A DNA stretch of 63,999 nt, filler included, from Ionaspis alba (lineage: Eukaryota): NCBI GenBank assembly GCA_964255285.1. It is 14 parts of 14 records of this genome, joined end to end, with 100 filler letters (N's around TTAATTAATTAA, not from the genome) between each part and the next. Parts side by side here need not be neighbours in the genome. Positions count along the whole stretch, not along the records: positions 23,412 to 27,962 come from CAXUUL010001089.1; 13 more parts are not named here. The stretch is one strand, 5' to 3'. The translations under genes and the position numbers were made by a program. Below, in pieces: positions 1 through 63,999 of the stretch. Each line of letters opens with the position of its first letter. Position 1 is the stretch's first letter. The notes under the pieces are model-generated. The model had not been told where the DNA came from. It worked only from the letters and a program-made list of their open reading frames with translations, and ran no database searches.

Positions 1-765
1 AGTGTTTTCTTCCATTCTGAAAGAGAGATATAGCCATAGTCCGGAGGTGATGGAAGGCATACCAAAATCACTGCCACGTGATAGAAATCTGGAGAATCGA
101 AAATTAGCAATGATTTGAGATTCCTTATCTGTGCCGCACAAGTCAACCTCATAGACAAAACCCACTGCGAGTATCAAACATCCTCGCGAAAATACGAGGA
201 TCAATAACTTCAAACACGGTGCTAGAAGCCATCAAAGACTGCTGGAAGTTGCAGAATATCACGGAAAGACAGCTAGAAAAATCGAGGTACCCGAAGCACA
301 GTGGCGATATCGTTCTCCTTTCTCGTATTCGCTACGTATAAAGGGTATCGAGATTCAGCTCTCGAGCTCGCTGCCCAGTCGATCACTATTGGCAAAGGCA
401 TCCTTGGAGAGAAAGGCCCACGGGCTGCTGACTCAATGTACCTTGTTGCCACGATGTTATTCGATGTAGAGAGGGTCGCGTCGGCCATAAAGCTGCTTAG
501 GGAAGTAATTGAAATGAGTCAAGGGATGGAGATGACAGGACACCTCGCAAGAGCTCTTTAAACTTCAGCTGATTGAAAGGACAACACAGAGGATTAGGAT
601 GAGATTAAAAGACTTCGAGACAAGGCTCGTTCTGCCAGAGACGACATAGACCGAAGAGAGTCCCAGAATGTGGAGGATTTTGCTACAACGCCATGGACTA
701 GAGGCAAAATCAATCTATCATCATGTTCCAAAGTCCGTCGCCCAGATAATGACCGGAGTCCATAA
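1..765 (+). pseudogene. Degenerate 3' portion of a TPR-like (probably NB-ARC/NLR-type) gene
   Basis: Frame +3 reads ...KSRYPKHSGDIVLLSRIRYV* (TAA 339-341). After an apparent 1-nt insertion, frame +1 reads GYRDSALELAAQSITIGKGILGEKGPRAADSMYLVATML...GHLARAL*TSAD*KDNTED*DEIKRLRDKARSARDDI (stops 559, 574, 595). The helical TPR-like pattern resembles C-termini of fungal NB-ARC-TPR proteins, recognised from memory. Confidence 0.55.
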
Positions 766-1360
766 CTACTCCTTTCTTCTTCTCCTTAATGTCCTCCGTT
801 CCCATCCTCAGTTGGCCGACCAGACACGCTTCTTCCTTTCCCTCTGCCTCAATGACTGCGACTTCCCCCTCCTTCAATTGTGAGTCTTCTGCTGGTAGTC
901 TACCGCCCGTGGACGTCAATCCGGGCGCCATGAGCGTAGCTCCGGACAGCACGAATCGAATGGCTCCCCTGTCAATTCCTATCCGTGAGAAACATTTCGG
1001 AAATTCGTGGACCACTTTGAGGTGTGGAATTATGGGATCGTCCATGTGCTGCCAGAAGAGTGGTTTATTGTCGAGCGCATAGAGCGTGACTCGATCAGGC
1101 CTTCGCTGGTCAGCGTGGAGCTGTCCTCAGAAAGTTGTCCATGTATCTCTCACAGCTTGAGGAGGTCCAATTGAGACTTCTTCGGTATGAGCTCGTCAAT
1201 ATGCGGTGCAAGTAGTGGGTAGGTTTCCACAATCTTTGTCCGAATAGCCCGCTGGACAGAGGACTTGACCTTCGACTTTGCACCTGGGGAAATACTGATT
1301 GATCAGCCAGAGGAGCAAACCATTAAGTCTCCCTCTGCGCACTTACTCCTTTTTGAACAT
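710..1360 (-). CDS. TMA20: Translation machinery-associated protein 20 (MCT-1 family, PUA domain)
   Basis: ATG at 1360. Spliced product MFKKDISPGAKSKVKSSVQRAIR...PDRVTLY...IPHLKVVHEFP...DRGAIRFVLSGATLMAPGLTS...HYLGDGLW. Introns at 1295-1346 and about 1100-1153. Confidence 0.95.
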
Positions 1361-1606
1361 AGTTGCAACAGGTGAGGGATGTCGTTGTTTGCTAGAACGA
1401 AATTTATAGGTCGTTACTGCCCCACTACAACCCTCTCCTCCAAGCCGCCTTTGGCTTGGCCCTCATGCAATATCTAGAGATAATTTCACGTCTATTGCAC
1501 TCAAATAGGGTCTAATACGTGGTTTGGGTCAAGCGCTGTATCTGCGTACTCGATTGGTATCGTGCTATCTAGAAGTTTGCTCAGGACGTAATCACATGTA
1601 ATCATT

Positions 1607-2826
1607 TCATGACGGAGGAGCTCCACGTCCTCCTCCTCGTCCGCCACCCATCATGTTTCTGGCCCTGGTATACATTAGCAAAGGGTCAGTCCTGGAGGGC
1701 AATACGTACATCTCGGCGATGCTGGGGTCTTGCATCAACGAAGAGATATCGGGCATACCACCCCCGCCTCTACCTTCGCCACCACCACCTCCTCCGCCAC
1801 CAAAGCTCTCCGCCATCTGTCTAAGCCGTGGATTGTTCATAATATTGTTCATCATATCCGGATTGCTCATGAGATTCTGTGCCATACTTGCGAACATCGG
1901 ATTGCTCATGATCGAACTCAAGTCGGGCCCACCACCACCACCTCTACCTCCACCGAACATTCCTGCAAGAGCCGAAAGGTCTGGCATACCTCCTGCTCCG
2001 CCACTCGGTCCGCCTCTTGCACTTCCCACGTCATCATCCATGTCCCCACTTCCGGCGTCCTTCTCCTCCTCCTCAACTCTCTTTTTCGCCGTCTCATACC
2101 CCTTCTTCATAGCTTCGCTCCCACCGTTTCCCTCGTATTCAATCCCCTTCCCGTAAGCCTCCATACTTCCCTTCGCGTCTCCGAGAGCAAATCTGGCAAG
2201 ACCGAGCCTACTCCAGGCCTTGGTATACTTCGGATCGGCAGCGACTGCCATCTCAGCATCTGTCGATGCTTCCGCATGCTGTTTCGATGCCGAGTAGGCA
2301 GCTGCACGATTCGATAAATAGATGGGATTCAAGGGGGTGATGTTGAGAGCCTTGCTGTAGAAGTCTATCGCTGCTTTGTAGTCTTTGCTGGCCATAGCGG
2401 AATTTCCTTGACTCTTGAATGCTTCTGCTTCTACATTGGGTGGAGCCTTGGTAGACTCGGGACTATCCTTCTTGGTCTGTGGACCAGGCGATGGCGCAGC
2501 ACCAGCTCCGCTAGCTCCTGCTGATGGTGAGGTCGATTTGCCCTTCAGCTTTTCATACACGCCATAGATACTGAGGAGTGATTGTCCACCTATGGCATCC
2601 TGCATCGCAGCCTTGTTGGAAGGATCAACGTGGAAGGTGTCTGCGATACAAGACTGCGCCACCTCGACCGATTCAGCGTCCTCTGAACTGATGGTGCCAT
2701 CTTTGAGAGAGGTGGAGAGAAAGTCGATGATAGCGAGAGCAAGGCGCTTCTTAGAATCTGATGTGGTGGACGCCTGCGAAGCTGTGAGTACGGTGAGGAT
2801 CAGAGCAAACAGAGCTGTCTTACCAT
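1607..2826 (-). CDS. SGT2: Small glutamine-rich TPR co-chaperone (GET pathway)
   Basis: ATG-only first exon. N-terminal dimerisation domain (KKRLALAIIDFL...ESVEVAQSCIADTF), three TPRs (AEAFKSQGN...YLSNRAAAY...YTKAWSRLGLA), and an M/N/G-rich STI1-like C-terminus. Last intron 1665-1709. Confidence 0.95.
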
Positions 2827-3054
2827 GATGGCGGAAGTGTGTGGAGTGTGCTGAGGACTGATGGTAGTGTGTCCAAGAGATTGTGCAAATTTGTGTGGAG
2901 TGCTGGTAGACTGACGTCGTTTGTCAATATCGGCTATTGATACCAGTGACCTAGCTTAATAGGGCTGCGCAGTTCTAAACCCAACAAGACAACAGTCTCT
3001 GCCGGACGGCGTGACTTACTCCTCGCCGACAGGGCAAGGCTTTCAAGAATCAGT

Positions 3055-4604
3055 ATGAAGATGGTGCCGCCTTCTCGTGTGATTATCGACACGGATCCTG
3101 TAGGGTTAAGGTCACTTCAGACGCCAGGTCTTCAACTGAATAATCTTCTTAGGGTGTTGACGACATCATTGCTATGCTATTTGCAGTGGCATCTAGTCCT
3201 GAAGATATCGATATTCTTTTGATTTCAGTAACATTCGGGAATGTGGATGTGCACAAGTTAGCGATGTCGGGCCCACGCTTGATAGGCAGACAGCTCTAAT
3301 TTGTGGCTATCCTAAGTTGTTTGCGTAATGTTGTCGCCATGTTCAGCATAATCCAGAAAGAAATAAAATGGCGACGTGACAATGGATTACCGGAAGGCTT
3401 CGATCTCCTCAAAATTTCGAAACCCTTAGTCGCTGTGGGCGCTGACGGGCCTCTCGGAGACGAGCTTATGATAGCAGACTACTTCCGTGCGTTATTGGCA
3501 TGCCATATCTTCTCCTGCTGACAGTTTTATGGCAGACGGGAGAGATGGTCTAGGTGGTATCCATGAGACTGTATGAATTTACAATCAATCTCCTTGATCA
3601 TTACAATACTGACGAACTCAGCACCAACACTTAAGTCCCCCAGACACATGGAAGAATCTCTTCTCCACGCCACCGTCGACTACATTCTTGACCGATACTG
3701 CAGAGAAAGAGGGCCACATAGAGTTGGACTCCTCGACCGCTCTATTCACACCTTCTCAACGCCCATCACACGTAGAGATCTTGCGCATTCTTGAGGAAAA
3801 CCCTCCTGATACTGTTTCCATTATTGCCATTGGCCCCCTTACAAATCTCGCACTCGCCGCATCGCACTCACCGAAGACGCTTATGCGTGCTAAATCCGTG
3901 CTTGTCATGGGAGGCGCAGTGGCTGTACCTGGAAACATGACGCCTCTGGCGGAGTTCAACGTCTTCGGTGATCCAACAGCAGCTGCTCGGGTGTTCGCGC
4001 TCACATCTCCGAATCCAGCCAGCAGCATGCCACCAATTCTACACCCAGTTTCTAAGCAAGAGAAAAGAGATCCTTCGGATCGATCGCCACTTCCACCGTA
4101 CCCGCCCAAGAAGGAGCTTGGAGCTCGAAGGCTGAAACTAGTGTTGTTTCCGTTAGACATTACCATCCAGCACGAGCTGCGACAAGACCAGTTCATGGCG
4201 AGGATTCAACCACTTCTTGCTAAGGGCAGTCCACTGGCAGAATGGGCCAATGCCTTTTTGAGCTCGGTCTTTCTTACGATGCAGTCATTGCAGAATGGCG
4301 TTGGTGACAATGCCTATCTCGAGTTGCATGATCCATTGTGCGTTTGGTATGCTTTGAACCAGAGGGTCGAGCCAGAAAGGTGGGTTGTCAAGGAGGAAGA
4401 AGACATTCGAGTGGAAACTACGGGACAGTGGACAAGAGGAGCATGCGTAGTGGATCGAAGAAACAGGAAGAAACGACAAGGTAGCGATGATGAGGACGAC
4501 GAGGTACCAGGTGATTCTGGTGGTTGGCTGAGTTCCGCACGAGGCAATCGGCTTGGAAGATGTACAGGAACTCCAGGGGGTGACAAATTGGCGCCATTAA
4601 TACT
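3055..4604 (+). CDS. Inosine/uridine-preferring nucleoside hydrolase family protein (3' end truncated by contig end)
   Basis: Spliced motifs IIDTDP|GVDD, TFGNV, HGRDGLGG, IIAIGPLTNLALA, MGGA..GNMTPLAEFN..DP and LHDPL. Four short introns between 3100 and 3620. Confidence 0.9.
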
Positions 4605-4704
4605 NNNNNNNNNNNNNNNNNNNNNNNNNNNNNNNNNNNNNNNNNNNNTTAATTAATTAANNNNNNNNNNNNNNNNNNNNNNNNNNNNNNNNNNNNNNNN
4701 NNNN
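4605..4704. other. Artificial contig spacer (44N-TTAATTAATTAA-44N, stops in all six frames). Identical spacers start at 9303, 13983, 18655, 23312, 27963, 32613, 37261, 41897, 46519, 51133, 55738 and 60340.
   Basis: The same 100-nt pattern occurs 13 times. The intervening segments shrink monotonically from 4598 to 4502 nt, as expected for size-sorted contigs. Confidence 0.98.
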
Positions 4705-5528
4705 GAGAGGAATAGTGGGAGGTGAGGTGTTGCTGGGTTCTTGGATAAAGTGGAAGGTTTAGGTTGGGGTTGGGTGGGGTGTAGATATGGTGGTGGGTGG
4801 TTATGCTGTTTCGTGTTCGTCGTACGATCATGGTGCTTTGCATACTTCGTAGGCATTGTCGAATTCTCACCACGGATGATACGGAGACTATAATCGTATG
4901 ATCCAACCTCACGAACCGAACCACGGCAGTTGTACCTGCGACAGCGGAACGACCCCCGGACCTTTGGTGATTTAGAGTGTGGCGCACCCCTCCTACGCGG
5001 CAGGATTAGTAGGATTGCGCAGGGGTCATCGAGAGTAGTCAGAGGCTTGTTTCCCCAGCACTTTTCCTTTCCCTCGCTTCTTAATTTAACTTGAGACGAT
5101 CATCCGCCGCCGCCGGGGAGAGACCGCGGCGGATGGCGAAACTCACGACAGGGAATATTTCAGGGCGGTTTGGTACTTGGAGGAGTAATTATTGGGGTGA
5201 GGCGTGTCTTCTGTTGATTGCCTCGAACGTCGCTCTTACTGCTACCAGTCATTGCTATATCTGGAATTGCAGGTCTACTTTCACTGGGTGATCAATGGCA
5301 AGATAACGCGTCCTGTCACTAAGGAAGGTTCGGGTGATGGCAATTCGCACATGGTATTCTGTACAACCTTCGTCATAGGCCTGTCACAGGAATACCGTTG
5401 AGGGTCGTCATTTCCATTCGCTCCACGTATTACACATTGCTTGTTTGCATACTACCACTTCTTCTCCAGTCGACGAGGACTGTTTCTTCTATACAACCTT
5501 TCAGATTGTGCAGATTTCACATGGCAAG

Positions 5529-8500
5529 ATGAGCTCACAAACAAACGCCCAAAAGGGCGTTCAAATTCTACCAATACCGCCTCCACTCGAATTTCCTTAT
5601 CCTGGAACCAGTGCTGAGGCTTCAAGAGCTCATTCGGTCGCTGCTACCGAAAACTCTTCAAGGAATGAACAGCAAGCAGCAGGTGGTGCTCCTGCCAATC
5701 CTCAAATAAATACACTTCAGACATCCAATTTGCCTCAAATTACAAGCCAACAGAACTTACAACCTTCCAGAGAGGCACAATCACCGGTGAACGGTCTAAA
5801 AGTAGCAGATCAAGAGGGTGAAGCACAACCACACAAGAAAAGGCAGACCGGCAACAAAGAGGGAGACATTTTGAATGCAGCCATTGCCGACGACTCCGAC
5901 TCCGACTCCGACTCGTCTTCCGATTTCGACTTCGACACTTCAGACACATCCACATCCTCCGACGAGCGCGCTGACGGAGAAGGCTCAAGCGGTCGACGCC
6001 GTGCTGGGACTACCTCGTCACAAACAAAGAAGGTGAAACACATAGCCGGACAGAAAGTAGGAGGATACGACCCAGCTGCGAGCTACTCGGTCGGGAACGA
6101 TGACTTCAAGTCGCGAGGAAGAGTCTCGAAGCGAGACGGTCGGTTGAACATAAAAGTCAAGGGCAAGGCGGATACGGACTATTGGGCCAAAGCCTTGGGT
6201 GCTACGCTAGGACGGCACATTCCAGGATACAAAGACAAAAGGGAGGATGAGCGGGCGGATGATGGGTTCACACCTCTCCGAGAAGAAGATGCTCGCCACA
6301 GACCAGGAGCTGCACGTGAAGCTAGTTCTTCTACTCTGTCGACCGCGCCCTCAGTCTACGACAAGCATCCTGTACCAAAATTAAATATCGTCATTATGGT
6401 CATCGGTAGCAGGGGAGACATCCAACCATTCTTGCGACTCGGAAAGATCTTGAAAGAAGAACATGGCCACAGAGTACGGATTGCCACACATCCAGCTTTC
6501 AAGCAATTCGTTGAGAAGGACTCGGGTCTAGAGTTCTTCTCCGTCGGTGGAGACCCGGCAGAGATCATGGCCTTCATGGTCAAGAACCCGGGCTTGATTC
6601 CCAAAGCCGAGACGATCGTTGCAGGCGAAGTCGGCAGACGCCGAGAATCGATGTACGAGATGTTCAAGGGCTTTTGGCGAGCGTGTATCAACGCCACGGA
6701 TGACGAGAAGGATGCCGAGAATCTCAAAATGATGGGTGACAAGCATCCGTTCGTCGCCGATNNNNNNNNNNNNNNNNNNNNNNNNNNNNNNNNNNNNNNN
6801 NNNNNNNNNNNNNNNNNNNNNNNNNNNNNNNNNNNNNNNNNNNNNNNNNNNNNNNNNNNNNTTCCGAGTGAAGACTTTAGGCCTGGAGCCACTGTCAACG
6901 CTCTGGGCACCAGGCCAGCTTTTCCGAATGAAAGTACCCTATACCTATCTTTGGTCACCAAGCCTGGTCCCGAAACCTTCGGATTGGGGCCCCGAAATTG
7001 ACATCACTGGTTTTGTATTCCTAGATCTCGCGTCGTCATTCAAACCACCATCGTCACTGACCAAGTTTCTGAATGCCGGAGAAATGCCGGTGTACATCGG
7101 ATTCGGCAGCATCGTTGTCGACAACCCCGATAAATTCACCAAACTTATCTTTGAAGCGGTCAAGAAAGCTGGTGTCAGAGCTCTTGTCAGCAAGGGGTGG
7201 GGTAAACTTGGCGACGAGGACAACACGCCGGATAATATTTACATGCTGGAAAACACTCCTCACGACTGGCTATTTCCTCGCGTCAGTGCAGTTGTTCATC
7301 ATGGTGGTGCTGGTACGAATGCCATTGGACTGAAGTGCGGCAAGCCCACACTAATCGTGCCCTTCTTCGGGGATCAACCGTTCTGGGGTGCCATGGTTGC
7401 CAAGTCTGGTGCTGGCGCAGAGCCGATACCTTATAAGAAGCTTACCTCTGATAAGCTGGCTGCCGGAATCAAGTATCTCCTGACACCAGAAGTCAAGAAG
7501 AATGCTGAACACATTGCGAAGAACATCGCCGATGAGGGCGACGGTGCTCTGAACGCAGTGAAATCTTTCCATCGAAGTTTACCGCTGCGAGGAGAACACT
7601 CGCTACGATGTTCCATTCTAGAGGATCGTGTGGCTGTCTGGCATTTGAAGAAGACGCATGTCCGACTATCGGCGATAGCTGCGCATGTTCTGGTAGAGAA
7701 CCAGAAGATCAGGTGGGCAGATCTACATCTGATCAGACATTATGATTGGAACGATTTCGAGGGTCCGGGTGAGCCGTTCACCGGTGCTGGTGCGGCGATT
7801 GTGACTTCTTTTGGGAATGTAGTGCACGGGATTGGGAGGACACCCTTTAGGTGGGTGAAGAGCGTTAGAAAGCAGGAGAAGGGCTATGAGAAGAAGGGGA
7901 AAGGGGCGAAGCAGAAGAGCGAGAAGAAAGAGAAGAAAGAGGAGAAGGGCAATGCTGAGGGAAAAGCTCAAACGAACGAGAAATCGAACGAGATGGAGGA
8001 GAAAACAACAGAGCCGACCAATGCTTCAGCGGACGGTACGCCGAAGACGAGTAGCAATAAGTCAAATGTTGACTTAGGCGATGGCCGACATCTGCCAGAT
8101 CACGACATGAACCAAAACCGTCTGAGAAGCGAAGGCATGGTTGACGGCAATCCTCCCAAGTCCGACCAATCTGAACCGCTGAGCGAAGCGGAAAAGACCA
8201 ATAGGCTCGACCACCCTGACAAAGAAAAAAGCGGCAAGATCAATATCGCCTCAGATATCGCGGACGACACCACTTCTGGTATTGGCAAGTCTGCTGGCGC
8301 GCTCATAAAAGGTACTTACATATCCTCTCACTCCACTCATCCGTTCATGGCATCAAATGCCCTATTTGCCATTGAGCATTGCTGACTCATCCTGTTGCAG
8401 CACCAATGGACATCGGCCTCGCCACCGCCCAAGGCTTCCACAATGCTCCCCGTCTCTACGGCGACAGAACCGTACGCACCCCACCTCGGATCTCCGGCAT

Positions 8501-9302
8501 GAAGTCCGGCGTCCGGGCGGCAACGGCCGAGTTCTCTTTCGGTATCTATGACGGCTTCACCGGACTCGTCAAACACCCATACCGAGGCGCCAAAGCGGAA
8601 GGCGGAATCGGACTCGCCAAGGGCGTGGGTAAGGGCGTTGGAGGCCTGGTGCTCAAGAACGCGGCTGCGTTACTGGGACCAGGGGCGTATCTGATGAAGG
8701 GGCTGGAGAAGGAATTGAGCAAGGGAAAGCAGCCAACAGGATTCATGCGACGAGCACGGATCATCCAAGGCCAAAAAGACCTCGATCGCATTGACCCCGA
8801 AGAGCGAGAGCAAGTACTGAAGACAGTCGCGCGGGGCTGGGCGATCATCGCGGACGTAAGGCGGGAGGTCGAGGCTGCGAAGAGACGGGGCTTGAAGGGC
8901 CGGTGGATGGTGCATCAGGAGCGGAAGAGGTGGAAGAGAAATGGTGTTTTCGAGAATGTGGAGCAGGCGGGACGGGCGCTGGAGGCGGAGAGGAAGGGCG
9001 AGGATCTGGAAGAGGTTTTTGAGGCGCAGAGGCGGGAGTTGGAGAAGAGTGAGAGGCCGAGGAGGAGTGGGATGGGGTGGGCGAAGGTGCATGGGGTGCA
9101 TGAGTCGCAGAAGGGGGGTGAGAAGGTGGGAAGGAGGAATGGAAGCGACGAGGCGGGTGATAGAGAAGACAATACGAGGCAAGACGGTGTCGAGAAAGTC
9201 AAGGCTGATCGCGAGGATCAGGCTGATGGAAGCTATGAGACGAGAGATGGAGAGCATATTGCTGGCAAGCACACTGGCACGCATGTCCAGGATTTGGCGA
9301 TG
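5529..9302 (+). CDS. Glycosyltransferase family 1, UDP-glucose:sterol glucosyltransferase-like (internal gap 6762-6861, 3' truncated)
   Basis: Motifs LNIVIMVIGSRGDIQPF, GHRVRIATHPAF, PVYIGFGSIVVD, PHDWLFPRVSAVVHHGGAGT and PFFGDQPFWG. C-terminal GFHNAPRLYGD...GIYDGFTGLV segment. Intron 8312-8400. No PH/GRAM domains seen, so not called ATG26. Confidence 0.9.
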
Positions 9303-9402
9303 NNNNNNNNNNNNNNNNNNNNNNNNNNNNNNNNNNNNNNNNNNNNTTAATTAATTAANNNNNNNNNNNNNNNNNNNNNNNNNNNNNNNNNNNNNNNNNN
9401 NN

Positions 9403-11034
9403 GACTCCTTGAAGTCATTCGAAATGTTTGTTTATAATGTAAGAGCCATTCTTCTGTCCTGATCTGTACCTTCTAATTACTTCAGGATACAGATCCATTT
9501 ATGGTACGGGAGACGGACGTCACGGACGATGTCTTCGATCATTGGATTGATCAAAGAGTACATTTACGGTCTCAAAGTTCAAGACTATACTGATGGTTGA
9601 CAGTACGCTTTTGACTTACCGGATTCGAGGCAGCCATCAACTACGTTGCGCATCATGTAAGGGCTACCTTCGTCTTGTAAGACAAGTCTAAAGCAAGCAG
9701 ATATCAATGTGGCGGGAAATGGAGATCGTCATCCAATACTAAGGAAGTCCCTCTTACCCAGGAAATGTTTCTAAGCCTATCAAGAGTTCTTCAGATCCCC
9801 ATCGATTGGCTGGATAGTAGTCAGCCTTTTGCGTGGGCCACAATTGAACCAAAACATGGCAATAAGGGACCAATTCTAGGTAAGTCTATATGGAATGAAC
9901 AGCGGTCGACAATCAAAAGCTGCTGAATGTCAATGCAGTGTTTTTGCTCCAAAGCCATATCTATCGAACGTTCCCGGAACTGTTTGCCTGTTCCTATGAT
10001 ATGAAGACACGCACATGCACAGTCTTCCATTCAGTCAGATATAGAGGGGAGGCATTCTTCAGTGGCCTGCTTTCTAGCTGTAAAACGTTCCAAGATTACC
10101 TCTGTCATCCTCTGTCTTTGCCCTTTCTTGTCTTGCAGCGCTACTCCTGGTGGATCGACTTCGATGTCAAGACAAACCAAGCCACCATGAGAGTAATTGA
10201 AGACTGTATAGGTGAGCGAGACTATGGCACGCTACACAGACCGAAGCCAGCACCACCGAGAGGTGCCTGGGATCCTGGGCAAGGCGCCAACTACCAGGAA
10301 CTCAATAGAAGGCTCATAGGATGCAATTTCAAGTTAAATAACAATGTCGAGAACCTTGCATCTCAGATGCTAGACGCAATCGCAGACATCGCATCAAAGC
10401 TTGAAAAATTAGAAGAGTATACGCCAGAAATGGCACTATCATGGAAACATATCGGCATTCAGCTGGATTTCATAAAGTTGAGGCTTCAATCCTGCTCTTG
10501 TGCTACAGAACAGATCAGACGCCGCCTGACGATGCAATCTACTCTTGTACGTGATAAAAGCACTCTCGCGACAGGTATCTATCTTTCTTGTGGATGAAAA
10601 GCTGACTTCTGCCCATAGCTGTACAACATCATAGCTCAAGAAGATAACAAACTGAGCTACTCCGTGGCAGCAGACTCACGGCGTATAGCAGCAGCAACGA
10701 AGCGTGATTCTTCCGCCATGAAGACTATAGCAGTCTTGACAACCGTATTCCTCCCAGGCACATTCGTCGCTGTACGTATAAATCTCCTTCCCTAATGGAT
10801 TGGGGATACTAAGAACCCTTCCTCCAGACGTTATTCAGCATGGGCATGTTTGACTTCAGCCACTCCAGCGACGGTATCGTGCTGTCAAAATATTTCTGGC
10901 TCTATTGGGCGATCGCTGTACCCTTGACTCTCTGTGTGATGCTGATCTGGTTCACCTGGTTCATGTGGCAAGAAAGGCAGGAGAGGAAAAGGGTTGACGA
11001 AGAGGAGGCACCTTTCCGATCGAAGCAGGACTGA
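9403..11034 (+). CDS. Fungal CorA-like (Mg2+ transporter-like) membrane protein, 5' end uncertain or truncated
   Basis: A coiled region precedes LYNIIAQEDNKLS...AAATKRDSSAMKTIAVLTTVFLPGTFVA|TLFSMGMFDF...FWLYWAIAVPLT, the typical two-TM C-terminus of this fungal family. Several GT-AG introns. Confidence 0.8.
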
Positions 11035-11601
11035 GATGTTCGTAAAATCCGCCATGGGCACGTTTGGAAAGTGTCAGCCTGCCGGCGGTCCACTCGTGAA
11101 GAAACGAGAATTGAACCTGGGCTATGATGTTAAGCGTGAGCTACACCATCAAGCCCTTAACAATGGGAGGATAGAAGTGGTCCGAGACTCTCCACCGAGC
11201 CAGGTAATGAAGCCTCCTTCCACAGGAGTTGCACATAGGAGTCGCCAATGAGAAGCTTTACTATCACAAAACCGGGTTGCGCGAGATCGGGATGCAGCTT
11301 CTCTCCGTAGTGCCGTCACTCAGCCTGTGGAGTGGAACAGATCAATCTGCGATCAGGTGACGAGGGCCGCGCGGAAAAACGAAAATCACTGCGTGCGGTG
11401 GCTGCCCGGCATATACAGGATACCTATGTGTCCTACTTGTGGCAGGGGAGGAAGCACAGCAGATGACACAAGAAGCTTTAAGGCAGAAACAGAAGGGACG
11501 TCGGAAGGTCAGCCGTGCATGACAGAATCGTATATAGACATATTCAATGCCAATATGCTACAAGAAAAACACATCGCTACCAACCACTCGCTCCTTTCCT
11601 T

Positions 11602-12320
11602 TCACATATAAGCCAACACCCCCGAACTCACAAACGTCAACCCAACCACAAACCACCCCGTCCTCTGCACCGCCTTATTCGAAAACTCCCTCCCCGTATC
11701 CCACACCAGATGCCTAATTCCGTTCCACGAATGGAACGTAAACGGTAGCGCCACGAGATATTTGAGCCCAAATTTCGCTACTACCGGCAAGCTGCCAAAC
11801 GCCGCTGCCATCGTTCCGCTCTCCAGGTGCCAGCCAAAGAGAGGCGCGACTAGGTATGCGAAGCCGAAGACGTAGAAGGCGCCTGAGACAGTGCAGCCGG
11901 TGATACGGTTGAGGGCGGAGAGGTACCAGGTGACTTGTGGTTTATAGATTGAGAGGTGAGGGGAGACGGGGCGGTTGAGGCGTTGTTTGACGAGGATTTC
12001 GTAGCCGTCGGCGGGTTTGACGGCTGTTGTTGCTGCGGATCTGGTGGAGGGCTTGTTAGAGGCTGGAGCTTCGTAAAGGCGCCGAAAGGGTTGGGGATAT
12101 GGGGCTGCATTTGGATACCCACGCTTACCTTGATTGAAGGCGATGACTTGAGAGGGCAATTGATGCTGGTGAGGCCATTTTGAGGATGGTGGAGCGGGAG
12201 AGGGCACCAGGTTGTTGGACGGCTACTGCTCGATTGTCAGTATTTTGACTAACCTGTAGGATGTACCTGGAAGCTTATACACCGCCGCAGCGACTGCTGC
12301 ATTGTTCTTTGCGCCAACAT
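11602..12320 (-). CDS. SDH3: Succinate dehydrogenase cytochrome b560 subunit, mitochondrial
   Basis: Presequence MLAQRTMQQSLRRL. Motifs QRLNRPVSPHLSIYKPQ, SALNRITG and FHSWNGIRHLVWD. Two introns, the second at 12041-12128. Confidence 0.95.
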
Positions 12321-12407
12321 CTTGAGGAGTAAATCCTCCGATCGCAATCGACTGGACGTTGATATTATTGAAGTGGTGGAGGAGCGGAGCACGAGAGGAC
12401 GGTGACG

Positions 12408-12452
12408 CCAATCAAGCCTCGGCATTTTCCAGCCAATCACAGCTAAGCAATT
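12408..12452. promoter_or_regulatory. Two CCAAT boxes upstream of SDH3; the second fits the CBC:HapX bipartite motif
   Basis: GCCAATCA at 12407 and 12432. CCAAT(12433-37)-N12-ATT(12450-52) matches CSAATN12RWT. Confidence 0.5.
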
Positions 12453-13108
12453 CGAACAAACGAAACCTCCAATATCTGATTTTTGAGTTTCTTCTCTTCC
12501 TTCTGTCAAGGGCCTTAGCAATGATTGCTCACCTTTCTACCTTTGCAGGAATGATGAACTGGTGAACTATATACCAGTATTCTACTGGTATCTATTCGAG
12601 GTTCCTGAGAGGGAAAAGACCTGTCGTTAATCGCGCTTTAATCGGGCTTCAATCGATCTCTTAGCGTTTCATATTCAGGGTTACAGCTATCTTGTCACAA
12701 TTGATGCTTGCTACTACCTGTCCGAGAAAAATCTGTACACTTGGAATGTCTATCGGGTCAGCAGTCTGCTTCTTCTCGTACTGATTATTGGTGTCTGCAG
12801 CGGACATGATTAGACCTTTCATTGGGCCTTTGGTGGATACAGTGTAACGATTGGAGATGCTTATGGAAAATGTTTTCGTATTGGTCAATCGTTTTGAGGA
12901 TCTCCCGGTATTACGCGTGTTATATGGCACAAGCACTTTCGCTACGGAATACATTTTATTCGATTGATACATCTTTGGTCTTGCTGTGCCCAACGACAAC
13001 AATATACGCCAAGAGGAAGACACATGCCCCATTTCCTCTAAGACTACCATGCCGCCGATCCGAACGGCGACCGAACCATATCGAATATGGTCTTCATCAG
13101 ATAAACTA

Positions 13109-13982
13109 TCAACCCTTCTTACCCTTCTTCTTATCCGCGTTTGCACCTCTTCCTTTCCCCGCCCCTGCATCCGGTCCCCTGCCCAGCAAGCTCCTCGTCC
13201 GAATGTAATTATCCACGATACCTTGCAGATTGCCCCGATCATGCTTCGGCTTTCTAGAAGAAGTCATTGTCAGCCAAGACTCAAGACATCCCAACGTTGA
13301 AGCACCAAAGATGACCTTTCACATTGTCTTCGACCCTAATCGGAGCGTATACGTACCTGAAGTAATAAGCCCTCGCCCTCCTCACCCTCTTCTCCGCCCT
13401 CTGCACCACCTCCACACCCACAACATTCGGGCTGTATATTTTGACCCACATTTCCGTCCCCACTCTCGTCAATTGATTCCGCAATAATATCGCAGTATCG
13501 ACGCCTCGCCGCCTTATGTTCATGCATATTCCGGCAAATGGGTCCCCGGAGCGGAAGCGCACCAGCAGGATATCCCCAACTTTTGCGCTATCGAGATTTG
13601 TGCGCGCAAACAGCCGCGTACGTGAGGATGTGGGATCGAGGATGTTGAGTTGGGAAGCAGTTAGAGTTTGGAGTGGATTGGGACAGGCGGCTTTGGTAGA
13701 CGGTGGAGGTGGGTAGGTTTTAATCTTTCGAGGTGCTAAGATCAGTGGGTCAGCGTGACTTTGAGTAAGGAGAATACAGGGAAGTCTCGGGGGATTCTCC
13801 AAAGAGACTTCAAGACTAACCTGTTATTATAGAATCTGGACTTATGCCAGGAGGAAGTAAAGACGGTGGTGTTCTGTAATGTGAGAGGCCGGCGCTGGCG
13901 TAGCGGACCTGTGATTGCGGTTTGTGCGCGTGGCGGAGGAAAGCTTTCCAACAGACCAGAGGTCTTAGAGCGGGTGCTGAGG
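13109..13982 (-). CDS. IMG1: Mitochondrial ribosomal protein bL19m (5' truncated)
   Basis: KVGDILLVRF...FAGICMNIRRRGVDTAILLRNQLTRVGTEMWVKIYSP...RVRRARAYYFR|KPKHDRG is a ribosomal L19 signature. Confidence 0.9.
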
Positions 13983-14107
13983 NNNNNNNNNNNNNNNNNN
14001 NNNNNNNNNNNNNNNNNNNNNNNNNNTTAATTAATTAANNNNNNNNNNNNNNNNNNNNNNNNNNNNNNNNNNNNNNNNNNNNATACCAACACCTCAAACT
14101 CCCCACC

Positions 14108-15268
14108 CTAAAAGTCCTTGAACGGACACCCCTTCTCCACACTCTTCGCCCTAGTCTTCTCCTTCACCACCTCCGTCGTCAACTTCATCAACTGCTCCGC
14201 GAGTGCCATATCCTGCGCCATCTTACTCCCCGGTTCCGGAATCGCTGGCGGACAAATATACTCGCCGCTCTTAGTCGTCTTCGTGGAGGCAAACATCATG
14301 CTAACCGCGCCCTGGAAGTTATCTTTCTTGAACGGCTTCATCGCCCCGCTCATGATGTAGCCTGCTACGGGATACGGCTCGTGGATGTCCTCGGTGGACA
14401 TCTTCGTTTCGACGAAACCGGGGTGCGTGGCGTTGGCGAGGATGTTGGGGTGGGAGGAGGTGAGGTGCTTGTTGAGGTAGCGGGCGTAGAGGATGCCGGC
14501 GAGTTTGGAACGTCCGTAGGAGCCGTTGGGTCCTAGATCGGTGTTGAGCTCGTCCAAGCTGGCGAATTTGCAGTCGGAGGGAGTGCCTTGGTGCGCGTTG
14601 GAGGATTGGATGCCTATCCGGACTGTGTTGCCCTTCTCCGCGGTCTTCTTGAGAATGGGCATGAGGTGAGAATTGAGGACGACGTGCCCCATGTGGTTGA
14701 CGGCCATGTGGCGATCGACGCCGTACTCGGTGAGCTGGTAGGTCATGATGCCGCGGCCGGCGTTGTTGATGAGGATGTCGATGCGGTCGGTAGCCTCGGA
14801 GATTTGGTCGGCGACTTCTTTGACTTTGGCCCAGTCGCCCATGTCGCATTGGAACCAGGTGATTTTCTTAGCAACCTCGGCGCCCATCTCTTCCGTGATG
14901 ACTTTTTTGTCGTTGTCGACGACTTCTTGAGAGAGGGAGAGAATGTAGACGTGCTTGATGTTCTTGCTGAGCATGGTGTGGACGCAGCCCCAGCCGATAC
15001 CTTCTGAGCCGCCGGTGATCACGCAGACTTTGTCTGTGAGATCGGGGACTTCATCGAGGGAGAATTGGTGCTCTTTGGCAGCTAGCCCATGGGCTCCACT
15101 GAAGTTTTCGCTGAGCGTGCTCTTGACACCATCGACGATGGCCGACATGACTGCGGTTCTGTGGTGAGGTTTGGTTTGAATGAGGAGACGGGGAATGAGT
15201 TTGAAGTTCTTAGGAGTTCTGATAGACCTTTGAAGAAGACTTCTTTGAACACAACGGGTAGAAAACAT
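14108..15268 (-). CDS. bli-4: Short-chain dehydrogenase/reductase, orthologue of Neurospora blue-light-induced oxidoreductase Bli-4
   Basis: Motifs TGGSEGIG, NNAGRGIMT, YGVDRHMAVNHMGHVV, catalytic YGRSK, ATHPGFV..EDIHEPYP and a C-terminal KGCP. Arg-rich N-terminal presequence. Confidence 0.85.
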   Translation of the reverse strand: MFSTRCVQRSLLQRSIRTPKNFKLIPRLLIQTKPHHRTAVMSAIVDGVKSTLSENFSGAHGLAAKEHQFSLDEVPDLTDKVCVITGGSEGIGWGCVHTMLSKNIKHVYILSLSQEVVDNDKKVITEEMGAEVAKKITWFQCDMGDWAKVKEVADQISEATDRIDILINNAGRGIMTYQLTEYGVDRHMAVNHMGHVVLNSHLMPILKKTAEKGNTVRIGIQSSNAHQGTPSDCKFASLDELNTDLGPNGSYGRSKLAGILYARYLNKHLTSSHPNILANATHPGFVETKMSTEDIHEPYPVAGYIMSGAMKPFKKDNFQGAVSMMFASTKTTKSGEYICPPAIPEPGSKMAQDMALAEQLMKLTTEVVKEKTRAKSVEKGCPFKDF

Positions 15269-15813
15269 AGAGTGGGAGAGAGAATGAAAGTGAGAGGTTA
15301 TGGATGTTGACCTCGGTCACGGTTACAGCAATGACGTTGAACGACCAAGTCATGATGTTATGCCTTGGAGCACCCTGAATGATTGCAGCAAGTCCATTGG
15401 CCAATTCATCCTCCACATGTCTAGAAAATGAGAACATTCACTGGATGCCTACCTCTGCCATCTTACAAGTCAGCGCAAGGTTCTCACAAGGGTTGCACAG
15501 TGATTGATCGGATCCGATGGAATTTTGAAGAACGTGTTGCAATCGCGTCGATCTTAAGATCTCGCAGCGCGTGTAGATTGCGCTAACTGTTCTAGTCAGG
15601 GGTTTACTTATATCGCGCAATGTGCCTTGATCAGCATAAGGAGGGGTTTATTATATGCGCTCAAGAAAGGCACACTGTGGAGTCCACAGGATGGAGTTGT
15701 GTGAAAGTCCTATGCTTCTCACTCCAACGAAGAAGGACAATAGATGCTTGCCTTCACTCATACACTGTTGCATACCAACACCACACGCTATGCTACCATC
15801 AAGCTTTTAAGCA

Positions 15814-18342
15814 TCACTTCAAATACTCCCTACTCCGCCATTTAGGTATAGATTCGCCACGATCCTCCTTCTGTGCCCTATCAACAATCTTCACTGCCGT
15901 CTCCTCTACATCACTTCCAACACGCCAGGCCATCAATACCACGCCTTTATCATCCATTATTGCTTTTGCCCGCTTCCACCTCCGTTTCCAGAGTTCCTCC
16001 TTCTTATTCACAGGTGATACAACGGTGTCATCGGTACCAGTGTCCCCAGTCCAAAGCCGGTTGGTGGCGTATTGCGCAGCAACGGCTGGATAGGATGTCA
16101 GACCCCTTCGAGGAGGCACGATAGGTGCTAATCGTGAGGATGCCGCTGTGGACAGTCCGCGCTCGCCACCTGCGCTTGGTTGAGCTGGTGCGTGCTGGGG
16201 TGTCCCGTTCCAATATGCTGTCGCAGAGGGAAGATGATTGTAAGCGCTCGCAACCTTGCTTCTGACAGCTGAAGTGTAGCCTTTCCGCTCAGTAGATGCT
16301 CCTCTGCCAGCGGTAGAGGTGCTATTTTGCGCTTGAGATAGAGGGGATGGTGCCGGTAGGCGATCATTGTCTTGCGACATTGAATATTTCCGAGGCTTAG
16401 GTGGCGGTAGTGGTCGCTGACGCGTGGGTAAAGTTTTCGACTCGCCAGAAATACTCCGCAGCGCAACTGGCTTCGCCGGACGAGTTGGAGGTAGGGACTT
16501 GAACGATGATATGGAACTGTGCCGCTCTGAGTCATCCAATGGATCCGTTGATGAACGAGATGGTTTCTGTGGCTCTGGTTCATCATCAAAATCTATTAGT
16601 TGACCCATGCGTGGGCCTTCAGAAGGCACCTCGGCAGCTTGAGTCAGAGGTCGCGGAGGTAAAGCTGGTCTGCGTTGAACGTGCTTGTTAGGAGAAACAT
16701 CTGCGCTTTTAGTCGTCTTCCGGACTGCCGATCTGGGACTTCGCTCTCCACCCAACGAGCTTGAGGAAGGATCAAAGAAACCTTGAGTCGGAGAAGTCGT
16801 AACATCTCTAATAAAAACAGCAAGGATTCGACCAGGATTGGCCAGCACAATATCGGTGTAGAGCTCTAGATCGGCTTCTCCACTATCGCCAACCAGAATA
16901 AATCGTCGTTCTGGAAAGTCTCGCATGATTCTATCCAGTGTGCCCTTCTTTCTCTCAGCCACTGGCTCAAAGATACCTTGCAACATGCCGGAATACTGCT
17001 TCAGGTGGAAAGATCCACGCGGCAACCCTGCACCAGCGAAGAACGAGACCAAAACTGGATAGAGCTGCCAGGGAGAATTGGACACGTAGTGTAGCTTGAC
17101 GCCCATTTCTGACATCTTGCCATACCATTCCTTCACTCCATCAATGGTCAAATCTCCCAGATCTCGAATGAACGTGTTTCGGAAGATCTCTTTGGCGCCA
17201 CGACCAATAGACGAATGCTTGATCGTATCATCGATGTCACTGATCAGGCTAACGCCTGTAGGCTCTGTGATGATAACTTCTTCAGTCGCAGACAAGTTCG
17301 TGGAAGCAAGCACTCGGACATGAGTAGGCACAAACTCTAGGGCTGCTCGACAATTGAAATGACCGGCTTCATTGGTGGTAGTGGTTCGGGACTGAGAGGT
17401 GCTGTCGTTGTAAAAGAATATCGTTAGAGGTACATTGACGGAAGGATTTGTAAGAAATGGCTTTAGCCTTGCCATCAAATGGTTATTGGCGACTGCAAGC
17501 TCGGCGGGAGACATATCGGCAGGTTGGTTCCATGAAGCCCGTTTGTCGAGATGTCCTGGTCCTGGAGCGTCGTCTCGATCTACCTCAGTTGGAGTGTTCG
17601 CTCCGCTCAGTCTCGGTGAAGAAGACCGGCTATCACCAGCTTCACTGTAGATACTGGATCTATCAGGCCCTTCACTGTAACCACCACGCCCAGCTACATC
17701 TGCTTCTCGTCGTCCTCGCTGCGAGATCTGCCGTGCTTCCTTCTCGACCAGTTCTTCCTCATGCTGGGCAGCCTTGTCCCGGTGTCTACTTGTGGCTCGA
17801 CTGTTGGCTTGACTCCCTGTGGCTGGTGCAGGAATTCCACTGAGATGTCTTGCAATACCAAAAAGTAGTCTATTCTTTCTTGTCATGGGCCCCGTGTGCG
17901 GAGAGTAGATCCAGCCCCTTATGTCAACATCCACCACAGCATTTGCGTCTTCATATATCTCCCACTCTTTCCGCCAGTATTCCGCATCTCCAGAAGTAGA
18001 GTCGTCACGCAGATCCCGAGTTCCTGGTGGACTTTGGTGCTTCGGGGTCTTGGCCTTGTCTTTTTTAGTATGCTGGCGAGCATAACTCGGAAACAGAACC
18101 ATCTCCTCTACTCCACTCCGAGCGACTACCATTTCTGGAAATGCTCCCGGTATTCCCGCTTCATCCTCGTCGACTTCTCCATCATTCTGACCACGTGCTG
18201 CATATGCATTCTGGTAGGACTGCCTGAGATCGTTTGCAGCCTTCAGATAGCCAGCAAGCTTCTTCCGCCTTGAGCCCCTCTCTGCACCTGACCCCAAACC
18301 ATCTGTATTCAACACACCCGCAAGATCTCCTGTTTGTGACAT
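15814..18342 (-). CDS. APP1: Phosphatidate phosphatase APP1 (actin patch protein)
   Basis: Intronless 842-aa ORF with GVSLISDIDDTIK (DxDxT motif), YVSNSPWQLY and FILVGDSGEADLE, followed by a Pro-rich C-terminal half. Confidence 0.9.
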   Translation of the reverse strand: MSQTGDLAGVLNTDGLGSGAERGSRRKKLAGYLKAANDLRQSYQNAYAARGQNDGEVDEDEAGIPGAFPEMVVARSGVEEMVLFPSYARQHTKKDKAKTPKHQSPPGTRDLRDDSTSGDAEYWRKEWEIYEDANAVVDVDIRGWIYSPHTGPMTRKNRLLFGIARHLSGIPAPATGSQANSRATSRHRDKAAQHEEELVEKEARQISQRGRREADVAGRGGYSEGPDRSSIYSEAGDSRSSSPRLSGANTPTEVDRDDAPGPGHLDKRASWNQPADMSPAELAVANNHLMARLKPFLTNPSVNVPLTIFFYNDSTSQSRTTTTNEAGHFNCRAALEFVPTHVRVLASTNLSATEEVIITEPTGVSLISDIDDTIKHSSIGRGAKEIFRNTFIRDLGDLTIDGVKEWYGKMSEMGVKLHYVSNSPWQLYPVLVSFFAGAGLPRGSFHLKQYSGMLQGIFEPVAERKKGTLDRIMRDFPERRFILVGDSGEADLELYTDIVLANPGRILAVFIRDVTTSPTQGFFDPSSSSLGGERSPRSAVRKTTKSADVSPNKHVQRRPALPPRPLTQAAEVPSEGPRMGQLIDFDDEPEPQKPSRSSTDPLDDSERHSSISSFKSLPPTRPAKPVALRSISGESKTLPTRQRPLPPPKPRKYSMSQDNDRLPAPSPLSQAQNSTSTAGRGASTERKGYTSAVRSKVASAYNHLPSATAYWNGTPQHAPAQPSAGGERGLSTAASSRLAPIVPPRRGLTSYPAVAAQYATNRLWTGDTGTDDTVVSPVNKKEELWKRRWKRAKAIMDDKGVVLMAWRVGSDVEETAVKIVDRAQKEDRGESIPKWRSREYLK

Positions 18343-18754
18343 CTTGCCCGCTGCCCCAACTGCATCTCTTATTCCTAGCCTACCGAAGATCGTACGCTTC
18401 TTTCTGCGCAGTAGTGCGATGATTCCTTTTCCAGCCGCTCTTTTTCGACGAGCCTGTGCCTGACGATCGACAATGAGATTATAGATCCTTGAGTGAGTGC
18501 GTTGTCGGTAGAATGGGATTGTGTCGTGCCTGAAATCTGATAGACGAGCTCGTGCTCGTTGGCGCGTGTGAGGAAAGAGGTATCGCAGGAAGGATAAAGT
18601 GTTTCGTGAATGACTCGCAGGACGAAGTCGTGGAAATAGTGGAGGCGCCAGCTTNNNNNNNNNNNNNNNNNNNNNNNNNNNNNNNNNNNNNNNNNNNNTT
18701 AATTAATTAANNNNNNNNNNNNNNNNNNNNNNNNNNNNNNNNNNNNNNNNNNNN

Positions 18755-20559
18755 CCCGCCTCAGTCCTCATGCCAAATCCACTCCCAAACCCACTTCCAA
18801 ACCCCCTTCGCCAAAGTCCACCCGTGTTCGTACGCTTGCGCCCCGAATCCTGTTTTTCCTCCGCATCAGAAGATTTGAACGCCCGACGGCGGTTACCAAG
18901 CGCAGCCCACTTATCCAGAATAGAGCGTTTCGCAGGCGGCGACGAGGTCTTTGCCGGAGGGGAGTAGAGCGGGAATTTATAGGCAGTCCTGGGCACAGCC
19001 TCGAACGAATCACGATCTTCGCTCCGACGGGTGGTGTCTGTTGGAGCGCCGAAGATAGGCTGAGCAGGTGTCTGGGTCCTGGAATTGAGGAATGAAGCGT
19101 CCTTGACTTCGACGAGACCCTGGCGGTCGGCACTGATGGTGAGATCCTCGTCGATGGTTTCGGAGCTCCAGTTGCGTCCATTGAATTGGCGGCGTGCGTC
19201 TTCGAGAGAGTCTTCTTCGTCTTCGTCCCAGAGGTCGCTCCAGGATTTCGAGACCATGGCGTCGTTCTTGCTAAAGACGGAGGACATAGCTGGAACGGGC
19301 TTGGCGGCGCTGATGGGCAGGGAGCCGGTGACGGGGATAGGATCTGGACGAGGTGGGTTGCGGGGTTTGGGCTCGCGGAGGTTCATTGATTTGATGGAGG
19401 CGCCGAGGGTGGAGTCGAGGACGGAGGCAAGAGATGGGGTTTGCTCGGGAAGCGTGTACCATTGCGACGAGCCTTTGTCGGAGACAGGGAACAGATCGTC
19501 GGTGTAGCTTTCCGTGTCGGGGATGGCCGACAGTTGACGGGCCGCGGATTGAGGGGGGCTCATGTGGAGAGCCTTAGCCCATGGGAACGCGCCTCCTTGT
19601 TCGACGGGAGGGCTTTGGATCGACGGTGTTCGGAGAGGTTGACGATTGGCGCTGGCGGGGACGACTTCTCTGTCCTCGGTGCAGAATTCGTCGAAGAGAT
19701 CGTCGTCGGTGGTGAAACTGATGACGCGGCAGAGGGCTTCGCGGACAGCGGACAGAGAGCGTTTCTTGGGTTCGATGGCCATGGCGTGGACGAGGACTTC
19801 GAAGGTGTCTTGAGACATGTTGGGGAAGACATCGAAGAGCGACTGCTTGTCTCGGACGAAGTCGGCGAACAGAATATCAGACTCGGATGGAGTGACGAAT
19901 GGATTGCGGCAGAAGAGGATGTTCAGGAGACAGATACCAATGGCCCAGATGTCGGCATCGGCTGGGCAGTAGCCATTGTCGGCGGGATCGTACTGCTCCG
20001 GAGCCATGTACCTGTCGCTGCCAACGGAAGACTCATAAGTCCAAGTCTCAGTGGTTGAGAGTCCGAAGTCACCGAGTTTCATTGATCCATCCTGAGCGAG
20101 GAAGATGTTCTCTGGCTTGATGTCGCGATGGTATAGACCTTTGGAATGCATGAACTCAACGGCACTGACAAGTTGAAGCATGAACTCCCGAACGTGCTCA
20201 GTCTCAAGCGGACCACGACCAACACGAATGGCTTCATAAAGATCACCCATAGAACAAAACTCCAACACCAAGTACATGTGGGCGTCCGTCTCGAAAGCAT
20301 GGATGAGGTTGACAATGTTCGGATGATAGCCAAGGCGATCGTGGCAAGCGAGTTCCAAGAGGTGATCGTTGCCAGAAAAGGTAGGACAAGCGCTATCGGT
20401 TGAAGACTTGGTCAAGCACTTGATAGCCACGAGTTCGCCGTTTGTATTGTCCCTGGCCAAGAACACCATACCGAAAGATCCATGATTGAGAGGAGAAACA
20501 GCCTCGAAACGACCGTCTAGCAACATACCCTCGACAAAACCATCTTTCATACAAGCCAT
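18755..20559 (-). CDS. KSP1: Ser/Thr protein kinase, KSP1/Ran1-like (3' truncated)
   Basis: EGMLLDGRF..LNHGSFGMV, VAIK, YHRDIKPEN, DFGL, GSDRYMAPE and DIWAIG. Downstream SKSWSDLWDE motif. Confidence 0.8.
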
Positions 20560-23411
20560 AGTAAACCCAGTGTAGAGAATCGTAGGTAAGACAACCGGAA
20601 GACCAAAGTAATGATGCTGAAAGATAATCGAATAGATACCGTGGTAGGAAGCAGAAGACCCCTTCACCAAGTGCCCGACCAGTTACACCGTTGCCGAAAG
20701 TCGATTACAAGGCGATGGAACTTTGATTGAACCCGGCGCCGTGTAAAGTCGAAGCAAAGGAAACAAAGCTAGCAGTCGTGCAGTCGAGTCAAGAGGCTGA
20801 AAAGTGGTATGGATTCGAAGAACAGGCCCGAGGAGGAAAACAAACAAACAACGCTGAAACCGCTAGATACACCTCTCCACCCGACGCTCATAGGAACAAG
20901 CAAAACTCCGGGTCGTTTTTCTTTTCAGGTTTTCTTCATGTACAGTTGAATAAGAATAGGGTTTGGAAAAAAACAGAACACAAGAAGGTCGAGTAGGGAA
21001 ATCGGCTGGAAGTAGCACCGTCTAGGCGGCTGAAGCGCTGAACGTGCAAGGAAACCCGAAGAGACGTTATGTTGGCATGATATTATGAAAGGGTTGTACG
21101 TTCGAAGGCGTTCGGAACGAAGGCTCGAAGGGGAGAACAAGGAAACTGGACCGAAGGAAGGGACGTCGAGAGTTGGTCGACTGGAGGCGTATAGACAGTT
21201 TATCGTAGAGTCGTGACAGAGACAGGAAGGAAAGATGGGTTGGTGGATGGGTTGACGTAGACCGATCGATGGAGCTTGGTAAGTGTGACTAATTGCTGGA
21301 AGACTGGCTGCCTGTAGCTCGAATGGGTTGCCTGTTTATCGAGAAGAGGCGGAGGCCTCCAGCATACAATACCAGAACTAACTTCGTCGAGATTCGATCA
21401 GTCTTGGTTATGGAATTGAACCTCAAAATAGGTTGTCGATGAGGAGAAAGCCCGTTGAGGTTGTCGAGTCGATCGAGTCCAAGCGAGGCTGCAGGATCGA
21501 GGTGAACGGAGCTAGTGAGTCTGGCCAAAAGGATTATATCGTGAAGTTGGGTTGTAGAGGACCAGTGAGTTTGTGATGGGTAGCGGAATTGAGATGATGG
21601 TAGATGGAGGAGGGAGTATTAGAGATGGTTGAGGCTGGTGGTGGTGGTTTCAATGCGGCGGTTGACGAGACTTGGTAGAGGAGGGTCGGAGAGTGGCGGG
21701 TAGAGCGAGTATAAAGGACAACAAGGTAGAGAGGGGATCGGAGGTAACAATGACTATGAGAGGAAGGAGGAGGTTTGTCTGTTGGCTGGCTCTCTTAGAT
21801 CATCATCGAGTGGGGAAAGGGAGATGTTGGATCAGATGTTTTGAAGCAGAATCATAGCTTGGGTCTTGTAGCTCGAGGAGAGAGAAGAGAGAAGAGGGAA
21901 AGCTGCCGCCGGTTTGACCAACACAACAAAGTGGGAAGGAGCGCTAACCCGCATGAAGAAAAGCGCCACATTCCACTTGGCTGCGCTTGGCGACAGCAGC
22001 TTTCGAGTTAGTGCCTTCGTGGTTAGTGGCTCTGACTGGGTGACGGGTCTAACAGGGTGCTAGCGGTTATTTTGATACGTCGAGGCCTCCTGACCTGCGT
22101 CGTCGGTTCATCCNNNNNNNNNNNNNNNNNNNNNNNNNNNNNNNNNNNNNNNNNNNNNNNNNNNNNNNNNNNNNNNNNNNNNNNNNNNNNNNNNNNNNNN
22201 NNNNNNNNNNNNNATACCAGTCGGGTACGTATCTCGAATTCGGTTTGCCCCAGACTTGGTGATACTTGTTCTCAACACTACTTAGACGAATGCGGTTGAC
22301 AGCATTGTACCACATCACCTCATGATCACTCCACTGTCACCTTTCGCCACAGCACTAGCTATTATTAACAACCCGTCGTAATCACATCAAAGACCACGCT
22401 GTCGCATGACCACGGCAACAATCACCCTCAACAATGTCACCATCCTTCCATCACTTTCCATCTCAATAATTACCCCGCGAACGGCACCCAGCAACCCACG
22501 GTCGGCACAGTCATGCCCCTCAACACTTCACCTAATTCCAGCCCGGACAAGGCCGCTCAGTGGCCAGAGCTCGCCCCAAGGCAATCGGCGTGCCGCAAAA
22601 ACAAGGGACGATCCACCCCCCTCCCCAGCGCCATGGAGGAATGGGGAAATTGCGACCCCAACTAATCCAGTCATTTTGGGGCCACTAATATCGCCATCGG
22701 GAGATAAGAGACCATTTGGGGCTGGACCTAACTGTCACTAATTCATTGGGCTTGATCATGACGGCAGGGGAAGGGGCAGCTGGCTCTGCTCTTTGTTTCG
22801 CTTTGAGGAAGAGGCGGAGGGCCACGTCTGTCAAATCAGGGGAGCTGGTGCCACACCCTCTTTGCTGGCAGCGATATCCGACTTCTTGCCTGGCGTGCAT
22901 AGGGATGGAAAGCATAAATTGCTTGTGTTCTGGAATTTATGCTGCAACTGCTGATCTGCACGGGCGGTGAACGGGGCTTTTTTTTTGGCTGGAGGGCGAT
23001 CATGGAAGGATGCTCTGCTCTTCCAGGCCAGTCTCGATGCTTTTGCAAAGAAGCAAAGAAATGAAATGCATACACGAGGATAGTCAGAGCCGTTCTAGCA
23101 GACTCTTCAATGTTTACAAGACGCTGGTAAAGCAATGCTGTATCGAAACCACTGCTTTCCCCACAAGTATTCGTGTCACGAATCTCTCACAGCTATAAGC
23201 GCCATTATTGCATCCTCAGTCTCATCCTCCATTGGCACTCGTTTCACTGCCCCATGAAACCAAGCAAAGAACAATCAAAGCCCAGCATGTCCGACACTCC
23301 CCACAAGACTTNNNNNNNNNNNNNNNNNNNNNNNNNNNNNNNNNNNNNNNNNNNNTTAATTAATTAANNNNNNNNNNNNNNNNNNNNNNNNNNNNNNNNN
23401 NNNNNNNNNNN

Positions 23412-24060
23412 ACATGGAACACAGTCCCCGTAAATGCAAGTACTTTAAGTATAAATGAATTCGATGCAAGATGCGACAGAAGGAGTTAACATCACGAACC
23501 ACATGATTGCTGGTTCGATGAAGGAATGATCAATATGACACTGGTTGCATCGTTGAGGCAGACAATGTTAGAGAAGCCCTAAACACTGGAACGTTTTGGA
23601 CAATCAAGGAGCGGACTGACAGAGAAAAGATGACTCCGCAAAGCCCAGTGCTAATGACCACTTCTATAGTGCCCCAATTCTTTCCCGTCAAGACGAACAG
23701 GTCACTCGCAAAAGTAATCCCAGGCAGCAGGTTCGTGAAGAAGACATAGACGGCACTGGCAAAGACCAATTGATTGAACACGGTCCAATCGGAGACGTAA
23801 CGTTTACCCAGATTCTGGAGATCCTGCCTAAGTAGTCGGAATGGTCTCAAAGGTCCTCCCGAAGCTACAGATCCACGGAGTAATTGTATGGGCTTCGGCG
23901 TATGCTTAGAGGGCGTGATGGATGAATGATCTGCCTCTTCTAAAATCGTCTCCGATGTTGCTCCTGTAGCAGGATGGGTTCGTCGCCGTATATTGACGGA
24001 CCTTCGCCGAAGCATGCCTGCCCGTGTTGAGGGGGGTTTGAAGGCTGATATGATAGTCAT
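23412..24060 (-). CDS. HCO3-/borate transporter family (BOR1/SLC4-like), 5' part only
   Basis: RYVSDWTVFNQLVFASAVYVFFTNLLPGITFASDL...NWGTIEVVISTGLCGVIFSL is the start of an SLC4/BOR1 membrane domain. The contig ends downstream. Confidence 0.8.
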
Positions 24061-24990
24061 CGTTACGACAGAACCCTTTCCTTCGACTCATGTAGTGTAT
24101 ACCATGATCGAAAGACAGCGCCTGGGTGTCTCCTTCGCACTGGTCACTTTGAGATCCAAAAGAACTTTAAGATTACTACTGTCGTGGAGTGCTTGAGTGT
24201 GGTGCAGCCCCTCGAGCAAATGTAAGCAACCGATGACGTCCACCTTTGGCAGATGTCAAGGAACCTTAAGTTAGCGTACTCACCTTAATTCCATCCAACG
24301 TTGTCTCCGCATAACATAATTGTATACATATAATGTCTTATGCTCCATAACGCCATAAAAATCCTTCCATGTTGCTCCGATTCATCTCCCCGTACTCCCA
24401 AACCCCGAGCAAGAGAAGAGTCAAAGGGCAGCGTTCAGCACCAAAACAACTAGCTCGATCGAGGATTTCAATCGCGCAATATAAGGTCCTTCTTGCCGGT
24501 GTAGCTCCACTGCGCAGGAAGGGAGAAAGGAGAGAAAGAAATGCGAGACTATCCATAGATGGAGTCTAGACTGAGGTTTTCGGCACCCAGCACGAGGCTT
24601 GTCCGCGCCCATAAGGTGGAATTCATTGACTGGTTCCCCTTGGTCTATTGGGCCATATGGTATCAAGGCCGCCACCGATGCTACTCTGGGGCTCTGCAGG
24701 GACTTGACTCGTCAGGGGTACTCAAGGCATTGTTGCCAAAGCGCTCTCCGTATTTGTCGTTATCTTCCTTCAGCGCGTCTCTTTATGAGGTGGCGCATCT
24801 CAGCCTTGCGCCAGGTCGGGCAACGAGACTCAGTCTATACCCATCCAGTGTGAGAATGGCCAAATACAGTGAAGTATGGGATATTCAAGGGGGGAGCCCC
24901 ATGATTGCGCCTTGTGGTTCTGCTGGTTAACCATCTCTTCCTCTCCATCCCTTTCCCTTCGTCTCTGCACACCCCTCATGCCTCCTGCCT

Positions 24991-24999
24991 TATATAAAA
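24991..24999 (+). promoter_or_regulatory. TATA box of the CFEM-like gene
   Basis: TATATAAAA following a CT-rich tract, about 150 nt upstream of the ATG at 25144. Confidence 0.5.
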
Positions 25000-25143
25000 T
25001 CTTACTTCATTCAGCGACTCTCCAAAGGCGACTACACTGGCTTTTATGATATCTGATTGCTGAATACTGCGTCCTCCTTTTGTATTTAGCTGCTGCGCAT
25101 CGTGCACGTTGCGAAAAGCGGATCCACTCTACTATCACCCGCC

Positions 25144-26017
25144 ATGATCCTATCTATTACCTCTGTGCTGCCACTTTGGCTCTTGATCTTGTTGCTAGAT
25201 CAGCAGTCAAAAGTCGGGGCGCAAACCATCTCTATTGCCAAGGACGCTGATCTCCTCAAACAAAGAGATTGTATCATTGGCTGTGTCGGCAATGGTTATA
25301 GTAATCTTGTTGCCGCAGTCGGATGCGAAAGATCAAAACAGGATTCCTGCCTGTGCGCGGAGGACCTCCGTAGCATCGGATCGTCGTTCCTGACAAGCTG
25401 CCTGGCGACCGAGTATACGACCTGCGGTGGCCCAACACCAATCACTGCCGCGCTCTCGATATACAACAGGTACTGTGGCTTCACAGGCCCAGCGACTGTC
25501 TTCGCAACCCCATCTCCGACGCCGAACATTCCTGGAGTCAACGACGTAGCTACAGTGACCGTTTTCTCCGGTCCTGGGCCAACGGTGACAGTGAAATCCT
25601 CGAGCTCTTCCGAAATACAACCGCTGAGCTTCAGTGAGTTGCTCCTCATCGCCGCATCCACATTGCCATTCATAATCGGACTACTCGCGGTACCTCGCGG
25701 CTGACCGACGAGGGTTAGGCCCAATACCTTCACCGACGACAGAGCCTTCACCCACTATCATTATCTCAAGTACTCCAAGCCCACCAGGTTCTACGACGAC
25801 CTCATTCAGCCAATCCTCTAATGCACAAACACCGGCATCCATACCATCTGCTTCTTCTACACAGATATCGACAGACGATAACGGAGGACTTAGTCGATCT
25901 GATAAGATAAACTTGTTAGTGGGGCTTCTGGTTCCGTTATTTTGTTTAGGAGCAACCTTTTTTGGATGGTGGCTTAAGAGACGTTTGAGTAATAATAAGA
26001 CCAATCATATTTCGTAA
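25144..26017 (+). CDS. Secreted 8-cysteine CFEM-like surface protein. Spliced form is single-pass transmembrane; intron-retained form (stop 25704) is GPI-like.
   Basis: Signal peptide MILSITSVLPLWLLILLL, eight Cys (CIIGC, C, CLC, C, C, YC) and an S/T/P-rich stalk. Intron 25634-25718 (GTGAGT...GCTGAC...TTAG) joins in frame to an S/T/P stalk, GLSRSDKINLLVGLLVPLFCLGATFFGWW and a KRR stop-transfer; TAA at 26015. Confidence 0.75.
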
Positions 26018-26648
26018 CCATGATGAAGAACCAGTGAAACGCCTTCCGTTCTTGCAAGACTGCTCCCAAAAACTTATGGCTCTGGAGGTTACTACCAGGA
26101 TCATTGCACAGTTCCTCGAGCGAGGGTTGCGTCTCAACTAGTTTCGCCAGAATCTTGCCGTGGAAGCCGCTCCCAGCAAGGCAGTGCTTAAAGAAAACCC
26201 CTTGAGTGATTAACTAGATATATAAGAACTAATTGATTGCTGTATCGCCAAAGAGGTCAGTTCTTTTGCCTTCAATTCCAAGCCGTGAAATCGAGCACCC
26301 CACCCTGTGGTCTTCAAGGAATTAGGCTCGACTGTTAGCTGTGACCCTGCACGTCAGGGAGGCCACACCTTGAATCCTCGATCGTAACGTTTGAAGAGTT
26401 CTTAGGATCTGATCTCAGGAAATGCCCTAGAGTTATCTTCGGGTTCCGGCCACTAATCTACCGCGAAATGGTCCGAGCTTCTTGGCCCGCTTTGAGCCGG
26501 GAGTGCAGGAAATTCTGTCGGCATATGTACAAAACTCAGGATCATATTACAGCTGTGCTTCCAATCACTACTCCCCATGCTTCAATCTTTGCTCTCTTGG
26601 AGCGCAATCGTTGAGCCATGTGGCTAGAAGTGTTTACCACAGCCGCTG

Positions 26649-27738
26649 ATGGCAACTTTCATACCTCGAACGGTCTTCCCAACCCTCGACTCTTTACCTC
26701 GTTCGTACTTCTTGGGACATCATCGAGCTGGACTCAACAAGATGAAGACTATGCTCTCGTCAATCGATCTTATTATTGAATGCAGAGACTATCGGGTGCC
26801 GTTGACCTCACGGAACCCTCTCTTTGAGGATAATCTAGCGGGTAGAGCAAGATTGATCGTCTATACTAAGCAAGATCTAGGAAGTGAGGGACGGCAACGG
26901 GATAGAAGGGTAATTCTCCTCATGAATGGTATGATGCTACATCTCCGTACATGGGCTCATTTTTTCATAGCGAGAAGACATTATCAAACAATGGCACACG
27001 CCTGCTGAAGTCCTCTTTTCTGACCACAAAGATCCTCGCTCCGTCAGGAAGGTTCTGAACTTTGCTCGCAATCATGCCGAATCGAATGATACTTTGACAG
27101 CCTCGAGAATGATGATTGTTGGTATGCCCAATGTAGGAAAGTCTTCTTTATTAAACGCTTTGCGTCAAGTTGGAATGCACAAACGAAAGGCCGCCTCTAC
27201 AGGAGCACAACCAGGAGTCACAAGAAAGATAGGGACAACGGTGAGAATTGTCGAAGCTACCGAGGATCGTGAGGGAGTCTACCTCGTTGATACACCAGGG
27301 GTTTTTGTCCCATATGTACCAAACTCGGAATCAATGCTTAAGCTTGCGCTCTGCGGTAGTGTCAAGGACACAATTATTGCTCCAACTACTCTTGCGGATT
27401 ATCTTCTCTTTCAGCTCAACCTGCAAAGACCGAGTCTCTACGAGGAGTATTCCGAGCCAACCAACGACATCATGGTACTCTTGGATGCGGTAGCTCGCAA
27501 GACCGGCAGATTGCAGAAAGGGGGTAAACCAGACCAAGATGCGTCAGCCCTGTGGATAATACAAAGATGGAGAGGTGGCCACCTCGGACGCTTTGTGCTG
27601 GATGAGATAACGGAACAAAGCTTTGATAGAGACCGAATGGACATCGAGAACCTAAGTGGGAGTGTGAGCCAAGCACGTCGAACCGAGAAAGAAGTAAGGC
27701 GGCAGAGATCGAAGGCCAAACACATAGAAGCTGGATAG
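26649..27738 (+). CDS. MTG1: Mitochondrial ribosome-assembly GTPase 1 (YlqF/RbgA family)
   Basis: SYFLGHH, IIECRDYRVPLTSRNP, YTKQDL, VGMPNVGKSSLLN, GAQPGVTR and DTPG. Intron 26910-26970. Confidence 0.93.
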
Positions 27739-28244
27739 AACAAAAGTTCAAAAGCAACAGATTCCTTGTATGCTTTCGTATCAGGATGATCTCCAGGTTG
27801 GAATCAGCACGGTGGAGGCACTAGATCACCGTGACAGGCTCGGTCAATGTGACACCAACTTAGCCATTTTGGGTGGGGTATTGAATCATAGTTCATGATA
27901 TGATTCCGAAGATCATCCCAGCTTGTCCAGCAGCCGCCGCCTTCTCCTATCAACAAGCTCTTNNNNNNNNNNNNNNNNNNNNNNNNNNNNNNNNNNNNNN
28001 NNNNNNTTAATTAATTAANNNNNNNNNNNNNNNNNNNNNNNNNNNNNNNNNNNNNNNNNNNNTCTATCTAATCCATGCTGTCTGTGGATCTCTGTGAACG
28101 GACGCTCCTTATGGATCAGAAACTGACATGCCTAATTAGCCCCTCTACCAACCACATGAACATACAACCAATACACCGTCGTCAAAGTCCCTGGAGACTT
28201 CCCTTCAGCTGTCAAAGAGGGTTATTTAAGTAGCCAGGATTATT

Positions 28245-31200
28245 ATGGACAAGATGGCGAATCTACCCTTCAGAGTAAAGGCTGTTTACGATTACGCTTC
28301 ACCTCATGACGACGATTTAAGCTTTCCGAATGGCCAAATCATAACAGTGACGGATGAGGAGGACGCCGATTGGTATTATGGAGAGTATCAGGACAGCTCT
28401 GGAACAAAACAGCAAGGCTTGTTTCCAAAGAACTTTGTGGAACGGTATGAGCCCGCGACTCCTCCAAGACCTTCGCGGCCCCAAAGACCAAAGAAAGAAG
28501 TGGAGGCCTCCTCGAACATTGGAGGGACGCCTCAGGTCGCAGAGCAAGAGCCAGAACCCTTCTCTCAATATGTTGGTAGCCCCAATCCGGCTCCCGATGT
28601 CCAGAACGTCGATATCTCGAGCCCTCGACGAGTTGATGACAAAGTTACGGCGGTCACTACTCCACTGTCAGCACTCCATGTCTCGAACAGCGAAGTTTCA
28701 GCCAAGCCCTCTGGCATGAAAGCAGGACCTCCAGTGGCAGAGAAACCTGCAGTCGGATCGTTCCGAGACCGTATCGCAGCATTCAATAAGTCTACAGCAG
28801 CCCCAGTGGCGCCTACGAAGCCAGTCGGACTCAATCAAGGTGGTGGATCATCTTTTGTAAAGAAGCCGTATGTTGCACCTCCACCAAGCAGAAACGCATA
28901 TGTTGCTCTGCCTCGTGAACCACCACCGCAAAAGGTATATCGGAGGGAGGAGGATCTAGAGGTAACAACGCAGACTTCTCGTGATTCTGAGGACCGAAAT
29001 GTAGCGCCTCCAGCTCCCTCTGCTATGTCTACGGACGAAACAGGCGGAGACCAACCGAAGCCTACTACCTTGAAAGAACGTATTGCATTGCTGCAAAAGC
29101 AACAGATGGAACAGGCAGCAAGGCATACAGAAGCTGCACAAAAGAAGGAAAAATCGAAGCGTCCTCCAAAGAAGCGAATGGAATCTCATCCTGATGCAGG
29201 AGTATCTAGTACCTACGTTGACGAAGAGACTGCTGAAGGATTCGACCTGGCAGATCATGCTCAGGATCAGCCAGTGGAGAGCACTGATGACGAGCCGAGA
29301 CTTCGTACCAGATCGTCCACACGGCGATCGAAGTCAAAGGAGACATCGCCTTTGACGACTCCTACAGCTAGCCGTGAGGGATTTCTTAGTGATCCTAATG
29401 ATGCCGACCAGTCCGGTGCTGGAGATACAGAGGATGGTGGAGACGTCTCTACCGGTCGAGATGACAGCGATGAGAAGCCTCGAAGCCGGGTTCCTACACT
29501 CCCCTATCGTACCTCAGCACCACTACGCCAATCCGATCTCCAGGACGAGGCGCAGGAGGATGACAAAGGAAGTGAGGAAGAGGACGAAGAAGACGAGGAG
29601 GAGGAGGAGGAGATGGATCCTGAGGTGAGGCGAAAAATGGAGATTCGAGAACGGATGGCGAAGATGAGCGGTGGTATGGGTATGGCCGGAATGTTTGGTC
29701 TTCCAGGTGCTATGTCGCCAATGAGTACGAAAAAGCAGAAACCAAGCGGTAGCAGCACGAAAGACAAGGTCACAGCAGAGCCCTCGGGTAGCCTAGACTC
29801 TACAACATCTTCCAATCAACCTGTCATGCCTCTGCCCGGCATGCAGCGTATGCGAAGTCCTGAACAGGACGACAGACCTATCGAAGTATCCAAGGAGGAA
29901 GCAATGCTGCACAAATCAATGATACAAGGCAGGGACCCAGAAGAGGTGCCGGAGATGGAGGACATGAGTGAAGAGCCTGTGCAGAGACCGCAGAAACCTG
30001 ACGAAAGAGGCGTACCACCTCTAAACCCCCAAGGTATATTTCTATGATCACAGCTTCAATTATGTCCACTTAATCATTTGACAGATCGTCCTGTGCCAGC
30101 TCCCCCACCTGTCTCAAGAGGTGTAGCACCGCCCGTGCCCTCTGAACGACCTGTGCCTCCACCTCCAAAGGCCGCCGACTGTAAGTTCCCCTAGCCTTGT
30201 TTCATGACTGGTCGTGCTGAATATGCCTTCAAGCTCGTCCCGTTCCACTTCCTCCCGCAGAGCCTCCTATGTCACCAAGTCCGGGCTCAGAATCCGATGA
30301 CGAGATGTCCATGCATAACAAGAGCCTCTCGCTAGACACAAACGTCCCTTCCGCTGCTCAATCTACAAGTAGGGACGCTCCACCCAGTCTTCCAAATAGG
30401 ACATCTCTAGTCCCTCCCCCAAGGCCTCAAATACCACGCTCTCCACCATCACACCACGATGACTTCAAGGCAGAATCAATGGTTAATCCTACCTCACCTA
30501 TGATCCCGGGATCCGCCTCAAAGTCCAGTCGAGTACCTCCTATACCAGGAGCAAGTCCATCCACGTCATCTCCACCTCAAAACAGGGCACCGCCACCACC
30601 GATTCCTGCCGGCGCTCCTCCAAGCAGGAGGACAACAGGTGAAAAGAGCCTGCTCGCAGTATCGAAGACACAAGTGGAGGAAAGCGAGGAAGTTACAGAA
30701 TATGACGGCGATTATGATACCGACATCGCTTCTGGTGCACCACATAAGGATGCTTTGAAATCGCATTCAAGAGAAATTAGCTTGGATGAGCCACTAACCA
30801 AGGAGGAAGTAGCCTATCATCATGAAGGGTTGCCCTCCCTCGGCCCGCCCCCAGGAGCTCCACCCAATCCAGCTGGTAGCGCCCCTCGAGCTATGCCTCC
30901 TCCCCCTCCCAACCAACCTCCGAAGCATGCGCGGAAGTCATCGGATATGCCTCGCACAGCTCCACCCCCTCCGCCACCGCCGAAAGAGCAAAATTTAGCT
31001 GAGGACAATGGAGACTATGACCCATATAACTACGTGTCGCGACAGGGAACCTCAGCTAGTGGTGGTTCTATGAGCCATGGAATTACCATGACGCCTCGAA
31101 CTGCGGAAGATTTCGACGATATGTATGATGCTTCTCCAACCAAGTCACATGCTGCTTCACCACCAGCACAGGCATCAAAGTCATTTGCTACATCCCCTGT

Positions 31201-32071
31201 CATGCCACCTCCTATGCCACGCCAGTCTTTGGATGTTCTTCGCGCTCCGAATACCCGAAGATCAATGGATGCTCCTCGACCCTCATCGGAACAAGGATTC
31301 ATAGCTGCTGAAGTAGACCTCGGTCGCAATAGCCAGTGGTGGATCCAGCGGAAGATGCCTCCACCAACCTTCCAGAACCGATCGGACGTCAACTTCGAAA
31401 TAGAAGAATCGAGTGCAACTCAGCAAGGAGGAGCTCAATCGATTGTGAAGCATGTCTACGTGCTTTTTATGGACTACTCACAGACCGTTGTTACTGCCAG
31501 ATTCGACGCCAAAGACCCTTCCAAAGTGGAGTTCCAGCAACGACACGAGCCTCCCCCATCACGCCTTCGACAGGATCAATTGGAAGATGCTCATACTAAA
31601 TTCGGCGCTCGCATTGCTGAGATGTCCAACACAAGGGTCAATTCTATTGTTGGCGATGGCACTCCGTTTGCCCTTGTTTCTGATCTCATGAGCCACTTAT
31701 CAGGTGCGCTACCTTCGGTTGGAACACGCGCATATGGCGCCTTGGTCTACACTAATCTGGCAAACGCTTCCGTTCAGCAACATGATGAGATCAGAGCTGG
31801 CGACATCGTCTCCTTTAGAAATGCAAAGATGCAAGGGCATCGTGGCCCTGTTAAGCAGAAGTACAACATCGAGGTCGGAAAGCCAGACCACGTTGCTGTA
31901 GTTTTCGATTGGGATGGGACGAAAAAAAAAGTCAGGGCGTGGGAGCAGGGAAGGGAGAGCAAGAAGGTCAAGATTGAAAGCTATAAGCTGGGTGATCTGA
32001 AGAGTGGAGAAGTCAAGGTTTGGCGCATAATGTCGAGAGAGTGGGTTGGGTGGGGTGGAGGTCATGCTTAG
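28245..32071 (+). CDS. BBC1: Myosin tail-interacting SH3 protein Bbc1/Mti1
   Basis: N-terminal SH3 (FRVKAVYDY...DDLSF...DWYYG...GLFPKNFV), SFRDRIAAFN and TLKERIALLQKQQ motifs, and a Pro-rich middle. Conserved C-terminal domain (LFMDYSQT, IRAGDIV, KLGDLKSGEVKVWR). Introns 30034-30084 and 30181-30233. Confidence 0.9.
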
Positions 32072-32712
32072 GATGAGTTGTGGGTTTCAGTTGTTCATAG
32101 CGTTGTGGAGTACTTTAGTTTCACCTGTTCCATATTGGTCACTTCTTGTCTAGTCGTTATCAGCAGAGTCGAGGTAGTCTGTGTCAATGGTGCCTCCACA
32201 CTCCACGAAGTATATTCAGACTCCTGGCACAAACAACTTTATGGGTTTCCTTGACGCACAAAGTGGGCGGTTTTCCATTCTCACCTGCGTTACCAGCCCA
32301 TCTATAACACATTCCGGCATCAGTGTTTCCAGATATTGAAGCAAGGCAGCAAGTTTGTGGAAGAGCGAGCTGCCACCGCACTAGCCTCCCAATATGTTGG
32401 CCCCTCCCCAGATCTCGACAGTATAAGAAGCCTGTTGGGATCTCTAAGACACTCAACTATGCTCGATAAAGGCGCGAACTGCAGACAGCACACTTGATGC
32501 TGCTTAAGTGTACGGATACAGGCCGCAGAAATAGTCGTGAACAGAGGATCGTTCCTTTGAAACTTCGTCTGGATAGGAGTGATCCCCTTCTCCGGGAACT
32601 GCGTGTACTGACNNNNNNNNNNNNNNNNNNNNNNNNNNNNNNNNNNNNNNNNNNNNTTAATTAATTAANNNNNNNNNNNNNNNNNNNNNNNNNNNNNNNN
32701 NNNNNNNNNNNN

Positions 32713-35232
32713 TCGTTGGGGCTGGTGGGGGGTTTGCCGCTGGGGGGCGTCGTGACGGGTGTTTGGACGATGGAGTTTTTCCGTGAGGCTTTCTTGGACG
32801 AGCGGGTGGAGGTTGTGCCGACGGGAAGGGAGGTTCCGCTTCCGCGGTTGCGTTTTTTGATGACGTCGGTTTTGAGGGAGAGGGGTCGGACGACGCCGTG
32901 GAGTTTGAGGAAGAGGCCGCAGGCGTTGCAGAGGGGGTGGCCTTCTGGGTTGCGGCGCCAGAGGGGGGTGGTTTGGGTGAAGCAGTTTGTGCAGGTTGTC
33001 GGGATGCCGTTGTTGGGGTTGTTGTTGTTAGGGTCGCTGTTTTTGTTGGAGCCGCCGGGACTGCTTGGGCGGGATGGGACGACGCTGCTGAAGCCGGATT
33101 CAGGGGGGGAGCTTGGGGAGGATTGGGGTCCGGACTGTAGGCCTTGTTGTTGGGCTAGGTGGACTGCGTTTGGGGTGGAGCTTGTTCGAGGGATTTTTTG
33201 TCGCCGGAGGTCGTTTCCGCGGTTGCGCATGTCGCTGACGGAGACTGCGGAGCCGTGGGCGCGGGCGAGATTTCCGCCTTGGTTCCAGTCTTGAGGCGAT
33301 GATACCATTTCGGTTCCTCCTATTGTGACTTGTTTCCGAGGAGGTCCTCCGGGGTATCTTGCAGCCATGGTGTTGAATTGACCACTAAGATTTGAATCCC
33401 ACTGCAGGTTTGCATTCATATCCAAGCTCGGTTCGTCCATTGAAGGATAGTCGGTTTGCATCATCATCATCGATCGATCTGCAAATGCTCCTCCTTCGTC
33501 ATCCTCATTATCCGAGTCTGCGCCAAAAGAGAACATGTTTTCTGTACGGGCAACAGGCAGAGCGGGGGATTGTGAGTTTGAGAATTCTGGGTGCAAGACT
33601 TGTGAGGGATTGATATGTTGCTGCATTGCGAATGATGGGGAGCTGAAGTTCTGCGTAGGACCGGCGCTTGTCACCGTACTAAACATTGTCTCTCCATTCG
33701 GATTGTAGATGTAGTGATGTTGCATCGAGTTGGAAAGGTTCGAAGGTCGATTCACGGAGTAGTTCAGCATGGGTCTTTGTTGCCTGACCTCCATAGCATT
33801 CTGCTCAAAAAACATGCGGTCACCTTCGTGAGGCGGTTGCGGGGTAGAAGTAGTCGAGGGGAACGCTGATCCTGGCGGGGAATAGAAATCTGTTGAATTC
33901 ATAGATGAACCCATCGATGTAGGATTGTACATTGAAAACGGTCCGTGATTCACGAGAGGCGATCCCGTTGGAGAAAATGTAAAGTTCTGCTGGAATGGAC
34001 CAGCAGAGTGTAGTATTGGATCATCATTGGTTCCAAAGGTATCAATATTGAAAGGCATTTGAGTGTGGGAACTGGAAGATTGCGGGTATCCATTCTGAGG
34101 TCCGCCGTTGTCCAGGCTGTAATTGTTCAATGCCATGTCGGTATCTGGATCTGTAGGAATCGAGATGCTGTTGACAGGTGGGACTTGAGGAGAGAATTCG
34201 GCAGGTCGCTTTCGAGTCTTCAAGAAGTCAGTTAGCATGAATGCTTCATTCTCTCCGACCAATTATATTACCTTGATATCGTCAATACTCGTCTTCCTCA
34301 CATGCCTTTGTACATAGTCAAATTCATGACCCCGTCGCGCTTCATGCGGCGGGAAGGGCGCAGAGGCAGGAGGAAGAGGGTACGACTGATCGTGAGATGG
34401 CTTCTTGTTCTTGATAGGTATCGCGGCGGCGGCGGCATTGGTAAAGGTAGTTGCGGGCGGAGATGGCGATGTCGTGGTTGGGGAACCAATGGAGGTGGGG
34501 AATATGAAATCGTCGAGGTTCATAGGATCCGATTGAGGGGTAGCAGAAGCATCAATCGACTGTCGCAGTTTCGCAATGCCAGAAGGAGCAGTAGCTTTCT
34601 GCTGAGCCAGACTGTAGAGTCGAGGAAGCAGACATTAGTTCTGGTTGGCATACAGAATGCGGAACAAAGTAAAAAGCACCAACGTACCGTGCTTGCTGTT
34701 CTCGTTCTTTGCGCTTCAAGTTCATGGCCATCATTCGCCAAGTGAGGTTCTCCATCCTCTCCTGGTTGGGCAACTGGGTCTTCGTCTTGCTGTAGAGCTT
34801 CCATATCTGCGTGGCGAGTGGATCCTTCTTTTGCATTTCATCGGGATGGTCGAGGTCGGCGCTCGCAGCGTCGTCTTTCCAATTGGAGAAAATGGCTTCG
34901 GGGAGCAACTCCTTACGAGGAGCGGCTGTGCTTTGGTTGGAGAGATCCAGTTTGACTTCAGTATGTAATGTTCTGCTGGATGCTGGCTGATTTGTCGCAG
35001 CAGCAGCAGTAGCAGTAGCAGATCCTGGTGGTATTGATTGTGGTTGGTGGGAAACCCGTGACTGTCGTTGTGGGGAAGAAGAGGAGGATGATGATGATGA
35101 TGCAGCAATAACATTATTACTCGCAGCAGCTGACGCTTCTCCACTGACGCCGAAGGACGGGGACTCGAATCTGACATTGGAGTGCGTGGCTGCGGTGCCC
35201 CCACGCCTTGGATTGTAATGCGCCTTGGACAT
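32713..35232 (-). CDS. areA: GATA nitrogen regulator AreA/NIT2 (3' truncated)
   Basis: [13 protein letters not shown]...[29 protein letters not shown] and RKRPAEFSP. Zinc finger [50 protein letters not shown]. Introns at 34612-34687 and about 34219-34271. Confidence 0.97.
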
Positions 35233-38081
35233 GACCGACCACTTTGGCCAGTAGTGGAGGTGTCCCCGGCTGAACGAAGAAGCATGCAAATTGGGTGGGA
35301 GTGATGGAAAGAACGGGGTGAAAGCGCTACGTTAGACGGGGTTGTTCTCCTCCAGGAAGCCGATGGGGGTGGATGGAGTCACCCGGGAGGCTGCTTGAGA
35401 GTTGCGGGTGGTAAAGGGCCCGTCTACGCGGGATGCGAATCGGGGGTGGGATGAGTAGTAGTAGTAGTGGAGGGACAGAACGAGTAGGAGCAAACTCAGC
35501 AGAGCAGTAGTAGGGTGTTCTTTAGATGATGTTGCCGGCTCTTTTTTGGCAACTATGAGTAGACTACTACTCGCGCACCTTTGAAGGTTGGCAATAAATG
35601 TTACCTCCATCGGCCTCGAGACGCCACCGACTGTCGAGTGGGCTAGAACTACTCCTTAGTTGATGTTCCACCTTCCCTGGTTCCCTACCCACAGGAGCAC
35701 GCTACGATGGAAGGTGGAGAGACGGGTGCAAGAATGCAGCATTGGAGGGAGGGAACGACGCATTGTTTGGAGGATTGGATGCCGTCTGATTCGACCTTGA
35801 GTGATCATCAAGTGGCTCTTGCTTGCCTGCGTGCGCCAAAGACACGACCTTCTTTCTGATGGGCCTCATCCCTGCGCATGCTTCCTGTCGTGCGTCGCGC
35901 GAAGCGGTTGGTCTTCCTCGACTACGAGAACTTAGGGTGGGGGGATCTTTCCAGGGGTGGGGGAACAAAGGAAACCAGATGATTATTAAAAGTCAATGAT
36001 TGACCTCTATAATATTGTCAGCAATCTCTTTCTCTGTAGCCAACTCACCAGAGAGGGCTCGAGCGTTTTTTCCCTCTGGTTTTAGCAATTGCATAGTCGC
36101 CGCTGTCGCCGCTGTCAAAAACACAACTCTCCAAAAGTACGTGCCTCTTCCAAAACAGTCGAGTATGATCTCAAAGGGTCCTGCGCCAGGGTTTGGACTA
36201 CAAAGCTTTGTCGGATACAAGAACGACGGCAGTCGGGCTTGGCTACACACATGATACACAATGGAGGAATCTCGATCTTGGATAGACTACGAAACCAATA
36301 TCTTTTATACTGCTAGTATCGACCACGACGGACAACCCGAAGCATGTCACGGCTCGGTCCCCTCCTGATGAGCGAGAAAACCACTATACTTGTTTCAGTG
36401 ACAAGACACTGGCACTTCCAGTCCATCAAACAGAAAGAAAATTCCTTCACGCTACATGTGCTTTGGTCAACGGGCAATGAGACTTGCTCCAATATGTATA
36501 GGAAGATGTTGACAATATTCCAGACCGAAGCGCCGGACCCGATGCGGTACGAGATTCGTGGTCCGATATGTCCCGCGAGCTCCACGATCTGTTCTCAGGG
36601 ACCCGCTTGCTTCTTGGGAGGCTCGTTTGAGGTTTGAGGATTCGCCGAAGAGATGCCTAGCAACAGTAGCACTGTGATGTTGTCTGCAGCCGTTGAGTAT
36701 CCACAACGGAAAGTAGGGGATGTTAGTTCATCTCAAAGCCACAACCTTGACGGCATCACGAGTCGCGGAAATGGCGACGAAATGGTCTATTGATTCCTTG
36801 CCTTCGCTAGAGAGGTTCCTCGCAAATCACTAAGAACAAGAAGGCCGAGATCATTGTCTTCTGGGACTTGCGATGGAAGGTCTTGAAGGGATAGGTTGAA
36901 CCCGTATCCCCAAGCATTGTAGACCATAGAGCGTCGTCCGGTGATGATGTCGGAGACAGTCCAGTGTCTTTCTGTATGGGCCCTGAACATTCATCTGCGC
37001 AAAACACACAGTATTTCCGCTTTTGCTGCCATTGGACGGCCAGACCTTCGCAATGGAAAAGTTGACAATAGGAAATCTCCCGCAAAATGCCATGTGAAAT
37101 CAAGTACACGACAAGTCAGCACAACACTCAATGCCGTAGAACAAGAACAAGTCGCCCCACCAAGTAAAAATCACATGCCTGAACCCAGCACCACTCACCC
37201 CACACAACCACCACCAAACCCCAGCAAAACCAACCTGGACCAATCACCACCCCTCCCAATNNNNNNNNNNNNNNNNNNNNNNNNNNNNNNNNNNNNNNNN
37301 NNNNTTAATTAATTAANNNNNNNNNNNNNNNNNNNNNNNNNNNNNNNNNNNNNNNNNNNNTCCCTCCCTCCCTCCTTTCTGCCCACAACAAACGCCCAAG
37401 CTTTTTCCGACTTGGCCACGTTCATACATACACCATGTAGCCGCATACCACACCACCACCACACACACATCACAACAATGACCAGGGGGGCTGAAGGGAC
37501 CCTCCCCCCGGCATCGAGAAGTGGGGTGGGTGTGCAGCAACATCGTGTGTAGTTATTCGTGCTGAGGCAACAAACGCTGCCGGTAGCCATTTATTGGAAG
37601 CTAGCGCCCTCGGTCTTAAGTTGTAAGCAGGAAAGGGTCAGCCGCTCCAATATCCAATCTCACCTGCCTTGGTGTACATGCGGGCTTGGGAGGAGGGACC
37701 TCTCTTCGTCGAGGCCTGGCGGGCGGACCAGAGAAAGAAAAAATACGAGCTCTAGCGAGCAGGCAGGCAAGCAAAAGACCGGTGTGTGGTCGACTGATCT
37801 CTGCCTTTCATTGGTGGCTGTCAGGGCTATCAGGAGCCATGCGAGTCTGCTCGTCCCACTGCATCTGTACATCATTTGCATCATGGAGCCCGCGTGCTAT
37901 AAGTATGTCTCGTCTTCCCCATGGCATTGAAGAGTTCGTCGACGAGCTTCCTTCTTCATCCTCCTCCCCCCTCTCCCCCTCGTGTCTCTGCTACCAGGGA
38001 TCTGTTTCCCGTCCGTCTGTCTTTCGTTGTCAATCCGAGACAATCATCGTCATCCATAATATTATAATCATTTAGCCCGTC

Positions 38082-40848
38082 ATGGCTCGGTCATACTACC
38101 AGCCAGTGCTCTCGTTGATATTACTACTGTCGGTGAGCATACAAAATCCCCCGCCCCTATCAACATCAAAGAGCTTCACTGACCAACGGCTGTGACACGT
38201 GCCAGTTACCATCCTCACTCGCCAACCCCATCACCGCCAAAGACCCCCTCCTCGCCGCAACCCGCACCCTTCAATCGCGCGCCCTCCCCGCCGGCTGGAC
38301 ATACCGAGGCTGCTATGTCGACAACGCCTTCGGAGGCCGCATCCTCTCCAACACCCAGCCGGGCAGCAACACCAACACGCAGGAATCCTGCACCCAGGCC
38401 TGTATAAATCTCGGCTACAGCATCGCCGGCGTCGAATATTCCTCGGAATGTTACTGCGGGAATGCAATCATCAATGGCGGAGCCCTTGCTGCCAACGGCG
38501 ACGCTGACTGCAACATGGCTTGCAGTGGTAATGCGGCGGAGAAGTGCGGGGCGGGCAACAGGATGAGCATCTTTGCTACGGGGACGCTGACTTCGAGGGG
38601 TCCGCCAGCGGCCCAGACCGCGGGGTTGCCTGGGGCGTGGCAGTATAAGGGCTGTATTACGTATGTTTTTGCCCTGAACCGGCTTGAGGATTGGATCGTT
38701 GAGCTGACGGTGACGACAGCGAGGGCAACAATATTCGAGCTTTGCCCAACCAGATCATCATGGCTGATACCAATTCCGCAACCAATTGCCTGACTCGCTG
38801 CCAGCAATTCGGGTATGGTGCGGGAGGAATGGAGTATGGCCGCGAGTGCTGTAAGTACAATATCCGATTCTTTTTTTTTACTCATGTTGCTTGAGGTTGC
38901 GTCGTCGAACAAGCTTTCTGTTAGGGTCCGTAATACATCATGCACGTGCGGACACTATGAGGTTTTGAGTTCAAACTCAATCTGTACCAACGATCCTTCA
39001 CACAAAAAGTGTATTGTGCGCTACCCTTTGACTAGCGTCATCATCAATCTCGAGATACTACTTCATTCTTCATCATCCCGTGTTTTACTGTTGTCTCAAG
39101 CAGCACCTCGCTAACGTCGGTATCTAGACTGCGGTGATCCAGCCGATGTCGCATCCTCCGGCTCGGCACCTGCGCCTGCAGGCGACTGCAATGTTGCCTG
39201 TACCGGCGATGGCAACTTTCTCTGTGGCGGTGGAAACAGACTCAGCTACTACACTTGGGGTGGGGCTCCCTTGGCCAACTGGGCAACTCCTACTGGCGGT
39301 GCTGCCGGTCGATACGACTTCATGATCGGAGGTGTCATTATCCCTCTTGTGACGACCCAAGGTGTGAACGGCAAATACGTCTTTACCGAGAAATGGGGCA
39401 CCGGTCCTCCGAACACAACCGGTACTTACGAGCTCGACATTTCGCAAATCAACAACTTCCAAGCTGCATGGAGACCTCTACACGTCAAGACGGATGTTTT
39501 CTGCTCCGCAGGTTTGGTTCTCCCCGATCGGGCCGGCCGTCAAATCAACATCGGAGGATGGTCGGGTGATTCGACTTTCGGAGTCCGTATCTACTGGCCC
39601 GATGGATCCCCCGGCGTCCCAGGTGTCAACGACTGGCAAGAAAACGTCCAAGAGCTCAGGCTGCAAAACGGCCGCTGGTACCCAAGCGCCATGATCATGG
39701 CCAACGGCTCCATTCTCGTCGTCGGTGGCGAACAAGGCTCCAACGGACCCCCCGTCCCGACCCTCGAAATTCTCCCCCGAACCCCTGGCGGCCCCACCAC
39801 CATCTTCCAAGACTGGCTGCAACGCACCGACCCCAACAACCTCTACCCCTTCCTCTCCGTCCTCCCCAGCGGCGGCATCTTCGTCGCCTACTTCAACGAA
39901 TCCCGCATCCTGGACGCCAATACCTTCGCCACCATCAAAACCCTCCCCAGCAGCCCCGGCTCCGTCTCCCAACCCGGCAGCGGCCGCACCTACCCCTTCC
40001 AAGGCACCGCAATGCTCATGCCCCAAATCGCACCGTACAACGACCCCCTCACAATCCTCATCTGCGGCGGCTCCAACCCCGGCGCCGCCCTCGCCCTCGA
40101 CAACTGCGTCTTCACCCAACCCGACGCCCCGAACCCACAATGGACCCTCGAGCGCATGCCCTCCAAGCGCGTCATGCCGTGCATCTCCGCCCTGCCCGAC
40201 GGCACCTATCTGATCCTAAACGGCGCGAAACAAGGCGTCGCCGGCTTCGGGCTCGCCACAAACCCGAACCACAACGCCGTGCTCTACGACCCCACCAAGC
40301 CCGTCGGCTCCCGCATGTCCATCATGGCCAACACCATCGTCGACCGCCTCTACCACTCCGAATCGCTCCTCCTCCAAGACGGCCGCGTCATGGTCTCCGG
40401 CTCGGATCCCCAAGACGGCACCCACCCCCAGGAATACCGCGTCGAGGCTTTCTCCCCGCCCTACCTCCTCAACGGCGCCCGTCGCCCCTCCTACACCATC
40501 ACCAACCGCGATTGGACTTACGGCCAGCAAATCACCATCAATATCCAGACCTTCACGGGCGCTCAGCCGCGCGTTTCGCTCCTCGGCGCTGAGTCCAGCA
40601 CCCATGGCAATAGTATGGGTCAGCGGACGATTTTCCCCGCTGTGACGTGTGGTGGTAATACGTGCACGATCACGGCCCCGCCGAATGCCAATATTTGTCC
40701 CCCTGGCTGGTTCCAGCTTTGGTTGTTGGATGGCCCTACGCCGTCCATGTCGACTTGGGTCAGGATTGGTGGTGATCCGGCGAATTTGGGGAATTGGCCT
40801 GCGTTTGCGGATTTTAAGAAGCCGGGTCTTGGGGGGATTTTGAATTGA
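38082..40848 (+). CDS. Secreted copper radical oxidase (AA5_1, glyoxal oxidase-like) with two N-terminal WSC domains
   Basis: Signal peptide followed by two WSC repeats (GWTYRGCYVD...AGVEYSSECYCG...CSGNAAEKCGAGNR; WQYKGC...GMEYGRECYCGD...CGGGNRLSYY). Catalytic motifs DVFCSAG, RWYPS, NLYPF, RLYHS and STHGN. Three introns, the third at 38851-39127. Confidence 0.93.
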
Positions 40849-43036
40849 TAGGGGGAACTGAACATCATAGGGGGTGGGGGGAGAGATACATAAAGAGGTG
40901 TTTTGGTGGATTATGGAGTTTATGGGCCCCCCCGGACAAGGGAGAGTGATGATGGGGATGATGAGGGAGGCGGCTATCTATGTGTGGGATGTTCGATTCA
41001 ATTAATGATACCTTAGCTGGTCTTTAGTTTGTTTAATCGTTAATGCCTATTCTACCTATTCTACAAAGAATTCTCGAATATGTTTCTTGGGGTTGTGATG
41101 TAGTAGGGTTACGGACGAAAAGGATCCGCCATTCGGGTGCTCAAATGGGTTTTCGTGGCTCGGAGCATTGCTAACGGCTGCTTGCGTATTGGCTCGACCT
41201 GATTCTGAACAGGGGTTTGCCTGGTGATGAGGTCTTGGAGTCACACACGACATGCTGCTTTCTTGCGGAAGTGCTGATGCCGTGAGAGGTGGGACGACAG
41301 GTGTCAGGTTCGGAAGAAAATGAATGTTCGTCCCATGTTCGTTGTGGGACTTCAGAGGCGCGGAGGGCATGCTGTGGCACGAGGGTCGCGAAGTCTTGGG
41401 TACTTGCAGCGTTTCCGAGGTTGTCGGTGGCTAGGAGCTTTGTAGTTGGGTATCCCGCGAATACTGCGAGGAGTTGGCTCCGAGCCAACGGGTGTCATGA
41501 TTATCTACGGTACTTTCGACCAAGACAATAGCTCGATATGTGGGGGGTGGAAAGAATGTGGCAGTCCATTGGATGCTGAAAAGGACCTTGGGATGCTAGC
41601 ACTCGAGTCTATAGATCTTTCGTCAACCTGAATGAGCTGTAAGAGTCTCTCGCTGGAGACGAAGGTACTTCGAACTCGAGACTAGAAATTCGCTCATCAG
41701 GAATGGCCCAATCAATACCAAGATCAGTCTCCGGTGTAGAATTGTCCCGTCCTGTTGAAGCAGACACTCACGTCACCAATCATTCTCCCTGGTTCTCCTA
41801 ATTGTCCACATATCCACCTGAGGCGGAGTCCCAATTTTTGATGTTTATCCTTGTAAGAACTCTTGGCAACCTCTCCTATCTTTTCCAGATACGCGTNNNN
41901 NNNNNNNNNNNNNNNNNNNNNNNNNNNNNNNNNNNNNNNNTTAATTAATTAANNNNNNNNNNNNNNNNNNNNNNNNNNNNNNNNNNNNNNNNNNNNGGTG
42001 TGGAGGGAGTGCATTTTGGTGCGGGAGGGGATGGATTGGGAGTTGTGGAAGGGAAAAGATGGGGGGTTGAGAGAATGTGTTTGGTTTTGGAGTGGAAAGT
42101 TGGAGAAGTGAGTATGAGTGAGTGTGGTTTGATGATGGATTGTAGAAGGGGGAGAGGGGCTCATATATAGTGTTTTGGGCATGGGACATGTGATGCTTGT
42201 GGTTGTTGGGGAGATTGGGGGAACGAGGGAGAAGTGGCGATCGTGAGTATGGGATTGTGGATCATGGATGCGAGTATTGAATGATAGTGGCGAAATATTT
42301 AGCGTTTATAGAATTCTAGCTTTTTGGGATGTCGCAGGTCGCGTGATGACGGGAGGTGCTGTGAATAGCCACGGTATGAGCTTACTTGACTCGCGTAGAA
42401 AGGGGAGAAGAGAGCGCGGAGGGACGCTTGTGGGTTGGAAATTGGGGAAGGAGGAGTCGAGATGGAAGAGGAGCCGTGGATGAGCACGGTAGTGCGTGGA
42501 GAGAGTTTTGCTAGAGTTGATGGAAAATGCTTGGTAGAGATTATGAGATCTTGGTACACAAGTCATGAATCTGGGTACACGATTAAGGGATCCACAGCAG
42601 ATCTGGTCACAAGACTCCGAAAACATGCTCTGTATGAATGAAAAGTGGTGATCCACGGGAAAGAATTCAATTGACCAGGAAGTCGCGGAAGGGACAAGAG
42701 AGATCAGAAGGCTAGAAGCTTGATTTGGAAGTAGACATGTCTGAACCCGTCCACGAGAAGAAAACGATAACCATGCACAATACAAGAGGTCCTCTTTCGG
42801 CAAAGACAATGAGAAGACACTATAGAATGTGTTTAGCTATGAATTAAAGTGTATTTCCCCACAAAACCTACATGTGTCAAACATGTGCAAGCGCCACTGA
42901 CGGCACGAGTCTTCGACGCCAGATTCCCAAGCCCAAAGCTTCCTCGAAGTACTCGCCCATCTACCCAGTCTTAGACCTTCGTCGCATGGCCTCTCCAATG
43001 CGATTGTACAGTCTGGAACCCACCTAAGACCTCTCG

Positions 43037-45159
43037 TCACTCCCCCATGCCCCACTCATCATCATAACCCGGCCACCTAGGCGGGGCTCCAAATCCCGGA
43101 CCGCCATCTTCGTCTTTGCCCTTCCCCTCCCCGTCTCCTTTCTCTTCACCAGTCCCCTCTCCATCATCTCCAACCACAGCCCTCCCTCCACCGCCCCTGA
43201 TATTAGCACTCCCACTCTTCCCCACAAAATTGATCACTCCCTCCCCATCACCCACAACCCCCTTCACGGACCTACTTCCCTGCACGACCTGCATACCGGG
43301 CCAATTTACATTAATACTTCCCGAGGACGTCTCCCCCTCCAGCGTGCCCTCCCACTCCGCCGGATACGCCAGATTCAAACTGCCAGAGACATACTTGTGG
43401 TTCGCAAACAGCTTGGTCATACGCTCGCCTAGATGCTCGGGCGGAGAAAGCACAGTCAGGCGGGTGGTGCCGGAGCTTGTGTCGGTAGAAATGTCCGACT
43501 GATCGAGGGTGTAGGGGGATAGGGAAGCGTAGATGGAGCCGGAATTGCTGGAAAGGGAGGTGCGGGAGCCGTGGATGAGGGCCAGGTCGAGAGAGCCGGA
43601 GCCGCCGACGATAGTGGTTCGGTAGTCGCGGGGAGGAATTGCAGCCGTAAGGGTATGGGAGCCGAAGGAGGGGGAGAGAATGGGGGTATTGATGTGGATG
43701 GAGCCGGAGTTGGTGTGGACGTCCAGGGTTGCGGGTTTGGGACTTGTGGTTGAGACGTTTTGAGGGGTTAGGGAGATGGCGATGGAGCCGCTGGAGGTGG
43801 TAATGCGGAGGAGGTCGTAGAGCGGGTAGGTGCCGTGGATGGAGCCGGAGGTTGTGGTTAGGATTATTTCGCGGGAGGAGAGGGAGGATCCGAGGAGGGA
43901 GGGGGTTGAGGGGAAGATGATGGTGTTGGAGCTGGCTTGGATGGAGAGAGTGGTTGTGTGGAAGGAAAGTCCTGGGTGGAAGGTTACGGAGAGGGTTTGG
44001 GTTTGGATGGTGAAGCTGTTGAGGTGGGTACGAGGCGAGACCCAGATTGTGACGACGAGATCCATGCAGGGACGGGACCAGCTGCTACCCGAAGAGGAGG
44101 AGGTGATGTGGCTGGGTGTGGAGAGCGTGGTTTTGTCGTTGTCGAATTTGATTGAGGTATCTTTTATCAGTGCTGAATCGGAGTAGCGAAGGTTTACGTC
44201 AATCCGGATCGCGGAGTCGAGGTCGTAGGTCGCTGGCCTTATGTGGATTTCTCCTGAGGTTTGCACTTGGGTCCAGGAGGCCCCTCGAATGGTGTTTGAG
44301 CTGCTGACTAGCTGGAGGAACGTGAATTCGGAGGGGTCAGCTAAGCCGAAGCTGGCACCGCCAGTGTGACCTGCAGGACACGATGAAGGCCAGTGACCTG
44401 GAGCAGGATCGAAACCTGGCTGGGGAATGATCGGAGTCTTGGTTGAATCCTACTTAGGGTCAGTGACGCAGCAAGAAAGAGGCAGGGAAAATTGAGGATG
44501 CTGACATGATGGTTTCGATCGAGCAAGAATGTATCGAGTATGAAACCAATGCCAATGATCAAGGATACCAGAATTATGAGGAACTTTGCAATTGAGTAAG
44601 TATTATTTGTGATCCGGTTCCACAATTGTCTCTTCCATCCTTCCTCTCTACGCCAGTTCTCAGCTAGCAAAGGATCTCCACCCAGGTCCTGAGGCTGATT
44701 GCTGCTCGGGAGGAAGATCTCAGGTCTTCCCATGTTGCTATGTGGGGCAGGTCTACTATTCTCAGAAGCGGAAGATCTCGATCCGGATCGAGCAAAGGGT
44801 CTGTCTGAGGTAGCAGCTGAATATGTAGGCGGTGCAGAAGGCAACAGTGGAGTAGCTTCGGTGACGGCCTCGTCTTCAAACACGGGATCAATTCTCCTCC
44901 TGCTGCTGGGTGTAGAAGGAGGACTATGTTGAGACTGTCTTCTTGACGCCGCACCAGCTTCACTTGCACGACTTGCTTCTCCCTCTTGGCGTGCCTCTTG
45001 TGCCTTGTCGGAGTTCGAGTCTGATAATGCCTGGGACGGATCAGGTATCAGGACATCTTGGGGATGGTTTCGACCGTTGAAATAGCCATCGGTCGGGCTG
45101 AGCTCTTCCGATAGAGATTCGTCGTCTGAGTCACCATACAGACCTGTATTTGACGGCAT
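43037..45159 (-). CDS. Type II membrane protein with DUF4097/adhesin-like beta-repeat domain
   Basis: Disordered N-terminus (LSPTDGYF, PY-like APPTYS) and one TM segment (FLIILVSLIIGIGFIL). Intron 44450-44505, then repeated TTSGSI/TSSGSI/TNSGSI motifs and YPAEWEG. Confidence 0.7.
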
Positions 45160-46411
45160 TGCGACAGAGGACTCGTCCTTGGTGTAAGACGTCGTAAGAC
45201 AGGTCGTGGGCCAAGTGGTCCCTCTATAGAGTCGGGAGTGACGAGAAAAGGTACGTATGGGGAGGAGGCAATGGTTTAAGGCAGTTGTACCTGAGGTTCC
45301 ACAGAGCCCATCAGGACGACTATCGCAATTGATCGTAGGGCCGCTTCCATGTGCGAGTTTTTGGGCCCCACGGTGAAGAACATGCTGCCGCCCCGCATCG
45401 AATTAGCTACCCCTCTGAGAAGCATTGGATATCGCTATCTCCGGCTGCGGTATGCCGGTGGGCTGAATGGATTTGATTGGCCGCAGAGCTTATGCCTAGT
45501 GCTCGAAGGATTCCCAATTGACGCGAGTCAGAGTCGTGGATCGACAGTTGACGTCGATAATTCTGCTGATTACGAATCCTGTGATGTAGGATTTTGACCT
45601 CTCGCGCAGGCGGTTGCGCGTTAAGCAAGGCATGACTGAATGCTGGGAACGGTCTGGATCACGAAGTGGTATCGAATGAGAGTGTGCAATTGCCTTTGCT
45701 CTCCTCAGGACACTATCGATCCATAGCTTTTCAACATCAAAGCCCTCTCGCTTTCAGCTATCAAAAATGCTATAACCCAAATGGCTAACCAGCAGGGAGA
45801 GGATACGAATTAGATCCATAAAGTTGTTAACGGGAATCCGTCTCCGGTTCAAGCGGTTCTCCTATAAATCTCCCACCGTTGCAACGGGGGCAATTTCGCA
45901 CCCGAGATGCATGTACTCATTCCGGACTGTTCTTTTTGCCCCTAGAGAGAGATACCAACTTCAATTCTTCGTGATAACAGCACGCGATAATTGTATATGC
46001 TCCTAAACATAAATTTAATTATAACCAAAGTTCGAGACCACCGGCCAAAAAACAGAAGCGGCATCTATGTATCGCTTAATAAGATCTGTTAATCTGCGTG
46101 CCCCGTTAATCCAAAATTCAATTAACACGAACCAAACCGCCCTCAATCTGAAGCTCGGGACTACCGGACAATACCCGAAGCACCCTCTATCCAATGCTCG
46201 GTCGAATCTGCTAATCGACGTGCCGCGGATTTCAAACGGCTCGCCGCGCTCGATCTAGAACCTCGTCCTCTCAAAGGACTAGATCAAGACTGATATTCGT
46301 ACCACTGGCCCCCGCACCAAGCCATCCATTTCTGGTGCTCGGGGAAATATTGGCCTTGAACCCACTGCTGGCCGTTCCACCATTCTGGGTGTCCCTGTGC
46401 GTTTGATCGCC

Positions 46412-46518
46412 ATGTCAACTTCGTTGTCGCAAGCTGAGCACTTTGAGACTGAGTATTCTGAATGGTTTGAGCAGCCTGAGAGCTGGAGCTTTCCGCGACA
46501 GGGACCTGAACTTGTCCG
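46412..46518 (+). CDS. Possible start of an unidentified gene, cut by the contig end
   Basis: GCCATG context and an open frame MSTSLSQAEHFETEYSEWFEQPESWSFPRQGPELV running to the contig end. Too short to identify. Confidence 0.25.
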
Positions 46519-46618
46519 NNNNNNNNNNNNNNNNNNNNNNNNNNNNNNNNNNNNNNNNNNNNTTAATTAATTAANNNNNNNNNNNNNNNNNNNNNNNNNN
46601 NNNNNNNNNNNNNNNNNN

Positions 46619-48950
46619 TCGTTGTGAGGTAGCTCGTTGGCCAATGTACAGGTCGACATCGTCAAGCGCTTGTCACCTACTGTAGCATCGCAGTGAAGAT
46701 GGCACGTCCTCCTGTCTGGAAGGAGCGGGTAAACAAAGCAAATGACCGGTCGATCCATGTTTTCAGATGTTGTAAAACCTGCTGCTCGTTCTCCAGCAAC
46801 ACCCTCTCATCAATGATGTTGTCAAACAGGCTGGTTGGCAGAGCCTATATGATAGAAGGCAGAGCCGCAAAGGGATAAGGCATGAGTCCCAGGGGATAGA
46901 CTTCTCGGAGGAAAGTTTAATGGCATCACGCGCGGGAACTAAGGAATAGCAGGAGTGATCCGACACGCTTAATGTAGTTGGTTTATCCTTGTTGTACTAA
47001 GATCGCGTCCGCTGCTCAACGTCAATCGTTCATCAGAGGCAGTAGAGAGCCATTGAAACCGAAAAGAATTGTTGATATGAAGTGCTCTTCTATGAACGTA
47101 AGCTAAAACATAGCACCACCCAAACAGATCTCACTGTCAGCAGTGACAAAAAGAAGAATAAATGCTAAAGATGTTTGAGGGGAGAAGGTATGTAAAACCG
47201 AAATGACAATCCTTAACCACGACGCTCTCAAGTTCACCCTGTCCACGTCGGGCCTACTGACTTCACTTTGAATAGCTTTCCTCTCATCAAGAAGTATTCA
47301 TGAGATCAGCCACTCCCCCCTTGGCCATTCGTCCATCTTGATGGTGATGTTGATATTGTGATGTTCTCGCTGTGCCGAGATATCGTTGTAATATGGTCAA
47401 AGGTGAGTACCGTGGCTATCGCCATCAACTTGCCACAGAAGATGATTGATGACATCAATTGAGGACCTTTCTCGTGTTGTATCCGAGAGCCAAGCGTATA
47501 CCATGTTGGACAAGGTTTCTCGACTTCTGCGAAACTCGATCTCTCGTAGATCGAGGGCAGCTTGGAAATTCATGAGGTCCAACTGCCGTCTGAGTAACTG
47601 CAGATAGAATCAGCCTCAAGAGTCTTGGAGACCTGCCACTGTAATATACCTGTCCGGCCGTATACATTATTGCTTCGTCTTTGATGTTTTGCATAATAAC
47701 GGCAGCGGATGTCGTTCGCAAATGGGACGATTGAGTTATAGATGAAAGGTAGGATCAAGGTCTGTTTCTTTTGACTTTCGATATCGCTGGAGAATCCTTT
47801 GCGGATCTGGAGCAGGAATATCGTGATTCTGATTGAGTGCAATTGCTGCACTACTCTGTTCAAAATATGTCAGTCTGGTCCTATGACAACGAAGGTTTTC
47901 ATCAATGGTAAAGACTATCGCACGTATCTAGTGAACTAGACAGAAACTGCGTTGAAACCTCTCGGTCCAATGCTGATGAGCTAAGGAATCTTGGACTTGC
48001 TTACTGCGGACTTGATGCCAGTTGATAAAGGTACTGGTCGAGCGAGTGGAAAGATTTCTTGGTGCGTAGGGGAGTAGATGTACCACGGCGCGGAGCAGGA
48101 TGAAAAACAATGTGCGAGCAAGCAATTAATGACTCCTTACGCGAATGGAAGTCGAATGGCCGGTACGGGTCTCTGCATCGTTGTCTGAGCCAGACGTTAT
48201 GCTCAGCGTCAGTAAAGACGGTAGGGGATAAGTTTTCGGAGTCTGCAGTGGTTGATGCCGACGCGACAGCACCAGGGACTTGTTTGTCAGACTCGATAGC
48301 AGGACACACTTTGTGAAACCCCTATTCCGATCTGATCAACGGTTGGAGTACTGAGAGACAAACATTATTTGTCGAAAGCTTGATGGGTTAGGGATTGCGT
48401 GCCTTCGCACCGTCCAGGACGACCGGCCATGTAGTTGTGGTCCGGGGAAGGCGGACCGCCGCCGCGCCCTCGAGTATCTTTTTCTCCCTGCCTTGGGTTG
48501 AGCGGCAAGAGACTTCTCTTTGTGGATCCGCGGTATTCATCCTTGTCATGTGCTTCAGGCCTTCGTTCGGGGTCTGGTATCGCCTACTCCTTTTTTCGTC
48601 TCCATGAAAGGTACAGACTACCGGCTGGAGAACGTTGTTACAAAAATGCCAGTAATAGAATGAGTCGAAAGAACGAGCTGGTCGTGTTTGCTCCTGGCCG
48701 CACCATCCACCCACCTAAAGGCACTTCAGCCGTTAAGCGATTTGCGTTGGCAAGGGTAGGGTTCTGCGAGTCCTGGGCGTCCACTCGGAAACTTCGAATC
48801 CTTTCCGTGTTGATCGAATACCGTGTCACTCAAACAGGCTTCACGGCAAGCATAATAGTTGTCACTAAGGCGGATGGTACTCTGCATTTCCGGGCACGTG
48901 CAAGTGTCGATTGTTAGATTGCTAAGATCCCAACGATGCCATGGATATTA
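46619..48950 (-). pseudogene. Possible degraded coding sequence of unknown family
   Basis: Protein-like minus-strand segments are interrupted by isolated stops (e.g. ...DSHGTHL*PYYND...GEWLIS*ILLDERK). An intron-like GTAAGC lies near 48004. No intact ORF or recognisable domain. Confidence 0.3.
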
Positions 48951-51232
48951 GGAGCGAACGGATGCAGGAGTCTCATGAGACATGTCATTATGCTAAACGT
49001 GCAGATAGTCGACCTTGGTTGAGCTAGCCAGGGGCGAGGGCGAACGTTGATCACCGCATCAACGGCGTGTCCTTTCTCGTCGATCAGTGTCAGACATGAC
49101 TATTCTCCATTTGGCCATGCAGGGCGCTTCGGACCAGTTTACTATGTACACGGAGCAGGATGTGTGTCCCACCGGAACCGTTCCCGGAGGGCTGAAGAGC
49201 CATTTGTGAAAGAAGGCAACGGCTTGGCGCGGCTCAAGCAGAAATCAGGCCTGTAGTTTGCCTGAAAAGCAACAGAGGAGTATGAGGAGCACGTATTCTC
49301 CATTGGCTGCTAATATCTGGGAGTAGATCACATAAACTTTGAGGCATATCCAGCTCTTTCGTCGGCCTACAAGATCATGCAAGATTCTCCATGGCCAAGC
49401 AGTTGTGGAACGAGATTCGATAACATGCGCTCGATATATAGTATTATTTTAACAGGAGACTAACTTGTAAGGCAAGTTTACAAAGAGCCAATGGCTCCAT
49501 TAACGGTTTTCTATTGGAGCCTAATCACCCACACCACACTCGAAGGGAGTCTCCAATGGAACCAATATCCGACGAGGTGTGGACCATCCCTTCCTCGCCT
49601 TGCTGTCCGCACAACTAGATCAGGTATGGGATAACCACAATGCGGAGACTTTTCCCAGCCTAATTTCGGCCAATATGCAAGCCCAGTAGGACGGTAAGCA
49701 TTATTATGAGACCTGCAGATGTGACATTACCACTCGTGCTGGCGCTAAAGCAAAGCCCCTGGGGCGCAATGCCCGACCGACGNNNNNNNNNNNNNNNNNN
49801 NNNNNNNNNNNNNNNNNNNNNNNNNNNNNNNNNNNNNNNNNNNNNNNNNNNNNNNNNNNNNNNNNNNNNNNNNNNNNNNNNNGCATCCTACCAAACAACC
49901 TTTATCCAGGAGCGAAGACTTGAATATCTAATATCTTCACTTGGCCGCAGATGTGCTTAAGAATCGAAAAGGCTTGGGGTTATATGAATGGCGGCCTATA
50001 GCCCCCCAACAACTTTAGAGGGATGATAGCAATTAGGGTTCAATTTCACTTGAGAATCTGCTTCCCTTAAATACACTCCTCCACCAAGCTCTCATGACTC
50101 ACATCTAAGCCCAAGCACCCAGTACTCGCAGCACATGCCATCCTACCCCACAGCCCTCACCTCCCAAAAAAAAATCATGATGTCGACCACTCCCCTCTCC
50201 ATCTCCCAAGCCCATCCACAATCACTCAACCATCCTTCCAAGCCCCCCAATTAGACACTCTCAAATGAAAAATCCCCCCTCGTGACTCACGTCGAACGCG
50301 TTGGTGTGGCATCCATCACCGTCCGACCGCGAAGAATCATGACGTCTGTGGCTAGCGTCGGAACGCGCAATCACATGATAGGAGCCCTAAGCCGAGCCAG
50401 TAGCGTGCTTGCTTTGTTATCCGACCGGGGGGAAAAGAGGGATCCACCCACATGCTATGGTTGCATACGAGGTTGTGGATGGAGGAAAGCGCGGGGTAAG
50501 GAGCGGTTTTTGCGATTTCGAGTTGAATCGTCCGATTTGGATGCTGAATGATTATTAGGGGCTTTGCTGGGCGCTACGACGGGATTATGTATTTGTTTGC
50601 GATGGACCTCGGCTGGAGGGGGCTTCGCCAAGGCTTTGTCAAAGGGGGGGAAATTACCGATTTTGCGATTAATCTGTTGTGGAAGGACTTAGCGACGAAT
50701 GAGCTTTGACGAATTGCTCGAACAGATCGGTTCATTATCTCTGAGATCTGAACCTAGCATATACTATACTTGCGAAAAAATCCACAGATGAGAAAAGACC
50801 ACGGCAAATCACGTTTAAAAACCGTGAATAGCATATATCAACACCCTTTCCGCCGTAAATAATGCCGTCCATAGAAGTACAATTCCATCCCACCTTTTAG
50901 CCACGAACTCCGCCAGCCATACATACAAACGCCGTGGTATACCCTTCACATTCCCAATCATCCCAGTCCATCAAGACACCATATTGCCTTCCCAACCAAC
51001 ACCCGGTCAGCGCCTCCCTGCCCATTCCGCCCTACCATCTTTCCCAGACAACTCCATGCCCATCTCCTCATTCAGCCTCCCAACTCCTCACAACCCAGCC
51101 CTCATCCCACCATGCCCTCCACCCTCCCTACCNNNNNNNNNNNNNNNNNNNNNNNNNNNNNNNNNNNNNNNNNNNNTTAATTAATTAANNNNNNNNNNNN
51201 NNNNNNNNNNNNNNNNNNNNNNNNNNNNNNNN

Positions 51233-51790
51233 GTATCTTTTAGCTCTTTTTGTATGAACGGAAAAGGAATGTTTATTGCTCTGCTCGGTCTCTCATCATG
51301 CTTGATCGGCTTTTCTGAGACTAAGGTTTGGGCATTATAGAACCGGTTGACGTATTAAACGTCCAACATCAAATATTATATACTAGCATTTTCACAAACA
51401 GTGCATTTTTTGGTATTCAATTTTACTCATAGCCCCACTAAATTTATATAATAATTTAAATAACTTCAAAAATTATCCTAATAACACGTTAATTCTCACG
51501 GTTATTTTTTACATATTAATTATAAAATTTATATTCAGTTTTAATTTCGTAATAAACTTCGTTTTTATTTTTACATTTCGGATTAAAAATTTTACGTTTT
51601 TTTATTTTTATAATAACGCTCCGACATTGAATATAGATTCTATAATTAATGTATATAAAATAATCGAAAAAATTATATGTTGTTAGGGTGATTTTTGAAA
51701 TTGCTCAAATTGCTATACAAATTTGGTGGGGCGGTGAGTAAAATTGAGTGTCAAAAAAATACACCGTTTGTGAAAACGCTAATATCAAGA
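51233..51790. repeat. AT-rich relic, probably a RIP-degraded transposon fragment
   Basis: Abrupt, very AT-rich block rich in TpA with several CpG retained, unlike the roughly 50% GC flanks. No ORF. Confidence 0.6.
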
Positions 51791-51855
51791 CCTCCACTTA
51801 ACGCTTCTCTGGTGCCAACCTTCTGCTATGTAGAGTGGCACAAAACTCTTGCAAC

Positions 51856-53398
51856 ATGCCTCCTATCACTCGCTTCATCAACGCACAAATCTGCCTCCAC
51901 GGGGAATTGGAGAATTTCGACCTCTGTGTGGATTTAGATACTGGATTGATTGTTGACGGGGACGCGGAGAGTTCCTCTACACATGATCTCCATGGATATA
52001 TCATAGCGCCAGCGTTTTTGGAACTGCAGACTAATGGGTGTGCGGGGTTTCACTTCACACACTTTGAAGATGCGGAGTCGTATCAGAGGAATCTGTTGAA
52101 GGTAGCGCAGTATTTGGTCTCTACTGGGGTGGGGAGCTTTTGGGCTACGGTTCCTACTGTTAGCTCGGAGGTTTTCAAGAAAGTGAGTGGTGGGATTGGA
52201 CTTCGAAGTGTCAAGTTCCTTGCTTATCCAGTTGGCATTCATTTGTGACGCTCTATCGTTTCAATGCTGTTGAAATTACCATCAAGGAACTGTGTACTAG
52301 CTTGCTTGTTCTGTTCGAACGTATAAACTCTCTTGTTCACTTGTGTTGCAGTCTTGCGATTTGTTATCGATGTGGAAGAGCTGCGTATTGTTTCTAATAC
52401 TTGTCATCCGGAATACAAGCTTGGCCCGGCAGCCCCTTCACAGCTCTCATACGCTTTGGGTAGGGGATTTCTAATTCTCAAGGCTTCCTAGGTCCTACCT
52501 CAACTAAGACCGCGGACTTTCCCCTCCGGAGCCGAACTCCTGGGAGCGCATTGCGAAGGTCCATGGCTGAACCCCGAAAAGAAGGGTGCACACGGTACGG
52601 TCCAGCCTTTCCGACGTTGTTGGTACAGCCATGCTGAAGCACGTAGATGCCAGCCTCATGCGAATTCCCGAGACGACCTCCATCGAAGAGATCTTTGGCC
52701 AAGCCGACCCTTCACTCATGATCAAGATGGTTACAATAGCTCCCGAACTAGCCGGCTCTTCTCAGTTGATCGAAATACTCGCCAAGGACCACGACATCGT
52801 GGTCTCCCTAGGTCATTCAGCCGCAAGTTATGACACTGGCATGGAAGCATTATCCGCCGGAGCTAAAGCCCTCACACACGTCTGGAACGCAATGAATCCA
52901 ATGAACCACCGTAATCCCAGCTTGGTCAGTCTCATCGCATCGCCAAAAGCGCCTTACTTCTCTATCATCCCGGACGGGATACATCTGCATCTGGCAACGG
53001 TGGCTACGGCTTTTAGATCCAACCCAGAGAAGTGCATCCTGATCACTGATTCTATTGAGATGGCCGGACTGCCTGACGGCTTGTATCCGGGACATGCACA
53101 GATTCCACACCAGCAGAGGAAGATTGGGAATAAGGTCACTATTGAGGGAACGGATACGCTTATCGGGAGCTGTGTTGGACTCGATGAATGTGTGCGTAAC
53201 TTATGTGCATTTACGGGATGTAGTTTAGCGGAGGCTGTGCGGTGCGTAACGGAGAATGTGGCGAATCTGATGGGGTTGCACGATAGAGGGAGTTTAGAAC
53301 ACGGGAGGAGGGCGGATTTTGTCGTGTTAGATGAGGATGGGTTCGTGCAGAATGTTTTTCTTGGGGGACACAAGGTTTTGAGGAAGAATATAGATTAG
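51856..53398 (+). CDS. N-acetylglucosamine-6-phosphate deacetylase
   Basis: IIAPAFLELQTNGCAG, GAHCEGPWLNPEKKGAH, MVTIAPE, VSLGHSAA, THVWNAM, IPDGIH, LITDS and GRRADFVVL. Introns at 52183-52491 and about 52595-52647. Confidence 0.93.
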
Positions 53399-53614
53399 AG
53401 CGGGCTTTAGGCATCACATATGCAGAGTTCTATGACGGCCTACGGCAGAATGAATTTATGTTTAAGACTAGAAATTTTCTTCCACGCACTACATCTATGA
53501 TTGCATATTCTGTATGGTAGTATATTTATTCCACCCAATTATTTTCTCTAAAGCATTTCCCATATATATTGTCACTCATCCTCACAAGACCCTCCTATCA
53601 TCTCTCTTATCACC

Positions 53615-55564
53615 TCATCCACCACGCTCAGCTCTGAGCCTATCATACCTCAACACCGCCCCCATCAGCACCTGGCTCCCATTCGCACAATCCTCCGGAC
53701 TCGAATACTCCGAGGGATGATGGCTGACTCCATCCCTACAAGGCACAAAGATCATCGAAGTCGGCACTCGCTGGCTCGTAAAGACGCTATCATGCCCTAG
53801 GTCTCCCATATCAGCACACGTTCACCCGTTTACGGTCCTCTGCGTTAATTCAACAACAGAACCACTCACCAGCGCCCGAAACCATTGAGGCCGTCAACTC
53901 CCCGACCTTCTCCCCAAACGAGCTCTCACAACTCTGCTGCACACACTCAATGCAGTCATCGTGGAAGCGCACAGCTTTACTCGGCGCATCCAACCTCCAC
54001 TTCACCTGACACCCCTCATTCCTCACCACCTCCTCAAACACTTCTTTCATCTTCTCCTCCATCTTCAGCAATCTCTCATCCTCGCCGGATCGGACATCAA
54101 GACTAAACACCACCTCTCCTGGAACCGTGTTCACGCTCCCTGGCTTGAGAGTCAAGATACCAGTGCTGGCAAGGGATTCGTGCGCAACCGCAATGTCGTG
54201 GGAAGCAGTAATGAGTCTCGCAGTCGTGAGCAACGCATCAGCACGGTGCGCGAAAGCCGTCGTGCCGGTGTGGGAGGCGCGGCCACGGACGGTGAGGGTG
54301 TGCCAGCGGTAAGCTTGGACCTATATCCCACCAAACCATCCATTAGCTTGGCCGTACCCAAAAAGCCTTAGGACTTGCTTACGCCTTTAACGATCCCAAT
54401 TTTCTGCCCATTCGCCTCCAACTGCGGTCCTTGCTCAATATGCAGCTCAAAGTGCGCAGCTATAGGCATAGCCTCGTAGCTTGCGGGCATGTCGCCCAGA
54501 TAGCCGATACGAGAGAGCTCGTCTTTCATGGCGCGGGTGCCGCTGCCGACTTCTTGGAGGGAGTGGGCGCGAGAGAGGGGGATGGCGCCCGCCCAGACGC
54601 CGGAGGAGACCATGCTGATGGGAAAGCGGGCGCCTTCTTCACTTCGGTCGATTAGAGATTGGATGTCAAGGGATGGATATGGGTATGGAGTTTCAGACTT
54701 ACTTGGTCCAGTTGATGACACCGACAGGGTATTCGGTTTCGATTTTCGAGTCCGCGAGGACGCGGAGCATTTCTACGCCGGCGCAGACGCCGAGGATGCC
54801 GTCCTGGTTCGTAATAAGCTCTTCCTCACTCTTATAATCATTGTGAGTTTCGTACATAGCGACCTCCAGCCGGCTGGGTGTCCAGATGCGAGCCTGCGCA
54901 GGTTGGAGGACCTGACTTGCGTCCAGGGCGGACGGCAAAGGTGTTGCCCATTGCGTCGATGGTCACGTTGCAGCCTAGAGACTTGGTTGTGTCTACAAAC
55001 CAGTCTCGAGCTTCGTGGTCGGCGTCGGAGAGGGAGAGACGTGACATGCCCGTGTCGGTTTCGCCGCTTTGCAAAGGGAATTATCAGAGAGGGTTTTTGA
55101 TGGTGGGCAGTGTAGCAGAGCTAACTTGAATTATGGATGCAGCGGCTCTTCCGAACATAATGCTCAACCAAAATTGAGTTGTTATTAGCAAAAGCAAGAG
55201 CGTCGTCAAAATCTTCGTGTATTCACTATCTAGTCCATAGGAAAGAAATGCAAGCTGGAGAACGAATAGCAGCCTTGGTATGAGAGGTAGACATTTATTG
55301 CAAATAAAAGCAGAAATGAGAGACATACTCTCCCCATCTCTCTCCTTTACCCCATTGACAGGTATGGTGGATATCGTTCCATAATCTATCTTGATTGACC
55401 TTGAGATCTGAAAGTGGAGAAGAAGAGGGGTTTGCCAGAGCATATCTTGTAGTATTGGAGAAAGATCTTGGACCTGACAATCTTGGATTGACTCTGCTAA
55501 TACATTTGTAGGGCTTAAAAAACCGTACTGGAATAGAAAAGAGAAACGACAGCTTGGTAGACAT
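53615..55564 (-). CDS. PYD3: Beta-alanine synthase / N-carbamoyl-amino-acid hydrolase (M20 family)
   Basis: GMSRLSLSD, DAMGNTFA, GSHLDTQPAGGRY|DGILGV, NWT|EEGARFP, HFELHIEQGP, HTGTT, SGA|GHDS and SHHPSEYS. Several introns, the first at 55067-55328. Confidence 0.88.
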
Positions 55565-56243
55565 GTTTGGAGAGTATTGGGAGTACCCCTCTGCAGATCA
55601 TTGGAGCAAACGTTGATATGATGCACAAGAATTATGCTTCGAATCTATGCTGGAGCACAACTTGCATATGCCGCTTTGTCCACTAACCAGATTACCAAAT
55701 CACATCCAATCACAATGAGGGTAATATGCGCCGATTGNNNNNNNNNNNNNNNNNNNNNNNNNNNNNNNNNNNNNNNNNNNNTTAATTAATTAANNNNNNN
55801 NNNNNNNNNNNNNNNNNNNNNNNNNNNNNNNNNNNNNGAACCGAGCCGAAATCCTTGTCCCCGGCAGAATCGTCCCGGCACCACTATCGCGAAAGGAGAA
55901 CCGTTAGTCCTAGCCACCAAATCGTTCCAACATTCTTCTTCATCGTTGCAAGTGGCAATCATCCTCTTCGATAAGAGAAACTTCACTTCGAGTCTGTACG
56001 CTGGTACTCTGTACCAATTACGCTCGTTAGCAGCGAAGTGCTTATCCCAGCTGAGAGAGGGAAGGATCAGGCTCTGGCGGCAAGCTGCGGACGATCAGGA
56101 GTGATCCATTCTGCACCTCCCCCAAAAGAGCGATTGCTCCCTACTCCACTTCTTCAACGTCTTTCAACGCCAAGTATCAATGTTATTTAGATAACATCAA
56201 TTCCACTGCATTCTCAGGTCGGACTTCACTGTCCACAAGCACA

Positions 56244-58545
56244 ATGCATGCAGACTTTCGGATGGCTTTTCTGAGGCTCCTTGTCCTCGTCAATGCGATA
56301 AGCTTCGCGTCAGCCTTTTACATACCAGGTAAGCTCCTTCAGAGCACAGAGAGCAATTGGGCGAACCTTTACCAAATCATGTATTGATGTGACCCTAGGC
56401 TACTCCATCAAAAGCTACGAAGATGACGAACCTGTTCCCCTCCACGTCAACAAAGTCTACTCCGATAATACCCAAATCCAATTCGCCTACTACGACCTCC
56501 CCTTCGTATGCCCGCCAACCGGAAAAAAACATGCTGGATTTGCCAGTGGACGAAGTGTCTCCCTCAACCTCGGAGAGGTCCTTCGGGGCGATCGTATCAT
56601 GACCTCGGATTACGACCTTGTCATGGGTCAAGATCAAGAATGCCGATACCTCTGCAGTCACGAGACGGATCGTGCCGGAGTCAAAAGAGCTCAACAATTG
56701 GTTGAGGATGGTTACGTGGCAGAATGGATTGTCGACAACCTCCCCGGAGCCACAAGTTTCGTCTCGATTGACAAGACACAGAAGTATTACGCGGCAGGTT
56801 TCAAGATTGGCTACAAGGATTTCTCCCCAGCCACGGGCAAGCCAAGATTTTTCATCAACAACCACCTCACCCTCGTCCTTCGCTGGCGACCAGCACCTGG
56901 CAAAGCCGGTGCTCGTGGCGAGAAAGTCATCGTCGGTTTTGAAGTGTACACTAAGAGCGTGGGAGCTGGAGATAGGAACGATACGGGATGTCCCCGAGAT
57001 ATCCGGAATGTCAATCAAGGCATGGAGCTCTACATCGCACCCAATAACACGAACTTCGCAACCAAATACCCTTTTTCGTCATACCTCCCCGAACAAGACG
57101 ACTCTGACGACGGCTCCACCATTACGATTCCTTACTCCTACTCCGTCTACTTCCGTGAAGACACCCGCGTGGAATGGGCGAATAGATGGGACATGTACTT
57201 CAACAACCAAGAAGAGAGCTCGCGCATCCACTGGCTCGCGATCATCAACTCCCTCGTTATCGCCGGCCTTCTGACCACCGTGGTTGTCATGATCTGGAAG
57301 CGGGCGATCTATGGGGATGTCAAGACCTCGCGGGATGGGGCTATGGAAGAAGGCAAAGGCAGACTCAGGCGCAAGAAAACCAGAACCGGATCTAGGTCGC
57401 CGCGGGAAAAAGGCAGTGGCTTGCTCGAGCAGACCGGACGCGTGAATCTGGATGATGATCTTTCCTCGGATGAAGAGTCGATTGAGGATATCACGGGATG
57501 GAAGTTACTGCATGGGGATGTCTTTCGGACTCCGGCTTATGCGGGACTTCTTGCTCCGCTTGTAGGGTCGGGTATGCAGCTTGTCTTTATGGCGACGGGC
57601 CTGCTCATCTTGAGCGCTCTGGGGATCCTGAATCCTAGCTTCCGGGGTGGTTTCGTGAGCGTGGGGATGGGATTGTTTGTGTTTGCAGGTCTTTTGTCAG
57701 GGTACTTCTCGGGTCGGGTGTATAAGACTTTTAACGGGTTGAGTTGGCGGAAGAATACTTTGATGGTGAGTTGATCTAAGAGAAGGGCAATGAGTGGAAT
57801 GTGCTGATTTTTGCTGAGACGGCACTCCTCTTCCCTGGCCTACTCTTTTCAACGATGTTTATCCTCAACCTTTTCGTCTGGGCTCAAGCCTCTAGCACCG
57901 CTTTACCATTCGGTACCCTCATCGGACTCATTGCCCTCTGGCTCCTAATCCAAGTTCCTCTCGTCTATGCTGGAAGCTGGGTCGGTTATCACCGAAGTCA
58001 GCCATGGGATCATCCTACCAAAACCAATAGTATTGCTCGACAGATTCCAGAACAAACGTGGTATCTCAAAAGTGCCTATACAGTCCTTCTCGCGGGCTTG
58101 GTTCCGTTTGCAGTCATCTTCATCGAGCTGCTGTTCGTTTTCCGGAGCTTGTGGCAGGACAAGAGTGGATACTACTATGTCTTTGGGTTCTTGAGTATTG
58201 TTAGTCTTGTCCTCATTGTGACGGTCATTGAGGTGACTATTGTTGCGACATATGTGCAACTCTGCGCTGAAGTGAACACCCTTTTCCCAAGATTTGATGA
58301 ACCTGTGCTGACTCGATGATAGAATTACCATTGGTGGTGGCAATCGTTCTTCATCGGAGGCGGAAGCGCCTTCTGGATCTTCCTCTACTGCGCCTATTAC
58401 TATTTCACCAAACTCAACATCCAGGGCTTTATTTCGGGTATACTGTTTTTTAGCTACAGTCTCCTGGCCTGCGCTGTGTATGGCCTGCTCACCGGGACTG
58501 TGGGCTTTCTTACTGCATATGCATTTGTTCGGCGTATATACGGGT
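56244..58545 (+). CDS. TMN3: Transmembrane 9 superfamily (nonaspanin) protein, Tmn3-like; last codons fall in the N gap
   Basis: Signal peptide then FYIPG. Motifs VNKVYSDNTQIQFAYYDLPFVCPPT, IHWLAIINS, GWKLLHGDVFR and QLCAE|NYHWWW. Three introns. Confidence 0.88.
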
Positions 58546-59392
58546 NNNNNNNNNNNNNNNNNNNNNNNNNNNNNNNNNNNNNNNNNNNNNNNNNNNNNNN
58601 NNNNNNNNNNNNNNNNNNNNNNNNNNNNNNNNNNNNNNNNNNNNNAGGTCACGGGCAAGACCTGTCGTTAGGAATAACTTTCGGCTGCACAGTGGGTCTG
58701 GACTGTTAGGGCGATTATGTGCCTTGGATTTTTTGGGGCTAAGTGTTGGGATGTATGTATATTTTTGAAGAGATGATTGTTGATCCACTTCTGAGGTATC
58801 AGAAAATTTGAAGGTACCTTGTGCTGGGAAATGATCACTGAAGGCACCGATGTGATGGAATTGACGAATCACTGACGAGAAGAGATGCGACCGTCGATTA
58901 TTCAGCTGCATGTGCCCAGTAGGGTGCCATGGTTCTCAATGGCGTCACAAGCAGTAGCTGCCAGCTATTCGCTGATTACACGACCAGTTGGTGGGGTCTA
59001 TCCTTGCCGCCATTCGAGAACGTGCTTCAGTACATATGATGGGCAAGTTGCTTCCGCATTCCGCTTTTGGCGCATCAATGAGTCAGTGTAGCAGTATCAG
59101 GTCTGGTTCCCTACTTGGGGAATTGACAATATAAGAGGATTGCAATGCCCAGTCATATTTCCATTTCTTCGTTCATCCACGTATCAAGTTTGGTCCTTTG
59201 GTTGAGCCTTTGAGGTCAATCACTCCAACTCTCATCGCATTGACGTCTCAGAGCCTGAAACCGCCACACCACCATTTTTCTTTATCTTGATTATTACCCC
59301 ACATCCTGTGTACGTGTGGCTACGTGTATCCAACGTCAAGGCATCGAGCCTGTCTCTTCACAAACTTCCATCTCTTCAACATCGCAAGCATC

Positions 59393-60339
59393 ATGCCTTT
59401 CTTTCCCGCAGAAACACTTGGATCCAGACGAGGTAGCATTCCAGGGCTATCGGAGTCACGGGACCGAAGAAGCAGCGATAACGGACCACTTTCGGAATCA
59501 TACGATCGGAGGAGAAGCAGCTTTGCAGGTTTCGTCACCAAGAACAAGCCTGTCATCGACATCACTCTCAACGATGACCAGCAACATGCCTTCGTCCCAT
59601 CCTACACGACGCTGGATAAGATCGAAGGCGTCGTCTCCATCACTCCGCCTTCCGATCTCCTTTTCACCGATATCCAGATCACCTTCCAAGGCACCACGAG
59701 GACGTACGTCGAGAAGATCGCTACAACAGCCCCCACTACCGGCCGGACCCAGGCCTTCCACAATTTCCTCCGCCTCTCCCAGCCACTCTCCGACGACCTC
59801 CTCCCCGAAAACAACATCCTCAAAGCCGGTCAGACCTACCGCATCCCCTTCAACTTCGTCGTCCCCGAAAGCCTCCTCCCGCAAGCCTGCACCCACGGCA
59901 AAGAAAACGACCAAATCCTCCCCGCCCACCTCGCGCTTCCTCCTAGCCTAGGCGATCCCATGCTAGCCTGCGGCAACACGCTGATCAATGACCTTGCCCC
60001 AGACATGACACTGATCTCCTACTTCCTACGCGTATCCATCACGCGGACCTCCGGGTGTCCAAAGCAGAAAACTGTCCCAGTTGCCACAACCCAAAAGAAA
60101 ATCCGCATCATTCCCTTCGTACCCGAAGCGCCACCTCTCCCACCTACCCCCTCTTACTCCCTCACCAAAACCAAAAAGCTCAAGAAGGGCCTCTTCAAAG
60201 GCCCTCTCGGCACTCTCAATCTCTCCGCCATCCAACCCAAACCCCTCCGCCTCCCAGCCCTGCGTTCCAATCCCGCAGACCGCGAACCTATAGCCACAGT
60301 CGCCACTCTACACCTCCGTTTCGACCCCGCTACCGCAGC
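59393..60339 (+). CDS. Arrestin/Bul1-like ubiquitin-ligase adaptor, N-terminal part (3' truncated)
   Basis: SYTTLDKIEGVVSIT, IQITFQG, YRIPFNFVVP, HLALPPSLGD and DLAPDM..ISY. Confidence 0.75.
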
Positions 60340-61103
60340 NNNNNNNNNNNNNNNNNNNNNNNNNNNNNNNNNNNNNNNNNNNNTTAATTAATTAANNNNN
60401 NNNNNNNNNNNNNNNNNNNNNNNNNNNNNNNNNNNNNNNCTTGAAGCTGGAGTAAGTACCTAAGGCTGTATCTCATGAAATTTCCGCTAAGAAAGTGTTT
60501 CAGTTTTTGCTCTTCGCATTCTTCTCCTTCAAGAAGATCTGCTGGAAACACCACTCACAGGACTTGGAGAAGTTCATGGTTTGTACTCCTAAAGCAATAT
60601 CACAAGCTATTATCTACCATAATGCGTCTTGCTTTTTAAGGACGTCGTGGCTAGACTCTCCCGTTCATGACCATGCTAGTCTCTCTGTGGTTTCAGACGA
60701 GATCTTGAGATAGGGGTGCAGTGGTCGAAACTCCGTGCCGCGTTAGGGCAAGATTGGATCGAGTGCACGTTACATTGACTCCATAATTTCATGCATCTAG
60801 CCGGCTTTCCTCTAGAACTGCACAAATGATATGGAGAAGAGACCTCGTTGTCGAGTGTCGCGTTCTTCTCATCTTTTCGTCGTAAAGGAGGTTCTTCTGC
60901 CATTGCAATCTTTCTTCATCTTTATTTCCTATAACATGACTCTCTCGGTCGTTGTGGTCCATGTTTCATGATCGATTATATGCGACTAGTTGCGCTATTC
61001 TAGCAACGTTGAACCTGTCTGTCGTTATTGCTTCCACTGGGTACGTGCCTTCACAAGATCTCTGGATGCACGACTGACATGCAATTGATAGAACCTGATC
61101 GAA

Positions 61104-61895
61104 ATGTCTGGCACATCTTCCGTTCCCATAACTTCCTTGATGACCGTACCTCCTGGAGTTTCCATTTCGCCTTTACCTCCAGGAGTCTCGCTATTCACCG
61201 TTGCTCCACAACTTACTCTACGTGGGTTTGATACTTGAATCCTTCCCTTCACAAAGCAAGCGCAGTCGGCTGATATCCCTTTTCTAGCGGACCCTTTCAA
61301 TTCCTTCCCTTCAATCGACCCATTCACAACCGTTGTTCAGAATCCAGTGGTTTCAGTAGTCACCGCCACTCAGGGAAGCCCGAGTTTTGTTACTGTTACG
61401 GTAATCGCACCTTCTGCACCAACTCTGGTCCTTTCATCAGCACCATCATCTGCCGCAACACTGTCATCTGCAGCGACACCATTTACAACCGTCCCGTCCT
61501 CCACCGCAACTCCTACATCATCTCCGCCCCAGAATGCAGATTCGACAGCAAAGAACATCGGAATTGGCGTTGGCATCTCCGTCGGAGTCTTCCTCTTAGC
61601 CCTTATTGCACTACTAGTCTATCGATCTCGCCGGAAGCGACGACAGGCAATGAACCGTGAAAGACTTGCCGATCATGAACCTGCTGAAGACGTCGGCTAC
61701 ACTGGGCCAGTCAAACAAAGCGAAGCGGCTGAAATGGCAGAATACAATCCCGATGCCCTCGGTGGAATGCCAGAACTAAGTCAAAATGCTAAACCGCCAG
61801 CGAAGTACTTCGGGCATGCGCCGGGAATGCATGAGATGTCGGCCAATGTGGAGTCGCGCAAGTTTCTGAGTGAATTGCCCGGTTCGCGACAGTAG
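61104..61895 (+). CDS. Ser/Thr-rich single-pass membrane protein (Mid2/Wsc-like topology, no signal peptide)
   Basis: MSGTSSVPITS..., intron at about 61222-61287, then an S/T/P stalk. TM segment IGIGVGISVGVFLLALIALLV followed by RSRRKRR and a tail with repeated EL/EM motifs. Confidence 0.6.
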
Positions 61896-62714
61896 AGGGG
61901 ACTTAGGGATGTATTTACTTTCTGTATCATGCGTTTATGATAGATGTATTTATTCGATCAAAGAACACCTACCAAGCTTTAAGAGGGAATCGAGTCGGCT
62001 CGAGGAGGTAGCTGCGTATTGCGAATAGCCTACAAACGCATTTGGATTCAAGTCATATGGTGGAGACATCAAAGGCACTCGACGGAGGTTCTGTGAGTCC
62101 AGGTTCTACATGTCAGGGAAGCAAAAGAGGAAGGCACATTGTCGTAAAACAGCAATCAGAATATATCAATGCCTCTACCGTTGCAAACGATGCTGAATGT
62201 CCCCTCTATATTTCTTAGCAAGTCCCAACCGTTCTACAAACCCTTTCTCCCTTTATACACCCTCATCTAGTGTACAACACCCGTCAAACCCAACCCAAAC
62301 ATCCAAAAAACCCCTCACCTGTAGGATTTCAGGGGTTTAAATCACGTGGAACGCTACGATTACGTGTATATATAACCTAGACCTTCTATGAATACAATCT
62401 TTAATCCTCTTTTCCTACACTGGTCGCAACAGATAGTTAAAATCTGCCGATAAAGAATTCCGTGGTTATAACCACGACAGCCTTTATAGCGTGTAAAACT
62501 ACGATAATATCCAATTATATATCTTTACGAAAACGTACGATCGATTTGGCGATGTCGACGACGACGATAACGCGTCAAGGTTACCACTCTTTCTAGCAGA
62601 TCGAGATGAGGATGGGCGTAATAAAGGTCAAGGTAGCCCGCGAGCGCTTTTATTAGGGAGGTTCTGCAGCGTCGCTTCCTTATTTTCCTAGAATGTATAC
62701 GGGGCTTTCAGATA

Positions 62715-63999
62715 TCAGGTCTTTCTATTCAAACTCCATCCCACACACAGAATGCGAGCCACTATAAACACCAGCGCTCCGCTTAAGATGGCAGAGCCAG
62801 CAAAAAGCTGCGCGTACCAATAAGTGCCCTCTGCTTGCTTAATCAAGGCACCCGCGATAGGCGGGCCACAAAGACACCCAACTCCGTTCAAAGAAAAAAT
62901 CATCCCAATTTCCACGCCGATTTTTGATGGATCCCGTCCAGCACTTGCAAGCGCGGGCGGGACCATGCTTTGTATATTAGCTGCAATTAAGCCATAGGCG
63001 ACAGCAAATCCCCAAAGGGCCTGTAACGTGTCTATAACGGCCCATAGATAAGTCAGACCGCCAGTCAAAATAACAATTAAAATCAGTGTATTTTGAGGAC
63101 CGAGAAAGCGATCTGCGATCCAGGCGGGAAATATCCGTCCAGGTAAACCGAGTGCATTGATTACAAGCAGAAGATCGAAAGACGTGGACGGTGAAGCATG
63201 AATAATATCTTGAGCGAAAGACGCAATCTAAATAGCGCGTTAAAATGGGCTATGACACTCATACCATGTTAAGGGTAATGGGGAAATAGTAGCTTACATA
63301 GTAGTAGGCAAAATATAATCCAAGCACGACCAAGAACATCCCTAAACTGAACAGGGTATACCAAGGATTCAAAAATGACCCGAATTCTACCAATGGACCT
63401 CTTCTGCGCGGTGTGCCCCTTGGCTTGATCAAGGTAAGAACAATGGCTGCGTTAAACAAGAACACGAAGCCCATAACTCTTACTGTCCACCCGATTCCGA
63501 TACGGTCCAATAGCTGTCGAGCGATGAGAGGAAATACAATTCCACCTGTCGCTGTTCCGCTACTCATCCCGCAGACAGCCATGGCCCGGTTCTTGGTGAA
63601 ATAGGTCGATACTATCGCCATTGTGGGGGTAAAAACAAGGCCGCTGCCGATTCCCTGGCATATTCCCTGAGTGAGTAGAAGCTGCCAGTACTGTGTGCTT
63701 AGCGACGTCATAAAAACGCCGAGGACTTGCGCACTCAGTCCCGTAATTGCGACGTAGCGGTAGTATCCGGCATCTAACGCGCGCCCAGAAAAAGTTCCGA
63801 TAAACATTGTAAGAAAAATTTGAATACCGCCCACTAAAGATATGGCTGATGGAGACTGTTTTAGGGATGTGGTATAGTACACCTGAAAGACACCGAATGA
63901 ATTCACGTAGCCCCATGAATTGAAGGCCACAAGATGACCGGCGAGAACTTGAGACCAGGCCAGTAGTCCGCCATCCGGCGGCTCTGGTAACGCCGTGGA
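62715..63999 (-). CDS. MFS monocarboxylate transporter family (Mch/MCT-like), 5' end outside window
   Basis: PPDGGLLAWSQV..H...FNSWGYVNSFGVFQVYY, FSGRALDAGY, QGICQGIGSGLVFTP and GPPIAGALI. Intron 63228-63297. Confidence 0.9.

Follow-up and report, generated by a model that had tools for sequence, protein, structure and literature searches.

The window, that is, the whole 63,999-nucleotide stretch of Ionaspis alba DNA that was analysed, carries on the plus strand at 25144-26017 a predicted gene with one intron that can be read in two ways. As shown in Table 1, the gene consists of two exons, and the frame opened by the ATG at 25144 runs on through the intron until it meets a TGA. The unspliced product is 186 residues long (P0001) and ends with SSSSSEIQPLSFSELLLIAASTLPFIIGLLAVPRG*. 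Exon 1 encodes a hydrophobic N-terminus, an eight-Cys domain, and a Ser/Thr-rich linker that ends with SSSSSEIQPLSF. The N-terminal sequence, MILSITSVLPLWLLILLL, is a probable signal peptide, as judged from its hydrophobicity and from a helix modelled at residues 8-21. Hydrophobicity averaged over 17-residue segments of the retained form was high at residues 1-4 and 161-169. The read-through of the intron adds a tail of 23 codons, SELLLIAASTLPFIIGLLAVPRG, and the protein terminates three residues past the C-terminal hydrophobic stretch.

Removal of the intron adds a frame of 98 codons and gives a product of 262 residues (P0002). The codon split by the intron encodes Ser in both forms: A is joined to GC by splicing, and AGT is read when the intron is retained. 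A second in-frame acceptor, the AG at 25711-25712, would give an alternative intron of 79 nt. Met is absent from the exon-2 frame between its flanking stops. Therefore, exon 2 is not a gene of its own and can be expressed only via splicing. These data bear out the gene layout of the original prediction, which had an 85-nt intron bounded by GTGAGT and TTAG and, in frame after it, a stalk leading to a TM helix with a short basic tail. The prediction also stated that the TGA lies in the branch point itself, and the stop does fall within the predicted CTGAC. The two coherent reading outcomes that it described, one for splicing and one for retention, are both present in the sequence. A search for sequencing runs that contain 25000-26200 found no RNA run. 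It found two contigs of unstated kind which, aligned at 80% likeness, have no splice joints and an intron identical to that of the window; they differ from it at three places in exon 2 and at several places upstream, and they have no bearing on expression.

Table 1. Features of the gene in the window and the corresponding introns of the homologous loci (coordinates of L001-L004 are those of their own contigs)
Feature	Sequence	Coordinates	Strand	Details
Exon 1	Window	25144..25633	+	163 codons + 1 nt
Eight-Cys helical domain, CFEM-like	Window	25270..25476	+	C43, C47, C61, C69, C71, C86, C94, C111
Intron	Window	25634..25718	+	85 nt, phase 1; tail SELLLIAASTLPFIIGLLAVPRG; best 13-residue mean 2.46
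5' splice site GTGAGT	Window	25634-25639	+	
Retained-intron read-through frame	Window	25633..25704	+	SE, LLLIAASTLPFIIGLLAV, PRG, TGA
Hydrophobic run LLLIAASTLPFIIGLLAV	Window	25639-25692	+	18 residues
Predicted branch point CTGAC	Window	25701-25705	+	contains the TGA stop, 25702-25704
Acceptor TTAG	Window	end at 25718	+	
Exon 2	Window	25719..26017	+	Ser/Thr/Pro stalk, GGLSRSDKI, TM helix, basic tail, TAA
GGLSRSDKI motif of exon 2	Window	25883-25909	+	
TM helix of exon 2, LLVGLLVPLFCLGATFFGWWL	Window	25913-25975	+	
Basic tail of exon 2, KRRLSNNKTNHIS	Window	25976-26014	+	13 residues
Stop TAA of exon 2	Window	26015-26017	+	
Intron	L001	2970-3055		86 nt; tail SELLYPAASTNLICLALMTVPRR; best 13-residue mean 1.72
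Intron	L002	2922-3007		86 nt; tail SEFPYPAVSTNLIRLTLMAVPCR; best 13-residue mean 1.37 (weakly hydrophobic)
Intron	L003	614-699		86 nt; tail GEFAFTLLVVLAISTVAFAAFQY; best 13-residue mean 2.71
Intron	L004	878-959		82 nt; tail SELLIIVAFANTLCIAGITVPRR; best 13-residue mean 2.60

The Cys-rich head had been described as CFEM-like. Across two family alignments, A1 (42 sequences) and A3 (149 sequences), each of its eight Cys columns showed either no variation or at least 90% conservation. The AlphaFold model of the protein, with a mean pLDDT of 79.2 over its whole length, was helical over residues 31-110, where the block means (10-residue blocks) were 86-96. When the family profile was compared with the PDB, the best match was the CFEM protein Csa2 (4y7s, E = 0.15), with the Cys residues aligned, and several family members are named 'CFEM domain-containing' in UniRef. 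However, the Pfam CFEM family (PF05730) did not match the window protein even at E <= 10, and two of its relatives (P0003 and P0031, described below) did not match it at E <= 0.01. This Pfam family was detected in 6 of 42 relatives at E <= 0.1, and the best of these matches (E = 0.0023) was under the curated threshold. Foldseek found nothing in the PDB at E <= 0.001. In the wide VIA-align comparison the best Z was 5.1, the matches were weak and helical, and no CFEM entry was among the best 50. The spacing between C6 and C7 is 7 in the window protein, compared with 3-4 in the CFEM consensus. The conserved Cys residues and the Csa2 match agree with the earlier description, and the Pfam and fold searches point to a relationship that is distant. 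CFEM-like is a fair label in a loose sense, but membership in the CFEM family is not established. Exon 2 of the window matched no Pfam family at E <= 10, including Mid2 (PF04478), and Mid2 matched 4 of 42 relatives, with a best E value of 2e-4.

A word-indexed protein search with the retained form found one relative, EPUS_06526 of Endocarpon pusillum (P0003). This protein has 192 residues, is 52% identical to the window form, and is annotated as unspliced. Its C-terminus, GELGLIAVATGLLLLAKLAVPGR, aligned without gaps to the intron frame of the window and has the same tail length, with 12 of the 23 tail residues identical when counted by eye. The same search with the A1 profile gave 8 relatives. 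When unindexed representatives were searched, 282 relatives were found at E <= 0.001, including 50 at E <= 1e-10; the family counts given here rest on the best 150 of these 282, and 151 relatives were examined. The window form and the 151 relatives were classified by a simple hydrophobicity rule. A C-terminal hydrophobic stretch was present in 56/152, an internal TM helix with a tail after it in 34/152, and the other 62/152 included many fragments. Annotated TM forms were found in Lophiotrema nucula (KAF2117111.1, P0031, 256 residues), Dendryphion nanum (KAH7139049.1, 257 residues), and Rhexocercosporidium (KAH7356431.1, 213 residues), and Coniochaeta KAH8903553.1 is annotated as a short form. 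The named family members belong to several classes of Pezizomycotina. In another sequence, P0034, the hydrophobic segment runs on without a stop into an exon-2-like end.

The tails of the family very often start with G, S, or R, followed by E and then by L, W, F, Y, or S, which is the in-frame reading of xGT GAG Txx. Several further tails start with GK, SK, or GM, and these are compatible with GTAAGT or GTATGT. A strict signature was defined as [GSRC]E[FLSYCW] located 15-35 residues from the end, without a TM helix just upstream. This splice-site signature was detected near the end of 43 of the 151 relatives examined. Hydrophobic tails were present in 33 of the 43, each representing a separate cluster at 50% identity, and these are not independent events because the members are related; the remaining 10 tails were not hydrophobic. 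The commonest length among the hydrophobic signature tails was 23 residues (11 of 33), as in the window. Ten members were looked up, and many short forms proved to be plain ORFs called in JGI/IMG metagenomes or Logan assemblies. Their tails are thus read-through in the literal sense.

A scan of metagenome contigs with a nine-sequence alignment gave five homologous DNA loci, L001-L005. L004 is identical to L005 over the gene; hence, four distinct sequences were obtained besides the window. L004/L005 is a pseudogene copy, with in-frame stops where the relatives have Gln and with a frameshift, and it therefore weighs less as evidence. In all loci, the hydrophobic tail opens with an in-frame xGTGAGTT, and the distance from the first intron base to the end of the TGA is exactly 70 nt, with the stop 23 codons on. 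The TGA lies inside CTGAC in the window and in L001-L003, and inside TTGAC in L004. Intron length depends on the acceptor and ranges from 82 to 86 nt, and exon 2 is in the frame set by each length. Exon 2 of these loci encodes a Ser/Thr stalk, a motif of the G(G)LSRSDKVN or ITEADKIN type, and a TM helix. In L001-L003 the helix leads into a basic tail, and the contigs of L004/L005 end within the helix.

The other two frames of the homologous introns were closed or had a best 13-residue mean below 0. Towards the 3' end of the tail, the sequence GTN CCN CGC NGC TGA C is common to the window, L001, and L004. The differences within it lie at third codon positions (for example GTA/GTC and CCT/CCA), and L002 departs from it at one further base, with TGC for CGC. 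In our judgement, a constant distance from the 5' splice site to the stop at about 40-50% protein identity is unlike a freely evolving intron. The original prediction had named the alignment of orthologous introns as a check. In this comparison, an open hydrophobic frame running to the branch-point stop was kept at all loci with DNA (four distinct sequences and the window), and the hydrophobicity of 33 of the 43 signature tails in the family survey agrees with it.

The nearest annotated relative, that of Endocarpon pusillum, is a 192-residue unspliced protein, which points to another reading: the gene would have one exon only and stop at 25704, and 25719-26017 would be non-coding. The base composition of exon 2 would fit this reading. 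Its GC content is 43.8%, lower than that of exon 1 (52.9%) and of the intron (57.6%), and its third positions are A/T-rich, whereas those of the intron, read in the exon-1 frame, are C-rich as in exon 1. The exon-2 region is also open in other frames, and the exon-2 peptide had no relative in the word-indexed protein search. However, exon 2 is kept in L001 (E = 6e-16), in L002, in L003 (a weak match, E = 0.009), and in L004 up to the contig end, with the same GGLSxSDK motif and TM helix, and with the basic tail. At each of these loci it lies in the frame set by the length of the intron. The exon 2 of the window also matched the C-terminus of the annotated Lophiotrema nucula TM form (E = 2e-12), which has the same eight-Cys head. 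In addition, 34 of the 152 classified sequences have a tail after an internal TM helix. We therefore consider it very improbable that the gene ends at 25704.

Turning to the intron frame, the best 13-residue Kyte-Doolittle mean in the window intron was 2.46 in the exon-1 frame, and the other two frames were below 0 or closed. The intron interior was randomised 20,000 times, and a trial was scored as a success when the tail stayed open for 17-30 codons and its mean was 1.6 or more. Single-base shuffling of the window intron produced such a tail in 0.31% of the cases, and first-order Markov simulation in 0.36%. When the intron interiors of the window and of the homologous loci were each shuffled, the rate was 0.06-1.8%. 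The earlier claim that this arrangement is unlikely for random intron sequence was thus upheld, with only the in-frame reading being hydrophobic. The differences among the four divergent introns, summed at codon positions 1/2/3, were 102/89/111; this distribution is not clearly codon-like, and the counts are not decisive because the sequences are too diverged. A scan of other introns of the window was tried as an empirical null and gave 2 candidates with a strict pattern and 28 with a relaxed one. It was dropped as unreliable, since the relaxed candidates were often false, for example TM-coding sequence that included exon 2. As far as the compared sequences go, the tail length, hydrophobicity, and stop position are conserved, as is exon 2. 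These results suggest that the intron is probably a conserved dual-coding sequence.

The conservation of the frame has to be weighed against the strength of the splice signals. The 5' site, branch point, and acceptor are near consensus, and thus splicing could be nearly complete. If splicing were constitutive, the 262-residue TM protein alone would matter. The intron frame would then be what remains of an ancestral GPI or TM end that turned into an intron, or would be kept just so that the rare unspliced message yields a harmless product, and the short proteins would be ORF-calling artefacts. It is consistent with this that many short forms come from ORF callers and that 10 of the 43 signature tails are not hydrophobic. 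The frame also appears to have decayed in the lineage of L001, L002, and P0006. Divergence between L001 and L002 was 9.3% in the intron, 5.0% in exon 1, 8.4% in exon 2, and 9.6% in the 3' flank, and the six differences in the intron interior fell at codon positions 1/2/3 as 4/2/0. The tail of P0006, as compared by eye, is another frame of the L002 intron, which indicates an indel in that lineage. In L001, L002, and P0006, the read-through frame looks unconstrained.

Nevertheless, a leftover frame should lose its phase, length, and hydrophobicity at about 30-50% protein identity, yet 33 of the 43 signature tails are hydrophobic and 23 residues is their commonest length. All five loci with DNA have the same spacing between the 5' site and the stop, and shuffled introns rarely yield such a tail, as given above. 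For these reasons, we regard it as unlikely that splicing is constitutive and that the intron frame has no role. The preferred reading remains that the intron is dual-coding; we infer that selection may keep its frame because the retained mRNA is translated.

The retained form was originally predicted to carry a GPI attachment signal. Its C-terminal region consists, by eye, of SSSSS, a nine-residue polar spacer (EIQPLSFSE), 18 hydrophobic residues, and PRG. The general order of Ser run, spacer, and hydrophobic end was thus as predicted. The fungal GPI pattern of De Groot and colleagues (2003) reportedly allows no charge among the final ten residues. The tail of the window form (...VPRG) fails this pattern because there is an Arg among its last 10 residues. 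Close relatives of the window form end with PRR, PGR, or PCR.

It is somewhat unlikely, though compatible with these features, that both forms are made and that the retained one is held by a stop-transfer TM helix with just three residues on the cytosolic side, which differs from our preferred explanation in the kind of anchor only. Both forms would then be TM proteins, one with a short stalk and no tail and the other with a long stalk and a tail. An 18-residue run followed by basic residues, such as PRG in the window and PRR in relatives, is present in the window, L001, L002, L004, Endocarpon pusillum, and P0004. A basic residue occurs within the last four positions in 10 of the 33 hydrophobic-tail relatives in the examined set, and the failure of the window form to fit the fungal GPI pattern points in the same direction. 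By contrast, a Ser run located about 9-12 residues ahead of the hydrophobic stretch is kept in the family consensus, and this would fit an attachment site with a spacer. The fungal GPI pattern was matched by 17 of the same 33 relatives, and the ends of some animal GPI signals can be polar or basic. For the predicted retained form, a GPI anchor and a near-tail-less TM anchor appear to be about equally probable.

On balance, we favour, with moderate confidence and from sequence comparison, the explanation that 25144-26017 is a gene for a secreted eight-Cys CFEM-like surface protein in which one intron codes two ways. In this explanation, the intron ends and the branch point would steer splicing to the TM exon. 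Splicing would give the 262-residue form as a type I membrane protein with a Cys-rich head, a long Ser/Thr/Pro stalk, and a TM helix, which would also carry a Mid2-like juxtamembrane motif and the 13-residue basic tail. When the intron is retained, the ribosome would read 23 extra codons and stop at the TGA within the branch-point sequence. The 186-residue product would be a short-stalk form held in the membrane by the 18-residue segment (followed by PRG). This segment might be exchanged for a GPI anchor, possibly with onward transfer to the cell wall, or might itself be a TM anchor that is nearly tail-less. How much of the short-stalk form is made relative to the long-stalk form would depend on the balance of splicing and retention, so that splicing efficiency may determine the isoform ratio. 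A broader proposal is possible, and we make it tentatively: across several classes of filamentous ascomycetes, the 5' site, the hydrophobic frame of about 23 codons, and the branch-point stop may be kept together in this family, with retention acting as a regulated switch of one Cys-rich head between a short GPI-anchored or cell-wall form and a long-stalk TM form with a cytosolic tail.

Intron retention is the commonest type of alternative splicing in fungi, where most accounts regard it as noise or as a means of lowering expression. To our knowledge, conserved protein-coding use of a retained intron has rarely been documented. The evidence for coding constraint within the intron described here is comparative. 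If the explanation is correct, many CFEM-like entries in fungal proteomes, the short 'GPI-type' and the long 'TM-type', would be two products of one gene. Inventories of surface proteins and predictions of effectors or receptors would then have to take both forms into account. With a stop codon that overlaps the branch point, splicing and coding signals would also share the same bases.

A full-text search of open-access papers and preprints did not turn up any anchor switch encoded by an intron, either in fungi or in CFEM proteins. One study describes the fungal CFEM layout as a signal peptide, an eight-Cys helical domain, a Ser/Thr-rich region, and a GPI signal or TM segment (PMC8721227). The window protein has the same predicted domain order as CFEM proteins such as Candida Csa2, Rbt5, and Pga7, Aspergillus fumigatus CfmA-C, and Magnaporthe ACI1 and Pth11. 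Unlike them, it has no Pfam CFEM match, and the fold searches found no match to Csa2. The closest case in the searched literature is in Lasiodiplodia theobromae, where alternative transcripts of LtCFEM7 and LtCFEM8 came to light by chance and only one transcript has an intact frame; unlike the case of the window gene, no anchor switch is described for them in the part of that paper available to us (PMC8721227). In the accessible portion of a 2026 CFEM review, alternative splicing is mentioned only for a maize kinase. The spliced form resembles single-pass proteins of the Mid2/Wsc type in having a Ser/Thr stalk of the O-glycosylation type, one TM helix, and a short basic tail. It differs from them in that exon 2 has no Pfam match, the head is Cys-rich and CFEM-like, and the cytosolic tail has just 13 residues.

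Splice switches between GPI and TM forms are well known in animals, as in NCAM-120 versus NCAM-140/180, CD58/LFA-3, and the H, T, and read-through forms of acetylcholinesterase. As in NCAM, CD58, and acetylcholinesterase, one ectodomain would be combined here with alternative C-terminal anchors chosen at the RNA level. Unlike in the animal switches, it is a short fungal intron that contains the alternative end, which would be used by retention rather than by exon choice. The stop codon is also in the branch-point sequence, the host is a filamentous ascomycete, and the isoforms of the window gene are predicted from the sequence. A further parallel is found in the glycolytic enzymes of Ustilago and Aspergillus, whose peroxisomal forms arise by alternative splicing or stop-codon read-through. 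Like these cryptic peroxisomal signals, the intron of the window gene appears to hide a conserved alternative C-terminal sorting signal in usually non-coding sequence, where it can be detected across species. Unlike the peroxisomal tripeptides, the signal here would be a 23-residue membrane-anchoring tail that acts in the secretory pathway.

An identical copy of a member of this family was found in two separate metagenome records, L004 (380-1162) and L005. By appearance, this copy looks like a pseudogene. At two sites where relatives have Gln, one preceding KVSL and the other preceding RDC, the copy has in-frame stops. It also carries a 1-nt frameshift after YCSFTG. The open frame is retained in the copy for both the intron frame and exon 2.

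We found that one relative of the window protein, P0034, a 355-aa ORF call from Logan, has an open 'intron', with both hydrophobic segments held in one frame. Its SEV-LLTVMSIMIVGAVFLCC segment runs continuously, without a stop, into an exon-2-like end (LSDKVNIAVGTVVP...RRKR).

Contigs from two sequencing runs, X1 and X2, carried several alternative bases at window positions 25037-25257, which cover the gene start and the region upstream. Both runs differed from the window in exon 2 at 25726, 25768, and 25784, and by our own reading two of these three differences alter the amino acid. No differences from the window were seen in the intron in these contigs. The differences of X1 and X2 from the window are probably strain or haplotype variation.

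Tandem in-frame acceptors were present in the window and at two homologous metagenome loci, L001 and L002. Depending on which acceptor is used, exon 2 could begin with two residues more or fewer. The neighbouring open frames are of an ordinary housekeeping type and have no evident tie to the surface protein.

Tandem acceptors (6 nt spacing; slashes mark the two acceptor ends) and neighbouring open frames
Feature	Location	Strand	Detail
Tandem in-frame acceptors	window 25711-25718		GAG/GGTTAG/
Tandem in-frame acceptors	L001 3048-3055		GAG/GGGCAG/
Tandem in-frame acceptors	L002 3000-3007		GAG/GGGCAG/
Neighbour open frame	window 26971-27738	+	MMR_HSR1 GTPase family match, E = 9.5e-14
Neighbour open frame	window 23530-24087	-	HCO3- transporter membrane domain match, E = 4.6e-9

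The base composition of the window gene was uneven. Exon 2 (25719-26017), with A/T-rich third positions, had a GC content of 43.8%, much below that of exon 1 (25144-25633; 52.9%), and the intron between them had the highest of the three (57.6%). This order is the reverse of the usual contrast between exons and introns.
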